Below, piece by piece: positions 1-64,000 of a stretch of 64,000 nt of DNA. The number at the start of each line of letters is the position of its first letter. Within the stretch, counting starts at the first letter, position 1. The notes under the pieces were generated by a model. The model was not told where the DNA came from. It did not search any database and saw only the letters and a list, made by a program, of their open reading frames with translations. The stretch spans positions 1 to 64,000 of the forward strand of contig QPMI01000532.1 of NCBI GenBank assembly GCA_004431415.1. Direction: 5' to 3'. Made by a program: the position numbers and the translations under genes. The DNA comes from Cyanophora paradoxa CCMP329 (taxonomy: Eukaryota > Plantae > Glaucophyta).

Positions 1-403
1 GGCGCGGTACGCCAGGAAGACTGGCTCCGCCTCCGCCTCCTCCGCCCCCGCCACCAGCGCCCCCTGCACGCCCGCGACTCGGCACCCCGCCCCGCCCCGG
101 CCCGGCCCCGCTCCTAGCTGGCGCTGGCACCCGCCCCGCCCGCACCTCGCTGTCAAGATGGTAAGCGCCGGGCGGCGGCCCGCCACCGTTGAAGTCCATG
201 CCGGGCGGCGGCCCGCCGCCGTTGGGCTCCATGCCGGGCGGCGGCCCGTCGCCGTTGGGCTCCATGCCGGCTCCGCCCTTGATGTTTTTGAAGAGATTGG
301 ACGGGCTCCACTTGCTGGGTTTGTTGCCGCGGGCTCCGACTTTCGCTTTGTTGCCGCGGGCTCCGACTTTAGGCTTCACAGACTTCCTGCCGCGGCCGCT
401 CAT
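1..403 (-). CDS. Hypothetical protein, N-terminal part (continues off the left edge)
   Basis: Minus strand reads MSGRGRKSVKPKVGARGNKAKVGARGNKPSKWSP...GMEPNGDGPPPGMEPNGGGPPPGMDFNGGG...LDSE, then a GT..CAG intron, then GALVAGAEEAEAEPVFLAYRA. The ATG follows a CAG, so an upstream exon is possible. Confidence 0.55.
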   Translation of the reverse strand, partial: MSGRGRKSVKPKVGARGNKAKVGARGNKPSKWSPSNLFKNIKGGAGMEPNGDGPPPGMEPNGGGPPPGMDFNGGGPPPGAYHLDSEVRAGRVPAPARSGAGPGRGGVPSRGRAGGAGGGGGGGGGGASLPGVPR

Positions 404-1393
404 CTGCCGTGGTGAGGTCGTCAGCGGGGACGGCACGAACGAGGCGAAGCCAGCTTCGCTGGCGACGCGGCAAAGATAGATCCTAGAAGCGGCAACGGCG
501 TCAACTGGCAAGAGCGCACTCTTCGTCCGTCTGTCGGGCGCACGACGCCCTTCGATGACGCGAAACGAACGACCCCGCTGCTATGGCTGGGTCCGAATCT
601 CGACTCCGCTGCCTTGCAGAGATAGCGATGCTAGCTGTGCACAGTGCACACGGGGAAGCGGGGCGAACTCGCGGTCAACGCCAGGGACGGGTACGCGACC
701 TCTGCACCAAGGCACGGGTACGTATATACGCGGCTTCACCACATGCGCAGGCTCATCGTCGATCAGCTGCAGTATGCGTATTCGTACGTATACGCGTGCG
801 CATGCGCGCGCATGCGCATGCAGAGCTCGCGCATTGAGGCAATTGCAATCGTGTCTGCCGGCGCCGCCCTCGAGCTCGCTGCCGCGCGCGCGCGCCGCGG
901 CGCTGCGCGCGCATGCGCATGCCTAGGCCTTCAAGGCTTCAAGGCTTCAGCCGCGTTGCGCGCCGCGCGGCGGACGATGTTGCATACATCTATCCGATAC
1001 AACGTTAACGTTAACCCGCACGTGCACGCGGCCGCGGGCACATCATGCATATGGCATCTTCCGATACAACCCGGCCCGCACGCGGGCCAGCCGCTGAGCT
1101 CGATCGCGACGCGGGGCCCTACTCTGCGGACGTCGACGAGCTCCGAGGCGGAGCTGAATGCAGGCCTTGTAGTTCCTTCGTACCCCCGCATAACTTCAAC
1201 GTGTGACTTTCGCCCTTCAAATACGGTAAATATTAATTACGATATTATGGTACACGTCACGGCGTGCATTACGTTAATACGTTACGCAGTGACCGGTTTT
1301 GTGTTGATGGTGCTATGATATGTGCACTAGCTATGATCAATATCGTCGTGCCGTCACAACCGGGCGCGGCGGGAGGGCCCGGCCCCATCGGGC

Positions 1394-4300
1394 CTAGGGC
1401 GCTGGGGGTGATAGCTCGAGGGGCCTAGGCCTGCGGCCGGCGCCGCCGATCGCGGGCCGCGGCCGGAGGCGGCCGCGGGAGATGGCTCGTTCAGCTCGGT
1501 CAGCCGCAGCGACCTGCGGCCCCGGCCCGCCGGCGGGCGACGCCACGTCAGAGCCCCAGCTGGGTGGGGACAGGCCCAGGCGAGCCCGGACCGCGGACCG
1601 GAAGAAGGCGAGGGAGTGGGGGTTGGCGAGGGAGTCGACGTTGGGGACGGGGAGTCCCTCCAGCGCCCGCTTCACCGCCACCTCCGCCTGCCGGGCCGGC
1701 CGAGATCAAATCAGGGATCAAATCAGGGATCGAATTGGAGATCAAATCAGGGATCGAATCAGGTGCCTTCTTGAGGTTGCGCGTGTAGGGCAGGTCGGGG
1801 GCCGCCAGCACCTGCGGCCCAGGCGGCCCGCGGCGTCGACGGGGGTACGGGCGCGACAGCGTGAAGGTGATCAAGAAGCACATGGGTATCACATCCACCT
1901 CTTGGGAACATCTAAATATGCGAAGTCCCAGCTAATCCAGAAAATGAAAAAGGTATTCGTACAATCCTTTATAGCATCCGATAACTATATATATCCAAGT
2001 AGAGGTTGTTAAAGACCTTGAGGTACACGCACCAGGGAGGGCACGTGGCGCGGGGAGGCGCGGTCGCGGAGGGCGGCGCGGATGCGAGCGTCGAAGGGGG
2101 CGGGGAGGGGGCCGGCGCGGGGGCCGGACCCCTCCCGCAGCTTCACGAAGAGCACGACCCGCACGTCCCCGCCCTGCCAGGGTTCATCAGGCAGGGCCCG
2201 CGGAATTCGAAGGGCGGCCCGGCCGAAGTATTCTGATCTAAGAGGCCCTAGATCTAAGGTCTAGAGCGGCGGCAGCGGACACGCCCAAGAGCGGGCGGGG
2301 CGGGGCGGGGGCGGGCGGGGGCTGGGCGGGGGCGGGGGCGGGCCCGCTCGAGGCCGACGACGCAGGCGTCCTAGCGGACGACGCAGGCGTCCTAGCGGAT
2401 GGAGCCTAAACCACCAAGATCTAGCTCTAGATCGCTCCTAAAACCAAAAGGGGGCGGGCCCGCTCGAGGCCCACGTCTACGCTGGGCTGGGCTGGGAGGG
2501 TCCTGGCGTGGAGTCGGGCCGGCTTGGCGGCTTGGAGTATAGATGGAGCCTAGACCATCTAGGTCTAGATCGCTCCCACCCGCTCGAGGCCGACGACGCA
2601 GGCGTCCTCGACCTCGGGTACGCCCTCCAGCGCCCGGTACACCTCCCCCGTCCCGATCCGCACCCCGCCTGGCAGAGCGTGAGCGGCGGGGCGGGGGCGG
2701 GCGGGGCGGGGGCGGGGGGGCGAGCGCGGGACCAGGTCCTTAGCTCCGAAAGAGCGAATTAGAGAGGTCTAGAGATCTCGCACTAGGCCTACGAAGAGAA
2801 ATTGGAGCGGGCGGGGGCCGGCCGCGCACCGGGGTTGAGGGTGGCGTCGGAGCGGCCGTGGATGAGGAGGCCGCCCGTCGCGGGCACCGCCTCCGCGAAG
2901 TCCCCGTGGCACCACACCCCTGGCCCCGCCCCGTGCCCCCCGTCAGCTGGCTGCCCCGGGGGGGCTAGAGCTAGATCTAGAGCAAGAGGTAGATCGAGGG
3001 CTCATGATCGACGTGCTAGGACGCGGCTTAGGTGGCTTGGGTATGGCGGTAGCTCGGGCGGGGCGGGTGGGGCGGAGCGGGGCGGGGCGGGGCGGGACCC
3101 GGCCGCCAGTGCTAGCGCGCGGGGAGGGGCAGGGGGCAAAAGCACCCGGAAAGCGCTCGAAGTAGGCTGCGCGGTACTTGGCGCCGTCGGGGTCCCCCCA
3201 GAAGCGCAGCGGCATCGAGGGCGCCGGCGCCGCGCACACCAGCTCCCCTGCGGAAGGCCCGGGGTCAGCCTGGCGGGGCGCTTGGCTGGAGGGGGGGGGG
3301 CGGGCCCTTGGCGCCGACGACGGGGCGCCCGGCGTCGTCGTAGACAGCGACCTGCGCGAGGGAGCCTCAGCCTTGAGTCCATGAACCTAAAAGGATGGCT
3401 GACCTAGCCTTAAAGGATGGCCTAAAAGGGCGGGGGGGGGGGGGGGGGGGGGGGGCGGGCCTTCATGCCGAGGCCGGGGCACTGGATCTCCCCCGCGTGC
3501 ACCGCCAGCAGCGGGCACGCCAGCGCGAAGCACCTGCCCGAAGGAAAAGAGTACTGATCTCAGTACTAATCTAGAGGGGGCGGGGCCGGGAGGGAGGACG
3601 AGCCCGTTGATGTCGGTGCCGCCGGAGATGGACCCAACGAGCATGTCCCCCTGCGCCCGCGGGCCGCCCCCGCCCGCCCCGTCGGGCTTCGAGCCGGGCC
3701 GGGCCACGCCGCGCCGCGCCGTGCAGGGCGGGGATCAAGCTTCTAAGCTTCGTCTTCTTCTTAAGTGAGGGGCGGTTACGCTGGCTTCGAGGGGCGGGTT
3801 TCGAGCCGGACTGAGCCGGGCCGGGCCGGGCGGCGCTCAAGCTTTTTAGCTTCTAAGCTCTTTCTAGCTTCGAGCTTCTAAGCTTCTTCAAGACGGGGGT
3901 GGGGCTCAAGCTTCTAAGCTTCTTCTTCTTCTTAAGCGAGGGGCGGGTACGCTGCCTTGACTGCGGAGTAGGCCCACTCGAAGGTGCTGGCGGGGAGGGG
4001 CGACCCCGTGGAGAGGAGCGTCCGCAGGCAGCCCAGGTCCAGGCCCGCGCCCGGCGCGGCCCCCGCCTCCTGCCAGCCGAACGAACCGCGTCAGGGCGGC
4101 TCCAAGCTAGGCTGCAGGACGAGAGAGGGCTAGGCTGGAGGGGGACGGCTAGGTCGCAGCGGGCGGGCCGGGCGGGGCTGGCCTGTAGGTTGGAGAGGTC
4201 TCCCGCTGGGTCAAGCCATGATAAAGAGAGGGCTAGCCTGGAGGGCGGCGGGCCGGGCGGGGTTCCAAGTTTAGCTGGAGGACGACGGGAGAGGGCTAGC

Positions 4301-6438
4301 CAGGAGGGGAGCTAGCTCTCAGAGCGGCTGAAGGGCGGGGCTGGCCTGGAGGGCGGAGAGGTACTTGGCGGAGGTGCCGAGGACCGTGACGCGCTCCCGC
4401 GCCGCCAGCTCCCACAGGCACAGCGGGCCCGGGTGGAACGGGCTCCCGTCGTACTGCGCGGGGGAAGCAGAGCATGAGGGGACGAGAGAGAAAGAGGGGG
4501 GGGGGGGGGGGGGGGAGTGGGGTGGTGGGGGGGGGGGGGGGCGGGTGGTGGGGGGCGGGCGGGGGGACGATCTAGGTGGTAGAGATCTAGACCTAGATCT
4601 GATTCAGATCCAGATCTAGATGTAGCTAGGGCGGACCAGGACGAGGGTGGCGCCGGCGGCGAGGGCGGAGAGGGCCCAGTTCCACATCATCCAGCCGGCC
4701 GTCGTGAAGTAGAGGAGGCGGTCCGCGCGCCGCACGTCGCAGTGCAGCACCAGCTCCTGCGCCGCTCCGATAGAATTAGATCCGCGGTTCGATTCGCTGC
4801 GGTGGGCGGGATGGGGCGGGGGCGGGGGGACCTTTGCGTGGTTGAGGAGCACGCCGGGGCCCTGCACCATGCTGCCGGGCCGGTCAGGCTATAAATAGCT
4901 GGGCCCATGAAAGGGGGGGGGGGGAAGGGGGCAGGCAGGGCGGGGCGGCCCGCCCCGCCGGCTCTACGCTGCGCACCACTTTGGGAGGCCCGTTGTGCCC
5001 GACGTGAACTGTGGAGGCGGGCGGGCGGGCGCCCTGGCGGCTCAGCAAGGGCAGGAATTCGAAGAAGGGCCAAGGCTGGGGGCGGCGCGCCATGATGAAG
5101 ACCGGGTGGTCGAAGGGCAGCTGCGCGAAGGCGATCGCGTCCTCCTCGTCGTACCCCTCGGGCGCCGCGTGCCGCGCCAGCACAGCCCCGTACCCCTCCG
5201 CCCCCGCCGGCAGGCCCCCCTCGGAGGCGCCGGCGCCCGCCGAGCCGTAGGGCAGCGAGACCAGCTGCGGGCTTCTAAGAGGAGGAGGGGTACGGGCGAG
5301 TGGGGGGGGGGGGGTAGCGGGCCTTCTCGAGGGAGGGGAGGCCCCGGGCGACCTCCTCCACCGTACCCCGCGTGCTGATCCGCTTCCCTTTGTACCGGTA
5401 CTCTGCGAGCCGAATAGGATCTAAAAATAGCCGAAGGAGGCTTGGTGGGGGCGGGGGGGGTACGCGCGCGCCTGCGGAGGCGAAGAGGACGCGGGGGGCG
5501 ACCTGGCCGAGCCGGTCGAGGACGGCGCGGGCGCCGAAGTCGGGCGAGCAGCTGCTCCAGACAGCCCCGACCGCCGTCGTCGCCAGCATCGCCACCGCCG
5601 CCTCCGGCGTGTTCGCCACGATGCCTGCCGCGGGTTCGGGCCGGGCAGGGGCCGGCATGCGCACGGGCAGAGGGAGGGGCGGGGGCGGGGGCGGGGCGCG
5701 CCGGCGCAGCGGTCGCCGGGGCGGACGCCCCAGGCGGCGAGGGCGCGGGCGAGGGCGGCGACGCGTCGCCAGAGGTCCCGGTACGTCAGCCGCTCGCAGG
5801 CGGCGCCGGCGGGCGTCGAGGCTTCGGGCGCGAAGACGATGGCGATCCCGTCGTCCCGGTGCCGCAGAAGGTTCTCCGCAAAGTTCTGCGCACGCGCGAG
5901 CTGCATCAGCCGGCGCCCGGCTCAAGCAGAGAGAGGGGGAGAGAGCACCAGGCGGGCGCCCGGGAACCAGCTGACGCCCGCGGGCATCGCGTCGCCGTCG
6001 CGCACGCGGTCGTACGGCCGCGAGGAGACGATGCCTGCGGCCGCGGTCACGAGGGCGCGCCTGGCGCCGGCAGCGCGTTGCGTCGGCGCGGCGCGGACCT
6101 GTGAACTCCCAGACAGCCGCCCAGAACCTGCGGAGCGCACGCGCGGCGCGCAGCAGTGTCATGGCTAAGAACTGCATGAAGAACGAATGCACAGCTGTAT
6201 CCGCTGCCGGAGCCAACGTATGCGGCCGCGCGGCGAGGATTTAGCGCGCAAGTGGTTCGGCGGGCGATCGGGCGCACTCATCTATGTTGTTCACGCTCCA
6301 TGTGTACAGGTCGTCGTAGCTGAGTGCGGGAAGCCGAGCGCCGTAGCGGCTGTTGACGAAGCGGATGAAGGCCGCCATATTGCTCTCCCGCATGCGCGCC
6401 TCGGACGGCCGCCAAAGCAGCCTGCCTCGCTCCTCCAT
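1394..6438 (-). CDS. AACS: Acetoacetyl-CoA synthetase (AMP-forming acyl-CoA ligase), multi-exon
   Basis: Spliced exons give [54 protein letters not shown] (AMP-binding loop), [40 protein letters not shown] and [13 protein letters not shown]...SLANP, all characteristic of AACS. Confidence 0.93.
1704..1763. repeat. Intronic tandem repeat, about 12-bp unit (GATCAAATCAGG)
   Basis: About five imperfect copies inside the last AACS intron. Confidence 0.8.
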
Positions 6439-6531
6439 GCTGTGCGACTAGAGATGGCGTGGATCGCAGTGGATCGGCAGCAAGACAAGCCGTAAGCGCT
6501 GGAAGGGGGTACCGCAAGCTTAGACCAAGCA
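6439..6531. promoter_or_regulatory. Putative bidirectional promoter between AACS and the aminopeptidase
   Basis: Only about 93 bp separate the divergent ATGs at 6438 (-) and 6532 (+). Confidence 0.5.
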
Positions 6532-9500
6532 ATGGCTGAGGCGCCCCCGCGCCTGCCGGAGGACGTCGTGCCGACGCACTACGATCTGCACATCTCCCTC
6601 GACCTGGACGCGCCGCCCGATGCCGAGCCCACGTTTGCCGGCGAGGTCTCCATCCAGCTCGACGTCAAGCGCGCCGCCTCGAGCCTGCTCTTGCATGGTG
6701 CGCCGCGCCACGACCGAGCGGCCAGAGCGCGCTCCGCGCCCCGCGCCCCGGCCCGACCGGCGGTCCTAGGCCTGATTCCGGCACGCGCAGCGGCGGAACT
6801 CGAGATCCAGAGCGTCGAGGTGGTCGTCGGATCGAGCGCGCACGCCCCCAAGGCCACGTACGCGTCGCCCCCGTCCCGAGCCCTTCTCCCCTAGGCCTGC
6901 CCGGCGCGGGCTCACGCGCGCCGGGCCGGGCCCGCGCGGGGCGCGCAGAGCGCTGAACAAGAAGCACGAGACGCTGCGGGTGGAACTCGCGGAGCCGCTG
7001 CAGCCGGGCGCGGCGGCGGCGCTGCGGGTGCGGTACCGCGGCGTGATGAACGACCGCCTCGTCGGCTGCTACCGCTCCTCGTACGCGGACGCTGCGGGGC
7101 GAAAGCGGTGGATGGCCGTCACGCAGTTCGAGGCGACGCACGCGCGGCGGGCGCTTCCCTGCTGGGACGAGCCTGCGTTCAAGGCCCGCCGCGGCTGGCG
7201 CCGGCGCCCCGCAACTGAGCGCGAAGCTGAAGCGCGGCGCACGCGCGCGCAGGCGACGTTCTCAGTGACGCTGGAGGCGCCCGCGGACCGGACGCTGCTC
7301 TCGTGCATGCCGCCGGAGGACTCGACCGCCCCGGCGCCCGGGCGGCAGCGCGTGCGCTTCGCGAGGACGCCGCGCATGAGCACGTACCTGCTCGCGTGGA
7401 CGGCCGGCGAGTTCGACTTCGTGGAGGCGCGCACGCCGGAGGGCGCCACCGTGCGCGTCTACACGCCCGTCGGCCGCGCCGACCTCGGCTCCTACGCCCT
7501 CGACGCGCGCCCGCCCCGCCCCGCCCCGCCCAGCCCTCCGCCGCCCTCCGCCGCCCCCTTCCGAGCCTCCGCGCGATCAGGTGGCCGTCCGGAGCCTCTC
7601 GTTCTTCACGGGCTACTTCGCGACGCCGTACCCCCTGCCCAAGGTCCGACGCCGCCCGCACCTCCCCCCCCTCCCCCCGGATCTCGTAGCTCACCTGAGG
7701 CTCAGATGGATCTGGTGGCGGTGCCGGACTTCAGGTGCGGCCCGCTCGCCGCCCGCCGCTCGCCGCCGCTCCTCAGCGGCCCGCCCCGCCCCTTCCGCCC
7801 TCAGCTTCGGGGCGATGGAGAACTGGGGCCTCTGCGTGTTCCGGGAGACGGCGCTGCTCATCGACGCGGCGCAGAGCTCGGCCGCCGTGCGCCAGCGCGT
7901 CGCCGAGATCGTCGCCCACGAGCTCTGCCACCGTACCCCCCGCCCCGCCCCGCCCCGCCCCGCCCCGCTCTAAGCTTTCCCCCTAAGCTTCTCCCTCGCT
8001 GGCCGCTCGCTCACTCGCTTTGGGCGCCGGGCCGCGCTTGCAGAGTGGTTCGGGAACCTGGTCTCCCCCGCCTGGTGGTCCCAGCTCTGGCTCAACGAGG
8101 GCTTCGCCACGTCCGTCCGCGCCCCTGCCCCGCCCCCGCCCTTAGCTTCTTCTAGGGACCCTAGCCTCCGGCAAGCCTCGGCAAGCCTCGGGGAAACCTT
8201 CTAGCTTCTAGATCTCTGCCCGCTCTTAGCGAGCCTCTAGCAAGCAAGCCTCTTCGGGGCAGGTGGGGCCCGCCCGAGATCCATATCTCTAGATCCCTTA
8301 GCTTCTCGATCTCTACCGGCCCGAGCCTCTCGGGGCAGGTGGGGCGCGCACGTGGCGGTCGACGCGCTGCGGCCGGAGTGGGAGTACTGGACGCAGTTCG
8401 CGGCCGTCCGCCTCGGCCTCGCCCACGCCCTCGACGCCCTCGAGGTGCGGTCGAGGCCTCGCTCCAGGGGATCCAGCTCTAGGTCTAGGTTTCCGAAGTT
8501 CCTTCCTAGGCCTCTGCTCTCCCTATCTCCGCCCCTTCTGTCCAGCCCCCTGGCCCCTCGCGATTCGAGATCCCCTTAGCCTCCTTCCCTCTCGAGGTGC
8601 CGCCCGCCCTTCGTTTAGGCTTCCTCCCTAGGCGTTGAGGTAACTCTTAGCGTCTGGCCAAGGCCGCCGCCTCCGCCCCCGCGCCCGCCCCTCGCTCCCT
8701 CCGCCCCCTCGCTCCTCCTAACCCGCCCCCCCCCTCTCTCTCCCCCCTCCCCCCTCGCCCCGCCCCCCTCCGCGGCCTCATTGGCCGGGGGCGGGGCGGC
8801 AGAGCACGCACGCGGTGGAGGTGGAGGTCGCCGACGCCGGCGAGATCTCCGAGATCTTCGGTGCCCCCGTCCCTTCCTAGCTCCCTTCCCCTTTATTTGG
8901 ATTCCTCCTGGATCTTAGAACGGCTCGTTTAGATTCCGCCCCTCCGCTCCCCTTCCCTTCGCTTCGGACTCCTTCCTTCGCACCTCACTTCGCCCCCAGA
9001 CGCGGTCTCCTACTCGAAGGGGGCCTCCCTCATCCGCATGCTCGCCGCCTACATGGGCCCCGACGCCTTCCGCGACGTCCGTACCCCCCCTAGCTGGCTT
9101 GGGACTGGGATATGGCGAATTCGCTGCGCCTGCGAGGGAGCTGGGAGCCCTTCAGCTCAATGGCTTGGGCCTCGCAAGTGTGACTGACGGGCGGGCTGGC
9201 AGGGCCTGCGGCGGTACCTGCCGGCGCACGCGTACGGCAACGCGACGACGGAGGACCTCTGGGGCGCCCTCGCCGCGGCCGCGGCGGCGGCGGGGCGGCC
9301 CCTCGACGTTAAGGCCGCCATGGACCGCTGGACCAAGGCCCCGGGTACGCTTTTCCGGGCCCGGGCCCGTGTGCTGTACCCCCCCTGAGCGCCGGGCCGT
9401 GCCGGGGCAGGGTACCCCCTGGTGGAGGTGACGGAGGTGGAGGGCGGGGGCGCCCGGCGCCTGCGGTTCGCGCAGCGGCGCTTCCTCCGCAACGGGCCGG

Positions 9501-11611
9501 CGCGCCCGCCCCGCCCCGCCCCTTGAGCCTCCGCCCCTCCTTCAACTGTCCGGCAGGGCCCGCGGGGCGGGAACGCGGAGGAGCGGTGGCGGGTGCCGGT
9601 GGTGCTCGCTGTGGAGGGCCGCCCCGAGCCCCTTCGCTTCCTCCTCGAGGCGAGCCGCCCCCGGAGAACCTCAGCCCGGAGAACCTTAGCTCGGCCTGGC
9701 TTAGTTCTTTCTGAGTTCGGCCTTGCTTCGCTGAGGCTTCAAGCCCCCTCGCTTTCTCCTCGAGCCGAGCCGCCCCCGCAGGGCTCGCCGAGCGTTCTTA
9801 GTTCTCTCTAAGCTCCGCCTTGCTTCGCTCATTATCAGGCTTCGAGCCCGGGCTCACGGCGCGCCGGCAGGGGGAGTCGGTGGAGGTGGAGGTGGCGGCC
9901 CCCGCGGGGGCCTTCCTCAAGGCCAACGCCGGCCAGACCGTGCGCCCGCCCCGCCAGACCAGACCCGAGCAGAGCAGCATGTCTGGCCCCGCGCTGCCCT
10001 CGCTTAGCCGGCGCCTCTTCCTCGGCAGGGCTTCTACCGGGTGCACTACGGCTCGCCGGGCCTCGCCGCCGGCCTCTGCCGCGCCGTCCGAGACCACGCC
10101 CTCCCCTCCCCCGACCGCCTCGGCCCGCCCCGGCCCCCGGCCCCTGCCCCGGCCCCGCGCCCGTCTATTTTTATCTAAGGAGGGGTACGCGGCCAGGGCT
10201 GCTGGCGGACGCGCTGGCGATGTGCCGCGCGGGGCTCGCCGAGGAGGGCGCCTACTTCGACCTCCTCGTGCGCCGTACCCCCCTCCAACTCTTCCCCCCC
10301 CTAACGGCCCCGGGGGGGTAGGAGGCGGTGCGGGACGGGGCCCCCGAGCTCGACGCCGCCGTCTGGTCCGAGGTGCGCCCCGCCCCCTTCCCTCTGATTT
10401 TTCCGTACCCCGGCCCCCCCTTCTGGCCCCTTCCTGACCCGCTCTGACCTCTTAGGTGGCCGCGGGGGCGGACGCCCTCACCGCCCTCATCGCCGAAGAG
10501 GTACGCCCTTCCCTTTCTTAGAGAAAGGGACGAAATTCCGCCCCGCCCAGGAGACTATCGAGCCCAGCCCTCGCCCCTCGCCCCTCGCCCCTCGCCGGCG
10601 CTGAGGCGGACCGGGCCGGGGAGCAGGCGGAGGCGCTGCGGGCAGCGCTGGATCGATTCTACTGCGGCCTCTTCGGGCCCGCCCTCGACCGCCTCGGCCT
10701 CCAGCCCGCTCCGGGTTCGACTCCCGGGAAGCCCTTTTAAGCTTCTGTACCCCCCACTCCTCCTGATCCGCGGGGCGCGCAGGGGAGGCGCACACGCGCT
10801 CTGTGCTGCGCGCGCTCCTCGTGGGGCAGCTGGGCGCCCGCGGGGAGGCGCGCGTGCTGGCCTGGGCACGCGCGCAGTTCGCGGCCGGCCGCGGCGCCGT
10901 GCACGCCGACCTGCGGGCCGCCGTGTACGCGACCGTGGCGGCGCACGGGGGCGAGGCGGAGTGGGAGGCGCTGCTCGCCCTGGCCCGCGAGCCGGGGCAG
11001 CTCCACGAGGAGCGCCTCCGCTGCGTCCGCGCCCTCGGCTGCGCCCGCTCGCCCGCCCTCCTCGCCCGCGCCCTCGCCCTCGCCCTCGACCCCGCTGAGG
11101 TCCGGCCCCAGGTCCGACCCGCTTCTTCGGTACCCCCCCGCCCCCCCTTCTCTCTAGGCTTAGGGGCGGGCAGGACGCGCCGGGGGTGGTGCTGGCGGTG
11201 GCGGAGAGCGGGGCGGAGGGGCGGCGCCTGGCGTGGGGCTGCCTGCGCGACCGATGGCCCCTCCTGGAGGCGCGCTACGCCGCCAACGGCATGCTCCTCT
11301 CCCGCCTCGTCGCCGGCGTCTGCGGCGATCTCAGCGGGCCCTCCCACGCGCGTACCCCCTCGCCCCTCGAGCTCTGTTCCGGATCCGGTCCTAACGTTAA
11401 CGCCTTCGTTCTTCTGCGCGCGCAGGCGGGGGAGGTGGAGGGCTTCTTCGCCGGCCGCGACGCGCCGTTCGCGCGGCGCGCGGTCGCCCAGTCCCTCGAG
11501 CGCATCCGCGGCAACGCCGCCTGGCGCCCCCGCGCCGTGCCCCGCCTCCTCCAGGCTCCAGCGCCTCCTCAAGGCCTAGGCCTAATCAAACACGCAACGT
11601 CAACAGGCTAG
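6532..11611 (+). CDS. M1 family (puromycin-sensitive-type) aminopeptidase, multi-exon
   Basis: [64 protein letters not shown]...LWLNEGFAT (HEXXH-x18-E), [17 protein letters not shown] and an ERAP1_C-like tail. Confidence 0.95.
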
Positions 11612-12089
11612 GTCCGCGCTCGCGCTGGCGCCTGCTACTAAACGTTCACTAGCTATAGCACATCAGCGCTACAGCGAGCGCTGCACCAAATTGCCACCAA
11701 TATTGTTGCAATTTGCAAGGCATCATCGGATCCGGAATCCGGATCCGAGATCTATGCATTTCACATTGCATTTTTCAAAAAAGTTTGCATTTGCATTTAA
11801 TTTGCGCATTCATGCGCCGGCCGGGGTACGTGTCCCCAAGAGGGGTGGGTACACGACTGCGAGCTAAAAGCTCGCAAACTCGGAATCCCGATCCCGGGCT
11901 GGGCCCGCGCGCAGGCGGTCGCACGATGCGAGCACACGCAGAAGCCGCAGGCAATGACCGACCGAGCTCGAGGTCGGCCGGCGCGCGCCCCGCATTTGCG
12001 CGATCCAGATGCTGAAGCTGCCGAGCTCGAGCAGGTGCGGGGGCGGGGGCCGTGGGCGGTCGCCGCCGGCGCCGCTGCTCTCCGTGTGC

Positions 12090-15000
12090 ATGCGAATGAC
12101 TTCTTCGTTCGGCGCGGCGTCCGCCGGCCTGGGCCTCGGCTTCCTCTTCCTGCTGTCGCTCACCGGTGCGCGCGCGCGCTCGGCGCACGCCCAGCGCCGG
12201 CGCCGGCCCCGCGGCCGCCCATCAGCGCCGAACTAGTTATCATCGAATATAGCTTTCTCGTCCGCCGCGCGCGGCCGAGCGCCCGATCCTGGCCGCATAT
12301 GCATGCATACGCGCATCTAACGGCTGTCGGTTACAACATATATACATATACATATTCATCGCCGCGGCCGTCCGTTAGCCCCGCCGGCGCGCCGGCGCCG
12401 CGCCCGACGCCCGCGGCTCCTCTAGATCTAGATTCTAGACGCCCGCTCCCGCTTTAATTTGCTCTTTGCCCTAGCAACGCATTGCTGAGTGCGCTTCCCG
12501 TGCAGGCCCCGCGCTCGCGTTGGAGACCGCGGACCCGACCGCGGGCGGGCGCCACAACCAGACGCTGGTGATACGGGACACAACAGATTCGATTTACGGC
12601 GTGGCGGCAGCGAACGGCTACGTCGCTGCTGGAGGTCCAGACGGGATCCTGCGCGTCTACAAGCTGAACCTGGTGCCGGGCGCATTCACGAACACCAGCA
12701 GCTGGACGAGCAACACGTCAGGCATAATCCGCGCCGTGGCCATGCCGAGCGACGGCTCGCTCGTGGCTGCGGCCCTCCACTCGAAAGTTGCGAGCACGTC
12801 GGCGTCTCCCGAGAACGCGATCCGCGTGTTCAGCATCAGCAGCGGCCAGCTGCTGGCTACCCTGGAGATGGACAGCTTCGGGTGGTTGTTCACCAGCGTC
12901 GCTTTCTGCCCGGACGGCTCCATCGTCGCCGGGGGGCAGGCGGCGACCGCCGCGGACGCCATTGTCTACCCGTACCGCCTCGCATACTGGCAGAAGGCCG
13001 CGGGGGCGACGACGTGGAGCCTCAAGTGGCAGAATAATACCGCCCACTCGGGCATGATCCTCGACGTAGCCTGCGCGCCGAGCGGCGGCTTCGTTGCGAC
13101 GGCTTCCAGCGCCGCCCTCAACCATCACTCGACGAGCCTTCGGCTGTGGACGGCGGCCGACGGTACCCCCATCCAGGGCCCGTGGATCTCCACCATCGGG
13201 TACCTGAAATCCGTCGCGATCAGCCCCGACAGCGCCATAGTCACCGTCGGAGGTCCGCTTCCTGCGCCCCCCCCCCCCCCCCACCCCACCCCCCACCCTC
13301 CGGGATCCCCCCCCCCTCCGGGATCCCCCCCCTCCACCCCTCCCTCCCCTCCCTCCACCCCCCCCTCCACTCCTCTCCCCTCCACTCCCCCTCCCCCCCC
13401 CTCCACCCCTCTCCCGTCCACTCCCCCTCCCCTCCCCCCTCCCCTCCCTCCACGTGCACCCCCTTCCCCTCCACCCCTCCCCTCCACCCCCCTCCTCTCC
13501 ACCCCCCCCCTCCACCCGGCCGCTTAAGCTTTTCTTTTAATTATAAGCTTGCGTCCGTCCTCTGATCCGGCGGGCAGGCAGCAGCGGGGACATCGCGCAC
13601 TTCTCTGCAGCGTCGCCCTCCTCGCCCCTCAAGATCATCAAGTCGCGCGGGTCCAAGACCTTAGGCCCCGTTCGCAAGCTTAAGCTCACCCCCGGGACTT
13701 CCGTGCCCAGCGGGCAGTCCCACGCCTACCAAGCGAACGGCCTCTCGTACGGCCCGGCCTCCAAGGGGGGGTACTTCGTCTCCGTGGGCGGCGATGGGCT
13801 AGTCATCGTCTGGACGCCCTACAACGCGGGCAACGTCAACGGGAGCAGCTTGATCTACGAGCAGAACATGTACCCGGGCGCCTCGAGCTCCCGTCTGTTG
13901 AGTCGCGTCTCCGTCTCGCCCGACAACGCTTTCATCGCCGTCGGCGCCGACGACGGGACCCTCACTCTCTTGTCCCTGCTCCCGCCCCTTCCCGGCTCCT
14001 CCTCGTCGCAGCCGACCCCGACCCCGTCCCCGTCCCCGTCCCCGTCCCCGTCCCCTTCCCCTTCCCCTTCCCCGTCCCCTTCCCCGTCTCCGTCTCCGTC
14101 TTCCCTGGCGCGCCCCACGCCCTCGCCGTCCCCGACCGCAGCGCCTCTCGATATCCCGCCGGTGGTGCGTTCTGGTCCAGATCGATATATGCATATATGC
14201 ACCGATTATCGCCTCTTCAAGTTGCGATGAAACTGAGGTGTGCGGGCCATGCGCAGGGATTCATCGCGCAGAATTCGTCGACTGCTCTGGCGACCCTCGG
14301 GAGCGTGCTGGGTGGGCAGCAGAGCAACTGGAAGGTGATTATTTACGCTTTGCGATTGCAATATATATATTCAATATCAACCTACATATGCATGGACATT
14401 GCACGCGCAACCTGATACATGACTTCAGATCAATGTTACTGCAAGCAGCTTCACGAGGACAGTGGATAAAGCAGGAAATCCCATAGACGCCCTCGAACTC
14501 CCTTTCACGATTGTCAATGCTGAGGTGTGCATTCGCACGCGCATCTAGATCCGGCAGCGATCCTGATTTATTTAAATTTACATTATCTAAATTTTTGTTG
14601 ACGTTGCAATGTCTTGCAATGAATATTGACGACATGCGCATTCAGGTCGGCTCGACGAGCTTCAAGGAGATCATCGTGGTGCGTGTACACGTTTTAAATT
14701 TCCGCTGCTGCTCCGGATGTTCCCGAGAGCTGACAAAACGTGCACGTACGCGTGCGTTTGCATTGCAGACGAATCTCCTCCAGGTACTGAACGCGTCCCC
14801 GGCCCTTTTATATTCTAGCCCTAGTTATGGCTGATCGTGATCATGATCATGAGACGCCTGCTGAATTTATCGCGCGCGTACAGGTCGGGCAGCGGGTGAG
14901 GGTGATCGTGGAGAACAGCGCCGGCGAGAAGAAGGAGTCCCCCAGCGTGGAGGTCGTCCAGAAGGCGATCGACGGCGTCCTGGAAACCGTGCTCCGATTC

Positions 15001-15654
15001 CGTGCGCGCGCGGCCAAGAATCGATATAAATCATGCGACGCAACTTCGCGCCGCGCATTCCCCTGCCCCACCTGATCTCGCACATTGCACCCGCGAGCAG
15101 AGCCGCCCTCTCCGAGCCGTCGCCGCGCGCTCCTGCAGCTGGGTTTCGTCGTCGGACAGAAGGCAAGCGCGCGCACACTCGAAATGCAAGCCCCTCGAGC
15201 CCAGGCGCTCATCGCGTTATTCGCGCAGTACTCGCTCCGCATCGAGCCCGTCCTTGGGGCGGATCCGTTCATTCCGGTCGTTCTCGCCGGGGTTCGTTGC
15301 AATTGGCGCCGTTCTAAAACCTAGGCCTGCAATATTTTGATCTATCGCTCTTTCTAAATTAGTCCGCCGGGCCGCGCATCCGCAGGCGTTCCAGTGGATT
15401 TCGGTGCCCAGTGCTGCAGCGGGCACCACCGCCTCGGTCCCCTATTGGCCGGGCCTCGCGAGCGCAGCTTCAGCTGCCATTCCCTCTCAGGTCCGTCGGA
15501 TCCAGACCGCACCGGCGCCGGCGTCACGAAATATTGCGCGCCTGGTCGCATTTGATCTAATCTTTGGCGCGAACCGCGACAGGGCGTTCTTGGCCTGTTC
15601 CTCGCGCACGGGCTCCTGGCGGCTGCTTTCGTCGCGTGCGGGGCGGCATTCTAA
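12090..15654 (+). CDS. Secreted, probably GPI-anchored WD40 beta-propeller protein with a Ser-Pro linker
   Basis: Exon 1 (12090-12165) splices to 12506 to give the signal peptide MRMTSSFGAASAGLGLGFLFLLSLTGPALA|LET. WD40-like repeats follow (VAFCPDG, AHSGMILDVACAPSGGFVATAS, VAISPDS, VSVSPDNAFIAVGADDG), then (SP)n, RRRALLQ and a hydrophobic C-terminus GVLGLFLAHGLLAAAFVACGAAF*. Confidence 0.75.
13268..13515 (+). repeat. Low-complexity C/T tract inside an intron
   Basis: About 250 nt, mostly C and T, between the GT donor near 13253 and the CAG acceptor near 13578. It produces the false Pro-rich tail of ORF 12520..13527. Confidence 0.8.
14012..14100 (+). repeat. Coding hexamer repeat (CCGTCC)n encoding (Pro-Ser)n
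   Basis: Reads [27 protein letters not shown]. Confidence 0.9.
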
Positions 15655-15913
15655 GGAGTTTTAGGAATCTTGAGACTTTTTCGTTTTATATCTCATACTT
15701 TCCCGAATAAAGCACCGCGGCACTCTGAGTAGTACGACGGTCGTATAATTGTCTTTCTTATATATATATAATTATCTCGAGCTCCGAGGCTCTAGATTTC
15801 ATGACCAGTCCGACGGTCGACGTCAGATCTCTATAGATCTGAGCTTGAAACATCTTTCTTGACTTCGCCCCACGCCGTGACGTGCCACGGTGTTCTTTAA
15901 TTTATGTATTTAT

Positions 15914-16101
15914 TTAAATTTCGCTTATTTTTTTTTTTTTAAAGATCTACGGTGGGCGTGCCCACTCGTAGTACACAACGAGGATACAAGTCACGGTATC
16001 GGGAATCACAGGGATTCGAAGTACAACGTAGCGGAAACAGCAGGAACCGAACCCGGGAATCCGGGAGGTCGTAGCACGACCTTCTTAAATTTCGCTTATT
16101 T
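15914..16101 (-). mobile_element. Short polyA-tailed retroposon insertion (SINE or 5'-truncated LINE) with a 17-bp target-site duplication
   Basis: TTAAATTTCGCTTATTT occurs at 15914-15930 and 16085-16101. A T10 tract at 15931-15940 is a polyA tail on the minus strand. The 154-bp insert contains several hairpins. Confidence 0.7.
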
Positions 16102-16349
16102 CGTCTTACGTTTACGTATACTATATATAGATATACTCTTTCGAATTCAGGCGTACAGACTATAGCTAGCCTGGTAGTAGCTATAGTACTAGTGGCCACG
16201 GTTGAGCATGACGCTTAAATAAAGTACACGTGCCGCCGGCGCCGGGCCGTATGCTGTACTTCTATGCATATATATATATATGACAGCCGAGGCACGGCGT
16301 GCGTGCTCTGCCGCCCCGCTCAGGGGCCCGGAGGCCGGGGGGCCGCTAG

Positions 16350-16449
16350 CGCTTGCCCCGGCGGCCAGCGCCCGCCCGCCCCGCCGCCACCCGCGCCCCC
16401 CGCGGCGCCGCAGCATTCCGCAGCCGAGAAGTATCTGGTAGTGGCTTGC
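16350..16449 (+). repeat. Inverted repeat pair 1, left copy (orphan copy of the HNH-like gene's 3' end)
   Basis: CGCTTGCCCCGGCGGCCAGCGCCCGCCCGCCCCGCC...TCTGGTAG-TGGCTTGC matches the reverse complement of about 20256-20362. Confidence 0.85.
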
Positions 16450-16555
16450 ACGTGTCGCGACGTGCGAACGGCTGCGTCCTGTTGTCCTACAGACTGCTGT
16501 CCTAGTGCCTGGGGTCCTACGAGACTAAGGAGCGGGACGGGGCGGGGTGCCCGGC

Positions 16556-19500
16556 CTAGACGAGGGCGAACTCGGCGTAGATGGGGGAGTGGTCGGAGAC
16601 GCCGGGCGCCGGGATCACCCGGATGGGGCTCACGAGGCGCAGGCCCCGGTACCAGATGTACGACTGCGCGCCGGGTCAGCAGGGCGCTGGCGGGAGGCCG
16701 GGGCCGGGGCGGGGGGCGCACGAGGCGGAGGCCGGAGGAGGCGGAGGGGATCTGGACGGTCTGCGTCGAGTCGGCGATGGAGAGGCCCGTGCCCGTGAAC
16801 TTGGCCCAGTCCCCGTCCTGCCGAGGGGGGCTTTCTTAGGGCGGAGGCGGCGCGGGGGCGGGCGCGGGGGCGGACGGTGGGGATGGTCTGGAAGTCGCCG
16901 AGGAGGAGGACGGGGCCCTGGGTCGCCTTGACGACGTCGGCGATGAAGGCGAGCTGCAGGTCGCTGCTCGCCTCGTGCTCGGCCACGTGCACGACCAGCA
17001 CCGTCACGTCCGTCCCGTTCACGCGGACCGTGCCCCGCACGAGCGGCCGCGCGCCCTCGGGGCCGGCGCCGGGGGCGGAGGGCATGGCGAGGGCGGCGGG
17101 GCGGGCGATGGGGAGGGCGGAGAGGAGGGCGGCGCCCGTGGAGGCGGCGGAGGCCGGGGAGCCGTAGAAGCTGTGCAGGCCGGCGTCCTCGGCGACGAAG
17201 GCAACGAGGTCGCGGTTGGCGAGCAGCGCCGAGGCCGAGTCCGACTCCTGCAGGCCCACCACGTTGGCCCCGGACGCGACGACCGCCGCCGAGACCGCCG
17301 GCAGCGAGAAGACGCCCGTCGACCCGTGCTTGAAGCCCCTGCCGCGCCCCCCCCGCGTCAGGAAGCGAAGGCGCGGCGGAGCAAAGCCGAGCGAGCCGAG
17401 CCGAGCGGGCGCACGCGGCGACGTTCCAGGAGAGGACGCGGATGCGGTCGACCGGGGGCGGCGAGCCGGCGGCGGCCTTGAGGCGGTACGCGACGGCGGG
17501 GATCATGATCGCGACGGCGACGACGAGGAGGATGGCGAGGGCGTAGCCCATCGAGGTGCGCAGGTCCGCCGCGTACTGCTTGAGGGCCACCACCAGCAGC
17601 TCCCGCCGCCCCATGAACCGCAGCGCCAGGAAGCCGGCCTGGAGGGGGCGTCAGGAGGAGGAGAAGGGGGGCCCTCTGCCTCTCGCGGCCTACCCAGATG
17701 AAGCAGACGCAGATCCAGAGGATGACGTGGGGGCGGCCGTAGAGGGCCGAGCCGAGGAAGGGGGCCGCCGAGCCGCGGTACCAGGCGACGAGGAGGAAGT
17801 AGAGGAAAATGAGCGCCCCGCCCGAGAGCGACAGCGCCCGCCCGATCCGGTACTCCTGCGCCCGCGTCAGGCGCGCGGCGAGGCGGGGCGGGGCGGGGCC
17901 GGGGGCCGAGGAGGGGGCGGGCGGGCCTTGGTGAGGAGGCGGATCTCGCGGAAGGAGAGGGCGTAGTAGGTGGGGAGGCAGAAGGCGATGAGGAGGGCGC
18001 CCGCGAAGCCGGCGGCCCCGGGGGCGTGCCCCAGCAGCCCCGCCCCGATCACCGAGAGCAGGCACAGGAAGGCCTGCGGGGGAAGCGGCGCGGCGCGGCG
18101 CGGCGGTGAGCAGATCAAAAGCAAAGCAAAGCGAAGCGAAGCAGGCGGACCGGGGCGAAGGCGAAGCCCGGGGCGACGACGTCGGGCGGGCCGAAGGCGG
18201 CGGAGGCGGCCGGCCACATGAACACCGCCACGAGGCCCAGGCTGGAGCGCCGGCGTCAGCGCCGCCGCCGCCGGGCGCAGGCCGGGCAGAGCCGGGCACC
18301 TGAGGGCGAGGATGACGAGGAGGCCCCAGGGGTTCGGGTCCAGCCCGTTCCAGCGCGCAACCGGCGCCGTCGAGGTGAAGAGCCACAGGCTGCGGCGGGA
18401 TTAAGGCGGCGGGGTTACGGGGGCCGGCCGGCCGGGCCGCACGTGAGGAAGGTGAGGCAGGCGTGGGGGATGGCGAAGAAGATCCAGGAGGCGTAGCCCA
18501 GGCCGTCGCGAACATCGAAGGTGAACTCGGCGACTGCGGCGCGGGGTACGTGAGAGGGTGGGAGGGGAGGGTGGAGGGAAAGAAGAGTTGTGCGCGCTGG
18601 GGATGGGGGTGGCGGAGCCGATGGAGGTGAGGACGATCTCGTTGTTCAGGCTGAGCTCGTCGAGAACGAGGTAGAGGGCGAGGGCGCAGCCGGCGACGCC
18701 CACCGCGACGCAGAAGTACCACCACGCTGCCCGCGCGGGTCAGGCGCCGGAGGGGGGGAGGGGCCGCGCAGACGACGCGGGCGCACTGTTCTCGTACACG
18801 GGCTGCGGTGGGGACGCCCGGACCCGGCCGCCCGCCGGTCAGGCGCGCGCCGAAAGAAAGGAAGGAAAAGGAAGGACGGACGTCATAGGAGCGAGAGCCC
18901 CAGCGGAGGGCGAGGAGGGTCACGAGGCCGGCCACCTGCGAGACCACTGCCGCCCGCGTCGGGATGTGGCGGGCCGAGAGGGGCGAGGGGCGGTCCGCAC
19001 CGTAGCGGCCGCCGCTGTGGGTGCCCTTGGTCGTGCCCGAGCGCGGGGAGATCGCAACGGTGGAGACTGCGGAGCGGGCGGGCGGGCGGGTGAGGGGCCG
19101 GGCCGGGCCGTGGGCGGCGGGGGCGGGCGGGGCGACCTTGGCCGACGACGTAGCCGAAGCCGGTGGCGAGGAGGCGGATGAGCGGGTTGGGCACCAGCGT
19201 GAGCAGCAGCGTCGCGGGGATCAGCGCGAAGATGACCGCGAAGCTGCGGGCGGGCGGCGTGAGGCGCGGCGCGGCGGAGGCGAGGCGCCCGGGGCCGGGG
19301 CCGGACCGGGTGGAGAGCCAGCGCGTCAGAGGCCGGATCTCCAGCAGGAGCGGGATGCCCACGAGGCAGACGAAGGCTGCGGCGCCCGCCTTGAGCAGCG
19401 GCGGCGGCGCTCGCGGCAGGATGCGCGCTCACCGATCAGAAGCGACAGCGACTCGCGCTCGTTTGCGAAGAGCTGGAAGATGAAGCCGTAGGAAAGGGTC

Positions 19501-19665
19501 CACGCGATGTACTGGATGAAGGTCATAGCGAAAACGCCAATGAACTCTGCGGCGCGGCGCGTGAGACGGGCGCCCCACGGAAATCAGGCGACGGCCCCTT
19601 GCACCTTTGAATCCGGAGCGCTCGACGCGGAGCGGGTCATCAAGGATCCCCTGGACGGGACTCAT
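16556..19665 (-). CDS. CWH43/PGAP2-interacting-protein-like membrane protein with a C-terminal endonuclease/exonuclease/phosphatase (EEP) domain
   Basis: Many hydrophobic segments, then RVLSWNVAQGF, VVGLQESD, NRDLVAFVAE, GAALLS, VLLLGDFQ, YIWYRGL and SDHSPIYAEF*, matching the CWH43 C-terminal domain. Start codon uncertain. Confidence 0.8.
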
Positions 19666-20255
19666 CTGCCGCCTGCGCAGCACAGTGAGCGCGGAACGAT
19701 GAACACGCATCTTGAAAGGCGGACCCAAAGCTCGTGGTGTGCAGCCCTGGCTGCGGATAGGCGGGAAAGTATCTGCAGCCAAGTCAGCGCTCCCGCGTGC
19801 AACCCAGCGCCCCCAGCCACGCTCGACAGCTGCAACCTCCGCTAGACCGGACTACAACAAGCGGCCCTAACACGCGGCTCTCGACGGCGGATTTTAGAAG
19901 CGGAACGACTCTTCGCTCCGCCCAGAGGGCCGCCGACCGACCGCGCTCAGCGGCTGGCCATTGCCAAGTGCGCTGTCAAAGTCGAACGTAACGGTGCTCG
20001 CTCATCGACGCCATTCGTGACGCGGAGGATGGGAAACTAGCACTCACGGTACAGGCTTCATCTTGTGCAGCTATACTGCTGCGCCGCGCTGCCGAAGCCT
20101 CCGGTGCTCCAAGTTTGGACACGCGTACCCCTAGACGAAATTTGATCTGGCTGCGCATGCATGCATGCCGATATCGAATATTTAAAATTTGACATGCATG
20201 CAAATGCAGCCGCGCGCGGTCAGCAGCTCTTTGTTCCGAAGTTCGCTATTTGTAC

Positions 20256-20362
20256 GCAAGCCATTAGTACTACCAGATGCTCCTCGGCTGCGGAGGATGC
20301 GGCGGCGCCGCGGGGGGCGCGGGGGGAGGCGGGGCGGGCGGGCGCTGGCCGCCGGGGCAAGC
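20256..20362 (-). repeat. Inverted repeat pair 1, right copy (C-terminal coding end and stop of the HNH-like gene)
   Basis: Reverse-complement match to 16350-16449; both translate as ACPGGQRPPAPPPPAPPAAP. Confidence 0.85.
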
Positions 20363-21779
20363 GGGGAGCATTTTGCGGTCTATATAAGCGCGGGAGAGCC
20401 GGAGGGCGTCGCCCGCCGACAGCAGGATCTCGCGCGCGACGGCCTGCAGCGGCGCCGGGGCGGCGGAGGCCGCGCCCGGCCTCGCGCCCCAGCCCTCCAG
20501 GGCGGCCCCGGCCGAGGAGACGGCCCGCTCCGCCGCGTCCAGGCCCTCCAGGAGGCCGCGCTTCACGCCGAGCTTCGCCTCGTCCCGCATCCCGTGCTGC
20601 CAGAACTGCGGCCGCGGCCGTCGGGCGGCGTCGGGCCGCGGCCCGCACCGGCGGGGGCGGGGAAGGCGCACATCCTGGACTGGAAGCCAGGGCTGGTACT
20701 GTACCCTCTGCAGGAAGCTCAGGTTGGAGACGACGGGGGCGGCGTCCGGCCAGCCCTTCCCGTTGAACGAGCTCAGCAGCCCGCCCTGCGCCCCGCTCGT
20801 TCAGCGAGGAGGGCGTGGTGCGCGGCACGGCGCGCGGCGCGGGCCTGCATGTTGGAGCACGGCTCGCATTGGGCGTAGAAGAACTGGCGCTGGTTGGGGC
20901 GGGCGAGGCTGTTCGGCGGCTGGTGGTCCCCGTGGTACGAGGCCGCGCTCCTCGTCCCTGGGAGACGAAAGCGTCGGCTCAGCGAGGGAGCGCGGAGCGC
21001 GCCGGCCGGGTCGTCACGGGCGCTCGCACCGCAGCTGTGGCAGCCGGAGCGGCTCCCGACGCGGCGGATGACCTCACGGGCGGCCTCCGAGGCGTACCCG
21101 TCGTCCTTGGCCGGGAGGCAGGCCTTCGAAAAGCGGCCGGGCCGGTGCAGGTCGCTCGGGGCCACGTCCGCGAAGCGCCGCAGGACGCCGGGCGCCGGCG
21201 AGAGGAGGCCGCTGAACTGCCGCCCCGCAAGCTCGGCGGGGAGCGGTTTCAGGAGCGCGCGCGCGCCGCCTACCTTGTATACTATGAGACCCAGTATCAC
21301 GTCTGCTTGCACGCGATCGGCAGAGAGGCCCGTGCGCAGGACGCGCAGGCCGCCTTCTGCGACTCCGCTCCAGCTGATCGTCGCAGGATCACTCACAGAG
21401 CGCTTGACGGCCGGCCAGCTGGAGCGCAGCGCGTTGGTTGCTTCGTATGCCACGCCGGATACCTACGCCGGCACCGCGCGCCGCGCCTATCAGTCGGGGC
21501 GGCACGCGGCGCGTTTGAATGACCGCGCACCTGCCCCGCGACGGCGCTCGCGACCGCGACCGACACGAAGCCGAACGCTGAAGGTACGAACCATCTCGCG
21601 TTTGAGATGCCGCGGCTGGCCAGCAACCGCTCCGCGCGGCGGAGAACACCGACGTACGAAGTTGACCCTGGACGCGCGCTCAGACGTTGCCATCACATCG
21701 GCTAGCGCTGAGCGCAGAGCGCAAGCGCACCTGCGCCCCAGGCGGCGAGCCAGGGGAGGAGCTCGCTGGGGTCGTCCAT
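20270..21779 (-). CDS. Membrane-associated protein with an HNH/treble-clef nuclease-like domain
   Basis: Model MDDPSELSPWLAAWGA...VILGLIVYK-FSGLL...PSDLHRPGRFS...YASEAAREVIRRVGSRSGCHSCGTRSAASYHGDHQPPNSL...FFYAQCEPCSNMQGG, i.e. CxxC, DH, CxxC. Confidence 0.7.
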
Positions 21780-21991
21780 GGGGATACAGCGCACTTGGGC
21801 GCAGTCGCTGAGCTTCTTGCCACGAGCGCCGCTGAGCTCGCACGGGATTTAGCGTTAGCTAAGGATTAAAGTCAAGCCAGGCGCGTTCTGATAGCCTCCC
21901 GCCGTGTCTGGTGTTCCGCGGTGGCTGCATCCCGTCCTCGCCTTGAGGCAACACTAGAGCCAATAGCGGCGCATCTGAGAGGTGCCGCGGG

Positions 21992-22561
21992 ATGTCTGAG
22001 GGCGAGGAGGATGCGCCCGTGGTGGAGGCAACGTCCGCGGAGCAGTTCATGCTGCTGCGTGTCGGGCTGACGCCAACCACGTCGCTGGGCTGGGTAGGCT
22101 GCCCTGCTCGCGCCAGTGGCATCTCTGACGCTCGCAGTTCCGCGCAGGAGTGGTCGGCCGCCCCGCTTCTGGCCCTTGCCTCGCTTACGCGCGACTGATC
22201 GTGCTGCGCCAGGGCTTCTACAACAAGCGCGAGTACAACTTCGCCATCGAATGCTTCCAGAAGAGCGTCGCGCTCGATCCCTTGAACGTGCGGCCCGGGC
22301 CCAAGCCCTCCGCTTTGCCGGATCCTCCGCTGACTGCTCTCCAGTACAACGCGTTCCAGATCATGGCGCGAGCGTGCATCGCAGTCAACAGTGCGCTGCT
22401 GCGCGCGTTGCTGCCCGCGCACTGTCTCCGACGCGCCGCCCGCCGGCCGGCCGGCAGGGAGAGACGACGCGATTGCGGCGCTGAAGGAGTCCGTCAAGCT
22501 GGACAACCCGTCCGACTGGCAGCTGCTGGTCGAGCTCACCGCAGGAAAGCAGGGGAGCTAG
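21992..22561 (+). CDS. Small tetratricopeptide-repeat protein
   Basis: Five exons including a 15-nt microexon (22138-22152): ...LGWFRAGVGFYNKREYNFAIECFQKSVALDPLNYNAFQIMARACIAVNRRDDAIAALKESVKLDNPSDWQLLVEL. Confidence 0.8.
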
Positions 22562-22713
22562 TGCCTGCTCCGCTTGCCATTAAGGCCCCACCCCGCCGCA
22601 AACCTCCCTCCTTCCCAGCTCTCGCTTCGGACTAGGTTTCACTTTCAATTACTGTACTGTACATTGGGAGTGAGGGAGCTTAGAGAATGCTCGGGCCGCG
22701 TCGGCGGCGCCGG

Positions 22714-24551
22714 CTAGGAGCTGGGGGCCCGGGAGCGGAAGGCGCGGAAGCGGGCGAGGTCAACGCAGGTGATCGTGATGTCGTCCTGCGGCGCCGAACG
22801 TGAACGCGTGAGCACGAGCTCGGGACGGGCTGTCATGATCAGGGCATATGGTTCGAGGCTTCGAATTCCGCACCGGCCAGCGCTCGCGGGCGAGGACCTG
22901 CAGAGCGCACGTTCGGCCTCTCATGCACGATCAAGAGCGCAGCTAACTAGAGCACATGGGACGAGCTCACCTGAGCGGCGAGGCGCTCACAGGCCTCCAT
23001 CGGCGATCTGCAGGAGCCGCGTGAGGCGCGCGCAGGGGCGAGGGGGGCGGCAGGAGGTAGGCGCGAACGGGGCGGCGGCGACGGTGCGGGCAACCTGCGG
23101 CCGTGCGGTTCGGGGCTCAGCGCGGGCGCGCCGCATGGCGCCGGCGACGCGAGCTGCCAGCCGGCAATGGCTCTCACCTCCTCGTTCGAGAGCGCTGCTC
23201 AGCGGCGTCAGCGGGGCGAAAAGAGATCTACAGGGCCCGGCGGCCCCGCGCGGCGCACAGTCGAAGAGGCCGTCGCTGGCGATGACGGCGTGGCTGTCTC
23301 CCTCCTCGAGCAGAATCTGCCGACAGCCTTCAGCTCACAGTTCGAAGGGCTTGGGGGGAGGGCGACGGACCTGCAGGCACTCCGGCTCGGCGCTGAGGCC
23401 GCAGCCCTTCAGCTCCCCGTCGCCGATCGCGCGAGACTGCGCGGCATCGTCAAGCAGGGCCGGTGCGGATTCGGATGCGGACGCGGGGCGGGCGGAAGGG
23501 GTCGCACCATGGCGAGGATGCCGCCGACGCGCGGGACGCGGCCGCTCGAGACGAACCCGCCCTGCCGCTGGACGCGGATCGCCTCCGTCTCCGGCTTCTG
23601 AGAGCGCGGGCGGCGTCAGAGCAGGTCGACGTCTCGTCGAATTCGCGGCATTTCGGCGGCGCAAAGCGATCGCGTGCCTGGTCGCGCGTGAGAGCGTACG
23701 GGGCGCCGTGCCGCACGAGAACGGCCCGGCTGTCTCCAAGGTTCGCGACGAGAAGCGTGTCTGTAAGGCAAACGAGGAGACAGATCGTCGATCCACAGTC
23801 AAGCCACGACTGGGGGAACATGGATCTGAACGCCGGGCAGGCCCCGGACACCGTGTCGCGGAGCAGCTTGAGGAGGGCTACGCCGCTCTTCTCCAACTTA
23901 GACATGCGGCTCAGCTGCACGCGCAACGTTTCCTGTATATACACGGAGGCGAATTCAGCGGCGACTCGGGAATCGCCGTGCCTGTTGCGACTGTGAGGCC
24001 TAGGCCAAGGCGTTCTCGCAAATTAAAGCTTCCTGGAGCTCACCCGTCGCAAATGGCGAAGAGGCCGAGCGGGTAGGGGTCCTCGCCTGGCCCGTACGCA
24101 CGGAAATCCTCGGCTGCGAAAGCACGCATCATAGGCCGGCGGCGGCAGCGCCGCGGCGATTTGCGCATGCATATGCGCGGGACCTGTTAGGAAATGATCC
24201 TGGCCCTTATGCGCTTCAATCTGCCCCTCGTTTCAATCAAAAAGCATCGTTCGCAAGAGGGGAGTATGGAGCACGTACACAGATCGTCGCGCTGGAGAAG
24301 CCCGATCGGACGATGCGCGGGTAAACGTGAATCGGCGGCTGCGGCGCATGCGGCGAAGGCTGCGGCGCATGTGGCGAAGCGTTCGCGCGAGCGTTCGCGG
24401 TATCCCAGCGTGGGCGGCGCTGCTCGGGCTGAGGCGAGGGCGACTCGCCGCTTGGGCGTGCGGTCGCGGTGTCTTCGGCCTCTCCATCATCCACGACTCG
24501 CGCGTCAGGCGTCGCGGGCGTCGGGCTCGGGCTTTCCGCTGAGCGCTTCAT
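22714..24551 (-). CDS. Protein phosphatase 2C (PPM family)
   Basis: KGQDHF, LFAICDGHG, GSTICLL, LVANLGDSRAVL, SRAIGDGELK, SAEPE, VIASDGLFD and DDITITCVDL. Confidence 0.9.
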
Positions 24552-24648
24552 TCTTGGAGGTAGCGCTGGGGGGTAGAGCTTCCGCAGGCTCCAGGAGCTC
24601 CTTCGGATAGGGAGGCCCGCTCGCTTGCGATCGGATCGACTCGGCAGG
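24552..24648. promoter_or_regulatory. Putative bidirectional promoter between PP2C and DCAF11
   Basis: About 97 bp between the divergent predicted ATGs. Confidence 0.45.
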
Positions 24649-27134
24649 ATGTGGACTGTGCAGGATGACCTTCTCCCGGCGCCCGAGTCGGAGAGTGATG
24701 AGGAAGCCTGCGACTATGCCGCCGACGCCCCCTCCCTGCGGAGCACGTCTGCGGAGGTGCCGAGCCGGCCGCGGGCACGCCGGGCGCGCCTCCGATGCCT
24801 GACATCCGACCGCACGCGTCTGCAGTTTCTCGCATCCGACTACGCCGCAGCAGTTCGCCGCGCAACGGGCACGCCGCTGAAGCGTCGGCTCGAGTCGCCT
24901 CTGTCGGCGCTGCGCGCACGCGAGATGGGGCGGCAGCGGCAGCCGGCAGCGGCGCACATGTGCGCACCCGCGCCGTTCTACGTAGCTCCCGCTACTTTTC
25001 AATCTAAAGACTCCGATAAAATTAACGATCTGCCGCCCCCCGCTCCCTGGGAAGCGCGGCTGGCCATCCCCTCGCGCGCACCCTAGGCCTACCAGCCGCC
25101 CCGCCTGTCCCCGATGGCGCCCGCATTGCCCCGCGCCGTCCCCGCTTGCTGAGGAGCGCGGTTGCTCATCGGCGGTCTGCACCGCGCGGCAGAGCGCAGC
25201 GCTGGCTGCCGGGGGGCGATCCCGCCTTCGTCGAGAGGATGGAGGCGCGCGTGTACAACGGGCTGTGGGCGGGGGGCGGCGAGACCTTCGTCGCCTCGTT
25301 CCAGAACAATGTAATACGAGCGTACGACCCCCGCTCCTGGAGGGTGACCTCCCAGCTCCACGCGAAATACGGCGCGCGCGCCCCCGCCCTTCCCCGGCCC
25401 CGCCCGACGCCGGCGCCGGCGCCTCCTCCCCGCCGCCGCTGAGGCCGCTGCGCCGCAGTGCGGTGGACGACGACGTCGGTGGACGCGACGCGGGACGGCG
25501 GGGGCGTGCTGTACTCCTCGATCACGCCCCTCGTGCACCTCGCCAAGTTCAGCGACCCCGGCACCCACCACGCCTTCGACATGAGGCGCGCCCTCCCTCC
25601 CTTGCCTCCTTCGTTCGCATCGAGCACCGCATCATAGCGGGGCGTCGGAGGAGGACCGGAGCTTCGGGCTGTGGAGCTGCAAGTTCAACACGGACAACAC
25701 GGAGGTGATTGCCGGCTCCTCTGACTCCTCCATCTACGTCTACGACATCGCCAAGCGGGCCGCCGTCCTACGCGTGGAGGGCCACGCCGACGACGTCAAC
25801 AGCGTCGACTGGGCCGACCCCGACTCCCAGATCCGTGCGCCCGGCGCCCCGCCCTCGCCGGCGCCGACGCTTCTTAAGCTTCGCGTGCGGCCGATGTCGA
25901 CGCGGCGCGCGGGGGGCGGCGCGCAGTGTTCAGCGCGAGCGACGACGGGACGTGCAAGGTGTGGGACAGGCGGAACCTGGGGCGCGGCAACACGCCCGTC
26001 GGCGTGCTCGTCGGCCACACCGGTCTGCCCTTTCCGCCCCAACTCACCCCCTCCCCTTTTTTTGATGCAGCTCCGACCCGATCGATCCGCAGAGGGCATC
26101 ACGCACGTCTCGTCGCGGGTGCGGGCCCGCCCCGCCCCGCCCCGCCCCGTCCCACCTGAGCCCCGCTGATCACCTGAGCAGGGGGACGGCCGCTACCTGA
26201 TCACGAACTCGAAGGACCAGACCATCAAGCTCTGGGACATCCGCCGCATGTACGACGCCGGCCAGCACGCGCGCATGGCCCCGTACCCACGCCGCTTCAA
26301 CTGGGACTACCGGTACCCCCTTCCGCCTCCCCCCGCTCCCCCCCGGCGCTGAGGGCCCCGGGTACCGGCGCAGTTGGATGCAGTACCCCGGCGTGGGGCG
26401 CACCGTCGTGCACCCAAACGACATTTCACTGCAGACGTTCAAGGGCCACAGCGTCCTGCAGACCCTCATCCGCGCCTGTACCCCGGCCGGCCTCGCCGTC
26501 GCCGTCGCTGTCTCCTGACGCCCGCGCCAGACTTCTCCCCCGCGCACACGACGGGCCAGCGCTTCATCGTCTCCGGATCCTACGACGGCCAGGTCCCGTA
26601 CCCCCCTCCTCCCCCCCCCGCCCCCGCCCCTTCTAAGACGGGTACAGGTGTACATCTACGACACGCTGGGGGACCCGGAGGACCCCGTCCGCCTCCCCGC
26701 GCACGACGCCGCCGTGCGACCCTTTCGAAGCTTCTGGGCTCGGTCCTCTAGATTTTCGAGGCCAAGCTGACTTAGCGTTCTGGCAGGTGCGGGACGTGGC
26801 GTGGCACCCGACGGAGATGCGCCTCGTCTCGAGCAGCTGGGACGGATCCCTCGCCCTCTTCGAGAAGCCCGAGCGCTCCCTCGCCTCGGTCCGCCCCGCC
26901 TAGCCCAGCCTAGCCATGCCCGGCCTGCCACACTCACTCACGCCCGGCCCGCCGGCGCCGCAGGCCCGCAGCCTGGCGGATCCGGGGCTGGAGTCGCCGA
27001 CGGGCGCGCGGCGGCGGGCCCGGGGCCGCCCCGAGGGCCCCGCGGAGGCGTCGCCCTCGCCGCCCCCCGCGGCCGGCAGGAACCTCTCCCGGCTCATCGC
27101 GAGCTCCCTTCTCCGCACCCTCGGCGCCGGTTAG
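24649..27134 (+). CDS. DCAF11: DDB1-CUL4-associated factor 11 / WDR23 / LEC14B homolog (WD40)
   Basis: GHADDVNSV, SASDDGTCKVWDRR, PVGVLVGHTEGITHVSSRGDGRYLITNSKDQTIKLWDIRRM, WDYRW, KGHSVLQTLIRAYFSPAHTTGQRFI, VRDVAWHP and SSSWDG. Confidence 0.93.
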
Positions 27135-27452
27135 CCGGCCTCCGCATGCACCCGGTGCCTCGCGCGCGGGGGCCCAGACCTGTACATCACTGTAGCAATA
27201 CACTAGCGCTAGCGATACTAGTACTATGATACACTGTAGCAATAGCTGTACATGCTGTAATTCGATCCTGTACATCGCGAACTCCGAAAAGTCCGATTGC
27301 GACGGCTACGACCGCTGCACGCGCGTTGCACTGCGCGGCATCTGAGATGTGCTGCGGCTCCTAACGGTCCTCCTGCACGCTGGTTGCTTAGCAGTATCCT
27401 GCGCGCTGGCCATGGTCGCTTCTAGCTAGATCTGGAGGCGGCAGCTGCAGGG

Positions 27453-28210
27453 TCACGCGTCGCCGGCGCCCGAGTGCGCGCCGGCGCCGGCGCCGGAGCC
27501 CCGCCGGTCGAGGCGGCGCTCGTCGATTTTGAGGGAGAGGCGCCTCGGGACGAGGGCGTCCAGAGACTGGCTCCTCGGGTCGTTGTGGATGGGGCTCGGC
27601 GCCTCCCCCGCGCCTGCCGAGGCCGAGGCCGAGGCCCAGGTCCGGTCAGCGACTGTACACGTATGCGCGTAGCGCGCGAGGAGCAAAGTGCACCGGCCTC
27701 CTGGCTGGCAGACGGAACGTAGGACGGCGGCGAGTGCGGCGCGCTCATCTTGCGCCGGAAGCCCGAGAATGCCCCGCCGTGGCTCGGCAGTGTGCCGAGA
27801 ATGGAGCTAGCGCTCTTGCCCGTTAATGAGATGGTTTGCGGTACTTGCGCGCCGGCGCGCGAGCTGTCGGACGGGGAGGGCGGCGGAGTCTGCTGAACAG
27901 GGGCGCTGGCTTCGGCGTACGCGTCCGAATGAGAGTCCGCAGGAGGCCGCGCCGGCACGGCGGAAGGCTCGCGGCGCAGGTGCAGCCGCATGCCAACGGG
28001 CTCTCCGAAGGTTTCGAGGTCGTCCAGCACCTCCTCTTCGACGTCGTCCTCGTGCGCACGCTTCTGAGCGGCGGTGAGCGCGCAACCAAAAGAACCGCCC
28101 GCAGCGGAGAACCGCCCGCGCGCGGCGCGTCGCACCCTCGGGGTGGTTGGCGGCACCGCTGGCGCATCGACGTCCATCGGCGCAGGCTCCTGCGGCTGCG
28201 GGCTGGACAT
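27453..28210 (-). CDS. Hypothetical low-complexity (probably disordered) protein
   Basis: MSSPQPQEPAPMDVDAP...KRAHEDDVEEEVLDDLETFGEP...SQSLDALVPRRLSLKIDERRLD with two plausible GT-AG introns. No recognised domain; start uncertain. Confidence 0.5.
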
Positions 28211-28488
28211 CGAATCGGCGGGCCCGCAGAACTGCCGCGACGACGGCGACAACAGAAACGCGCTTCGTCGAGGGGGCGACAACAGGAACGAGACAGCGGG
28301 GCGCAGCAGAGGGGAGAGCCGGGGCGAACCGCAGCTCAATGTTTGCGTAGCCCCCTGCGGCTGCTCCCCCCTTGTGCCTCGGCCTTCCACATGCGCGCCT
28401 CGGCCTTTTCTTCTAGTTTTAGCAGGCATCCACGTCCGCCCGACAAGACAGATCCCGGCAGCCATTGTGGCCCCAGAGCTGGGCGCAC

Positions 28489-29735
28489 ATGAAGAGCCGT
28501 GTCATATCGCCCGTGGGGGAGCCGCCAGACAGCGAGAAGCCTCCAGAACGATCAGAGGTGAGCTTTCTGTGTTAGATCGTTGAGAGCAGGCTCGCTTTTG
28601 GGGCAGGCGCGCTGAGTGACTCGCTTTCGCATGCGCAGGCCACGCCATCCTCCCACGCCTCGTCGCCCGCCGTCGAGCTCGATGTGTCGCCGCCGGCGCC
28701 TTCGTGGCTACCGGATGCCCATGTGCAAAGGAGGCGAGGCTCCTTCAGCCGCAGCCACGATGAGCCGCTCCAAGCCCCGGAGAATCGGGGGCTGGAGCGG
28801 CGCGTTGTCCTGTTTGCGTCCCTCCCCAGTTTCCTCATCGGATGTAAGCGTCGTCACTTCATTGGTTGCGCATGCCGCGCTCATGCTGGCACGGGCGGCA
28901 GGCACGAGCACGGCTTACCTGCCTGCGCTGCCTTCCATCCAGGAGGAATTCAGCACGACCTCGCTGCAGATCTCCGCGACCCTCACGGGCTACATGGCCG
29001 TGCAGGCGACGACCCCTATGCTCTGGGGGCCCATCAGCGACCGCGTCGGGAGGTGCGCGGCGCGGCGCGCGCGCTGGAAGCATGCGCTCCCTCCTTTCTC
29101 CCTCGCCCGACGCGCGCGGCAGGCGCGCGGTGCTGCTGGGGGCGATGGTCTGGTTCACGATCGCCTCCGTGCTCTGCGCCGTGGCGCCTAACATCGCCGC
29201 CCTCATCGCCTTCCGCGTCCTGCAATCCTTCGGCATTTCCCCGACGGTCGTCTGCGGCGCCGGTGCGCCCCGCGACGCGACGCGCCGCCCCCGCCGCGCG
29301 CGTCTCGCCGGGAGCGAGGCGAGCGCTCCTCCGCAGGTGCGATTGCGGACGTGGTGCCTGCGGAGCGCCGGGGCACGGCGATGGGCGTCTTCGGGCTGCT
29401 CCAGCTCATCGGCCCCGCGGTCGGCCCCGTAGCGGGGTGCGGCGCTCTTCGTCGTTCGCTCTGCTGCTCCGCGCCGCCTCCCCGTGCGGCGGCTGAAACG
29501 GCTCCGCACCTCCAGGGGTGTGATCGCGCGGGCCGTCGGCTGGCGCTTCATCTTCGTCTGGCTGGCCGCCACGGTACGGGGCGCCCCGCGCATGCGCGCG
29601 CGTCCGCCTGCCTCTCTCTCGCTCGCTCACCGCGCCCGCCCGCAGGCCGCCCTCATCGCCCTCCTCGTGTTCCTCGGCCTCCCCGAGACGCTGCCGGAGC
29701 TCATCCGCAAGCGCGCCGCCCGCGCCCGCGCGAGG

Positions 29736-29768
<33 letters not shown>

Positions 29769-31179
29769 TCCGACGCCGCCGGCCCTCGCGAGGAGGAGCA
29801 GGCCCCCGGCCTCGTGCGCCGAGCCGCCTCCCCTCCCCTCCCCCGCCCTCGAGCCCCCGACTGGTACTGACCGGTACCCGGGGCCGCCCAGCCGTTCTGG
29901 GAGGGCGCGAGGAGGATGGCGGGGGCCGTCGGCGCCCGCTGCGCCCGCTCCTTCGTGATCCTCGCGGAAAAGGAGATCCTCGTGCTCGCCTTCGTCGGGG
30001 CCGCCTCGTTCGCCGCGTGCTACGCCTTCCTCTCGACGCTCCCGGCCCTCGCCGCCGCCCGCTACGGCCTGGACCAGCTCATGACGGGCGTCCTCCTCCT
30101 CCCCTTCTGCCTCGGCTGCACCCTCGGCTCCTTCGTCGGTGCAGTACCCCCCCTTCCCACCCCCCACCCCACCCCACCCCCGCCCCTCCTCCGCGCGCTC
30201 CTCTGAGGGCCGGCCGCAGGCGGGCGAGCCGCGGACTACGCGCGGCGGAGGGCGCTGGAGAAGGGCGGGCGCTTCCTAGGGGCGCCGCTCGGTGCGGGGA
30301 GGCCGCCCCGCCCTTCCCGCCCCGTCCCGCGCCGCCCGCTCAACGGCGCGGCGGCGCGGCAGCGGTGGCGGGCGGGGCCTTCGTGAACACGGCGTGCCTC
30401 ATCTTCCTGGGGGCGTCTATGGAGGCAGGCCTCGCCCTCCTCGCCCTCTCCTCAGGCCCGCCCGCCCCCCCCCCCCCCCCCTCAGATCTGGCTGAAAGGC
30501 TGACCTAAAGGATTCCTCAGGGCTCATGGGCTTCTGGCACACCTTCACCCGCCCCGGCCTCCAGGCGCGCCCGCTCCGAAGCGAGCGTGCCCCCTCCCGC
30601 CCTCTTTTGACCCCCGCGCAGTCGACGGCGATCGAGATGCACCCGCGGGAGAGCGCGGCGACGGCGGCCGTGCTGACGTCCGTCCAGTACGCCTTCGGCG
30701 CCGCCGCCTCGCTGGTCTCCTCGGAGGCCGCCCGCGCCATCGGCTTCGGGCCCTACTTCGCCTGCCTGGCCGGCATGATGGCCTGCGCCGGGGCCCTCGC
30801 CCTCCTCCTCGCCCTCCGCTTCATCCGCCCCAAGCGGCCCGCCGGCGCCCCCGCCGGCGCCCCCGCCGCCGCTGCTCCGGAGAGGAGTAGCAGCAGCAGC
30901 CGGCCCTCGAAGGTCTCCCCGCTCCCCCTCGCCCCGCCCTCCCCCTACCCCTCCCGCTCCGCGGCCGAAGGCCCCGAGCTCTCCGCTGCCGCGGCCCCCT
31001 CGCCCCCGCGCCCCGGACCGGCCTCGCCCCCGCGCGACCCCGCGCGGGAGCGGGAGCGCGAGCGCGAGGGGCCCTACCCCCCCGGCCCGGGCCCGGGCCC
31101 CCGGGGCGACCCCGCGGGGCTCCCCGTCCGCCGCGAGGCCTCCGCCGCCGCCCTTCCCGCCCTGGACCCGGATTCCTAG
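28489..31179 (+). CDS. Major facilitator superfamily transporter, DHA1 (drug:H+ antiporter)-like
   Basis: YLPALPSIQEEF, WGPISDRVGRRAV (motif A), LIAFRVLQ, ERRGTAMG, GPAVGPVAGG, GWRFIF and LPETL, plus a second half of hydrophobic helices. Confidence 0.9.
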
Positions 31180-31973
31180 CGGCGTATTCTTCTTCGCTTT
31201 CCGTTTCGCTTGTGCAGATTTAGACTATTCTTAGGCCTGAAGGCGAGCGAGCTCAGGCGGGGCCGGGCCCGGCCCGTCGGCGCCTTCGAACTCACCCCTT
31301 GAAAAGGGGCATGTACAGAAATTGATCCCCGGGGGGCCCCAGCCGCGCACGGGCTGCTCGCCTGGCGAGTCAGTGGCGGCATCGATGCACTGCGGCATCG
31401 ATGCACTGCGGCATCATGCAGGGCGTCGCCGAAACGCAGAACGGTTGGCCACTGGGCCAGCTAGCGCTGCACTGGCGGCAGCGTTAGAGTTTGAAGTTAG
31501 TCGACGACTCGACGTTAGTTAGACGTCATGCCATGATGATTAGGCTCTCGAGTTTCAGTCAACCGTTTGAACATGCATCATGGCATACTACTAGGCTATG
31601 ACTCAGTGATATGGTCAGCTTCGAATCATCGATATCATGGTATCACGGTTTTGAGTTCGTATCCATGATCTTCATGATCTTCATGATCATCGGATCATGA
31701 TCATGACCATGCATTAATATTCCCAGTAGCTTTCAATGTTGCGCATCGTGATCATGATCATGATCATCACGGCACTGCGGCATGGCCGGCGCCGCCGAGC
31801 ATGCCATCCCTGGCCCAGTCCCGGCGGGCTAGCCGCTGTCACCCGCTGCACGCTAGCGCTGGAGGATCCGATGATCGGCCTCTGGAGATGTCTGAGCTTG
31901 GCCTCGGAGAATAGGCTCGGCCTCTGGAGAGCCCGCGATCGTTAGTTCCTCACTTTTCGCTACCAAACTGTGA

Positions 31974-32133
31974 CTAACTGATCATCACACACGAAGAAGT
32001 CTCAGCCCGCCCTCGCCGGCGTGCGGCGGGGCGGGTCCCGGCCCCTCCGCAGGCGCCTCACTGCGGGAGGAGCGCCTCGGCGAGCTCCGCCTCCTGCGGC
32101 CGCGGCCGGCGCGGCGCGCTCAGGGGCGGGGGC
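31974..32133 (-). repeat. Inverted repeat pair 2, left copy (last intron end, last exon and 3' UTR of the Cys-repeat gene)
   Basis: Reverse complement of 34504-34695, including a 47-nt exact core CGCCGCACGCCGGCGAGGGCGGGCTGAGACTTCTTCGTGTGTGATGA. Confidence 0.9.
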
Positions 32134-34079
32134 GGGGGCGGGGCGGGGGCGGCGGGGCGCACGGGGGCGCAGGCGGCGAGGCAGAGGTCGGCGGCGAGGC
32201 TGGCCTCCTCGAAGTCCGCCTCGCAGTCGGACCCCGCCTCCTCCTCCGCCTCCTGCGCGGCGGGGCGGGGCGGGGCGGGGCGCGGGTCAGAGCGCGCCGC
32301 GCGCGAGCAAGCTAGGGGATTCAGGCCGGCAGCGCGCCTGCATCCCCTCGTCCACACGGACATCCGACCGGTACACCGTGGGGCTGCAGCACGCCGCGCA
32401 GATCAGCTCGGCTCGGATCCCGGATCGGCGCGCGCGGGGGCGAGGCGCGCGCGAGGGCGGGGGCGGGGGCGGGCCCGGCGCGGGCCACGCACCACGCTTG
32501 GCACGATCTCTCCTGGCCGAGGGCCGTGCCCTTCGTGACGGCGTAGCTCTTGGCGGGAGTGAACTTGTGATGAGCTTTGAGGATGCTGCTCGAGTCTCCG
32601 TCCTTCCAGTACTGGAACTCGCGAAAGGCGCCGCCGCAGAGCTGGTAGATGGCGGCGTCGACTTCGGCGCTCCCGCCGTCGACGACCCGCTCCTGGGCGC
32701 TCAGGTCCATCGGATCGTCGGCGACGTCCAGCGCAAGCCGGATCGCCTCGTCCACCTCCTCAGGAGTCAGGCCGCTCGAGAATCGGAGGTACAGTTTGTC
32801 CTGCGGGCGCCCCGGGCCGCGGAGCCGGGCCGGGCGGGGCGAGTCAGCGCTAGCACGGTCTGGGAGGGCGGGCGGGGCGGGGCGGGGCGGGGCGGCCCTC
32901 GGCCGGCCGCAGGGCTCCGGCGCACATAAAGCAACCACTCGTTGAAGTCGTTCAGCGCGGCCTTGTCCGCGTCGGTCTGCTGCTCGGGCGCCTTGCTCGC
33001 AGCGGCGCCGCGCGCGTTGTACAGCGCTTGGATGCTGCCGTACTTCTGTTCGATGCCTTCCATGACGAGACGGGCGTTCTGCATCGTCCCCACCTCGTCC
33101 ACCTCGAACAGGGCGTCGCTCTTATCGAACAGCTCTTCCAGGCGGCCCAGCGTCTGGGCCTTCGCCGGGTCACGCGGCTCCGCCTTGCAGTTGTCGTACG
33201 GGTACACCCGCAGGATGCTCCGCGGCGTGCTGCGCGCGCCGCGATCGTGAGGGACGCCCTGCAGCCGGGGGACGGGCTCTGGATCCGCACCAGGGCGTGC
33301 AGCCAACCACCTCGTGCGCGCCCCCGATATCTAGCACACTGGTGGCCGTGGCTGTGAAGGCTTTCGAGCCCTTCGCGTCGCAGGCGACGTCTTCGGAGAG
33401 CTCGGGGGCGTCTTTGGAGAGCCCGGCAGATGAGTAGTAGACGTCAGAGTTCACCGCGCTTGCGGAGCAAGAGTCGTCGGAGTACGTGAACACGCCTGTG
33501 ACCGGCGGGCTGCCGGGTCGTGAGGCTCGACGTTAGGATCGCGCAGCGCCGGCTAAAGCGCCGGGGGCGCGGCGGCGGGCGCACCACATGGTGCAGGCGG
33601 CGTCCGTGCCGCCCATCTCGCCCGCGGACGCCTTGTAGTACACGGGGGTCTTCACGTTGCCGAGGTGGGCCCCGCGGCCGCACGAGGTAGCGATGCTCTG
33701 GTCCGAGAGCTCCCCCTTGTACGCTGCGGTGTAGAGGGACGTCCCCGCGCAGCTGGCATCGCTGAACGTCTCCACATTTGTCAGCGGCGGGCTGCGCGCG
33801 CCTCCCGCGATCAGCCGCGGCGTGAGGAGCTTGCAATATTAATTGATCGAAAGGCTGCGCGCTCAGGCGGCGGCCAAGCAGAAGCCGAGCGAACCACTGC
33901 GTGCACTTCACGTTCGTTCCAGAGTAGTACGTGGCCCCCTCCTTCGCGCATACCCGCACGATCTCGTTCTCCTCAACCGAGCTGCCGACCTTGAAGGAGT
34001 CCAACGCGGTCTCCTTGACATTCGCCGCGCACGCAGACTCGTCGCTCCACGATGAGATCTTCGACGGGGTGGTGCCCAT
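32058..34079 (-). CDS. Uncharacterised protein built from exon-encoded Cys-rich modules
   Basis: MGTTPSKISSWSDESAC...CTQC|PPLTNVETFSDASC...CTMC|PPVTGVFTYSDDSC...CTPC|TPRSILRVYPYDNC...(helical insert)...CQAC|PTVY...EAELAEALLPQ*. All four inter-module introns split a TG|C Cys codon. Confidence 0.8.
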
Positions 34080-34503
34080 CGCGCTCGGTGCCGATCCACG
34101 CGCCGCAGCTGAACGCGAACGCCGCCGAAAGAGCTGCAGGCCAGGAGGCTGCAGATCGCGACTCGCGAGCTGCTATAGCTAGCACTTGCGCTGCCATTAG
34201 CCTGCCAATGCCGGCCATATCCATGATGCAGCCTCTTTCCTGGAGCCTGCCGGCCGGGTACAGTTAAACAAAACAACCAGGAAAGAGCGCGGGGCAACTT
34301 CAACGGACAAGTACCAGACCACCGTGCCAGTGGTGCCACTAGTAGGCTCACTACCGGCCCGGCGGTACTGTATAGCAGTGTATACGTATACGTATACCGG
34401 CACCGGCCTCCCGAGCTCGGAGCTCAAATCGATTTCGAATTCACTGAGTCATGGTTGGACGTCACGCGTATATTGCGCGCCCCGCCGCGCGGCGCCCCCG
34501 CGG

Positions 34504-34695
34504 GCCCCGCCCCTGAGCCCGCGCCGCCCGCCGCGCGCGGCCGCGCGCAGGAGGCGGAGCTCGCGATCGCCGAGGCGCTCCTCCCGCTGTGAGCCGGCCG
34601 CGGATCCGGAGGGGCCGGCGCCGGAGCCCCGGGCCCGCGCCGCCGCACGCCGGCGAGGGCGGGCTGAGACTTCTTCGTGTGTGATGACCAGTTAG
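34504..34695 (+). repeat. Inverted repeat pair 2, right copy (orphan intact terminal exon)
   Basis: Retains a branch-like CTGAG, a CAG acceptor, EAELAIAEALLPL* and 3' UTR sequence; no upstream gene body is evident on the + strand. Confidence 0.9.
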
Positions 34696-35429
34696 CTACC
34701 CGTTCGGATGCAGAATGTGAGGAAGTAACGATCGCGATCATCCGACGTTTCCGCCGCCGCCGCGGGCTTTTCCGATCCGAGGCCGGGCTAAAGCCTTGAA
34801 GCTCGCCCTCCCGCCCCGGGCCCCGGCCCCAGGCCGTCCTCGCCCCGGCACGGCCGCGAGGGCCCTTCTGGGATCCTCCACCGGGTACCAGGCCAGGGGG
34901 GGCAGCCCGCGACCGTACGCGTACCGGACCCGGGAGCTGCGCATGCGCACCCCTGCCGGCGCCGCCGGGCCGGCGCCGCACTGCATGCGAGTCGAGCTCC
35001 GGCCGCGCAGCACTAGCCGCGGCCGCATGCGCAGCCTGGCCTGCTGCTAGTTCGACTGATCACGATAATGAGAGAAATCGCGAGGCCCCAAGGTCTCATT
35101 CGAAATTGAAGACTGGTATATTTCGATTCTGAATTTCGAGTCGAAGGTTTGCTGTTCATGATTATGAGGTCGAATTCGTGAACAAAATCTTTCTATGATT
35201 TTGAAACAAGGGATGGCGCGCGCGCGCGAAGACGCGAGGCTGTTGCATGCTATGTGAACAGTTTATGCCAGACTGACAGCTGGAGACTGCTGTAGCGTGC
35301 GAATTGAGAAAACGGACCTACTATATATACTAAGAGAGCTACTCGATCGCTTCGGAAAGGGAAAATTGAGGCTGCCATGGCCAGGCGCAGCAAAAGGGCA
35401 GCGGGACGACCGTTGGAAAGTGAAGCGAA

Positions 35430-36216
35430 TCACGCGTCGAAATCGTACGGGATGAGGTCCATCTTGTCGCGGTAGACGAGGTGGCAGGCATCGCCGGGCG
35501 GGCAGCGCTGCGGGACAACGGTCAGAGCTCGGCAATCAACAATGGAGCCTCGGAGCCCTAACAGCGTTCGAATCGACGTACCTCGCCGCAGATCTCGCAG
35601 CACGAGCCTGCGATGTGGGCGTGGGCGTCAGCTCGTGCAAGCGCAAGGCGACGATGCAACGAAAAGTCCGCACCAGGCTCCACGACCTGGTCGACGAGAG
35701 CGTCGCTCTGCTCCACGAAGCTGTACTCCGTCATGAGCATGTGGCACGGCTCGCCCTCCGGGCAGTGCTCCGCACACGTCTGCCGCGCGCGCGCGCTCAA
35801 GCTCAGGCGCTACTGCAGAGCAGCCGAAGATCAGAGCGGCTCACCTTGCAGACAGACACGACGACCTTGCGGTCTGCTGAGACGATAGCGACCGGTTAGT
35901 GGCCGGTGACGAAAACAGTGACGAGAGGATAGGTGACGCCGCACCCTCGCCGGCCTGTGACGTGCGATCGCTGGACGAGAATGAGGCCCCAGCCTTCTGA
36001 GGACCAGCCTCGCAGTAGATGAACCTGCAGGACGGCGGCGTTAGAGCGTGCGTTGCTCGGATCAAGTTGAGCGCACGTCCTGTTGGGCTGCGGAGCGGCC
36101 TTGGGGGCGGATTTCGGCTTGGAAGAAGAAGAAGACCTCAAGGCACCCGTGCTTGGACGGAAAGCGACCGCCGAAGGCCGCGCGAGGGCGGGAGTGGCCG
36201 CGCATACGAACGCCAT
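35430..36216 (-). CDS. Plastid-targeted small Cys-rich putative metal-binding protein
   Basis: Transit peptide MAFVCAATPALARPSAVAFRPSTGALRSSSSSKPKSAPK. Spliced mature part contains CKTCAEHCPEGEPCHML and CCEICGERCPPGDACHLV and ends MDLIPYDFDA*. Confidence 0.75.
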
Positions 36217-36394
36217 TGTGTGAAGGGACTTGGAAGCGGACGTGGTTGAAATCGGTCGAGGATGGCTCTGCAAGTGCTTCTGGGCACGGATCGCGGCGGG
36301 ACGTCGGCTGCTGATGGAAAGCAAGCAGTTTCCGCAAGCGTAGAGGGGGTACGCGGTTCGACAAGGACCCGTCAACTTGCTCAAGGCGCCGCGC

Positions 36395-37051
36395 ATGGAA
36401 GCCCTGCGCACGGGGTCCCGTAAGCTGTGGGCCAACCAGGCTGCCAGAGCCGTGCCGGCGGATGTGGCGGCCTCCGACAGCCAGGGCGCGGTCGCCGCGT
36501 ATCGCCTGGCGGATGAGCCCGGACCGAGCTTTGTCCGCGTATGGCTGCAGGTGAGCGCTTTGGACGGAAATCGCGACCGCGGCGCGCTCCTTCCATGGGA
36601 CCAATCCCTCTGACTCGCAGCGCGCGCTCCAGGGCCGCCTGCGAATGCACGAGGATGGCGCGCAGCTTGCGGTCGAGGACGACTCAGGCTGGATCAGAAT
36701 CGAGGTAGCTTTCACCTCACCTGCATGCACGTTCGCCCGGGCTGGGCCGAAAATTTGAAAACTACTACATATCGGACACAGATTGCGCCCGTGCTGGCCG
36801 CGGATACGGCCTTCAAAATGCCAGGATGCGATTCGCTCGTCAGCGTGATTGGGAAGCTGCATTCCGACCCTCAGGGCAACAAGGTCATCATTGTCAAGGT
36901 GCGACCCGCGTCCGCCGTGCGAAGTGGCATGCAGCGAAGGGCGCGGCAGTGCATGGTTTACGGGGAGGACGAGGCCGAGGACCGCATCGCGCTGTGGCCG
37001 CTGGAGCTCGAAGCCCTTCGCCGCCTCCCCCCATTACCGTTCGGCCCCTGA
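36395..37051 (+). CDS. RMI2: RecQ-mediated genome instability protein 2 (OB fold)
   Basis: Four exons: RKLWANQ...FVRVWLQG...LAVEDDSGWIRIE...LVSVIGKL...VK-CM...DRIALWPLELE, matching the RMI2 pattern (VWxQG, DxSG, VxG, WxxE). Confidence 0.75.
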
Positions 37052-37713
37052 GGGCCTCCATCGCGGGCTGAATCGAAGCGATGAAAAGCAGCGCGCTTGC
37101 AGCTGCAACGACGGCGAGAAATCAGGTGCGCGCATTAAAATATTCCTCGATTGCATCTTTCGACCGCCGCGCTCACTCTGTACTGCGCGCAGGGACTGTC
37201 TCGGCGAGCCGCGCTCACCCGCGCCTGCGCGAACAGGCCCGGCGGGCCGCTGCTGTGCGCAGCTGGGCCGGAACCAGGATCTGTGCGAGCTGCGATGGCT
37301 TGGCGGCTTTGGCGGCTCTAGCTGCAGCGCGCGGAAGCTACGTCTGGGCCCAGCTTCAAATCCAGCTTGAGCCAGCTTCGGCGGGCGGCGCCGGCGCCCG
37401 CGTGCAAGAAAGCCGTACATGCCAGCAGCGGCGCAGGCGTGCACCTCCCCCCCCGCCCCCCCCCCCCCCTCCTCCTCCCCCCCCCGCCCCCCTCCCCCCC
37501 CCACCCCCCACCCCCCTCCTCTCGCCCATCGCCCCCTCTCACCCCCTCTCACCCAGCGCGCGTGCGCCTGGACACCTCCTTCACCGGCTGGCAGCTAGAC
37601 GTCCCCTTTGAATTCACGATCAACAGAAGCGAGCAGCACTAGTGGCGCAGCGGCCATCGAAGGGGCCGGCCGGGCGCGTTACCGAGGCTGGGCTGCAGCT
37701 GGGCGGGGCCCCC

Positions 37714-37746
37714 TTAGGCCTTCAGCTCGAGCCCGTCGGGAGCGGG

Positions 37747-37781
<35 letters not shown>

Positions 37782-38719
37782 GGAGGAGGATGGCTCGGTC
37801 CTTCGAGTAGTGGTAGGCGGTCTGGTCCTCGCAGTAGCGCGCGGCCGGGTCGAAGGGGCCCCGGCACGCCTCCCGCACGGCCACGAAGAGCCGCCAGTCG
37901 CCCCTGCCCGCCGCCCGCGCCGCCAGCGCCGCCTGCAGCGCAGCCTTCGCAGCCTCCCGCGCCTCCTCCGACAGCGGGCAGGAGGGCGCGGGGGGCGGCC
38001 CGGACGGGCCCTCCGCGTCGAAGATGATCGCCGCACGGAGTGCGATCCACGGCCCGTGCGTCGCGTGCACGCACAGATACCTGCGCCGCGTGAGTCACGA
38101 GCCCGGCCGGCCGGCCGCGCCTGGAGGGTTAGAGCCTCGGGGCTTCGGGGCCCGGCCGCACATGCTCTCGTCGAAGAACGCGAGGCCGCTGACGTGCGCA
38201 AGCTGCGGGGCGGCGCGGCGCGCGGTCGCCGTCAGCACCGGCCGGGGCGGGGCGGGGCGCTTCAAGGCTTGCTGGCGGAAGCCGGGCGCGCCTTCTGCAT
38301 GTGGACGAGGCGGCCGGGGGCGACCTCGTTGGCGAGGCGGAGCTCGTGCGCGGGCCAGCCGGCGCCCTCCAGGCCCCGCTTGAGCAGCTCCGCGACGTGC
38401 TCGTCCAGCGGGTTGGCCCGCGCCGCGATCGACGGATCGCGCCGCACCGCCTCGACGAAGGGGGCCCACAGGGCGCGCGTGTTGCCGACCAGAACGCCCA
38501 GGCAGCGCTCCCGGCCGTACGTCGGCAGCCGAAGGTCCTCACGCACAGCAGCGTTGTACCTGCCACGTGCACGGCCCGGGGGTGCCGCCCGATCGGCGAG
38601 GGGCACGCGCGAGAGCGTCGAGCGCGAGGCCGCCGAGCGCACCAGCTGACGTCGAAGGGGACGATGAGGTCGAGGCCGGCGGGGCCGCAGAAAGACCGCA
38701 CGCGCTTGACGAGCTCCAT
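37714..38719 (-). CDS. MMACHC: MMACHC/CblC-like cobalamin-processing enzyme
   Basis: GLDLIVPFDVSWYN, LGVLVGNTRALW, NPLDEHV, VHMQKLAHVSGLA, LCVHATHGPWIALRAAIIFD, DWRLFVAVR and YCEDQTAYHY. Confidence 0.85.
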
Positions 38720-38960
38720 GCGCTCGCGCTCGTCCCCGCAGCTGCAGCCTGGCAGCTTGCAATTGACGGCCGGCTCCGCGGGTAACTGCCGCGCCGAATC
38801 GGCCGAACGCGTCGGAAACGCGCGTAGCGCATCTGGCGCATCGGGGGAGCGCTTTCACGAACCTTGATCCTCGCTGCTAGAGCTCCGAACGAGGGATGGC
38901 GGGGGAGAGAGCTGAGCGGGGGTATCGCGCAAGAGCGGTGTGGCGTGGTCGTCGAGTTGG

Positions 38961-41900
38961 ATGCTGCGGAGGCACGCGGTGCACGCAGTGCATGCCGCGA
39001 GACCGCCGCTGCTTCGCTGGCACGGCCGGGCGGCTGTCAGCTCCGCGGCGAAGCACGTCGGCGGGCGCGATGCGGGCCCAGCCGCGGTGCGCGCGTATGC
39101 CCGCGGGATGCATGGCGAGCGTCGGCAGCGCACGCCGACCGCGGCTGTGTGACGCTCTGCCGCGCAGGCCGTGTACGACGCCGCCGCGCTGGAGAGGCGC
39201 TTCCGGTCGTCGCGGCTAAAAGCGGTCTTCAGAGCAGCTCAGGTCGGCGTACCGCTCGGCGCATGGGTCGGTGCGTGTCACGCTCGCACGCCCCGCTCGG
39301 CGCCGCGTGCGACGGGGCGCGCGCGCGTGCGGCGCAGGTGCGTGGCTGCTGGTGCGGCTGAAGGACAGGCTGGTTGGCCTGCCGACGCCGGAGGAGCTCG
39401 AGAGGCGGCAGCACAAGTTCGCTCGGGCGCTCCGCCGCGTCATAGTGCGCCCCGCCCTCCACCCCGCCTCGCCGCCGCTGACGCGCCTCGCTCAGGTGTG
39501 GCTCGGCCCCGCGTGCGCGCTCCGGCATCGTTCCTGCTGGCCATGGCTGACCCCTGACGCCCTGACGCCCGCCCGCCCGCCCGGCCCGCCCCCGCGCAGG
39601 TTCATCAAGGTGGGGCAGGCGCTTAGCAGGTGCGAGCCGAGACTCTAAAAGCCCCATCCGACGATCCCTCCCTGCCGCGCGGCGCCTGAGCGCTGAGCGC
39701 CGAGCGCCTCTCTAAGGGCCGAGACTTATAACTAAGGGCGCCGGCGCTGTGATCCCCCCGGCGCTGCGCTGAGCGCCGAGCGCCCTTTTTAAGGGTCGGG
39801 ACTCTAAGGGCGCCAGCGCCTTGATCATCCCTCCCTGCTGCGCGCGGCGCGCTTCGCTGAGCGCTGAGAGGTGCGGTTCTGCGCGGCAGCCGTGGGGATG
39901 TACTACCCCCCGCCTACATCGAGGAGCTCTCGGCCCTGCAGGACCGCCTGCCCCCCTTCCCCGACGGCCACGCCCTCATAGAGCGGGTCAGCCCTACTAC
40001 CCCTCTACTGCGCCCTCTACCCCCCTTACTCCTCCCCCCCCTCTTCCAGGAGCTGGGGCGGCCGGTCTCGGAGCTGTTCGCGGAGCTCTCGGCGGAGCCG
40101 ATCGCGGCGGCGTCGCTGGGGCAGGTGTACCGCGGCCGCCTGAAGAGCGGCGAGCCCGTCGCCGTCAAGGTCCAGCGGTGCGCGCGAGCGAGCGGGCGGG
40201 CGGGCGGGCGGGAGGGCTGGGGCGGGGCGGGCCCGGCTCTTCGTCGCGCCTCGGCGGGGCGGGGCGCGTGCGTGCGCGTGCCTGACGGGGGGGCGGGGCA
40301 GGCCGGGGATCGAGGAGCAGATCGCGCTGGACCTCTACATCACCCGCGCCATCGCGGCCCGGGCGGCGCGCGCCCGCGCGGCCGAGGCCGCCGGGCTCGA
40401 CGGCGCCGGCATGCTCGACGAGTTCGGGGTGCGCCCCTCCCCTTCCCCTCACTCCGCTCGCTGCCTTGCGCTTTCTAAGCTTAAGATCCTGTTGAGCCTT
40501 TTGAGCTTAGGATCCCGCTATGCTCTTTGAGCTCAGGATTCTGCTAAGCTTTGTGGGCTTAGGATCCTGCTAAGCTTTTTAGGCTTAGGATCCCCCCTGC
40601 GCCCTTCAAGCTTAGGATCCACCTCGGATCCCCCCCGCCAGGCGCGCCTTTTCGAGGAGCTCTCTAAGCCTTCTAAGCTCTCTAAGCCTTCCAAGCTTTC
40701 TAAGCTTTCTAAGCGTCCTAAGCTAGCGTTCTCTAGGCTCTCTAGGCTTTCTAAGCATTCTTAGCTTTCTAAGCTTCGAATCTTGCTGAGCTCTAAAGCC
40801 CTGCGCCCCGCGCCTTTCTCGCCTAAACATCTAGCCACGGGTCTTTCCCCTAAGCTTAGCATCCTGCTGAGCTCTAAAGCCTAGTGTTCCCGCCTTGATC
40901 TTTCTAAGCTTGGGATCACGCTGAGCGCTTTCCCCCCGCCAGGCGCGCCTCTTCGAGGAGCTGGACTACGCGCGCGAGGCCGACTCCGCCGACGCCTTCT
41001 ACCGCCTCTACGCCCACTCCAACGTCCGCCCGCGTACCCCCCGCCCGCTCCTTCCCCCCTATTTCAACCTCTGAGTGGCGCTGCGCTGCGCGCAGCCGAT
41101 CGTGGTGCCTGCGATGCACCGGCGGCTCAGCACGCGGCGGGTGCTGACGATGCAGTGGGTGCGTCAGTTAGCGAGCGGGCGGGCGGCGCGAAGCCGCCGT
41201 CGATAGCAGAGCTGTCGATAGCGAAGCTACCAGTCTTCTTCCTTCGCCCGTCCTTCTTCTTCTATCGGCTATCAGCTATCAGCCCGGGCAGTCTTCCTCC
41301 TTCGACGGCCCTTCGTTCCCGCCCTGCCCCGCTAGAACCCCGCCTCTAGACGGGAAGACGGGAAGGCCGCATCCTACGCCGCCCCGCGGCGGCTCTCCCG
41401 CAGCTATCTGACTCTGCACCGCCCCGCCCCGCCCCGCGCGGCCTTCCCGTCTCGCTCTAGAGGCGAGTTCTAGGCGGGCTCGCAGCTGACTCTGCCCGCC
41501 CCACCCCCCTCCCCCCCATTTCGGTCTCAGGTGAGCGGGGTGAAGCTGACGGACGCGGGGGCGCTGCGGCGGGCCGGCCTCGACCTCCCCCGCCTCCTCG
41601 ACGTCGGCGTCCGCTGGCGCGCGCGCCCCGCAGCCCCGCCCTCCCGCCCTGCCCCGCCTATCTCTAGATGAGGGGGAGAAGCCGGGGACGAAGCGTCGAG
41701 GGCGCCCCGCCCGCCACTTTACATCACATCAAGACAACGCCTCTTAGACACCTCTTAGATAACGAGGAGGAGGAGAAGCGTTTAGAGCGCCCCGCCCGCC
41801 ACATTACATTATATGAAGACAACGCCCCACAGCCCCCTCCCGCCCCGCCCTCCCGCCTGTTAGATAGCGAGAAGAAGGAGAAGAAGCGTTAAGAGCGCCC

Positions 41901-42486
41901 CGCCCCCTCCCCCGCCCCCTCCGCCTCGGGCCCTGACCGCGCCCCGCGCCTCCTCAGCTCTCTGCAGCAGCTGCTCCAGCACGGCTTCCTCCACTGCGAC
42001 GTTCGCCCCCGGCCCCGCCTGGCCCCGCCCTCCCTTTCCTGAGCGTTGAGCAGCCGCACCCGGGGAACCTGCTCGCGACCCCCGACGGCCGCCTCGCTTA
42101 CCTGGTGCGGGCCGGCCCCTTCTAAGTCGAACCCCACCGCGCCTTTAGCTTGGCCTCTGATATCGATCCCGCTCAGGACTTCGGGATGTGCGCCTGGCCG
42201 CCCGCCCCGCCCCACCCCGCCCCGCCCCGCCCCGCGGCCGGCACCCGACGCTGTACCCCCCCCCCCGCAGGATGTCGGTGGTACCCCCCGAGCAGCGGCA
42301 CGGCCTCATCTCCGCGACCGTCCACCTCGTCAACGAGGACTACCCCGCATTCGCCAGGGTACGCCTTATAATCTTCCGCCCCGTCCCCCCCCCCCGCCCC
42401 ATCCGACGCTGTACCCCCGCAGGACTGCGTGGAGCTGGGGTTCGCCCCGGCGGGCTCCGAGGGTCCACTCGCCGAGGCCCTGGCGC

Positions 42487-42534
<48 letters not shown>

Positions 42535-43867
42535 CCTCCTCCTCCTCGTCTCTAAAAAATGAGCAGCGGGGCGCCTTTGGGCCGCGGCTGGCGCGGAGCA
42601 GCATGGAGCTCAGCTTCACGGAGATCAGCGAGCAGGTCCGCCCTGCCCGTCCCGCCCCGCCCCGGCACGCCCGCGAAAACCAGGCCTGCGCCCCGAGACG
42701 ACCGGGGGACGCCTAGCCACCGCTTCTGGAGCGGGAGCACGCCAGCTAGCGCCTAGCCTCCGCCACGCCCGGCTCCTAGCTGGGGACCTATAGCTAGCCC
42801 CCTCGCCTCCATCCTACCGCTAACGCTCGGGCAGCTGGGGCGGGTGATCTACGAGCAGCACCTGCGCGTGCCCTCCTCCTACGTCCTCATCATCCGCTCC
42901 CTCGCCACCCTCGAGGGCATCGCCCTCCGCACGTGCGCGCGCCCCTCCGACTCTTAAGCCTCTTCCCTAGGCTTTACCCTACTGTATTCCCCTGAGCGCG
43001 GGCCGGGCCGCAGGTACGCCGACTTCAAGGTCCTCTCGCGCGCGTACCCCTTCATCGTCTCCCGCCTCCTCGCCGACCCCCACCCCAAGGCGCGCTTCCA
43101 CCTACCCCCCTACCCCCTACCCCCTCTCACGTATCCCCCGCAGCTCTCGGGCCCCCTCCGGGACCTGCTATTCCACCCGGACGGCGCGCTGCGCTGGTCC
43201 CGAGTAGAGACGCTCGTCGCCGCGGCTCTCCAGCAGCCGGCGGCGCGCCCGGGGGCCCGCTCCGTCGACGACGACGCGGACTCGACGGGCGGGGCCCCCG
43301 GCGCCCGAGCCCTGGAGTTCTTCTTCTCGGAGCGCGCCGCCTTCCTCCGGCGCTACGTCGTCGAGGAGGTCGTGCAGATCGCCGACGAGCTCCTCCCGCT
43401 CCACGACCCGCCGCCCCGGGGCGCCCCCGCCGCCTCGCTGGCCGAGTGGTCCCTCCGCCTCGTCCGCCTCGCCGGCATCGTCGCCGCCTCCCCCTCGGGC
43501 CTGGTGCGCCGATCGCGACGTCCCTTAAAGCTTCAAGCATATCTACAGCTTATGTTTCTTCTTAAAGCCCCTTCCCTTCAAGCTTGTCTTCTAAGCTCAA
43601 GCCTTCTTGCCTTTCCTAGCCTATCTACAGCTTATGTTTCTTCTTAAAGCCCCTTCCCTTAAAGCTTGTCTTCTAAGCTCAAGCCTTCTTGCCTTTCCTA
43701 GCTCATCTACACCTTATCTTTCTCTCTCCCAGGTTGGGGACCGGCTTGCGGCGCTGCGGACGGTGGCGGCGCTGGCGGCGAGCGCGCGGACGTACGCCGT
43801 GGCGCTGGAGATGCTCCGCGACATCGCAGCCGGCCTCCGCGAGCGCATCCGCGCCCGCTTCCTCTAG
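38961..43867 (+). CDS. ABC1/UbiB-family atypical kinase, multi-exon
   Basis: [85 protein letters not shown] and [10 protein letters not shown]. Confidence 0.95.
41690..41905. repeat. Intronic degenerate tandem repeat (about 85-110 bp units)
   Basis: GAAGCGT..AG.GCGCCCCGCCC occurs three times; CAC.TTACAT...AAGACAACGCC occurs twice. Confidence 0.75.
42488..42531 (+). repeat. Poly-C homopolymer (about 44 nt) in an intron
   Basis: Direct observation. Similar runs occur near 3433, 37446, 61315 and 63498. Confidence 0.9.
43541..43710. repeat. Near-perfect tandem duplication of about 82 bp in the last ABC1K intron
   Basis: ATCTACAGCTTATGTTTCTTCTTAAAGCCCCTTCCCTT...CTTTCCTAGC at 43541 and 43623. 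Confidence 0.9.
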
Positions 43868-44012
43868 CTATCTATAAATAGCCCCCGGCTCGCCCCTCCA
43901 GCTAGGCTGAGGTCTTGTTCCTGAGGACAAGCAGGGCGAACAGAACGATAGATAGAGCTCATGGCAAAGGGAGGGAGGAATGAAGGGCGGGGTGGATGGA
44001 GGGGGCGTGTGG

Positions 44013-47000
44013 TCAGCCCTTCTTGGCGCCGCCGGCGGGGGGGATGAAGCGACGCATGAAAGCGGGGAGGGCGGGGGCGACGGGGGCCGGCGGCAGGGCG
44101 GGCGGGAGGGAGGAGGAGGCGGCGGCGGGGACGAGGGCGGGGGCGCGAGGTGGCGAGCCCTGGTGCAGGTGCGCCTTGCGCGGGCTCGCCTGCCGGCCCG
44201 GGCCGTGCGCGGCGGCGGCGGAGGGCGGCCGGACGGGCCGGAGCGGGGAGGGGATGGAGGAGCCGGCGGGGGCGGGGCCGAGGCTGGGGCCGGGGCCGGG
44301 GGATGCTAGGGGCGCCGGCGCGGCGGCGGCGGCGGCACGGGAGCGGCGGGCAAGGAAGACAGTCCCATCGGCGGTAAGGGCCGCCGATAGGTGGCTGTAG
44401 GCCCCCGCGGCGCCCGCCCCGGCCGAGGGTGACCCCGATTCGGCTTCGGGGGAGGCGGGCCGGGGGAGCCCAGAAGGCGAGGCCGGCCCGAAGGGGGCGA
44501 TGCGGGCCGCCGGGGAGAGGCTCTTGCGGCCCGGCTCGCTCCCCGGGGCGGAGCGCGTCTCGCGAGCGGCTGCTAGGCCCGAGCCGGCGGCCGTCGGGTG
44601 CAGCGGGGCGGAGGAGGGCGGGACGAGCGTGGCGCCCGCGGCGCGGCCCGACGGCGAGCGCGCCACGCCGGGCGGGGACGGCCTCCCGCGGAACGAGCCG
44701 CCGCGGCCCCTGCCGCGCCGGCGTGTCGGGCACGGGCAGAAAGCAGCAGACGGGTACAGGGCGAAGCGTAGGGCGCGCGCACTGGTCGGAGGCCCGTGGA
44801 GGGAAGGGGCGCCGGGGGCCATAGGGCGACGGCCGCCGGGGTCCGGCGGGAGACGCCGCCCGGGGGCGTGGAGCGCGGGGTGCCCCAGGCGGCGGCGGGG
44901 CTCCCCGGGCCGGGCAGGCCCCCCGGACCGCCCTGGACGAGCCGGGAGCGGACGCGGAAGCCGCGCCAGAGGCGCTGGATCTCTGCTCACATCAAGTCGG
45001 ATCAGATCAGGCGGAGAGCGAGCCGCGTAGGTTTCAGATGAGGGGCCGTGGCCCGGCTTATCTAGGACCAGAACGCAGGGGCGCACCGGTGGCGGCGCTG
45101 ACGTGGTCGTGTTCCGCGGCCCGCCGCCGCCGCCGCCCGCTCCCGCTCCCGCCGGGCGCCCCGCCCTTCGGCCCGACGCCGGCGAGGGCGAGGGCCCGGG
45201 CGCGCTGCGCGGCGCGGGCGGCGCGGGAGGCGGCGATGGCGGCCCGGTGCCTGCGGCGCCAGCGGTAGTGGCGGCGGATGCGCTGTAGGCAGAGGGCCGC
45301 CGCGAGGACGAGCCCGCCGTCCGCCGCACCGCCCCGGCCTCCGTCCCTGCTGCCCCGCCTCGTCAAGGAAGCAGAGAGACAGGAAGCAAGAAAGGAAGGG
45401 CCGGGAAGGACCGCGGCAGGCGGAGAGGAGTTCTCGACGGGCGCGGAGGTGCGCGAGGCGGCGGCGGGCGAGGCGGCGCCGGGCGGCCGCCTCGAGCACC
45501 GTCGCTGCGCCGGCGAGGCGCGCGAAGGCGGCGAGGAAGCGGCGGCGGAGGCGGCGGCCGCGGAAGGCGGCCGCGATTCGCGTGGCGTAGACCTGCCGCG
45601 CCTCGGCGAAGGCTCGGTACGCGCTCCGCTCCGCACGGAGGCGGACCAGCTGCGCCCGCGCCGCCCCGCGCCGCCACGCGCTCTGCCGTGCGTGAAGTGA
45701 GAGGGCGGGGCGGGGCGGGGCGAAGCGGAGCGGAGCGGAGCGTGCCTGGATCTTGGCGGCGGCCGCGCCGGCGCTCCGGCCGAAGGCGCGGGCGGCGAGG
45801 AGGGCGCGGCGGGCGCGGCGCATGCGCCAGACGGCGCCGAGGGCGGCGGCGGAGCGGAGGCGGGCCCGCCATCGCTCGGCGCGCGCCCGCCGGAGCGTCT
45901 CGCAGGCGATCCAGCGCAGGCACACGGCCCGCACCTTCTCCGCAGCCTCCCGCCGCTGCGGCCCCGCGCCAGCCCGTCGGCCCCGGCGGTCCCGCGAGGC
46001 GCAGAAGGGCGGGCGGACCTTGCGGCGGGCGGCGCGGGCGAGGGCGCGGCGGGCGGCGGCCTGGATGCGGCGGGCGGCCTCTGCGGGGGGGATGGCGGGG
46101 GCGTGGGGGGGCGACGCGAAGCCGGCGCCGGCCCCCGGGCTGCTTCCGGCCGGCGACGAGGCGAAGTTCGGAGTGCTGAAGCCCGAGGGGGTGCGCTGCC
46201 CCGCCGGCGGCGCCGGCTGCCCGGGTCCCATATGCATCCCGGGGCTCCTCGGCTGCCCGCTTCCAGGGCTCGACACGTGAAAGGCCGGGCTGTCGGTCCC
46301 CGGCCGCCGCGGGCGGCGGGCCTGGGGCCAGGAGGGGGTACCGGAGCCGTCCTCGTAGTCCGGGAGGGATACAAGGCTCCGGGCGCTGGAGCGGAGGGCG
46401 GGGGGAGCGCCGGGCGGGGGCGCCACCACGGGGCGGCGGGCCGGGCCCGTGGAGGGAGCCCGGCGCGCCCGCGCCGCTATCAGCTTCCTGAGCTTCTCCT
46501 CCAGCGGGTGTCTGCCGGCGGGCGGGCGGGCCCCTTCAGTCCCGGGCGAGGGGCGCGGAAGGGGGCCGGGGCGGGGCGGGGGGCGCCGCACGCACTCCCA
46601 CTGCGTCACTTTCGTCACCGGGTTGTAGTCTGCAGGTCCGGAGCAAAGCGAGCGTCAGGGGGGCGGCGCAGGACGGAGCGCGGGCGGGGCGTGGGGCGCG
46701 CAGTACGGGTGCGCGTCGTCGTTGTCGAACGTCTGCCACGGGGGCGGCAGCGGGAACACGGTGAAGTCTGCCCGGGCCCGGGGGCTCACGCGAGTGAGGC
46801 GCCGGGAGGGAGGGGGCGGGGACGGGGCGGCGGGGACGGGGCGGGCGCGCACCGAATGCGCCTGGAGGTGGCTTCAGTTTGCCGTCGCGGATGCGCTGGA
46901 TCAGGGACTTGTAGTGCTTGTCGATCGGGTTCTCCCACGAGGACCCGTCCGTCTGCGGCCCGCGCGTGAGCGGGCGAGCGCGGCGCGTCGCTTGGAGCGG

Positions 47001-47409
47001 CGGCGGGGCGGGCCTCTGCGCCTGCGCGCGGGCGCGTCAGGCGCACAGCGGCGGCGGAGCCGGCGCGGGCGCACAGTAGTAGTAGATATTTCCGTTGTCG
47101 TCCTCGTGCTCGCTCCAACCGAGCGGCAGTTCCGAGAAGAGCGCCTCCTGCGCGGGCGGCGGGGCGTGAGCCTCGCGCGCGGCGCGCGCCCCGCGCTGTG
47201 CATGCGGTGACCTGCGCCATCCACAGGAGGTTCGCCTCCTTGAGCGCGTCTATGCCCAGGTAGTGCGCGTAGTCCAAAATCTCCATGAGCGTGGCAACGC
47301 CGTCCGACATTTCGTCGTCACCGATGCCCGTGAACGACGAGATGGAGACAACATCGCCGCTGCCGCTGCTCCCCGTCTGCACCTGGAGGCTCGGGCGCGA
47401 AGACGACAT
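44013..47409 (-). CDS. CEP164-like N-terminal WW protein with a second WW domain and IQ-like motifs
   Basis: EILDYAHYLGIDALKEANLLWMAQEALFSELPLGWSEHEDDNGNIYYY...SSWENPIDKHYKSLI (CEP164-type), then LPPPWQTFDNDDAHPYYYNPVTKVTQWEHP, then ARRIQAAARR, AKIQSAWRR and TRIAAAFRG. The 3' end is uncertain. Confidence 0.75.
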
Positions 47410-47974
47410 CGCAAACAGGGAGCGGCGGGTTCCTCGATCCGGCTGCGCTAGGGTCGAACGCTTCCCATCCCGAAGCGGGTCCTAGCGGCCGCGGGAGTCC
47501 GCCGAGACCCCCGCAGTGCTTAGCTAGGCCAGGCTCCGCTGATCCGGGACAATCGATCGGCTAGCGGTCGGCTAGGCTCGGCTAGGCTCGGTGAGGCTCC
47601 AACGCGTCGGCCGAGGCGTTCCCGCGCTGCGGCGAGTCCGAAAAGCAACGCCGTCGACGTCGGTCCGGGTCGAGTGCGAGGTCGACTCCCGAGGGAGTTA
47701 CTTTTGCGCACCATCCTCGCAAGCTTCTGCGGAGCCCAGGGGCAAGTAGCAACAGCCTTTTAGAGTGCGCTGGTGAAGGAGGAGCCGTTTGGAGTGCCGC
47801 CGCGCCCCCGGATCCAAGGAAGCAAGTTTAGCGCGGCGCCGCCGAACGGGCCATCCGGCGGGCGGTGGAGCTTCGGAAGCTGAGGGATGCGTAGGGACGA
47901 GATTGCTAGGATAAGGCTAGCTAGGTAGCTAGCGAGGCGCCGAGTGGTCGGGGGACCGGGCGGCCCGTCGAGCC

Positions 47975-50900
47975 ATGTCGAACAGCCTGCAGTGCGAGAT
48001 CGAGCGCGTGGACGCTCTCTGGGTGCACAAGCTCTCATGTTTTCCGGCAGCTTCCATAGCTAAAGAATCCCGCAGGTGAGGAGCCCAGGGGCGCCGACGC
48101 GCGGAGCGGGAGACGGGCGCATGTGCGTTCTCGTGTATCCGACGCCCTCGCCGATGCGGACGTCGAGCAGCACGCCCGCGCCCGGACGGGCTGCCTCGCG
48201 GAGCCCGTCGCCGCCCCTGGGCGAGGGCGCGCGGGAGGACGACGAGGGCGGCCGCTCAAGCCCGCCGGCGAGCTCGCCGCCGCTGCGCAGCTCGGCCTCC
48301 TCGCCCGCGGTGGGCCCGCAGCGGCTGCCGGCGCTGCAGGCGGCGGCGAAGGTGGTGCTCCTGCAGCGCAACCGGGCGCCCTCGCCGGAGATGCGGGCCG
48401 AGCACGTCCTCCGCGCCGTCGACACGGGGCCCCGCGCCCGCTCTCGCCAGGCGCAGGCCGTCCGCCGCACCCTCTCCCACGAGCTCAAGGTCACCACCGA
48501 CGTCTTCGGTGTCGCCCCTTCCGCCCCTTCCGCCGCCCCGTCCCTCGTGACGCGGGGGCGGCAGAGCGGACGGGCGGGGCGGCGGGGGCGCCCTGGGGGA
48601 CGACGGCGAGCGGGATGCACGAGGCGTGCCAGCGGTCGGAGGCGCTGCTGCGGCAGCGGTGCTCGGCGCTGCAGCTGCGCAACGAGGCGCTGGTGCGGGA
48701 GCTCCAGGGCGCCCGCGACGAGATCGCCGCCCTCCGCCGCTCCATCGGCTTGACCCCGGAGGGCCTCCTCGCCGCCGGGCCGGGCGCCGAGCTCGGTCTG
48801 CCGCCCCTACCCCCCGCCCCCCTACCCCCCTTGACAGCGGACGCAGGGGACCTGCACGCTGCGTGCCGGGCGGAGATCGAGGACCTGCGAAAGACGGTCG
48901 AGGGCCTCTCCGCGGGCGAGGCCAAGCCGACCACCGCCGTCCCGCCAGGGGCCGACGCCCCCGCACTCGGCGACCCCCGCGATAAAGGTCCGCGCGCCTC
49001 CGCTCTCCTCTGCCACGCTACGCTACGCTACGCTACGCTCCGCTACGCTACGCTTTGCCTGAGCCGCGCGGGCGGGCGGGCGGGCAGAGGTGTACCTGTG
49101 CGTAGCGGACGAGGACGCGCTGCGGTGCGCGCGCATCTTCGGGGAGCTGCGGGACCGCCGCTTCCGCCTCGCCTTCGACGACGACTCGTTCCTCTCGCCG
49201 GCCTGCGGCGCCTTCGTCTTCTTCGCCACGCCGGCCGCCGTGAAAGACACCCGCCGCGTCCAGTACCTCCACCAGGGTCCGCGTCTTGAAGCCCCTTTGG
49301 TCCGCTCCGTTTGGGCGACGCGGGGCGGGCGGGCGCGTCCGCAGCGATGGAGGCGGGCAGGCCGATCGTCCCGGCGTTCCTCGACGTGCGGCGCCGCCCC
49401 TGTCGTTTCCTCCACTCCGCTATCTTCGACCTGACCGGCGCCCGCGGGGCGCAGCCGCCGGCGGAGGTGCACCTCGGCTCCGCCCTCGACGTCCCCCTCC
49501 GGCGCTTCCCCGTGCGTTCGAACCCTTTACCGTACCCCCCGCCCTTCGTTCCCTTTCTAAAAAAGCCGCGCCCTCCCAGTGGGTGCTGCTCGGGGGCTTC
49601 GAGCGGCCCGGGGAGCTGAAGGCGCGGGTGGACCGCCTGGCCGCCTCCATCCTCCGCCTCTACGCCAAGGGCCGCGAGGAGCCGGCCCGCCCCGACTCCA
49701 TCCCCCCGCTCGACGTCCGCCCTTTCCCCTTGCTTCTTCTTCGCCTTGTTTGCCTCCTCCTTGACGCGCTCCGTTCTTCTGCAGGGTGCGCCCCCCTCGG
49801 CCGCGGCCGGCTTCGGCCTGCACGGCCTGCCGCCCTCGGGCGCCAAGACCGCGCGGCGGGCCGCCAACGCGGGCGGGGAGGAGGGGGCGGCCGGCCCGCC
49901 TCCGCGGCGCGTGTACGTGAGCTACGCCGAGCGGGACGCGGACCTGGCGAAGCGGCTGGCGTCGGACCTGCAGCGGCGCGGCTTCGAGGTCGAGTGCGGG
50001 GCGCCGGCGCCCTCGGCCCCCGCCGCCGCCGGGGGGGCCCTCCCCGAAGACGTCGCCGTCGCCATCCAGCAGACGTACGCCTTCCTTTGCTTCGCCTGGC
50101 CGCGCCTCGCCTCTGTTCTGATCGCTTTGTTCTTCCGTCTTCGCAGGGGCTGCTTCCTCCTCGTCGCCTCGGGCGGCTCGGTCGTACCCCCCTGCCGCGC
50201 CCTCGAGGAGCTGGCCTTCGCGTACGAGAACGCCAAGCCGCTGGTCGCCGCCTGGGTCCAGAAGGCGGCCGCCGTCGAGCCGCTCATCCCCCCGGCCACG
50301 CTGCACCGCCTCCGCCGCTTCGCGATGCTGGCGGTCCAGCTGCTTGGGGGGGCCGTCGGGGGCACCAAGGAGCAGTACGCCGCCGGGTTCGAGCGCATCG
50401 CCGCCAACCTCGAGCACGCTCCCGTGCGCCTGCCCCTACCCCTCCTCCGCTCCGCCCCTTGATCCGGGGCAGGGTACGGAGCGGGGGCTGCTGGTGGCGG
50501 CGTCGGGCCCCGGGAGGGAGGCCCCCGGGGCCTTCGCGAGCCTGCCCGAGGCCCTCGCCGATGCCGACCCGGGCGACGTGCGCTCTCTTCGCTTTGCTTT
50601 GCTCTGTTTGCCGCGCGCAGTTCAGGCCCGACCGCAGGTTGTCTACGTGGCGCCCGGGCGCTACGTGCTGACGACGCGCTGCGAGGTCGCCCGCGGCGTG
50701 CGCGTCACGGGCCTCCCGCCGGCCCCCGAGGAGCGCGGGGCGGTGGGGGGCGGGGGCTTCGAGGGCGCGGCCCCGCCGGAGCGGCTGCTGCGGGCGGAGC
50801 TGCGGCTCGAGGGCGGGGGGCAGCTGGTGCTCACCGACAACCGTCCGCCGCGGGAGGCGCGGCTGGCGCCCCTGCGCGGCGCCCTTCTCGACATCGACGT

Positions 50901-53900
50901 CGTCGCCGCCGACGTCCCGCCCCGGCGCCGCCCCGCCCCGCCCAACCCAACGCCCGGCCCTCCTCGGCCGCGCCGCCGTCGCCGCCGCGGCCGCCGCGGC
51001 GGCTGCGGCGGCCGCCGCGGCCCCGCCCCCGCCTCCACTGTCGGCGGTGGAGGCGCGGGCCGGGGACTGGCTGCTGGAGCGGGTGGCGGTGCGGGCCGGG
51101 GGCCGCCGCCACGCCCTCGCCGCCTCCGTCAAGGAGGGCGGCCACGCCCTCGCCCTCACCGTCCTCGGCTGCCTCTTCGCCGGAGCCGACCGGTCCGCTC
51201 CGCCCCGCCCCGCCCCGCTCCGCCCCGCCCCTCCCCGCTCATCTCTCTGTCTGTCTGCAGGGAGGCGCTGCAGCTCGGCGCGGGCCGCTTCTCGGTGCGG
51301 CGGAGCGTGATGGCCGAATGCGGGGCGGGGGCCCTCGCCGGCGGGGCCGAGCTGGAGCCCGGCAGCGAGGCCGTCGACTGCCTGGCGCTGGCCTGCGGGG
51401 AGGGCCCCTTCCGGGTCGCCTCCTCCTCCTCCTCCTCCTCCTCCGAGGTCACGCTGTCGCGGAACACGGCGCTCTCGCGGCCGCTGCCGGCCACGGGCGA
51501 GGTGGCCGTCGGCCCGCCCATGGCCGCCCTCTTCGCCGCCCTCGACGAGCTCCACCAGCGCCGCCTCGCCGCCAAGGCCGCCGTCCGCCTCTCACCTAAG
51601 CTGCTCTCTGCTAAGCTGAGCCAGCTGAGCCTTGCCTCGCCCCACCGCAGAACACGTCGTTCGTGTGGCGGGTGGAGGCGGGGGCGGCGGTGCGGGGCAT
51701 GGGCGAGGGCCTCGTGGCAGGCCTCGCGGACGCCGTCTCCGTCGCCCACGACGGGGACACCATTGCCCTCGCCCCGGGTACGCCCTCCGCCCTAAGCTAG
51801 CCCAGCTTCTGGGCTTGGCTTCTTGGCTTGGCTAAGCGGGCGGCGGCAGGGCGGCACGCGGTGACGGCGGAGGTCCGCGTCCGCTCCGCCGTGGCCATCG
51901 AGGGCACGGGCGCGCGCCTCTCTTCCCCCCCTCTGTTCTTCGCCCGTGGTTAGGCTGAAGCTTACGGTCTCGAGCAGGGGCGGGCCCGCACGAGTGCGTG
52001 GTGGCTTTCGGGGCCGGTGGCGCCCTCCTCCTCGGGGCCGCCCCCCTTCCCTCCTCCTACGCACAGCCGTCGACGCCCGCCGGCGGCCCACCGCCGCCGC
52101 TCACGCACGAGCGGTCGCGGGGCGGCCTGGGGGCGGCGGTCCTGGGAGACGCGCCGCTGCGGGGCGCGCTGCGCAACCTGACGCTCGCCGCCGAGCCGGC
52201 GCCGCCGTCGCACCGGGAGGGACACGGGCGGCACCCCGGGGACGGCGCGCCGCACGCCGTCAAGATCGAGTCGGGCCTGTGGGCCTTCCAGCGCGCCGTC
52301 GTCCTCGCCGGCGGGCGCTGGCACGGCCTGGAGGTCGAGAAGAGCGGGGCGGCGGCGGCCGTCGCGGCGCTCGACCAGTGCGTCGTGGCCGAGGCGTCGG
52401 AGCACGGCGTGCGGGTCTGGTCGGGGCGCGTCGAGGCGCGCCGCTCCATCTTCGCCAACTGCCGCAAGGGCGCCCTCTTCGCTGACCTCGGAGCCGAGCC
52501 CGACCCCTCCGAGGCGAGCGCGCGTCCTAGGCTGTCCCGTCCTCCTCCTAACTCGTGGCCGACTCCGCCCGCCGCGCAGATCCGCGAGTGCACGTCGGTC
52601 GGCTGCGGCGAGTCGCCGTACCGCACGCGGCGGGTGCCCCTGCCCCACGGCGCCAATGTGCCCGCCTCGGCCTCGGCCGCGCACCACCCCGGCGCGCTGC
52701 CCACGGTGGGCAGCAGCTCCGGCGGGGTCTACGCCTCGACGGCCCCGGGCCGGCGGCGCCTCTCGGTCACGACGTCGGACGTGGGCGAGGGGGCGGGCCC
52801 GCCCCCTGGGAGCCCCGGCGGGGCCGGGGCCGGGGCCGGGGCCCGCCGGCGCTGGCGGCGCGGGTGCGGCTGGCTCGGAACCTCCTTCTCGTGCGGGAGG
52901 CGAGCCGGGAGGAGCTAACCGAGGGCGGCGCCGCCCTCTGGCGCTCCCTGGAGGCCCTCCGCCGCGCCCGCGCCGACGCCCGCGCCGCCGGCGTGCCCTT
53001 CCGCTGGAGCGTGGACCCCGCGCAGGCCGCCGCCGCCCGCCTGGAGGAGGGCACCGTCGGCTGCTTTGCCGAGGCCGCCGCCGGCGCCCGCGACGGCGAC
53101 GTCGTGCGCCTCTCCGCCGCCATCCACCGCCTCGCCGCCGAGGCGGCGCTGGAGGGCGGGTCACCGTGGAGGGCCCCGGGCCCGCCGCCGCCTCTATTGC
53201 CCTCGTCACCCCGGCCGCCCGCCTCACCCTCCGGCCCCGCGATCGCGAGCGAGAGCGCGAGGAGCGGCCAGCGGCGGCGGGCGCGAGCGCGCAGGGGCCG
53301 CCCGGGCCTGGGCCCGCGCCCGCCGCCCAGCCGGGCGCCCTCCGCGACTTCGCGGTCCTCTGCGGCCCCGCACCGCCTGCCCCCTCCGCGTCGCCGGCGG
53401 ATCCTGGCACGCCCCGCCCCGCCCGCCCCCCCCCCCCCCCCCCCGCCTCTGAAACTTAGTTCGCAGGCTCTGCGAGCGCCTCTGGGTGGACGCGACGGAC
53501 TCGGCGCTCGCCGCCGGCGCCTGCGTCCGCCTCGCCCCGCCGCTGGCCTCCCTTCGGGCCGCCGAGGCGGCCGGCATGACGCTCGCCGAGGCCCTCGGGC
53601 CGGCGACGAGGCCGGCGGGCCGGCCCTCCGCATGCGCGACTGCGTGCTAGGGCGGCGGGAGGGCCCGGCGAGTGGGCCGCCGTCCGCCTCCTTCGCGGCC
53701 GCGCCGCCCTCGAGCGGTGCCTCCTCGCCAACTGCGGGGCGGGCGCCCTCGTGGTCGGGGCGCGCCCGCACGCGCGCCGCCGGCCCTCGCGCACCGCCCC
53801 GCGGCCGGCGAGGCCCCCGACCCGCCCTCCGACCCGTCGGGGGACGAGGCGGAGGGTCCCGCCCCGGCCCCGGCCCCGGCCCAGCCTCCGCCTTCTTCCG

Positions 53901-55729
53901 GGCCTGAGGCGGCCCCGAGCGGGAGCGGGAGGTATGGGAGGACGCGGACGAGGGCGAGGGCGCCCCCCACTGCGAGGCGCGCCGCCGCTCTCGCCCCCAC
54001 CCGCTCCGCCCCTGATCGGGCTGGCCCTCGCCTGCAGCTGCTGGGCTGCGTGGCGCTCGGGTGCGGGGCGCAGGCCGTGCGGGGCGGCGCCTACGTCCGC
54101 ATGCGCTCCTGCGCCGTGCGCCCGCGCCCGCGGCCTTCGCCCCCGCCCCTTCCTTCGCTTCCCTCTGATGAGTCGTGTACGCAGGCGTCGGCGCGGCCGG
54201 CGACGGCGGCCGAGTTCGAGCCGGCGGGGGCGCTCGGCTCGGGCCTGATCCCCGCACTGGACGCCCTCCGCGCCCGCCGCGCCGCCGCCGTCGCCAAGGC
54301 ACGCGCTCTCACCCTCGCGGCCTGCCCTGCGGCCTTTCTAAGGCCGCTTCGGCGCTCCGCAGGGCGAGCGCTTCGTTCTGCACGTGGCGGTGCTGCCGGA
54401 GGGGGCGGCGGCACCCGGGGCGACGGCGCCGGCCGAGCTGGCGGCGGGGCGCACGGGCAGCGCCGAGGACGCCGTCCTCGCCGCCGACGACGGAGACACG
54501 CTCGCCTTCGCGCCGGGTACATGCGCCCTTCCTTCTTCCTTCTTCTCTTTCCCGGCCAACCGGGTCGGCCGGGGGCGCAGGGACGCACCGGGTGCTTGGG
54601 GAGGTCCGCGTCACGACGCTGACGACCCTCGAGGGCGCCTCCGCCGCCGTCTCCGACGTCGTACTCCAGGCGCGCTTCTCCCCCCCTCCCGCTGAAGTTC
54701 TGTGTACCCCCTCTGAGCGCCTTCTCTGAGCAGCTCGCGCCGGAGGCGAGCGTGCTGCTCTCGCTGGGGATGGCCCCCGGGCGGATGCCGGACGTGCCGC
54801 GGGCGCCGCACGCGCGCGGCGTGCAGACGGCGGCGGTCGGCGGCGAGCTGCGGCGCCTGGCCTTCCGCTGCAAGCCGGGGGGCACCCCCGCCCTCCGCGT
54901 CCGCTCTGGCGGCTGGCGCCTCCACGAGTGCATCGTCGACGCCGGCGGTCGCCCCTTCTGCCTCGTGCGCTTGTACCCCCCGCCCCCCGCCCCCGCGCGC
55001 TCACGCCGGGAGCTCCTAGGAGGTTGGCGGTTCGCGGACGCCCTCAGCGGCGGCGGCGGCGAGCGCGTACGTCGCCTCTCAGCTGCGCGCCGCGAAGGGC
55101 GGCGGCGACTCCACCACCCACGGCCTCGTCGGTGCGGCTCTAAACATAGAGCCTGTACCCTGTACCCCCCTAACGACGGGCGGGCAGCGCCGGCGTGGGC
55201 GGCGGCGTGGGTGGAGGCCTGCACGCTGGGGCGCGGGGGCGCCGGGGCGGTGCGCGCCTGGCCCGGCGCCATGCTCTTCATGGCCACCTCCCTCGCCTCC
55301 GCCGTGCGCCCTTCCTCCATCCTTTCTTTCTTTCTTCTCTCTTCTGAAACTTCGCAGTGCGGGGGGCGCCCCGTCCGGATCGGGGCGGCCCCCGCGGGGG
55401 GTACAGTCGCGGAGGGCCTGGAGGTGCCGGCCTCGGCGCAGGGCCGCTCGGGGCGGCGCATCTCGCTCGCGGGGGGCCCTGGCTCGGCGTACTCCTCCGC
55501 CGCGTCCACGCAGGCGACGGGGTGCGAGGTCGACGTCTCCGAGAGCGCGGCGGCGGGCTGCGGGGGGCGCGAGGGCCCCGCCCTCCGCGGCGACTCGACG
55601 GGGGCCTTCGTGGGGGGGACCGCGGCGCCCCGCGACCGCATCTCGGTCACCCGCTCTCTGATCCTCCCCCGGGCCGCCACGGAGCTCGAGGCGGCGCGCG
55701 CAGGCTGGGGGCCCGCCGCCGTCCGCTAG
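47975..55729 (+). CDS. Large multidomain protein: coiled coil, two TIR_2-like domains and four right-handed beta-helix (pectin-lyase-like) modules
   Basis: TIR-like segments VYLCVADED...AFVFFATPAAV...AMEAGRPIVPAF and VYVSYAERDADLAKRLASDLQRRGF...CFLLVAS...ALEELAFAYENAKPLV. Four beta-helix cap motifs: SLPEALADADPGDVVYVAPGRY, GLADAVSVAHDGDTIALAPGRH, CFAEAAAGARDGDVVRL and SAEDAVLAADDGDTLAFAPGTH. Continuity as one gene is inferred from compatible splice phases. Confidence 0.7.
49015..49053. repeat. Pentanucleotide microsatellite (GCTAC)n in an intron
   Basis: About seven or eight imperfect copies. Confidence 0.85.
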
Positions 55730-55868
55730 GCCCTGCAGCTAGATCGACCCGCGGCCGGCGCGGCCGCCGGCCCTGTACAATAAGGATACACTAGCTCCGA
55801 ATTCGGTGCAGGGGCGGGGCATACATTCAGAGGGATGTAATGGGTACTAGATAGAAGGCCTCAGACGC

Positions 55869-57302
55869 TCAGGCGAGGTCGAGGTGCTCGACGACGAAGG
55901 CGGTGAGGGTGCGCGTGAGGGCGTGCACGGAGGGCGGGTCGATGGCCGACATGTCGTCCCCCTCCGTGTGCCACACCGACGGGAAGGGCACCGCAATGAG
56001 GTGGAGGATCGGCACGCCCCGCCGCAGGAACGGGATGTCTGGGGGGTAGGGGTACGGGATCAGCGGGGCGGGCGGCGGGGAAGGGGGCGGGGCGTGCGAA
56101 CGGTCGTCCTGCACGTGGCCGAACCGCTCGTGCTTCGGGGCGAACATCGGCGGCCGCTCCCTGCACCCGCAGAGTGAGGAGAGGGATCAGGACGAGTCTA
56201 GCTAGGGCGGGGCAGGCGGGGCCCACGTGTGCTTGCGGGCGCCGAGGCGGGACTCGAGGGCGCGCAGCCGCTCGTGCGGCGCCGCCGTGTTCTCGAAGTG
56301 GGAGACCAGGCGGACGTCCCGAGAGCCCAGTAGGTCCAGCAAGGCGAAGAGGGCGATGGAAGGGAGGCGGCCCTCGCGCTCCATGCGGGCCGCGAGGTGC
56401 CGCGCCCCATAGAGCGAGTCACGGTCCGTCCACTCGAGGAACGCTTCCTCCCCGTCGAAGAAGAAGAGTTCGAGCCCCAGCGCGTCCTTTTCTTTGTTGC
56501 TATTGCTCGCCCGGCGCCGCAGCAGCGGGCCCGCCGAGCGCGCGATGTCCAGCATCATAGCGCACGGGCACGCCGAGTCCGTCGCCGCAAGGAACCGGTT
56601 CGGCTCCTGCCGAAGGCGTTAAGCTCGGCAAAAGAAAGAGCGGCGCGGAGGATGGCCGCACGCACGGGGAAGTACTTGGACTCCCAGTGGCAGGCCAGGA
56701 CGAGGTTGCGGGCGGCCTTGGAGCCCGGGAGGCGCCCGATGATGTTCGTGAAGTTCTTCCGCCCCAGCGGCGTCGTGTCCTCGAACCCGTCCAGTTCCGC
56801 CTGCGCCCCGCCGCGTGTTTCGTCGGGGAGGGAGCGACCGGCGGGGCGGGGCGGGGCGCGCCTCCCAGCCGGCCTCCCGCAGGCGCTGGACGATGTACTC
56901 GCGCACGCGGGCGTGGCCCGGCGTCCCCACCACGCGCGGACCGAAGTCCAGCATCTCCTTCGTCATCCGCAGCACCGCCTCGCCGTCCGCCAGCTTCGCC
57001 ACGCTCTGCGCGGCGGGTCGCGCCGGCACAGGGCGCGCCGCCGCCGAGCGGGGCGCACGTCGAGCCACTCGTCGCTTTCGCGGTTCTGCGGAAGCAGAGA
57101 CGGGCTCTGCGCGTCCGAAGGGCCCGCCGAGGCCGAGGGCCGCTTGGAGATGTAGAGGAGCGCGGCGAGGGCGACCAGGACGAGCGCGGCCAGCCTCCGC
57201 GGCCTGCGGAGGCGTGAGCGCGCGCACCGAAGTGCTTAGCTAACGTCTTTGCCGGGGGCTGGTTCGTGCGCACGCGCGGCGCGGCCGGCCGTCGCTGGCC
57301 AT
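55869..57302 (-). CDS. QPCT: Glutaminyl-peptide cyclotransferase (M28 Zn fold) with an N-terminal signal anchor
   Basis: PRVVGTPGH, FTNIIG, LACHWESK, AATDSACPCAMMLD, FFDGEEAF.EW...DSLYGARHLA, LLDLLG, DDHIPFLRRGVPILHLI and PFPSVWHT. N-terminus RRLAALVLVALAALLYI. Confidence 0.93.
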
Positions 57303-57456
57303 CTGGTCGCTCGCCCTTGTTGCGTCGGCTGGCTTCGATCTACGCGCGTCGCGGCGTCTCCACTGCGAATCAGAGCTCATGCGGCCGCCGCTCGCATCGG
57401 CTCCAAGACCTATCGTGCGCTGTACTCGTCCTTTTCGGCGCAGCCGTTAAGCCGCC

Positions 57457-58625
57457 ATGTACGAGCAGTGGGCCGAAGTCAACGAGGAGCAGCAGCGCCG
57501 GGGCGGGCAGTTCGACCCCGTCGAGCTGATCCGCGCGAGCGAGAGGTGCGGCGAGTGCGGGCGCGTTTCGAATTCCCGGGCGGCGCCCCTGACGCAGCCG
57601 CTTCCAGATCTGCGCAGGAGATCGTGCGGCTCGATGAGAACCCGTTCGAGGTATGCGCTTCCAAACTTGAGCACCGCGCCGCGCTCGCGCCTGCGCCGCG
57701 CGGCCGCGCGGGCGACCCTCGCAGCTCTCCGCTCGATTTCCCGCGCGTTCTGGGTTTGAGCGTCCACGATCGGCGCAGATCCTGATCCCGCCGAACGTCT
57801 CGCACGAGGAAGGTGCTGAGTTCGAGCGCATCTTGTCCGGGCCGGGAGGGGCCCATGGCCATCTGATTTCCGAGCTCGAGCAGCCGTGGAAATTTGCATG
57901 GAGCGCCTGGCGCAGCGCGCTCGCAGCGCGAAGGGCGAGTCCGGCGCGCTGAAGGAGTACCACGAGGCCCGGGCCCGCGCGATGGAAGAGTTCGTGAGGC
58001 GGGAGCGCGGCAGCGTGCCCGGCGGCGACATCGCTTACGACAAGTACAGTGCGCCGCCTTCAGCTCCAAAAAAGATAGAATCGCACGCGACGGTACGCGT
58101 TCAGACGGCTCGCAGAGTACGCGAGCAAGCCCCTGGTCGTGGCGCCGCTCCCGAACTCCCAGGTGCGCTGAAATTTCCCCTGCTCTCATCTGCCGCTACT
58201 TGTTGAGCCCGAAACGCAGTGGGCCGGGTACTTCGTGCCGGGCGTCTCAGGCGGGGGAGCCGGCTCGGGTCACGGCCGCCGTGAGGACCGTGCGCGCGCC
58301 CCGCCCCGCCCCGCGCCCTTCGCTTCGCCCGGCGCCGACGCTCGGGCGACCCTCAGAGTGGAGCCCGTGGGGCCGTTCGCAGGAGCAGCAGCAGTCCGGG
58401 CCGCTTCCCTTCACGCGCCCGGGCTTCGCCGGCTACCGGGAGGAGCTCGGCGGGGGCCCGGGCCCGAGCCGGCAGCCGCAGCAGCAGCAGCAGCAGCAGC
58501 GGGGCGGGTACCAGCGCGACCCGCGGTCGAGCCCGGAGGACCCGTTCGGGTACCACGTGAAGTACTACGACGCGTACGCCCCGGAGGGCTTCGACGAGGC
58601 GCGCTACTCCGGCAACGTTTTCTAG
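57457..58625 (+). CDS. Hypothetical protein
   Basis: Consistent spliced model MYEQWAEVNEEQ...VRLDENPFEILIPPNVSHEEAVEICMERL...RLAEYASKPLVVAPLPNSQWAGYF...YHVKYYDAYAPEGFDEARYSGNVF*. No family recognised. Confidence 0.6.
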
Positions 58626-59129
58626 GCGCCTCGAGCCCGAGCTCGCGGCCCCCGCGATCGATGTCTCCGTTGCGCCGGCCACGCCCGGCGCGCGTACCCT
58701 GCAGACCTGCCCCAGCACTCGCGCGCGCCCTTTTGAGCTTTCTCTACAGCTAGATCTCTGGCGTCCCCGGGGACCTGTACATGTAAATATTGAATCTGAT
58801 TCGAATAGAAGTCCCGAATGACGCTTGATCATGTAATGATTAATTATAAATTCGCGAAAAGGAAATCGCAACACTACGGTACGTGTACACTGTACAGTCC
58901 CCGGCCTAGGAGGGCGATTGAAAGCTCACACTTGTCAAAATCAAGGTCTCAAGTAATTATGAAGATGTAGAAAACTAAACTATAGCTACTATGGCTAACG
59001 CTAAAATATTTACGAGAGCGATTTACAATTATAAATATCGAAATTGAGGGCGCCCCATGCCGGGAGCACGCGTGGATGGGCTAACGCTTGGGCCGCTTGA
59101 GCCTTGGCTCGGCTAGCTAGCTTGGCTAG

Positions 59130-61018
59130 CTATCGGAAGATGCGCTTGCCGGCCTTGTAGGCCTTGCGGGCGGCGAGGACGGGCCCGACGGCGAGGAGGG
59201 TCGGCACTCCGAGGGCGATGCCGAGGGCCCCCGCGACGGGCGCGCCGATGCCCCACGCCGCGGTGAGGCCGACGCGGCGGGCCCAGAGGCCGGCCTTGGA
59301 GTGGGCGCCGTGCTGGGACCCGGGGCACCCGAAGGGGTTGAGCTTCGAGAAGTGCCGGGAGCTGTAGTCGCCCCCGCAGAGGTAGCAGAAGCTGTGCCCG
59401 CAGCGGCACCTGCGCCCCGAGCTCAGCTCGAGCTTAGCTTAGCCGGGGCGGAGCGGACGTCACGTGGTTGCAGCCGCCGTTCTTCTCGACGAAGCTGCGG
59501 CACTTTCGGCACCGCGTCGCGTGCTCCCGCTGCCAGACCGCCACCCCCGCCTCGTTCGGGCGCTCCCGCTTCTCGTACGTCTGCCGCCGCCGCGCGGATT
59601 AGAAAGCGAAGGCTGGAGCTGGAGAGGCGGGGCGGGCGCGCCTTGCAGTCGGTGCCGATGTGGGCGCCGGCGTGGACGAAGCAGAAGGGCTGGCGGCAGG
59701 CGGGGCACGCGACGGCGGGGCGGCGGCGGGCCGAGGCCTTGGGGAAGCTGGAGACCACGCCGCAGTGCGGGCACTCGCGGGACTGCTTGTCGGCGTGCAG
59801 GACGCGCAGGTTCAGGAAGCGGTTCAGCTCCGCCGGCGCCCCCTCCAGCAGCTCGATCACCGCCGCCTCCTCCGCCCGCCGGCTGCACCCGGGCGCTGCG
59901 TTCGCGTCAGAAGCGCGCGGCGGCTTGAGATGCGGAGGATTGGGCGCACATGGGCACTTGAAGAAGATCAAATTCTCGTGGAGCTTGTGCGTCGCGTAGG
60001 CGGCGGCGCAGTCGCGGCAGGTCGGGTGCGCCCCCGCGCATTCGTCGCCGAAGCCCCGGAAGAGCGCCGCCTCCTTGGGGAGGCGCTCGAGGCAGACCTG
60101 GCACCGGAAGCTCGAGCCCTGCCCCTGCTGCTCCGCCGCCTCCTCCGCTCCCGCCTCGCCCGCGCCCGACCGCGCCGAGAGCCGCTGCGCGCCGCCGCGC
60201 GCCGGCGCCGCGCCGGCCTCGCTGAGGAGCGCCCGCAGGCGCGCGGCGAGGGCGCGCTCCCGCTGCGTCGGGCGCAGCGCCTCCGGTCCGGCCGCGAGGT
60301 CCCCTGGCGCCTGCGCCCCGCGTCCTTCAGCGACGGAGGCGCGGGCGCAGACGGATCCCGCAGGGGCGCGGCGCACGGGACTCGGGTCGGTATCGGAGAA
60401 CGGGTTCTTGCCGGCGATGAGGGCGGGATCCGGGGGCGGCGGCGCGGCACTCGCGGAGCCCGGCAGCTCGAAGTCAGCGAATGCCGCTAGAAAGTGCGGA
60501 GAGTACGGCTCGTCCTCCACGTCCTCCCCCCCTTCTGTGGAGCTGCTCGCCACCGTTCCTGGCGGCGCGCCCGCGGGCTCCGGAGCAGGGCGGCCGCGAC
60601 TCGAGCTTGGTGCCGCGGGCTGGAGAGACCGCTCTGTTGCGGCGGAGGGGAAACGGGTGACGGCCAAGGCGAGCGCGACGCCGAGATCCATCTCGAGATC
60701 GCCGTACGCGGCCACTTCCGCGGCCGTCGCCTCGCGATCAGTCTCCGTGCGCGATGTCGACGCGCCCGCACCCGTCCTGTGCTTCGAGCGGACCGGAGAC
60801 GCCCGAGACGTGCTTTGAGAGTCCCAATCGACCCCGAGTGCCGAAAGACGACGGCAGGCGCCAACATGGTCAAGGGCGGCCTTCAGGAGGTACGGCGGCG
60901 CGTCCGTCATGGCCGTGATGAGCAACGGCGGTGCTGCAGCTGTCGCCGACGGTGAAGACGATGATGATGAAGAGGCCTCGGCATCGTCCGGAACGCGCCT
61001 CGCGAGGGAATTCCGCAT
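59130..61018 (-). CDS. RBR (RING-IBR-RING) E3 ubiquitin ligase with a C-terminal transmembrane segment
   Basis: RING1 CQVC...HPTCRDC...KCP, IBR ECPHC...CPACRQPFCFVHAGAH...C, RING2 RCRKCRSFVEKNGGCNHVTCRCGHSFCYLCG, HFSKLNPFGC and a hydrophobic tail. The 5' end is uncertain. Confidence 0.9.
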
Positions 61019-61840
61019 CAGATGCAGGCTGTGTCACTCGCCGGGCGCAGTCGACCTGGGCGTACGTCCGTCATCAATGGAAGCGTTATCTCAATCTAGA
61101 GCGATGCCACTCACTCGCTAACGCGATCCAGGAGCAGGCGGGGAAAGCTGCAAGTTGCAGAGCTGTCAGAGAGGGCTGCCGGTGCCGCTGCGGCGCTGTG
61201 GAACGATTTCCCGAGCTTTTTTAGCTGCCGAGGAGGGCCGATATTAGCTTGGACGCGCCTCTGCGTCGGATGAAGCGCGCCTACCTGACCCGAAAAAAAG
61301 TCGATCTCAACCTTCCCCCCCCCCCCCCCCCCCCCCCCGGAAGATGCTTGCTCACCGCGCCCGCGCGCGCGAATTCGAATTCGAACGGCGCGAAAGGCGG
61401 CCTCCGGCGCCGGCGCGCCCCGCGGCCGGACGTCGACGGCGCCGCAGCACACGCGTATACGCACTTGCACTGTCTTGCTGGACTGCACGGCCAGGCCGCG
61501 GGGCCCCGCGGCCTGCATGCCCCGTTAACGTTGATCATCATGGCATGCAAGATGCAACTCTAGGATACGGGCTTCGTCGTTCCACTACTAGTACTCACGA
61601 TTGCGAACAGTGAAGCCTCTCACTCGAGAATAAGCTGCGAAATCAACCGATAAAACACTGCGGAAAAACACGACTCCAAACACGATCATAATCAAGAGCT
61701 GCATGCGAAGCAAATCTCGACCATAAACTAGAGACGGGGGACTGGCTACCAGGATATATAGCTCACTGGACAACGAAAATTTCCGCAATAATCAACCGTT
61801 GAACTCTAGATTTGCTACTGCTGCGAAAACCACAAGGCGG

Positions 61841-63496
61841 CTAATAACAAGGACTAATCGGGATGCTCGAGGACTCATTAGTTGGCGTCGGGATCCGACA
61901 CGTGAGGGGGGCGGCGGCGGGCCGAGGCCCCGGGGGCCGGGTCGGGTCCAAGGCCTGGGGCGGGGCCGAGGGCGTAGGCCGGGGCCGGGGCCGGGGCCGG
62001 GGCCGGGCGGGGTCGTGGCGGCCGGGGAGGCGGATCCGGAGGCGGGCGGGGCGGGGCGAGCTGGAGCGGGGCGGGCTGCCCGGGAGGTTTGCCCGCAGGT
62101 TGCGGGCGAGCTGCTGGCGCAGCGGCTCGGCGCGGCGGCGGGGCGCCCCGTCGGGCCCGGCCGGCCCCTCCAGCGGCCTCGATCCGGGCGTGGCGAAGCC
62201 CTGGCCGTCGTCCTCGGACGAGTTGGAGCCGGCGCGGGCGGGCCCAGGCGCCACGCGGGAGCGCGACGTGGGCGCGTAGGACTGCGCCCGCCGCGTGTTC
62301 AGCTCCCGCTCCCGCTCCCGAGCCGTGCCGTTCCTCTCGCTCTCCGCCGCCTGCACGGCGCCCTTCTTGAAGCACCCGTGCTGCCCGCCAAGCAAGCGGT
62401 CGGCGGCGGCGGGGCGGACGGAACGCGAAGGAAAGGAGGGTATCGGGATGGGAGGCGGCGCACGCGAACGAAGTGGGCGATGCGCTGGATTGCCTTGGCC
62501 CCCGATATGACGTTCGTCACGAGGATCATCGCCAGCGAGAGCCCCAGGATCAGCATCTGGCGGGGGCAGGCCCAGGATCACCAACCGCAGGGCGCGGGGC
62601 CGGGCGCGAGACGCGCGCGTGCGCACGGGCGTGTTCGTGCGGCGGTTGTCGATGTACCCGTGGCGGCCGACGGCGACGACGAGCCAGCGGCGGTCCGAGG
62701 CCGAGATCGTACGCTCGTCCTTTAGGTCCCCGTGCAGGGCCGCCGGGTTCGCGTCCACCATCTGACGGGCCGCCCGAGGATCAGATCAGATCAGATCGGA
62801 TCGGATCTGATCGGATCGGACCGAGGCGAAGGTGTAGCGGGGGTCCTTTGGCTCGGAGGCGAGGTGCGTCATGTAGAGGGGCGCCTTGGCCGTGTCGGTC
62901 GCGTCGAAGAGGAAGAGGTCGACGTTCTCCAGCGTGAGGCCGACGACCGAGGCGGAGAGCATCTCGTCGAGCTTGTAGACGACGTCGATCATCGCGTGCA
63001 GGTTCTCCGTTCCGGTGTAGTTCCGCTGCAGGCGGCCCGTCTGCGTGCAGGCGGCGCGAGAGGTCAGGGGCGAGAGGAACCGAGGGGGCGAAGGGGCCCA
63101 TACATACCTCGGGGTTTCTGTAGATCGGCTCGAATACCTGCGACAAAGGACGACGACGAAGTGAGTGAGGCGTGCTGCCGAAGCGAAGCCGAGCGAGGCG
63201 AGGCGGAGCGATGCGTAGGGGAGCGCACGATGACGCCGAACTGGCTCTTGGTGGACTGGACGAGGGTGATGCGGGGCGTGCACGCCTGCTCGCCCGTCGT
63301 CCGCGCCTTGTCGATCGTCACCGCCCGCGCCGCGTTCCTGGCGGAGGGGCGAAAGAAGAAAGGGCGGGTGAGACGGGGCGGGGCGGGCGGGGCGGGGCGG
63401 GCCGGGGCGGCCGCACGAGTAGAGGTTGAAGCCGAGGGCGGCCTCGTTGCCCTTGTACGGCTCGATGAACTGCACCTGTGGGCGCGCTCGAGGCTG

Positions 63497-63533
<37 letters not shown>

Positions 63534-64000
63534 CGCACGGGGAAGTAGAGGGGACGGCTGGCGGCCCGCACGAGGTTGTTGTTCGCATCTCGCTCCGTCC
63601 ACTGGAAGTTGGGCATGTACCTAGGGGAAGAAGGGGCGGGTCGGCCCGAGCCGGGGCGGGGCCGGGGCGGGGCCAGCGCACTGCTTCCCCTCTGCCTCCC
63701 AGTAGGCGCGGTTCTCCTGCGTCCCGACCGGCACGAACGCGACCCCGTTGAGCACCCTGCCGCGAGGCTAAGCAGGCGAAGACGGCGGCGGCGGCGGCGG
63801 CGAGCGAGGAGGCGGGCAGCGGGAGGCGGGAGGCGGGAGGCGGGAGGCGGGAAGCGGCGGCGCACGCTGACTTCCAGTACTGTCGAGGATCCGCGAATCG
63901 CGCAAAGTCCGCACGCGACATATTCCCCTCCACTCTGCGGAGACGGTTGGCGGGGCGCGCGGGGCGGAGCGGAGAAGCGGGGCGGGCGCGCGTCAGGTAA
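61841..64000 (-). CDS. CHASE-domain membrane sensor protein, 3' part (5' end off the window)
   Basis: SRADFARFA, ERDANNNLVRAASRPLYFPVQFIEPYKGNEAALGFNLYS, RAVTIDKARTTG...TPRITLVQ...FGVIVFEPIY, then DRRWLVVAV, a TM helix MLILGLSLAMILVTNVI and a low-complexity tail. Confidence 0.85.
62779..62821. repeat. Pentanucleotide microsatellite (GATCR)n in an intron
   Basis: GATCA/GATCG repeated about eight times. Confidence 0.85.

Follow-up and report, generated by a model that had tools for sequence, protein, structure and literature searches.

A coiled-coil, TIR and repeat-module gene of the glaucophyte Cyanophora paradoxa, a candidate TIR sensor

The window, the whole stretch of 64,000 nucleotides that was analysed, contains on its plus strand a gene with many short exons, separated by GT–AG introns of 49–139 nt. 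Inspection of the open reading frames (ORFs) showed that no single ORF covers positions 47975–55729. The locus lies on contig tig00021035 of Cyanophora paradoxa, and the EukProt gene model g17250.t1 (1436 aa, referred to below as P0001) maps to it with 100% identity over 20 exons (47975–53647, plus strand). It is a genuine lineage-specific nuclear gene of this glaucophyte; the encoded protein is soluble, without a signal peptide or membrane helix. The features of the gene are as follows.

47975..48025, plus strand: exon 1 with the ATG (P0001 aa 1–17), from exact P0001 mapping
48079..48507, plus strand: Ser/Pro/Ala-rich low-complexity N-terminal exon (aa 18–160), from P0001 mapping
48564..48986, plus strand: predicted coiled-coil region (aa 161–284), two exons around intron 48798–48848, from weak family matches and a homodimer model
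49087..49714, plus strand: TIR1, a degenerate TIR-like domain by BLASTP against TIR2 (aa 285–425), four exons
49905..50423, plus strand: TIR2, TIR_2 domain by match to PF13676 (aa 466–614), two exons around the in-frame 72-nt intron 50076–50147
50205..50210, plus strand: codons of Glu542–Glu543 in C538-R-A-L-E-E-L, the WxxxE-type position of helix C, from the sequence
50473..51519, plus strand: module 1 (aa 615–874), a cap split by intron 50581–50640 into ALADADPGD and VVYVAPGRY, then a β-rich core, from comparison with module 2
51520..52905, plus strand: module 2 (about aa 875–1227), linker helix, cap AVSVAHDGDTIALAPG and core, from comparison with module 1 and from TIGR03805
52906..54225, plus strand: module 3, linker helix and cap intact in frame 0 (52930–53154), from HMM and tblastn
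53525..53650, plus strand: candidate intron of 126 nt (GTCCGC...CTAG), which would bypass the stop of the public model and keep the ORF open to module 4, from phase tracking
54226..55729, plus strand: module 4, linker helix, cap AVLAADDGDTLAFAPG, core, last strand RISVTRSLILP and stop, from HMM and tblastn (E 1.4e-5 to 6e-4)

In the exon 48079–48507, the coding signal (GC3 minus GC2) starts only at about 48270, so the first part of this exon may be mis-modelled. A 49-nt consensus intron (50424–50472) connects TIR2 to module 1, about 10 residues past the TIR domain. The TIR part and the modules thus constitute one gene, at least through module 2, and over this part the TIR and repeat exons are not the separate genes that the earlier note had allowed for. 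Neither a transcript nor a second-source protein turned up for the gene; the 90% cluster of P0001 has one member and a look-up of encoding contigs showed that the P0001 product is absent from the assembly records. A bacterial origin is ruled out by the intron-rich structure. The protein contains no transmembrane-like stretch, which rules out a membrane receptor. Pfam searches with P0001 and with the exon pieces gave no match to NB-ARC, NACHT, LRR or other STAND/NLR parts (WD40, TPR), in agreement with the earlier reading that NB-ARC/NACHT, LRR and transmembrane segments are missing; as there is no NTPase, NLR identity is ruled out as well. The gene is flanked by one ABC1 kinase-like and one Peptidase_M28 gene; the latter is convergent and ends at about 55872, adjoining the 3′ end of module 4.

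The region at aa 161–284 shows weak matches to coiled-coil families (bZIP_1, HAP1_N and HrpB7). Its homodimer model is parallel and in register, with an ipSAE of 0.56 versus 0.19 for the best control; the modelled interface comprises aa 174–221 and 244–258. At least 78% of the contacts agree between runs, with a pLDDT of at least 71; in the benchmark of the homodimer score, 21 of 30 solved homo-pairs, and 0 of 23 single chains, came up to this mark. The model bears out the coiled coil proposed in the earlier note, and the region is predicted to pair as a parallel dimer.

According to its profile match, TIR2 is a genuine TIR_2-family domain that keeps a Glu residue, its WxxxE motif taking the form CxxxEE. 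In the HMMER comparison suggested earlier, spliced P0001 matched Pfam TIR_2 (PF13676) with an E-value of 6.9e-9 and 36.7 bits, above the gathering cut-off of 28 bits; aa 468–567 correspond to profile positions 1–98 of 122. The segment aa 455–615 alone scored 35.4 bits and the unspliced genomic TIR2 exon just 22.7–23.7 bits, below the cut-off. The WxxxE motif and the role of its Glu have been defined (PMC11374754). In TIR2 the motif reads C538-x-x-x-E542-E543, the Trp being replaced by Cys. Glu542 is encoded at 50205–50207 and Glu543 of R-A-L-E-E-L at 50208–50210, where the earlier note had placed the catalytic-type Glu; the catalytic equivalent may be either E542 or E543. Sequence and structure searches gave no residue-by-residue alignment of TIR2 with a solved TIR. 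A long insert rich in Ala and Pro takes up the BB-loop region, which separates strand B from helix B, and, given this insert and the Cys in place of the motif Trp, TIR2 activity may be lost.

Sequence searches of the PDB with unspliced TIR2, spliced TIR2 and a TIR1+TIR2 profile matched no TIR chain. PADLOC models did not match the gene, and TIR2 matched no model of a catalogued defence TIR (Thoeris ThsB and others); in NCBIfam, ThcB4 scored only E 0.22 and 10.3 bits, versus a cut-off of 220. There was no TIR2 match among plasmid genes (tblastn), PHROGs and NCBIfam searched with genomic pieces yielded nothing useful, and a word search with the TIR2 region of P0001 returned P0001 alone. Word searches with genomic pieces, under a length filter that leaves out a protein of 1436 aa, gave no match. 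The precomputed annotation of P0001 gives PF22842 beside PF13676; PF22842 was not reproduced by the Pfam scans, and no identification of it was found in the literature. The AlphaFold model of TIR2, built from a two-row alignment, has a pLDDT of 46.6. A Foldseek search with this low-confidence model gave nothing significant (none with E <0.09), the non-significant matches being β–α–β stretches of about 30 residues, some of them to TIR structures.

TIR1 has no Pfam match and is weakly similar to TIR2 (BLASTP E 2e-4, 26% identity over 135 aa). Residues Q343–Y344 of TIR1 (RRVQYLHQ, 49252–49275) align opposite E542–E543 of TIR2, so Gln-Tyr occupies the Glu positions, as the earlier reading of RVQYLHQA in the first TIR had it. 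The claim of two tandem TIR_2-like domains holds for TIR2 at the level of the Pfam cut-off; for TIR1 it comes down to the resemblance to TIR2. By this alignment, TIR1 is degenerate, a TIR-like domain that lacks the catalytic Glu, and the two domains appear to be an internal duplication within one chain.

The remainder of the protein is a module array with about 270–350 residues per module. Modules 1 and 2 are 29% identical (BLASTP E 5e-18), and an HMM of modules 1 and 2 matches modules 3 and 4 colinearly (E 4e-8, 3.5e-5, 1.4e-5 and 6e-4). An initial all-against-all BLAST of the translated frames returned mainly matches of low complexity. Judging from the colinear matches, the array arose by internal duplication. 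The earlier description of four modules, each with helix, cap and repeats, stands as to the four related units and fails in detail: module 1 directly follows TIR2 with no separate linker helix, and module 3 is frame-fragmented. In a six-frame translation of the window, the cap motif occurs at modules 2, 3 and 4 only, the module 1 copy being split by its intron; the pattern, derived post hoc, had 0 occurrences in 100 shuffles. The modules have no detectable relative elsewhere. When module 2 was compared by HMMER with 1.84 billion cluster representatives, the self match alone came back, and a PDB sequence search with a piece of module 1 returned nothing; it was fair to call the architecture unrecognised as far as the modules are concerned.

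The public model reads into module 3 and meets a stop at 53648–53650. Downstream of the cap, the pieces of module 3 lie in frames 2, 1, 0, 2 and 1 (tblastn and frame views), the HMM matches being in frame 0 (E 4e-8) and in frame 2 (53676–53771, E 3.5e-5). With no intron room between these pieces, their frames imply roughly four −1 shifts over 600 nt. The bridging ORF through 53651–54115 is no longer than chance in 80% GC DNA. Module 4 lacks its own start codon and consists of seven exons (54185–54289, 54363–54516, 54581–~54660, 54734–54964, 55020–55131, 55188–55303 and 55358–55729), with consensus GT–AG introns of 54–73 nt, all in phase. Phase tracking of nine exons via the candidate intron encountered no internal stop and ended on the TAG at 55727–55729; a chain of GT–AG exons may thus keep one ORF open to the stop at 55729. 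As the public model ends in the frame-broken module 3, a four-module protein is plausible only. Most likely, the gene spans 47975 to 55729, with module 3 damaged or mis-assembled, and the public 1436-aa model is probably truncated.

Bacterial, plant and animal immunity all use TIR domains as an executioner or signal module. Like the NADase-type TIR_2 domains of bacterial AbTir and TcpC and of animal SARM1, TIR2 has a putative strand C–loop–helix C layout with a Glu at what would be the WxxxE position and, as in oligomerisation-activated TIR enzymes, it stands beside a self-associating element, here the predicted coiled coil. Unlike AbTir, TcpC and SARM1, it has the CxxxEE version of the motif, the insert in the BB-loop and no match to any solved TIR. 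SARM1 carries ARM and tandem SAM N-terminal to its TIR, whereas a coiled coil and a TIR-like domain are found here; P0001 and its domain pieces gave no Pfam match to SAM or ARM. Paired active and inactive TIRs are known from plant RPS4/RRS1 and from tandem-TIR proteins. The present protein resembles the RPS4/RRS1 pairs in that a Glu-less TIR-like domain lies beside a Glu-bearing one, but both are in one chain, by apparent internal duplication, with no NB-ARC or LRR.

As for the modules, they share with β-helix proteins (PF13229, PF05048, DUF1565, TIGR03805) the cap motif A..A..(D/P)GD.(I/V).(L/V).PG.(Y/H), a putative β-rich core with Gly, Cys or Asn turns and language-model neighbours in that clan; like the tandem CASH domains of FBXO11, they are short tandem units. 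They differ from β-helix proteins in reaching no model threshold, in having their own linker helix (module 1 excepted) and in having no relative among the cluster representatives, and they are fused to TIR domains, not to an F-box (FBXO11) or a secretion signal. No paper found in the literature ties TIR domains to β-helices in algae or glaucophytes.

The best explanation of the whole, to which we give about an even chance, is a lineage-specific soluble protein with the order coiled coil–TIR1–TIR2–modules, running to 55729 and acting as a TIR sensor. The coiled coil would tether two chains. Each module would be a short right-handed β-helix with an N-terminal cap and a linker helix before it, and the array would be the putative ligand-binding or autoinhibitory part. 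Ligand-driven clustering would bring TIR2 domains together, and the clustered domains, by analogy with other Glu-bearing TIRs, would cleave NAD+ or make a nucleotide signal, with TIR1 as a non-catalytic partner. That the protein binds glycans, acts as a sensor in the cytosol or works as a NADase is pure conjecture. The fullest version of this idea is doubtful, and the least probable reading given here: a glaucophyte-specific, NLR-independent, one-piece immune receptor with a coiled-coil dimer, an inactive/active TIR pair and four lineage-specific β-helix modules, which would sense a microbial or viral ligand and release TIR2 NADase signalling.

The β-helix fold of the modules is weakly hinted at by the cap motif, by a TIGR03805 match and by language-model neighbours. 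The TIGR03805 (beta_helix_1) match on module 2 (aa 920–969) has E 0.015 and 14.4 bits versus a cut-off of 141.5, and it spans profile positions 1–49, the N-terminal cap alone, on the cap motif. The nearest language-model neighbours of modules 1 and 2 are Beta_helix/NosD/DUF1565 clusters with a score of 0.95, which shuffled proteins reach about 1 time in 100; the shared-feature counts are 130–153, compared with 170 typical of true family members. The checks proposed in the earlier note did not bring out the fold: Pfam Beta_helix (PF13229) and NosD (PF05048) gave no match at E up to 10 on the exons of modules 1–4, and AlphaFold yielded a pLDDT of 36.5 for module 2 (five-row alignment), a model as unusable as that of TIR2. 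Self-similarity of rungs within modules 1 and 2 is not significant (p ~0.13–0.19). These shortfalls, together with a protein composition of 18% Ala, 11% Gly, 11% Arg and 9% Pro, would suit modules that are not β-helices at all, being Ala/Gly/Arg/Pro-rich, partly disordered repeats of GC-rich coding DNA with a cap motif arising by chance. We consider this rather improbable, since modules 1 and 2, at their low identity, independently reach the same clan, the TIGR03805 match coincides exactly with the profile cap, and the positions conserved between modules are hydrophobic, Gly or Cys, as in solenoid rungs.

The extent of the gene can also be read differently: the public model would be right and the protein would end in a decayed module 3, comprising a coiled coil, a TIR-like domain, a TIR and two modules, with module 4 left over, dead and untranslated, from an ancestral gene that was longer. 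The stop of P0001 and the succession of frames in module 3 (0, 2, 1, 0, 2, 1, with no intron space) agree with such a history, as does the fact that none of the shifts is at a long homopolymer; this number of shifts would also be a large number of errors for a Quiver-polished assembly. A dead remnant, however, should have decayed like module 3, whereas module 4 has seven in-phase exons, consensus splice sites and a stop exactly past the last conserved strand. In addition, regions of the C. paradoxa assembly without Illumina coverage were left uncorrected and, according to its authors, the Augustus models need curation (PMC6704402); module 3 sits at the GC maximum of the window (81.5%). A remnant is accordingly a minority reading, about as improbable as modules of another fold. 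Somewhat less probable than either is a TIR that serves as a non-enzymatic scaffold or is inactive, with repeats that form an array of structural use or one that binds proteins, and that have nothing to do with immunity or glycans. The Cys in place of the motif Trp, the long insert between strand B and helix B and the lack of similarity to solved or defence-system TIRs would be expected of an inactive domain, and no defence-related gene stands beside this one, its neighbours being the ABC1 kinase-like and Peptidase_M28 genes. On the other hand, a Glu kept in TIR2 and lost in its duplicate TIR1 is the pattern expected under selection in one copy, and the predicted coiled-coil dimer fits oligomerisation-activated TIRs.

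A TIR sensor running to 55729 is thus the preferred reading. The gene couples a Pfam-grade TIR, without a STAND NTPase, to duplicated modules for which a search of 1.84 billion protein clusters revealed no relative. In addition, the public gene model for this locus is likely truncated, and the locus falls in an 80% GC region with a break either in the reference assembly or in the gene. To our knowledge, the wiring of TIRs to sensors outside the NLR scheme is poorly known in early-branching algae. If expressed and active, the protein would be a new type of sensor for TIR biology and a natural inactive/active TIR pair within one chain. Should the one-piece receptor prove true, the third lineage with primary plastids would have arrived independently at a link between recognition by repeats and TIR output.

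GC content in the window ranges over 65–81%, and ORF analysis found no single ORF across 47975–55729. Coding signal (GC3 minus GC2) alternates between the three plus-strand frames every 100–400 nt, and the frame changes coincide with short GT–AG introns, often T-rich, indicating that the gene is intron-rich and eukaryotic. The C-terminal part of the proposed protein contains four related modules: M1 (50473–51519), M2 (51520–52905), M3 (52906–54225) and M4 (54226–55729). A full HMMER search with an M2 exon against 1.84 billion cluster representatives returned a sole match, P0001, a 1436 aa protein (E 1e-111) from EukProt EP00741 Cyanophora paradoxa (gene model tig00021035_g17250.t1), whose 20 exons map to 47975–53647 with 100% identity. 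As this search yielded no relative of M2 beyond its own protein, the modules are orphan at the sequence level, including within the C. paradoxa proteome contained in the library. The 90% cluster of P0001 has no other member, and no expression evidence was found in the cluster or the assembly records. Two genes of housekeeping type delimit the locus:

39361–43425, plus strand: ABC1 atypical kinase-like gene (PF03109, E 4e-16), upstream of the TIR gene
55872–57002, minus strand: convergent Peptidase_M28 gene of glutaminyl-cyclase type, with its C-terminal exon ending near 55872

About 140 nt separate the stop of the TIR gene from the coding end of the convergent Peptidase_M28 gene. Elsewhere in the window, Cys-rich exons at 59464–60139 (minus strand) give weak IBR-domain matches (E 0.02–0.03), possibly representing an RBR-type ubiquitin ligase gene. 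The region 44001–46000 has a GC content of 80.8% and long frames open on both strands, with minus-strand ORFs of 438–518 aa.

The second TIR domain (TIR2) scores 22.7–23.7 bits with TIR_2 on unspliced exons, and 36.7 bits (E 6.9e-9) on the spliced public model, where aa 468–567 cover profile positions 1–98 of 122. The HMM search suggested in the earlier note thus places spliced TIR2 above the cut-off of 28 bits, and by this profile match the gene is assigned to Pfam TIR_2. The intron inside TIR2 (50076–50147) is 72 nt long and in frame, so a few of its codons had been taken for protein: the string QQTYAFLCF includes intron codons and reads QQT-GCFLLVAS when spliced. Strand C of TIR2 is followed by C538-R-A-L-E542-E543-L. 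The Glu of the helix-C WxxxE motif is needed by most bacterial TIR NADases (PMC11374754). If Cys538 is counted as the Trp, the catalytic-type position falls on E542. By comparison with SARM1, the downstream register would place it at E543, the residue of codon 50208–50210 that had been singled out earlier. Under either register a Glu is available, but the motif Trp is not conserved. TIR2 had no sequence match among solved TIRs, defence-system models or plasmid genes, and its AlphaFold model was of too low quality for use. The first TIR-like domain, TIR1 (aa 285–425), has no Pfam match; it aligns with TIR2 (E 2e-4), with Q343-Y344 facing the two Glu, and is most aptly seen as an internal duplicate that has degenerated.

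Residues 172–262 match coiled-coil families weakly. ESMFold2 modelling of two copies gave an ipSAE of 0.56, compared with 0.19 for the best control; the ipSAE mark was reached by 21 of 30 solved homo-pairs and none of 23 solved single chains (17 of 29 and 0 of 30, respectively, for eukaryotes). The runs share at least 78% of contacts, with pLDDT of at least 71. Contacts are i-to-i and spaced by seven residues (189, 196, 203, 210 and 217), as in a parallel, in-register arrangement, so the modelling indicates a dimer of this type.

TIR2 ends at 50423 and M1 starts about 10 residues on, across a 49-nt consensus intron (GTGCGC...GCAG), which makes the TIR domains and the modules, at least as far as M2, parts of a single gene. 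The M1–M2 alignment covers 250 residues (E 5e-18), and an HMM built from both and searched on the downstream DNA matches M3 and M4 in colinear order, bearing out the earlier description of related modules after the TIRs:

52930–53154, frame 0: M3 piece, HMM positions 7–85, E 4e-8
53676–53771, frame 2: M3 piece, HMM positions 247–280, E 3.5e-5
54405–54533, frame 2: M4 piece, HMM positions 37–79, E 1.4e-5
54878–54964, frame 1: M4 piece, HMM positions 192–220, E 6e-4

All modules have a cap, A...A.(D/P)GD(V/T)(V/I/L).(V/L/F)(A/S)(P/A)(G/A). With all six frames of the 64 kb translated, this pattern, defined post hoc, occurs only in M2, M3 and M4, as an intron interrupts the M1 cap after GD; the pattern was absent from 100 shuffles. 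Each of M2, M3 and M4 follows a linker helix with the pattern aL..LdaLr.rR.aa, and a terminal strand of the type (E/R)(V/I)(T/S)(L/V).R is seen in M1, M2 and M4.

The modules probably fold as beta-helices, as the earlier note had proposed; the support is consistent but weak. The cap corresponds to the N-terminal cap that typifies right-handed beta-helices of the NosD/DUF1565 kind; aa 920–969 align with the first 49 positions of TIGR03805 beta_helix_1 (E 0.015, far under the cut-off), and Beta_helix/NosD/DUF1565 are the nearest language-model clusters for M1 and M2 (score 0.95, 130–153 shared features). On the other side, no Pfam model, Beta_helix included, matches the modules, rung periodicity within them is not significant, and AlphaFold of M2 with the only available alignment gave a pLDDT of 36.5.

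After the M3 cap, the public model continues in frame 0 through low-complexity sequence, splices at 53356–53467 and stops at 53648–53650. The homologous pieces of M3 lie in frames 0, 2, 1, 0, 2 and 1, several without room for an intron between them; every shift is −1, and about four are needed within about 600 nt (53100–53800). The breaks could be residual PacBio single-base deletions: M3 lies where GC content in the window peaks (81.5%), and the assembly (PacBio RSII/Canu/Quiver) stayed uncorrected where Illumina coverage was absent (PMC6704402). Four errors over 600 nt, none of them at a long homopolymer, would however be many. The other possibility is that one repeat has truly decayed while the rest of the array is intact.

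M4 is clean, unlike M3. Its seven exons are separated by consensus GT–AG introns of 54–73 nt, all in phase, and end at TAG 55727–55729, directly past the last conserved strand; the only ATG upstream is a single Met at 54098. The public model probably ends too early; according to the authors of the assembly, its Augustus models require curation (PMC6704402). The public model reaches its TAG without using a consensus donor, GTCCGC at 53525; that TAG could itself close a 126-nt intron, as part of a CTAG acceptor. Cut at this donor, the last exon of P0001 begins a nine-exon chain that stays open for 563 codons to TAG 55727–55729; the exons of the 3′ part were searched singly, and continuity between them was checked by codon phase only. 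In DNA of 80% GC, a bridge of 155 codons would stay open by chance with a probability of about 0.25, so the link from P0001 to M4 is possible only, and the single gene proposed earlier holds at least through M2. One ORF of about 1.94k residues, with part of M3 read off its ancestral frame, is a possible reading.

The introns hold simple repeats: (ACGCT)x8 at 49015–49054, (GCC)x23 at 50967–51033 and (CCGCC)x9 at 51195–51240. A 33-nt near-pure C tract (53412–53444) is intronic and lies shortly before the acceptor at 53466. The acceptors at 53447–53466 (M3) and 55343–55357 (M4) both carry an unusual CTGAAACTT..TCGCAG; their downstream exons are not visibly homologous, and the common string may be a trace of duplication history.

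The analysis established the domain order and the duplication history, and showed that of the two TIRs one has kept its Glu. Domain and sequence scans of the protein detected no NTPase, LRR, transmembrane segment or signal peptide, in agreement with the earlier note. The protein would be cytosolic and dimeric; the module array would bind a ligand or keep TIR2 inactive, and clustering would switch TIR2 on, so that it would cleave NAD+ or produce a nucleotide signal; TIR1 would serve as its non-catalytic partner. The gene is neither an NLR nor SARM1-like, and its TIR is not a catalogued Thoeris TIR; the tail is reminiscent of short, CASH-like beta-helix modules in tandem, yet falls below every family threshold. 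The predicted architecture is genuine and unusual, and the gene is rated as a putative TIR effector joined to a repeat sensor.
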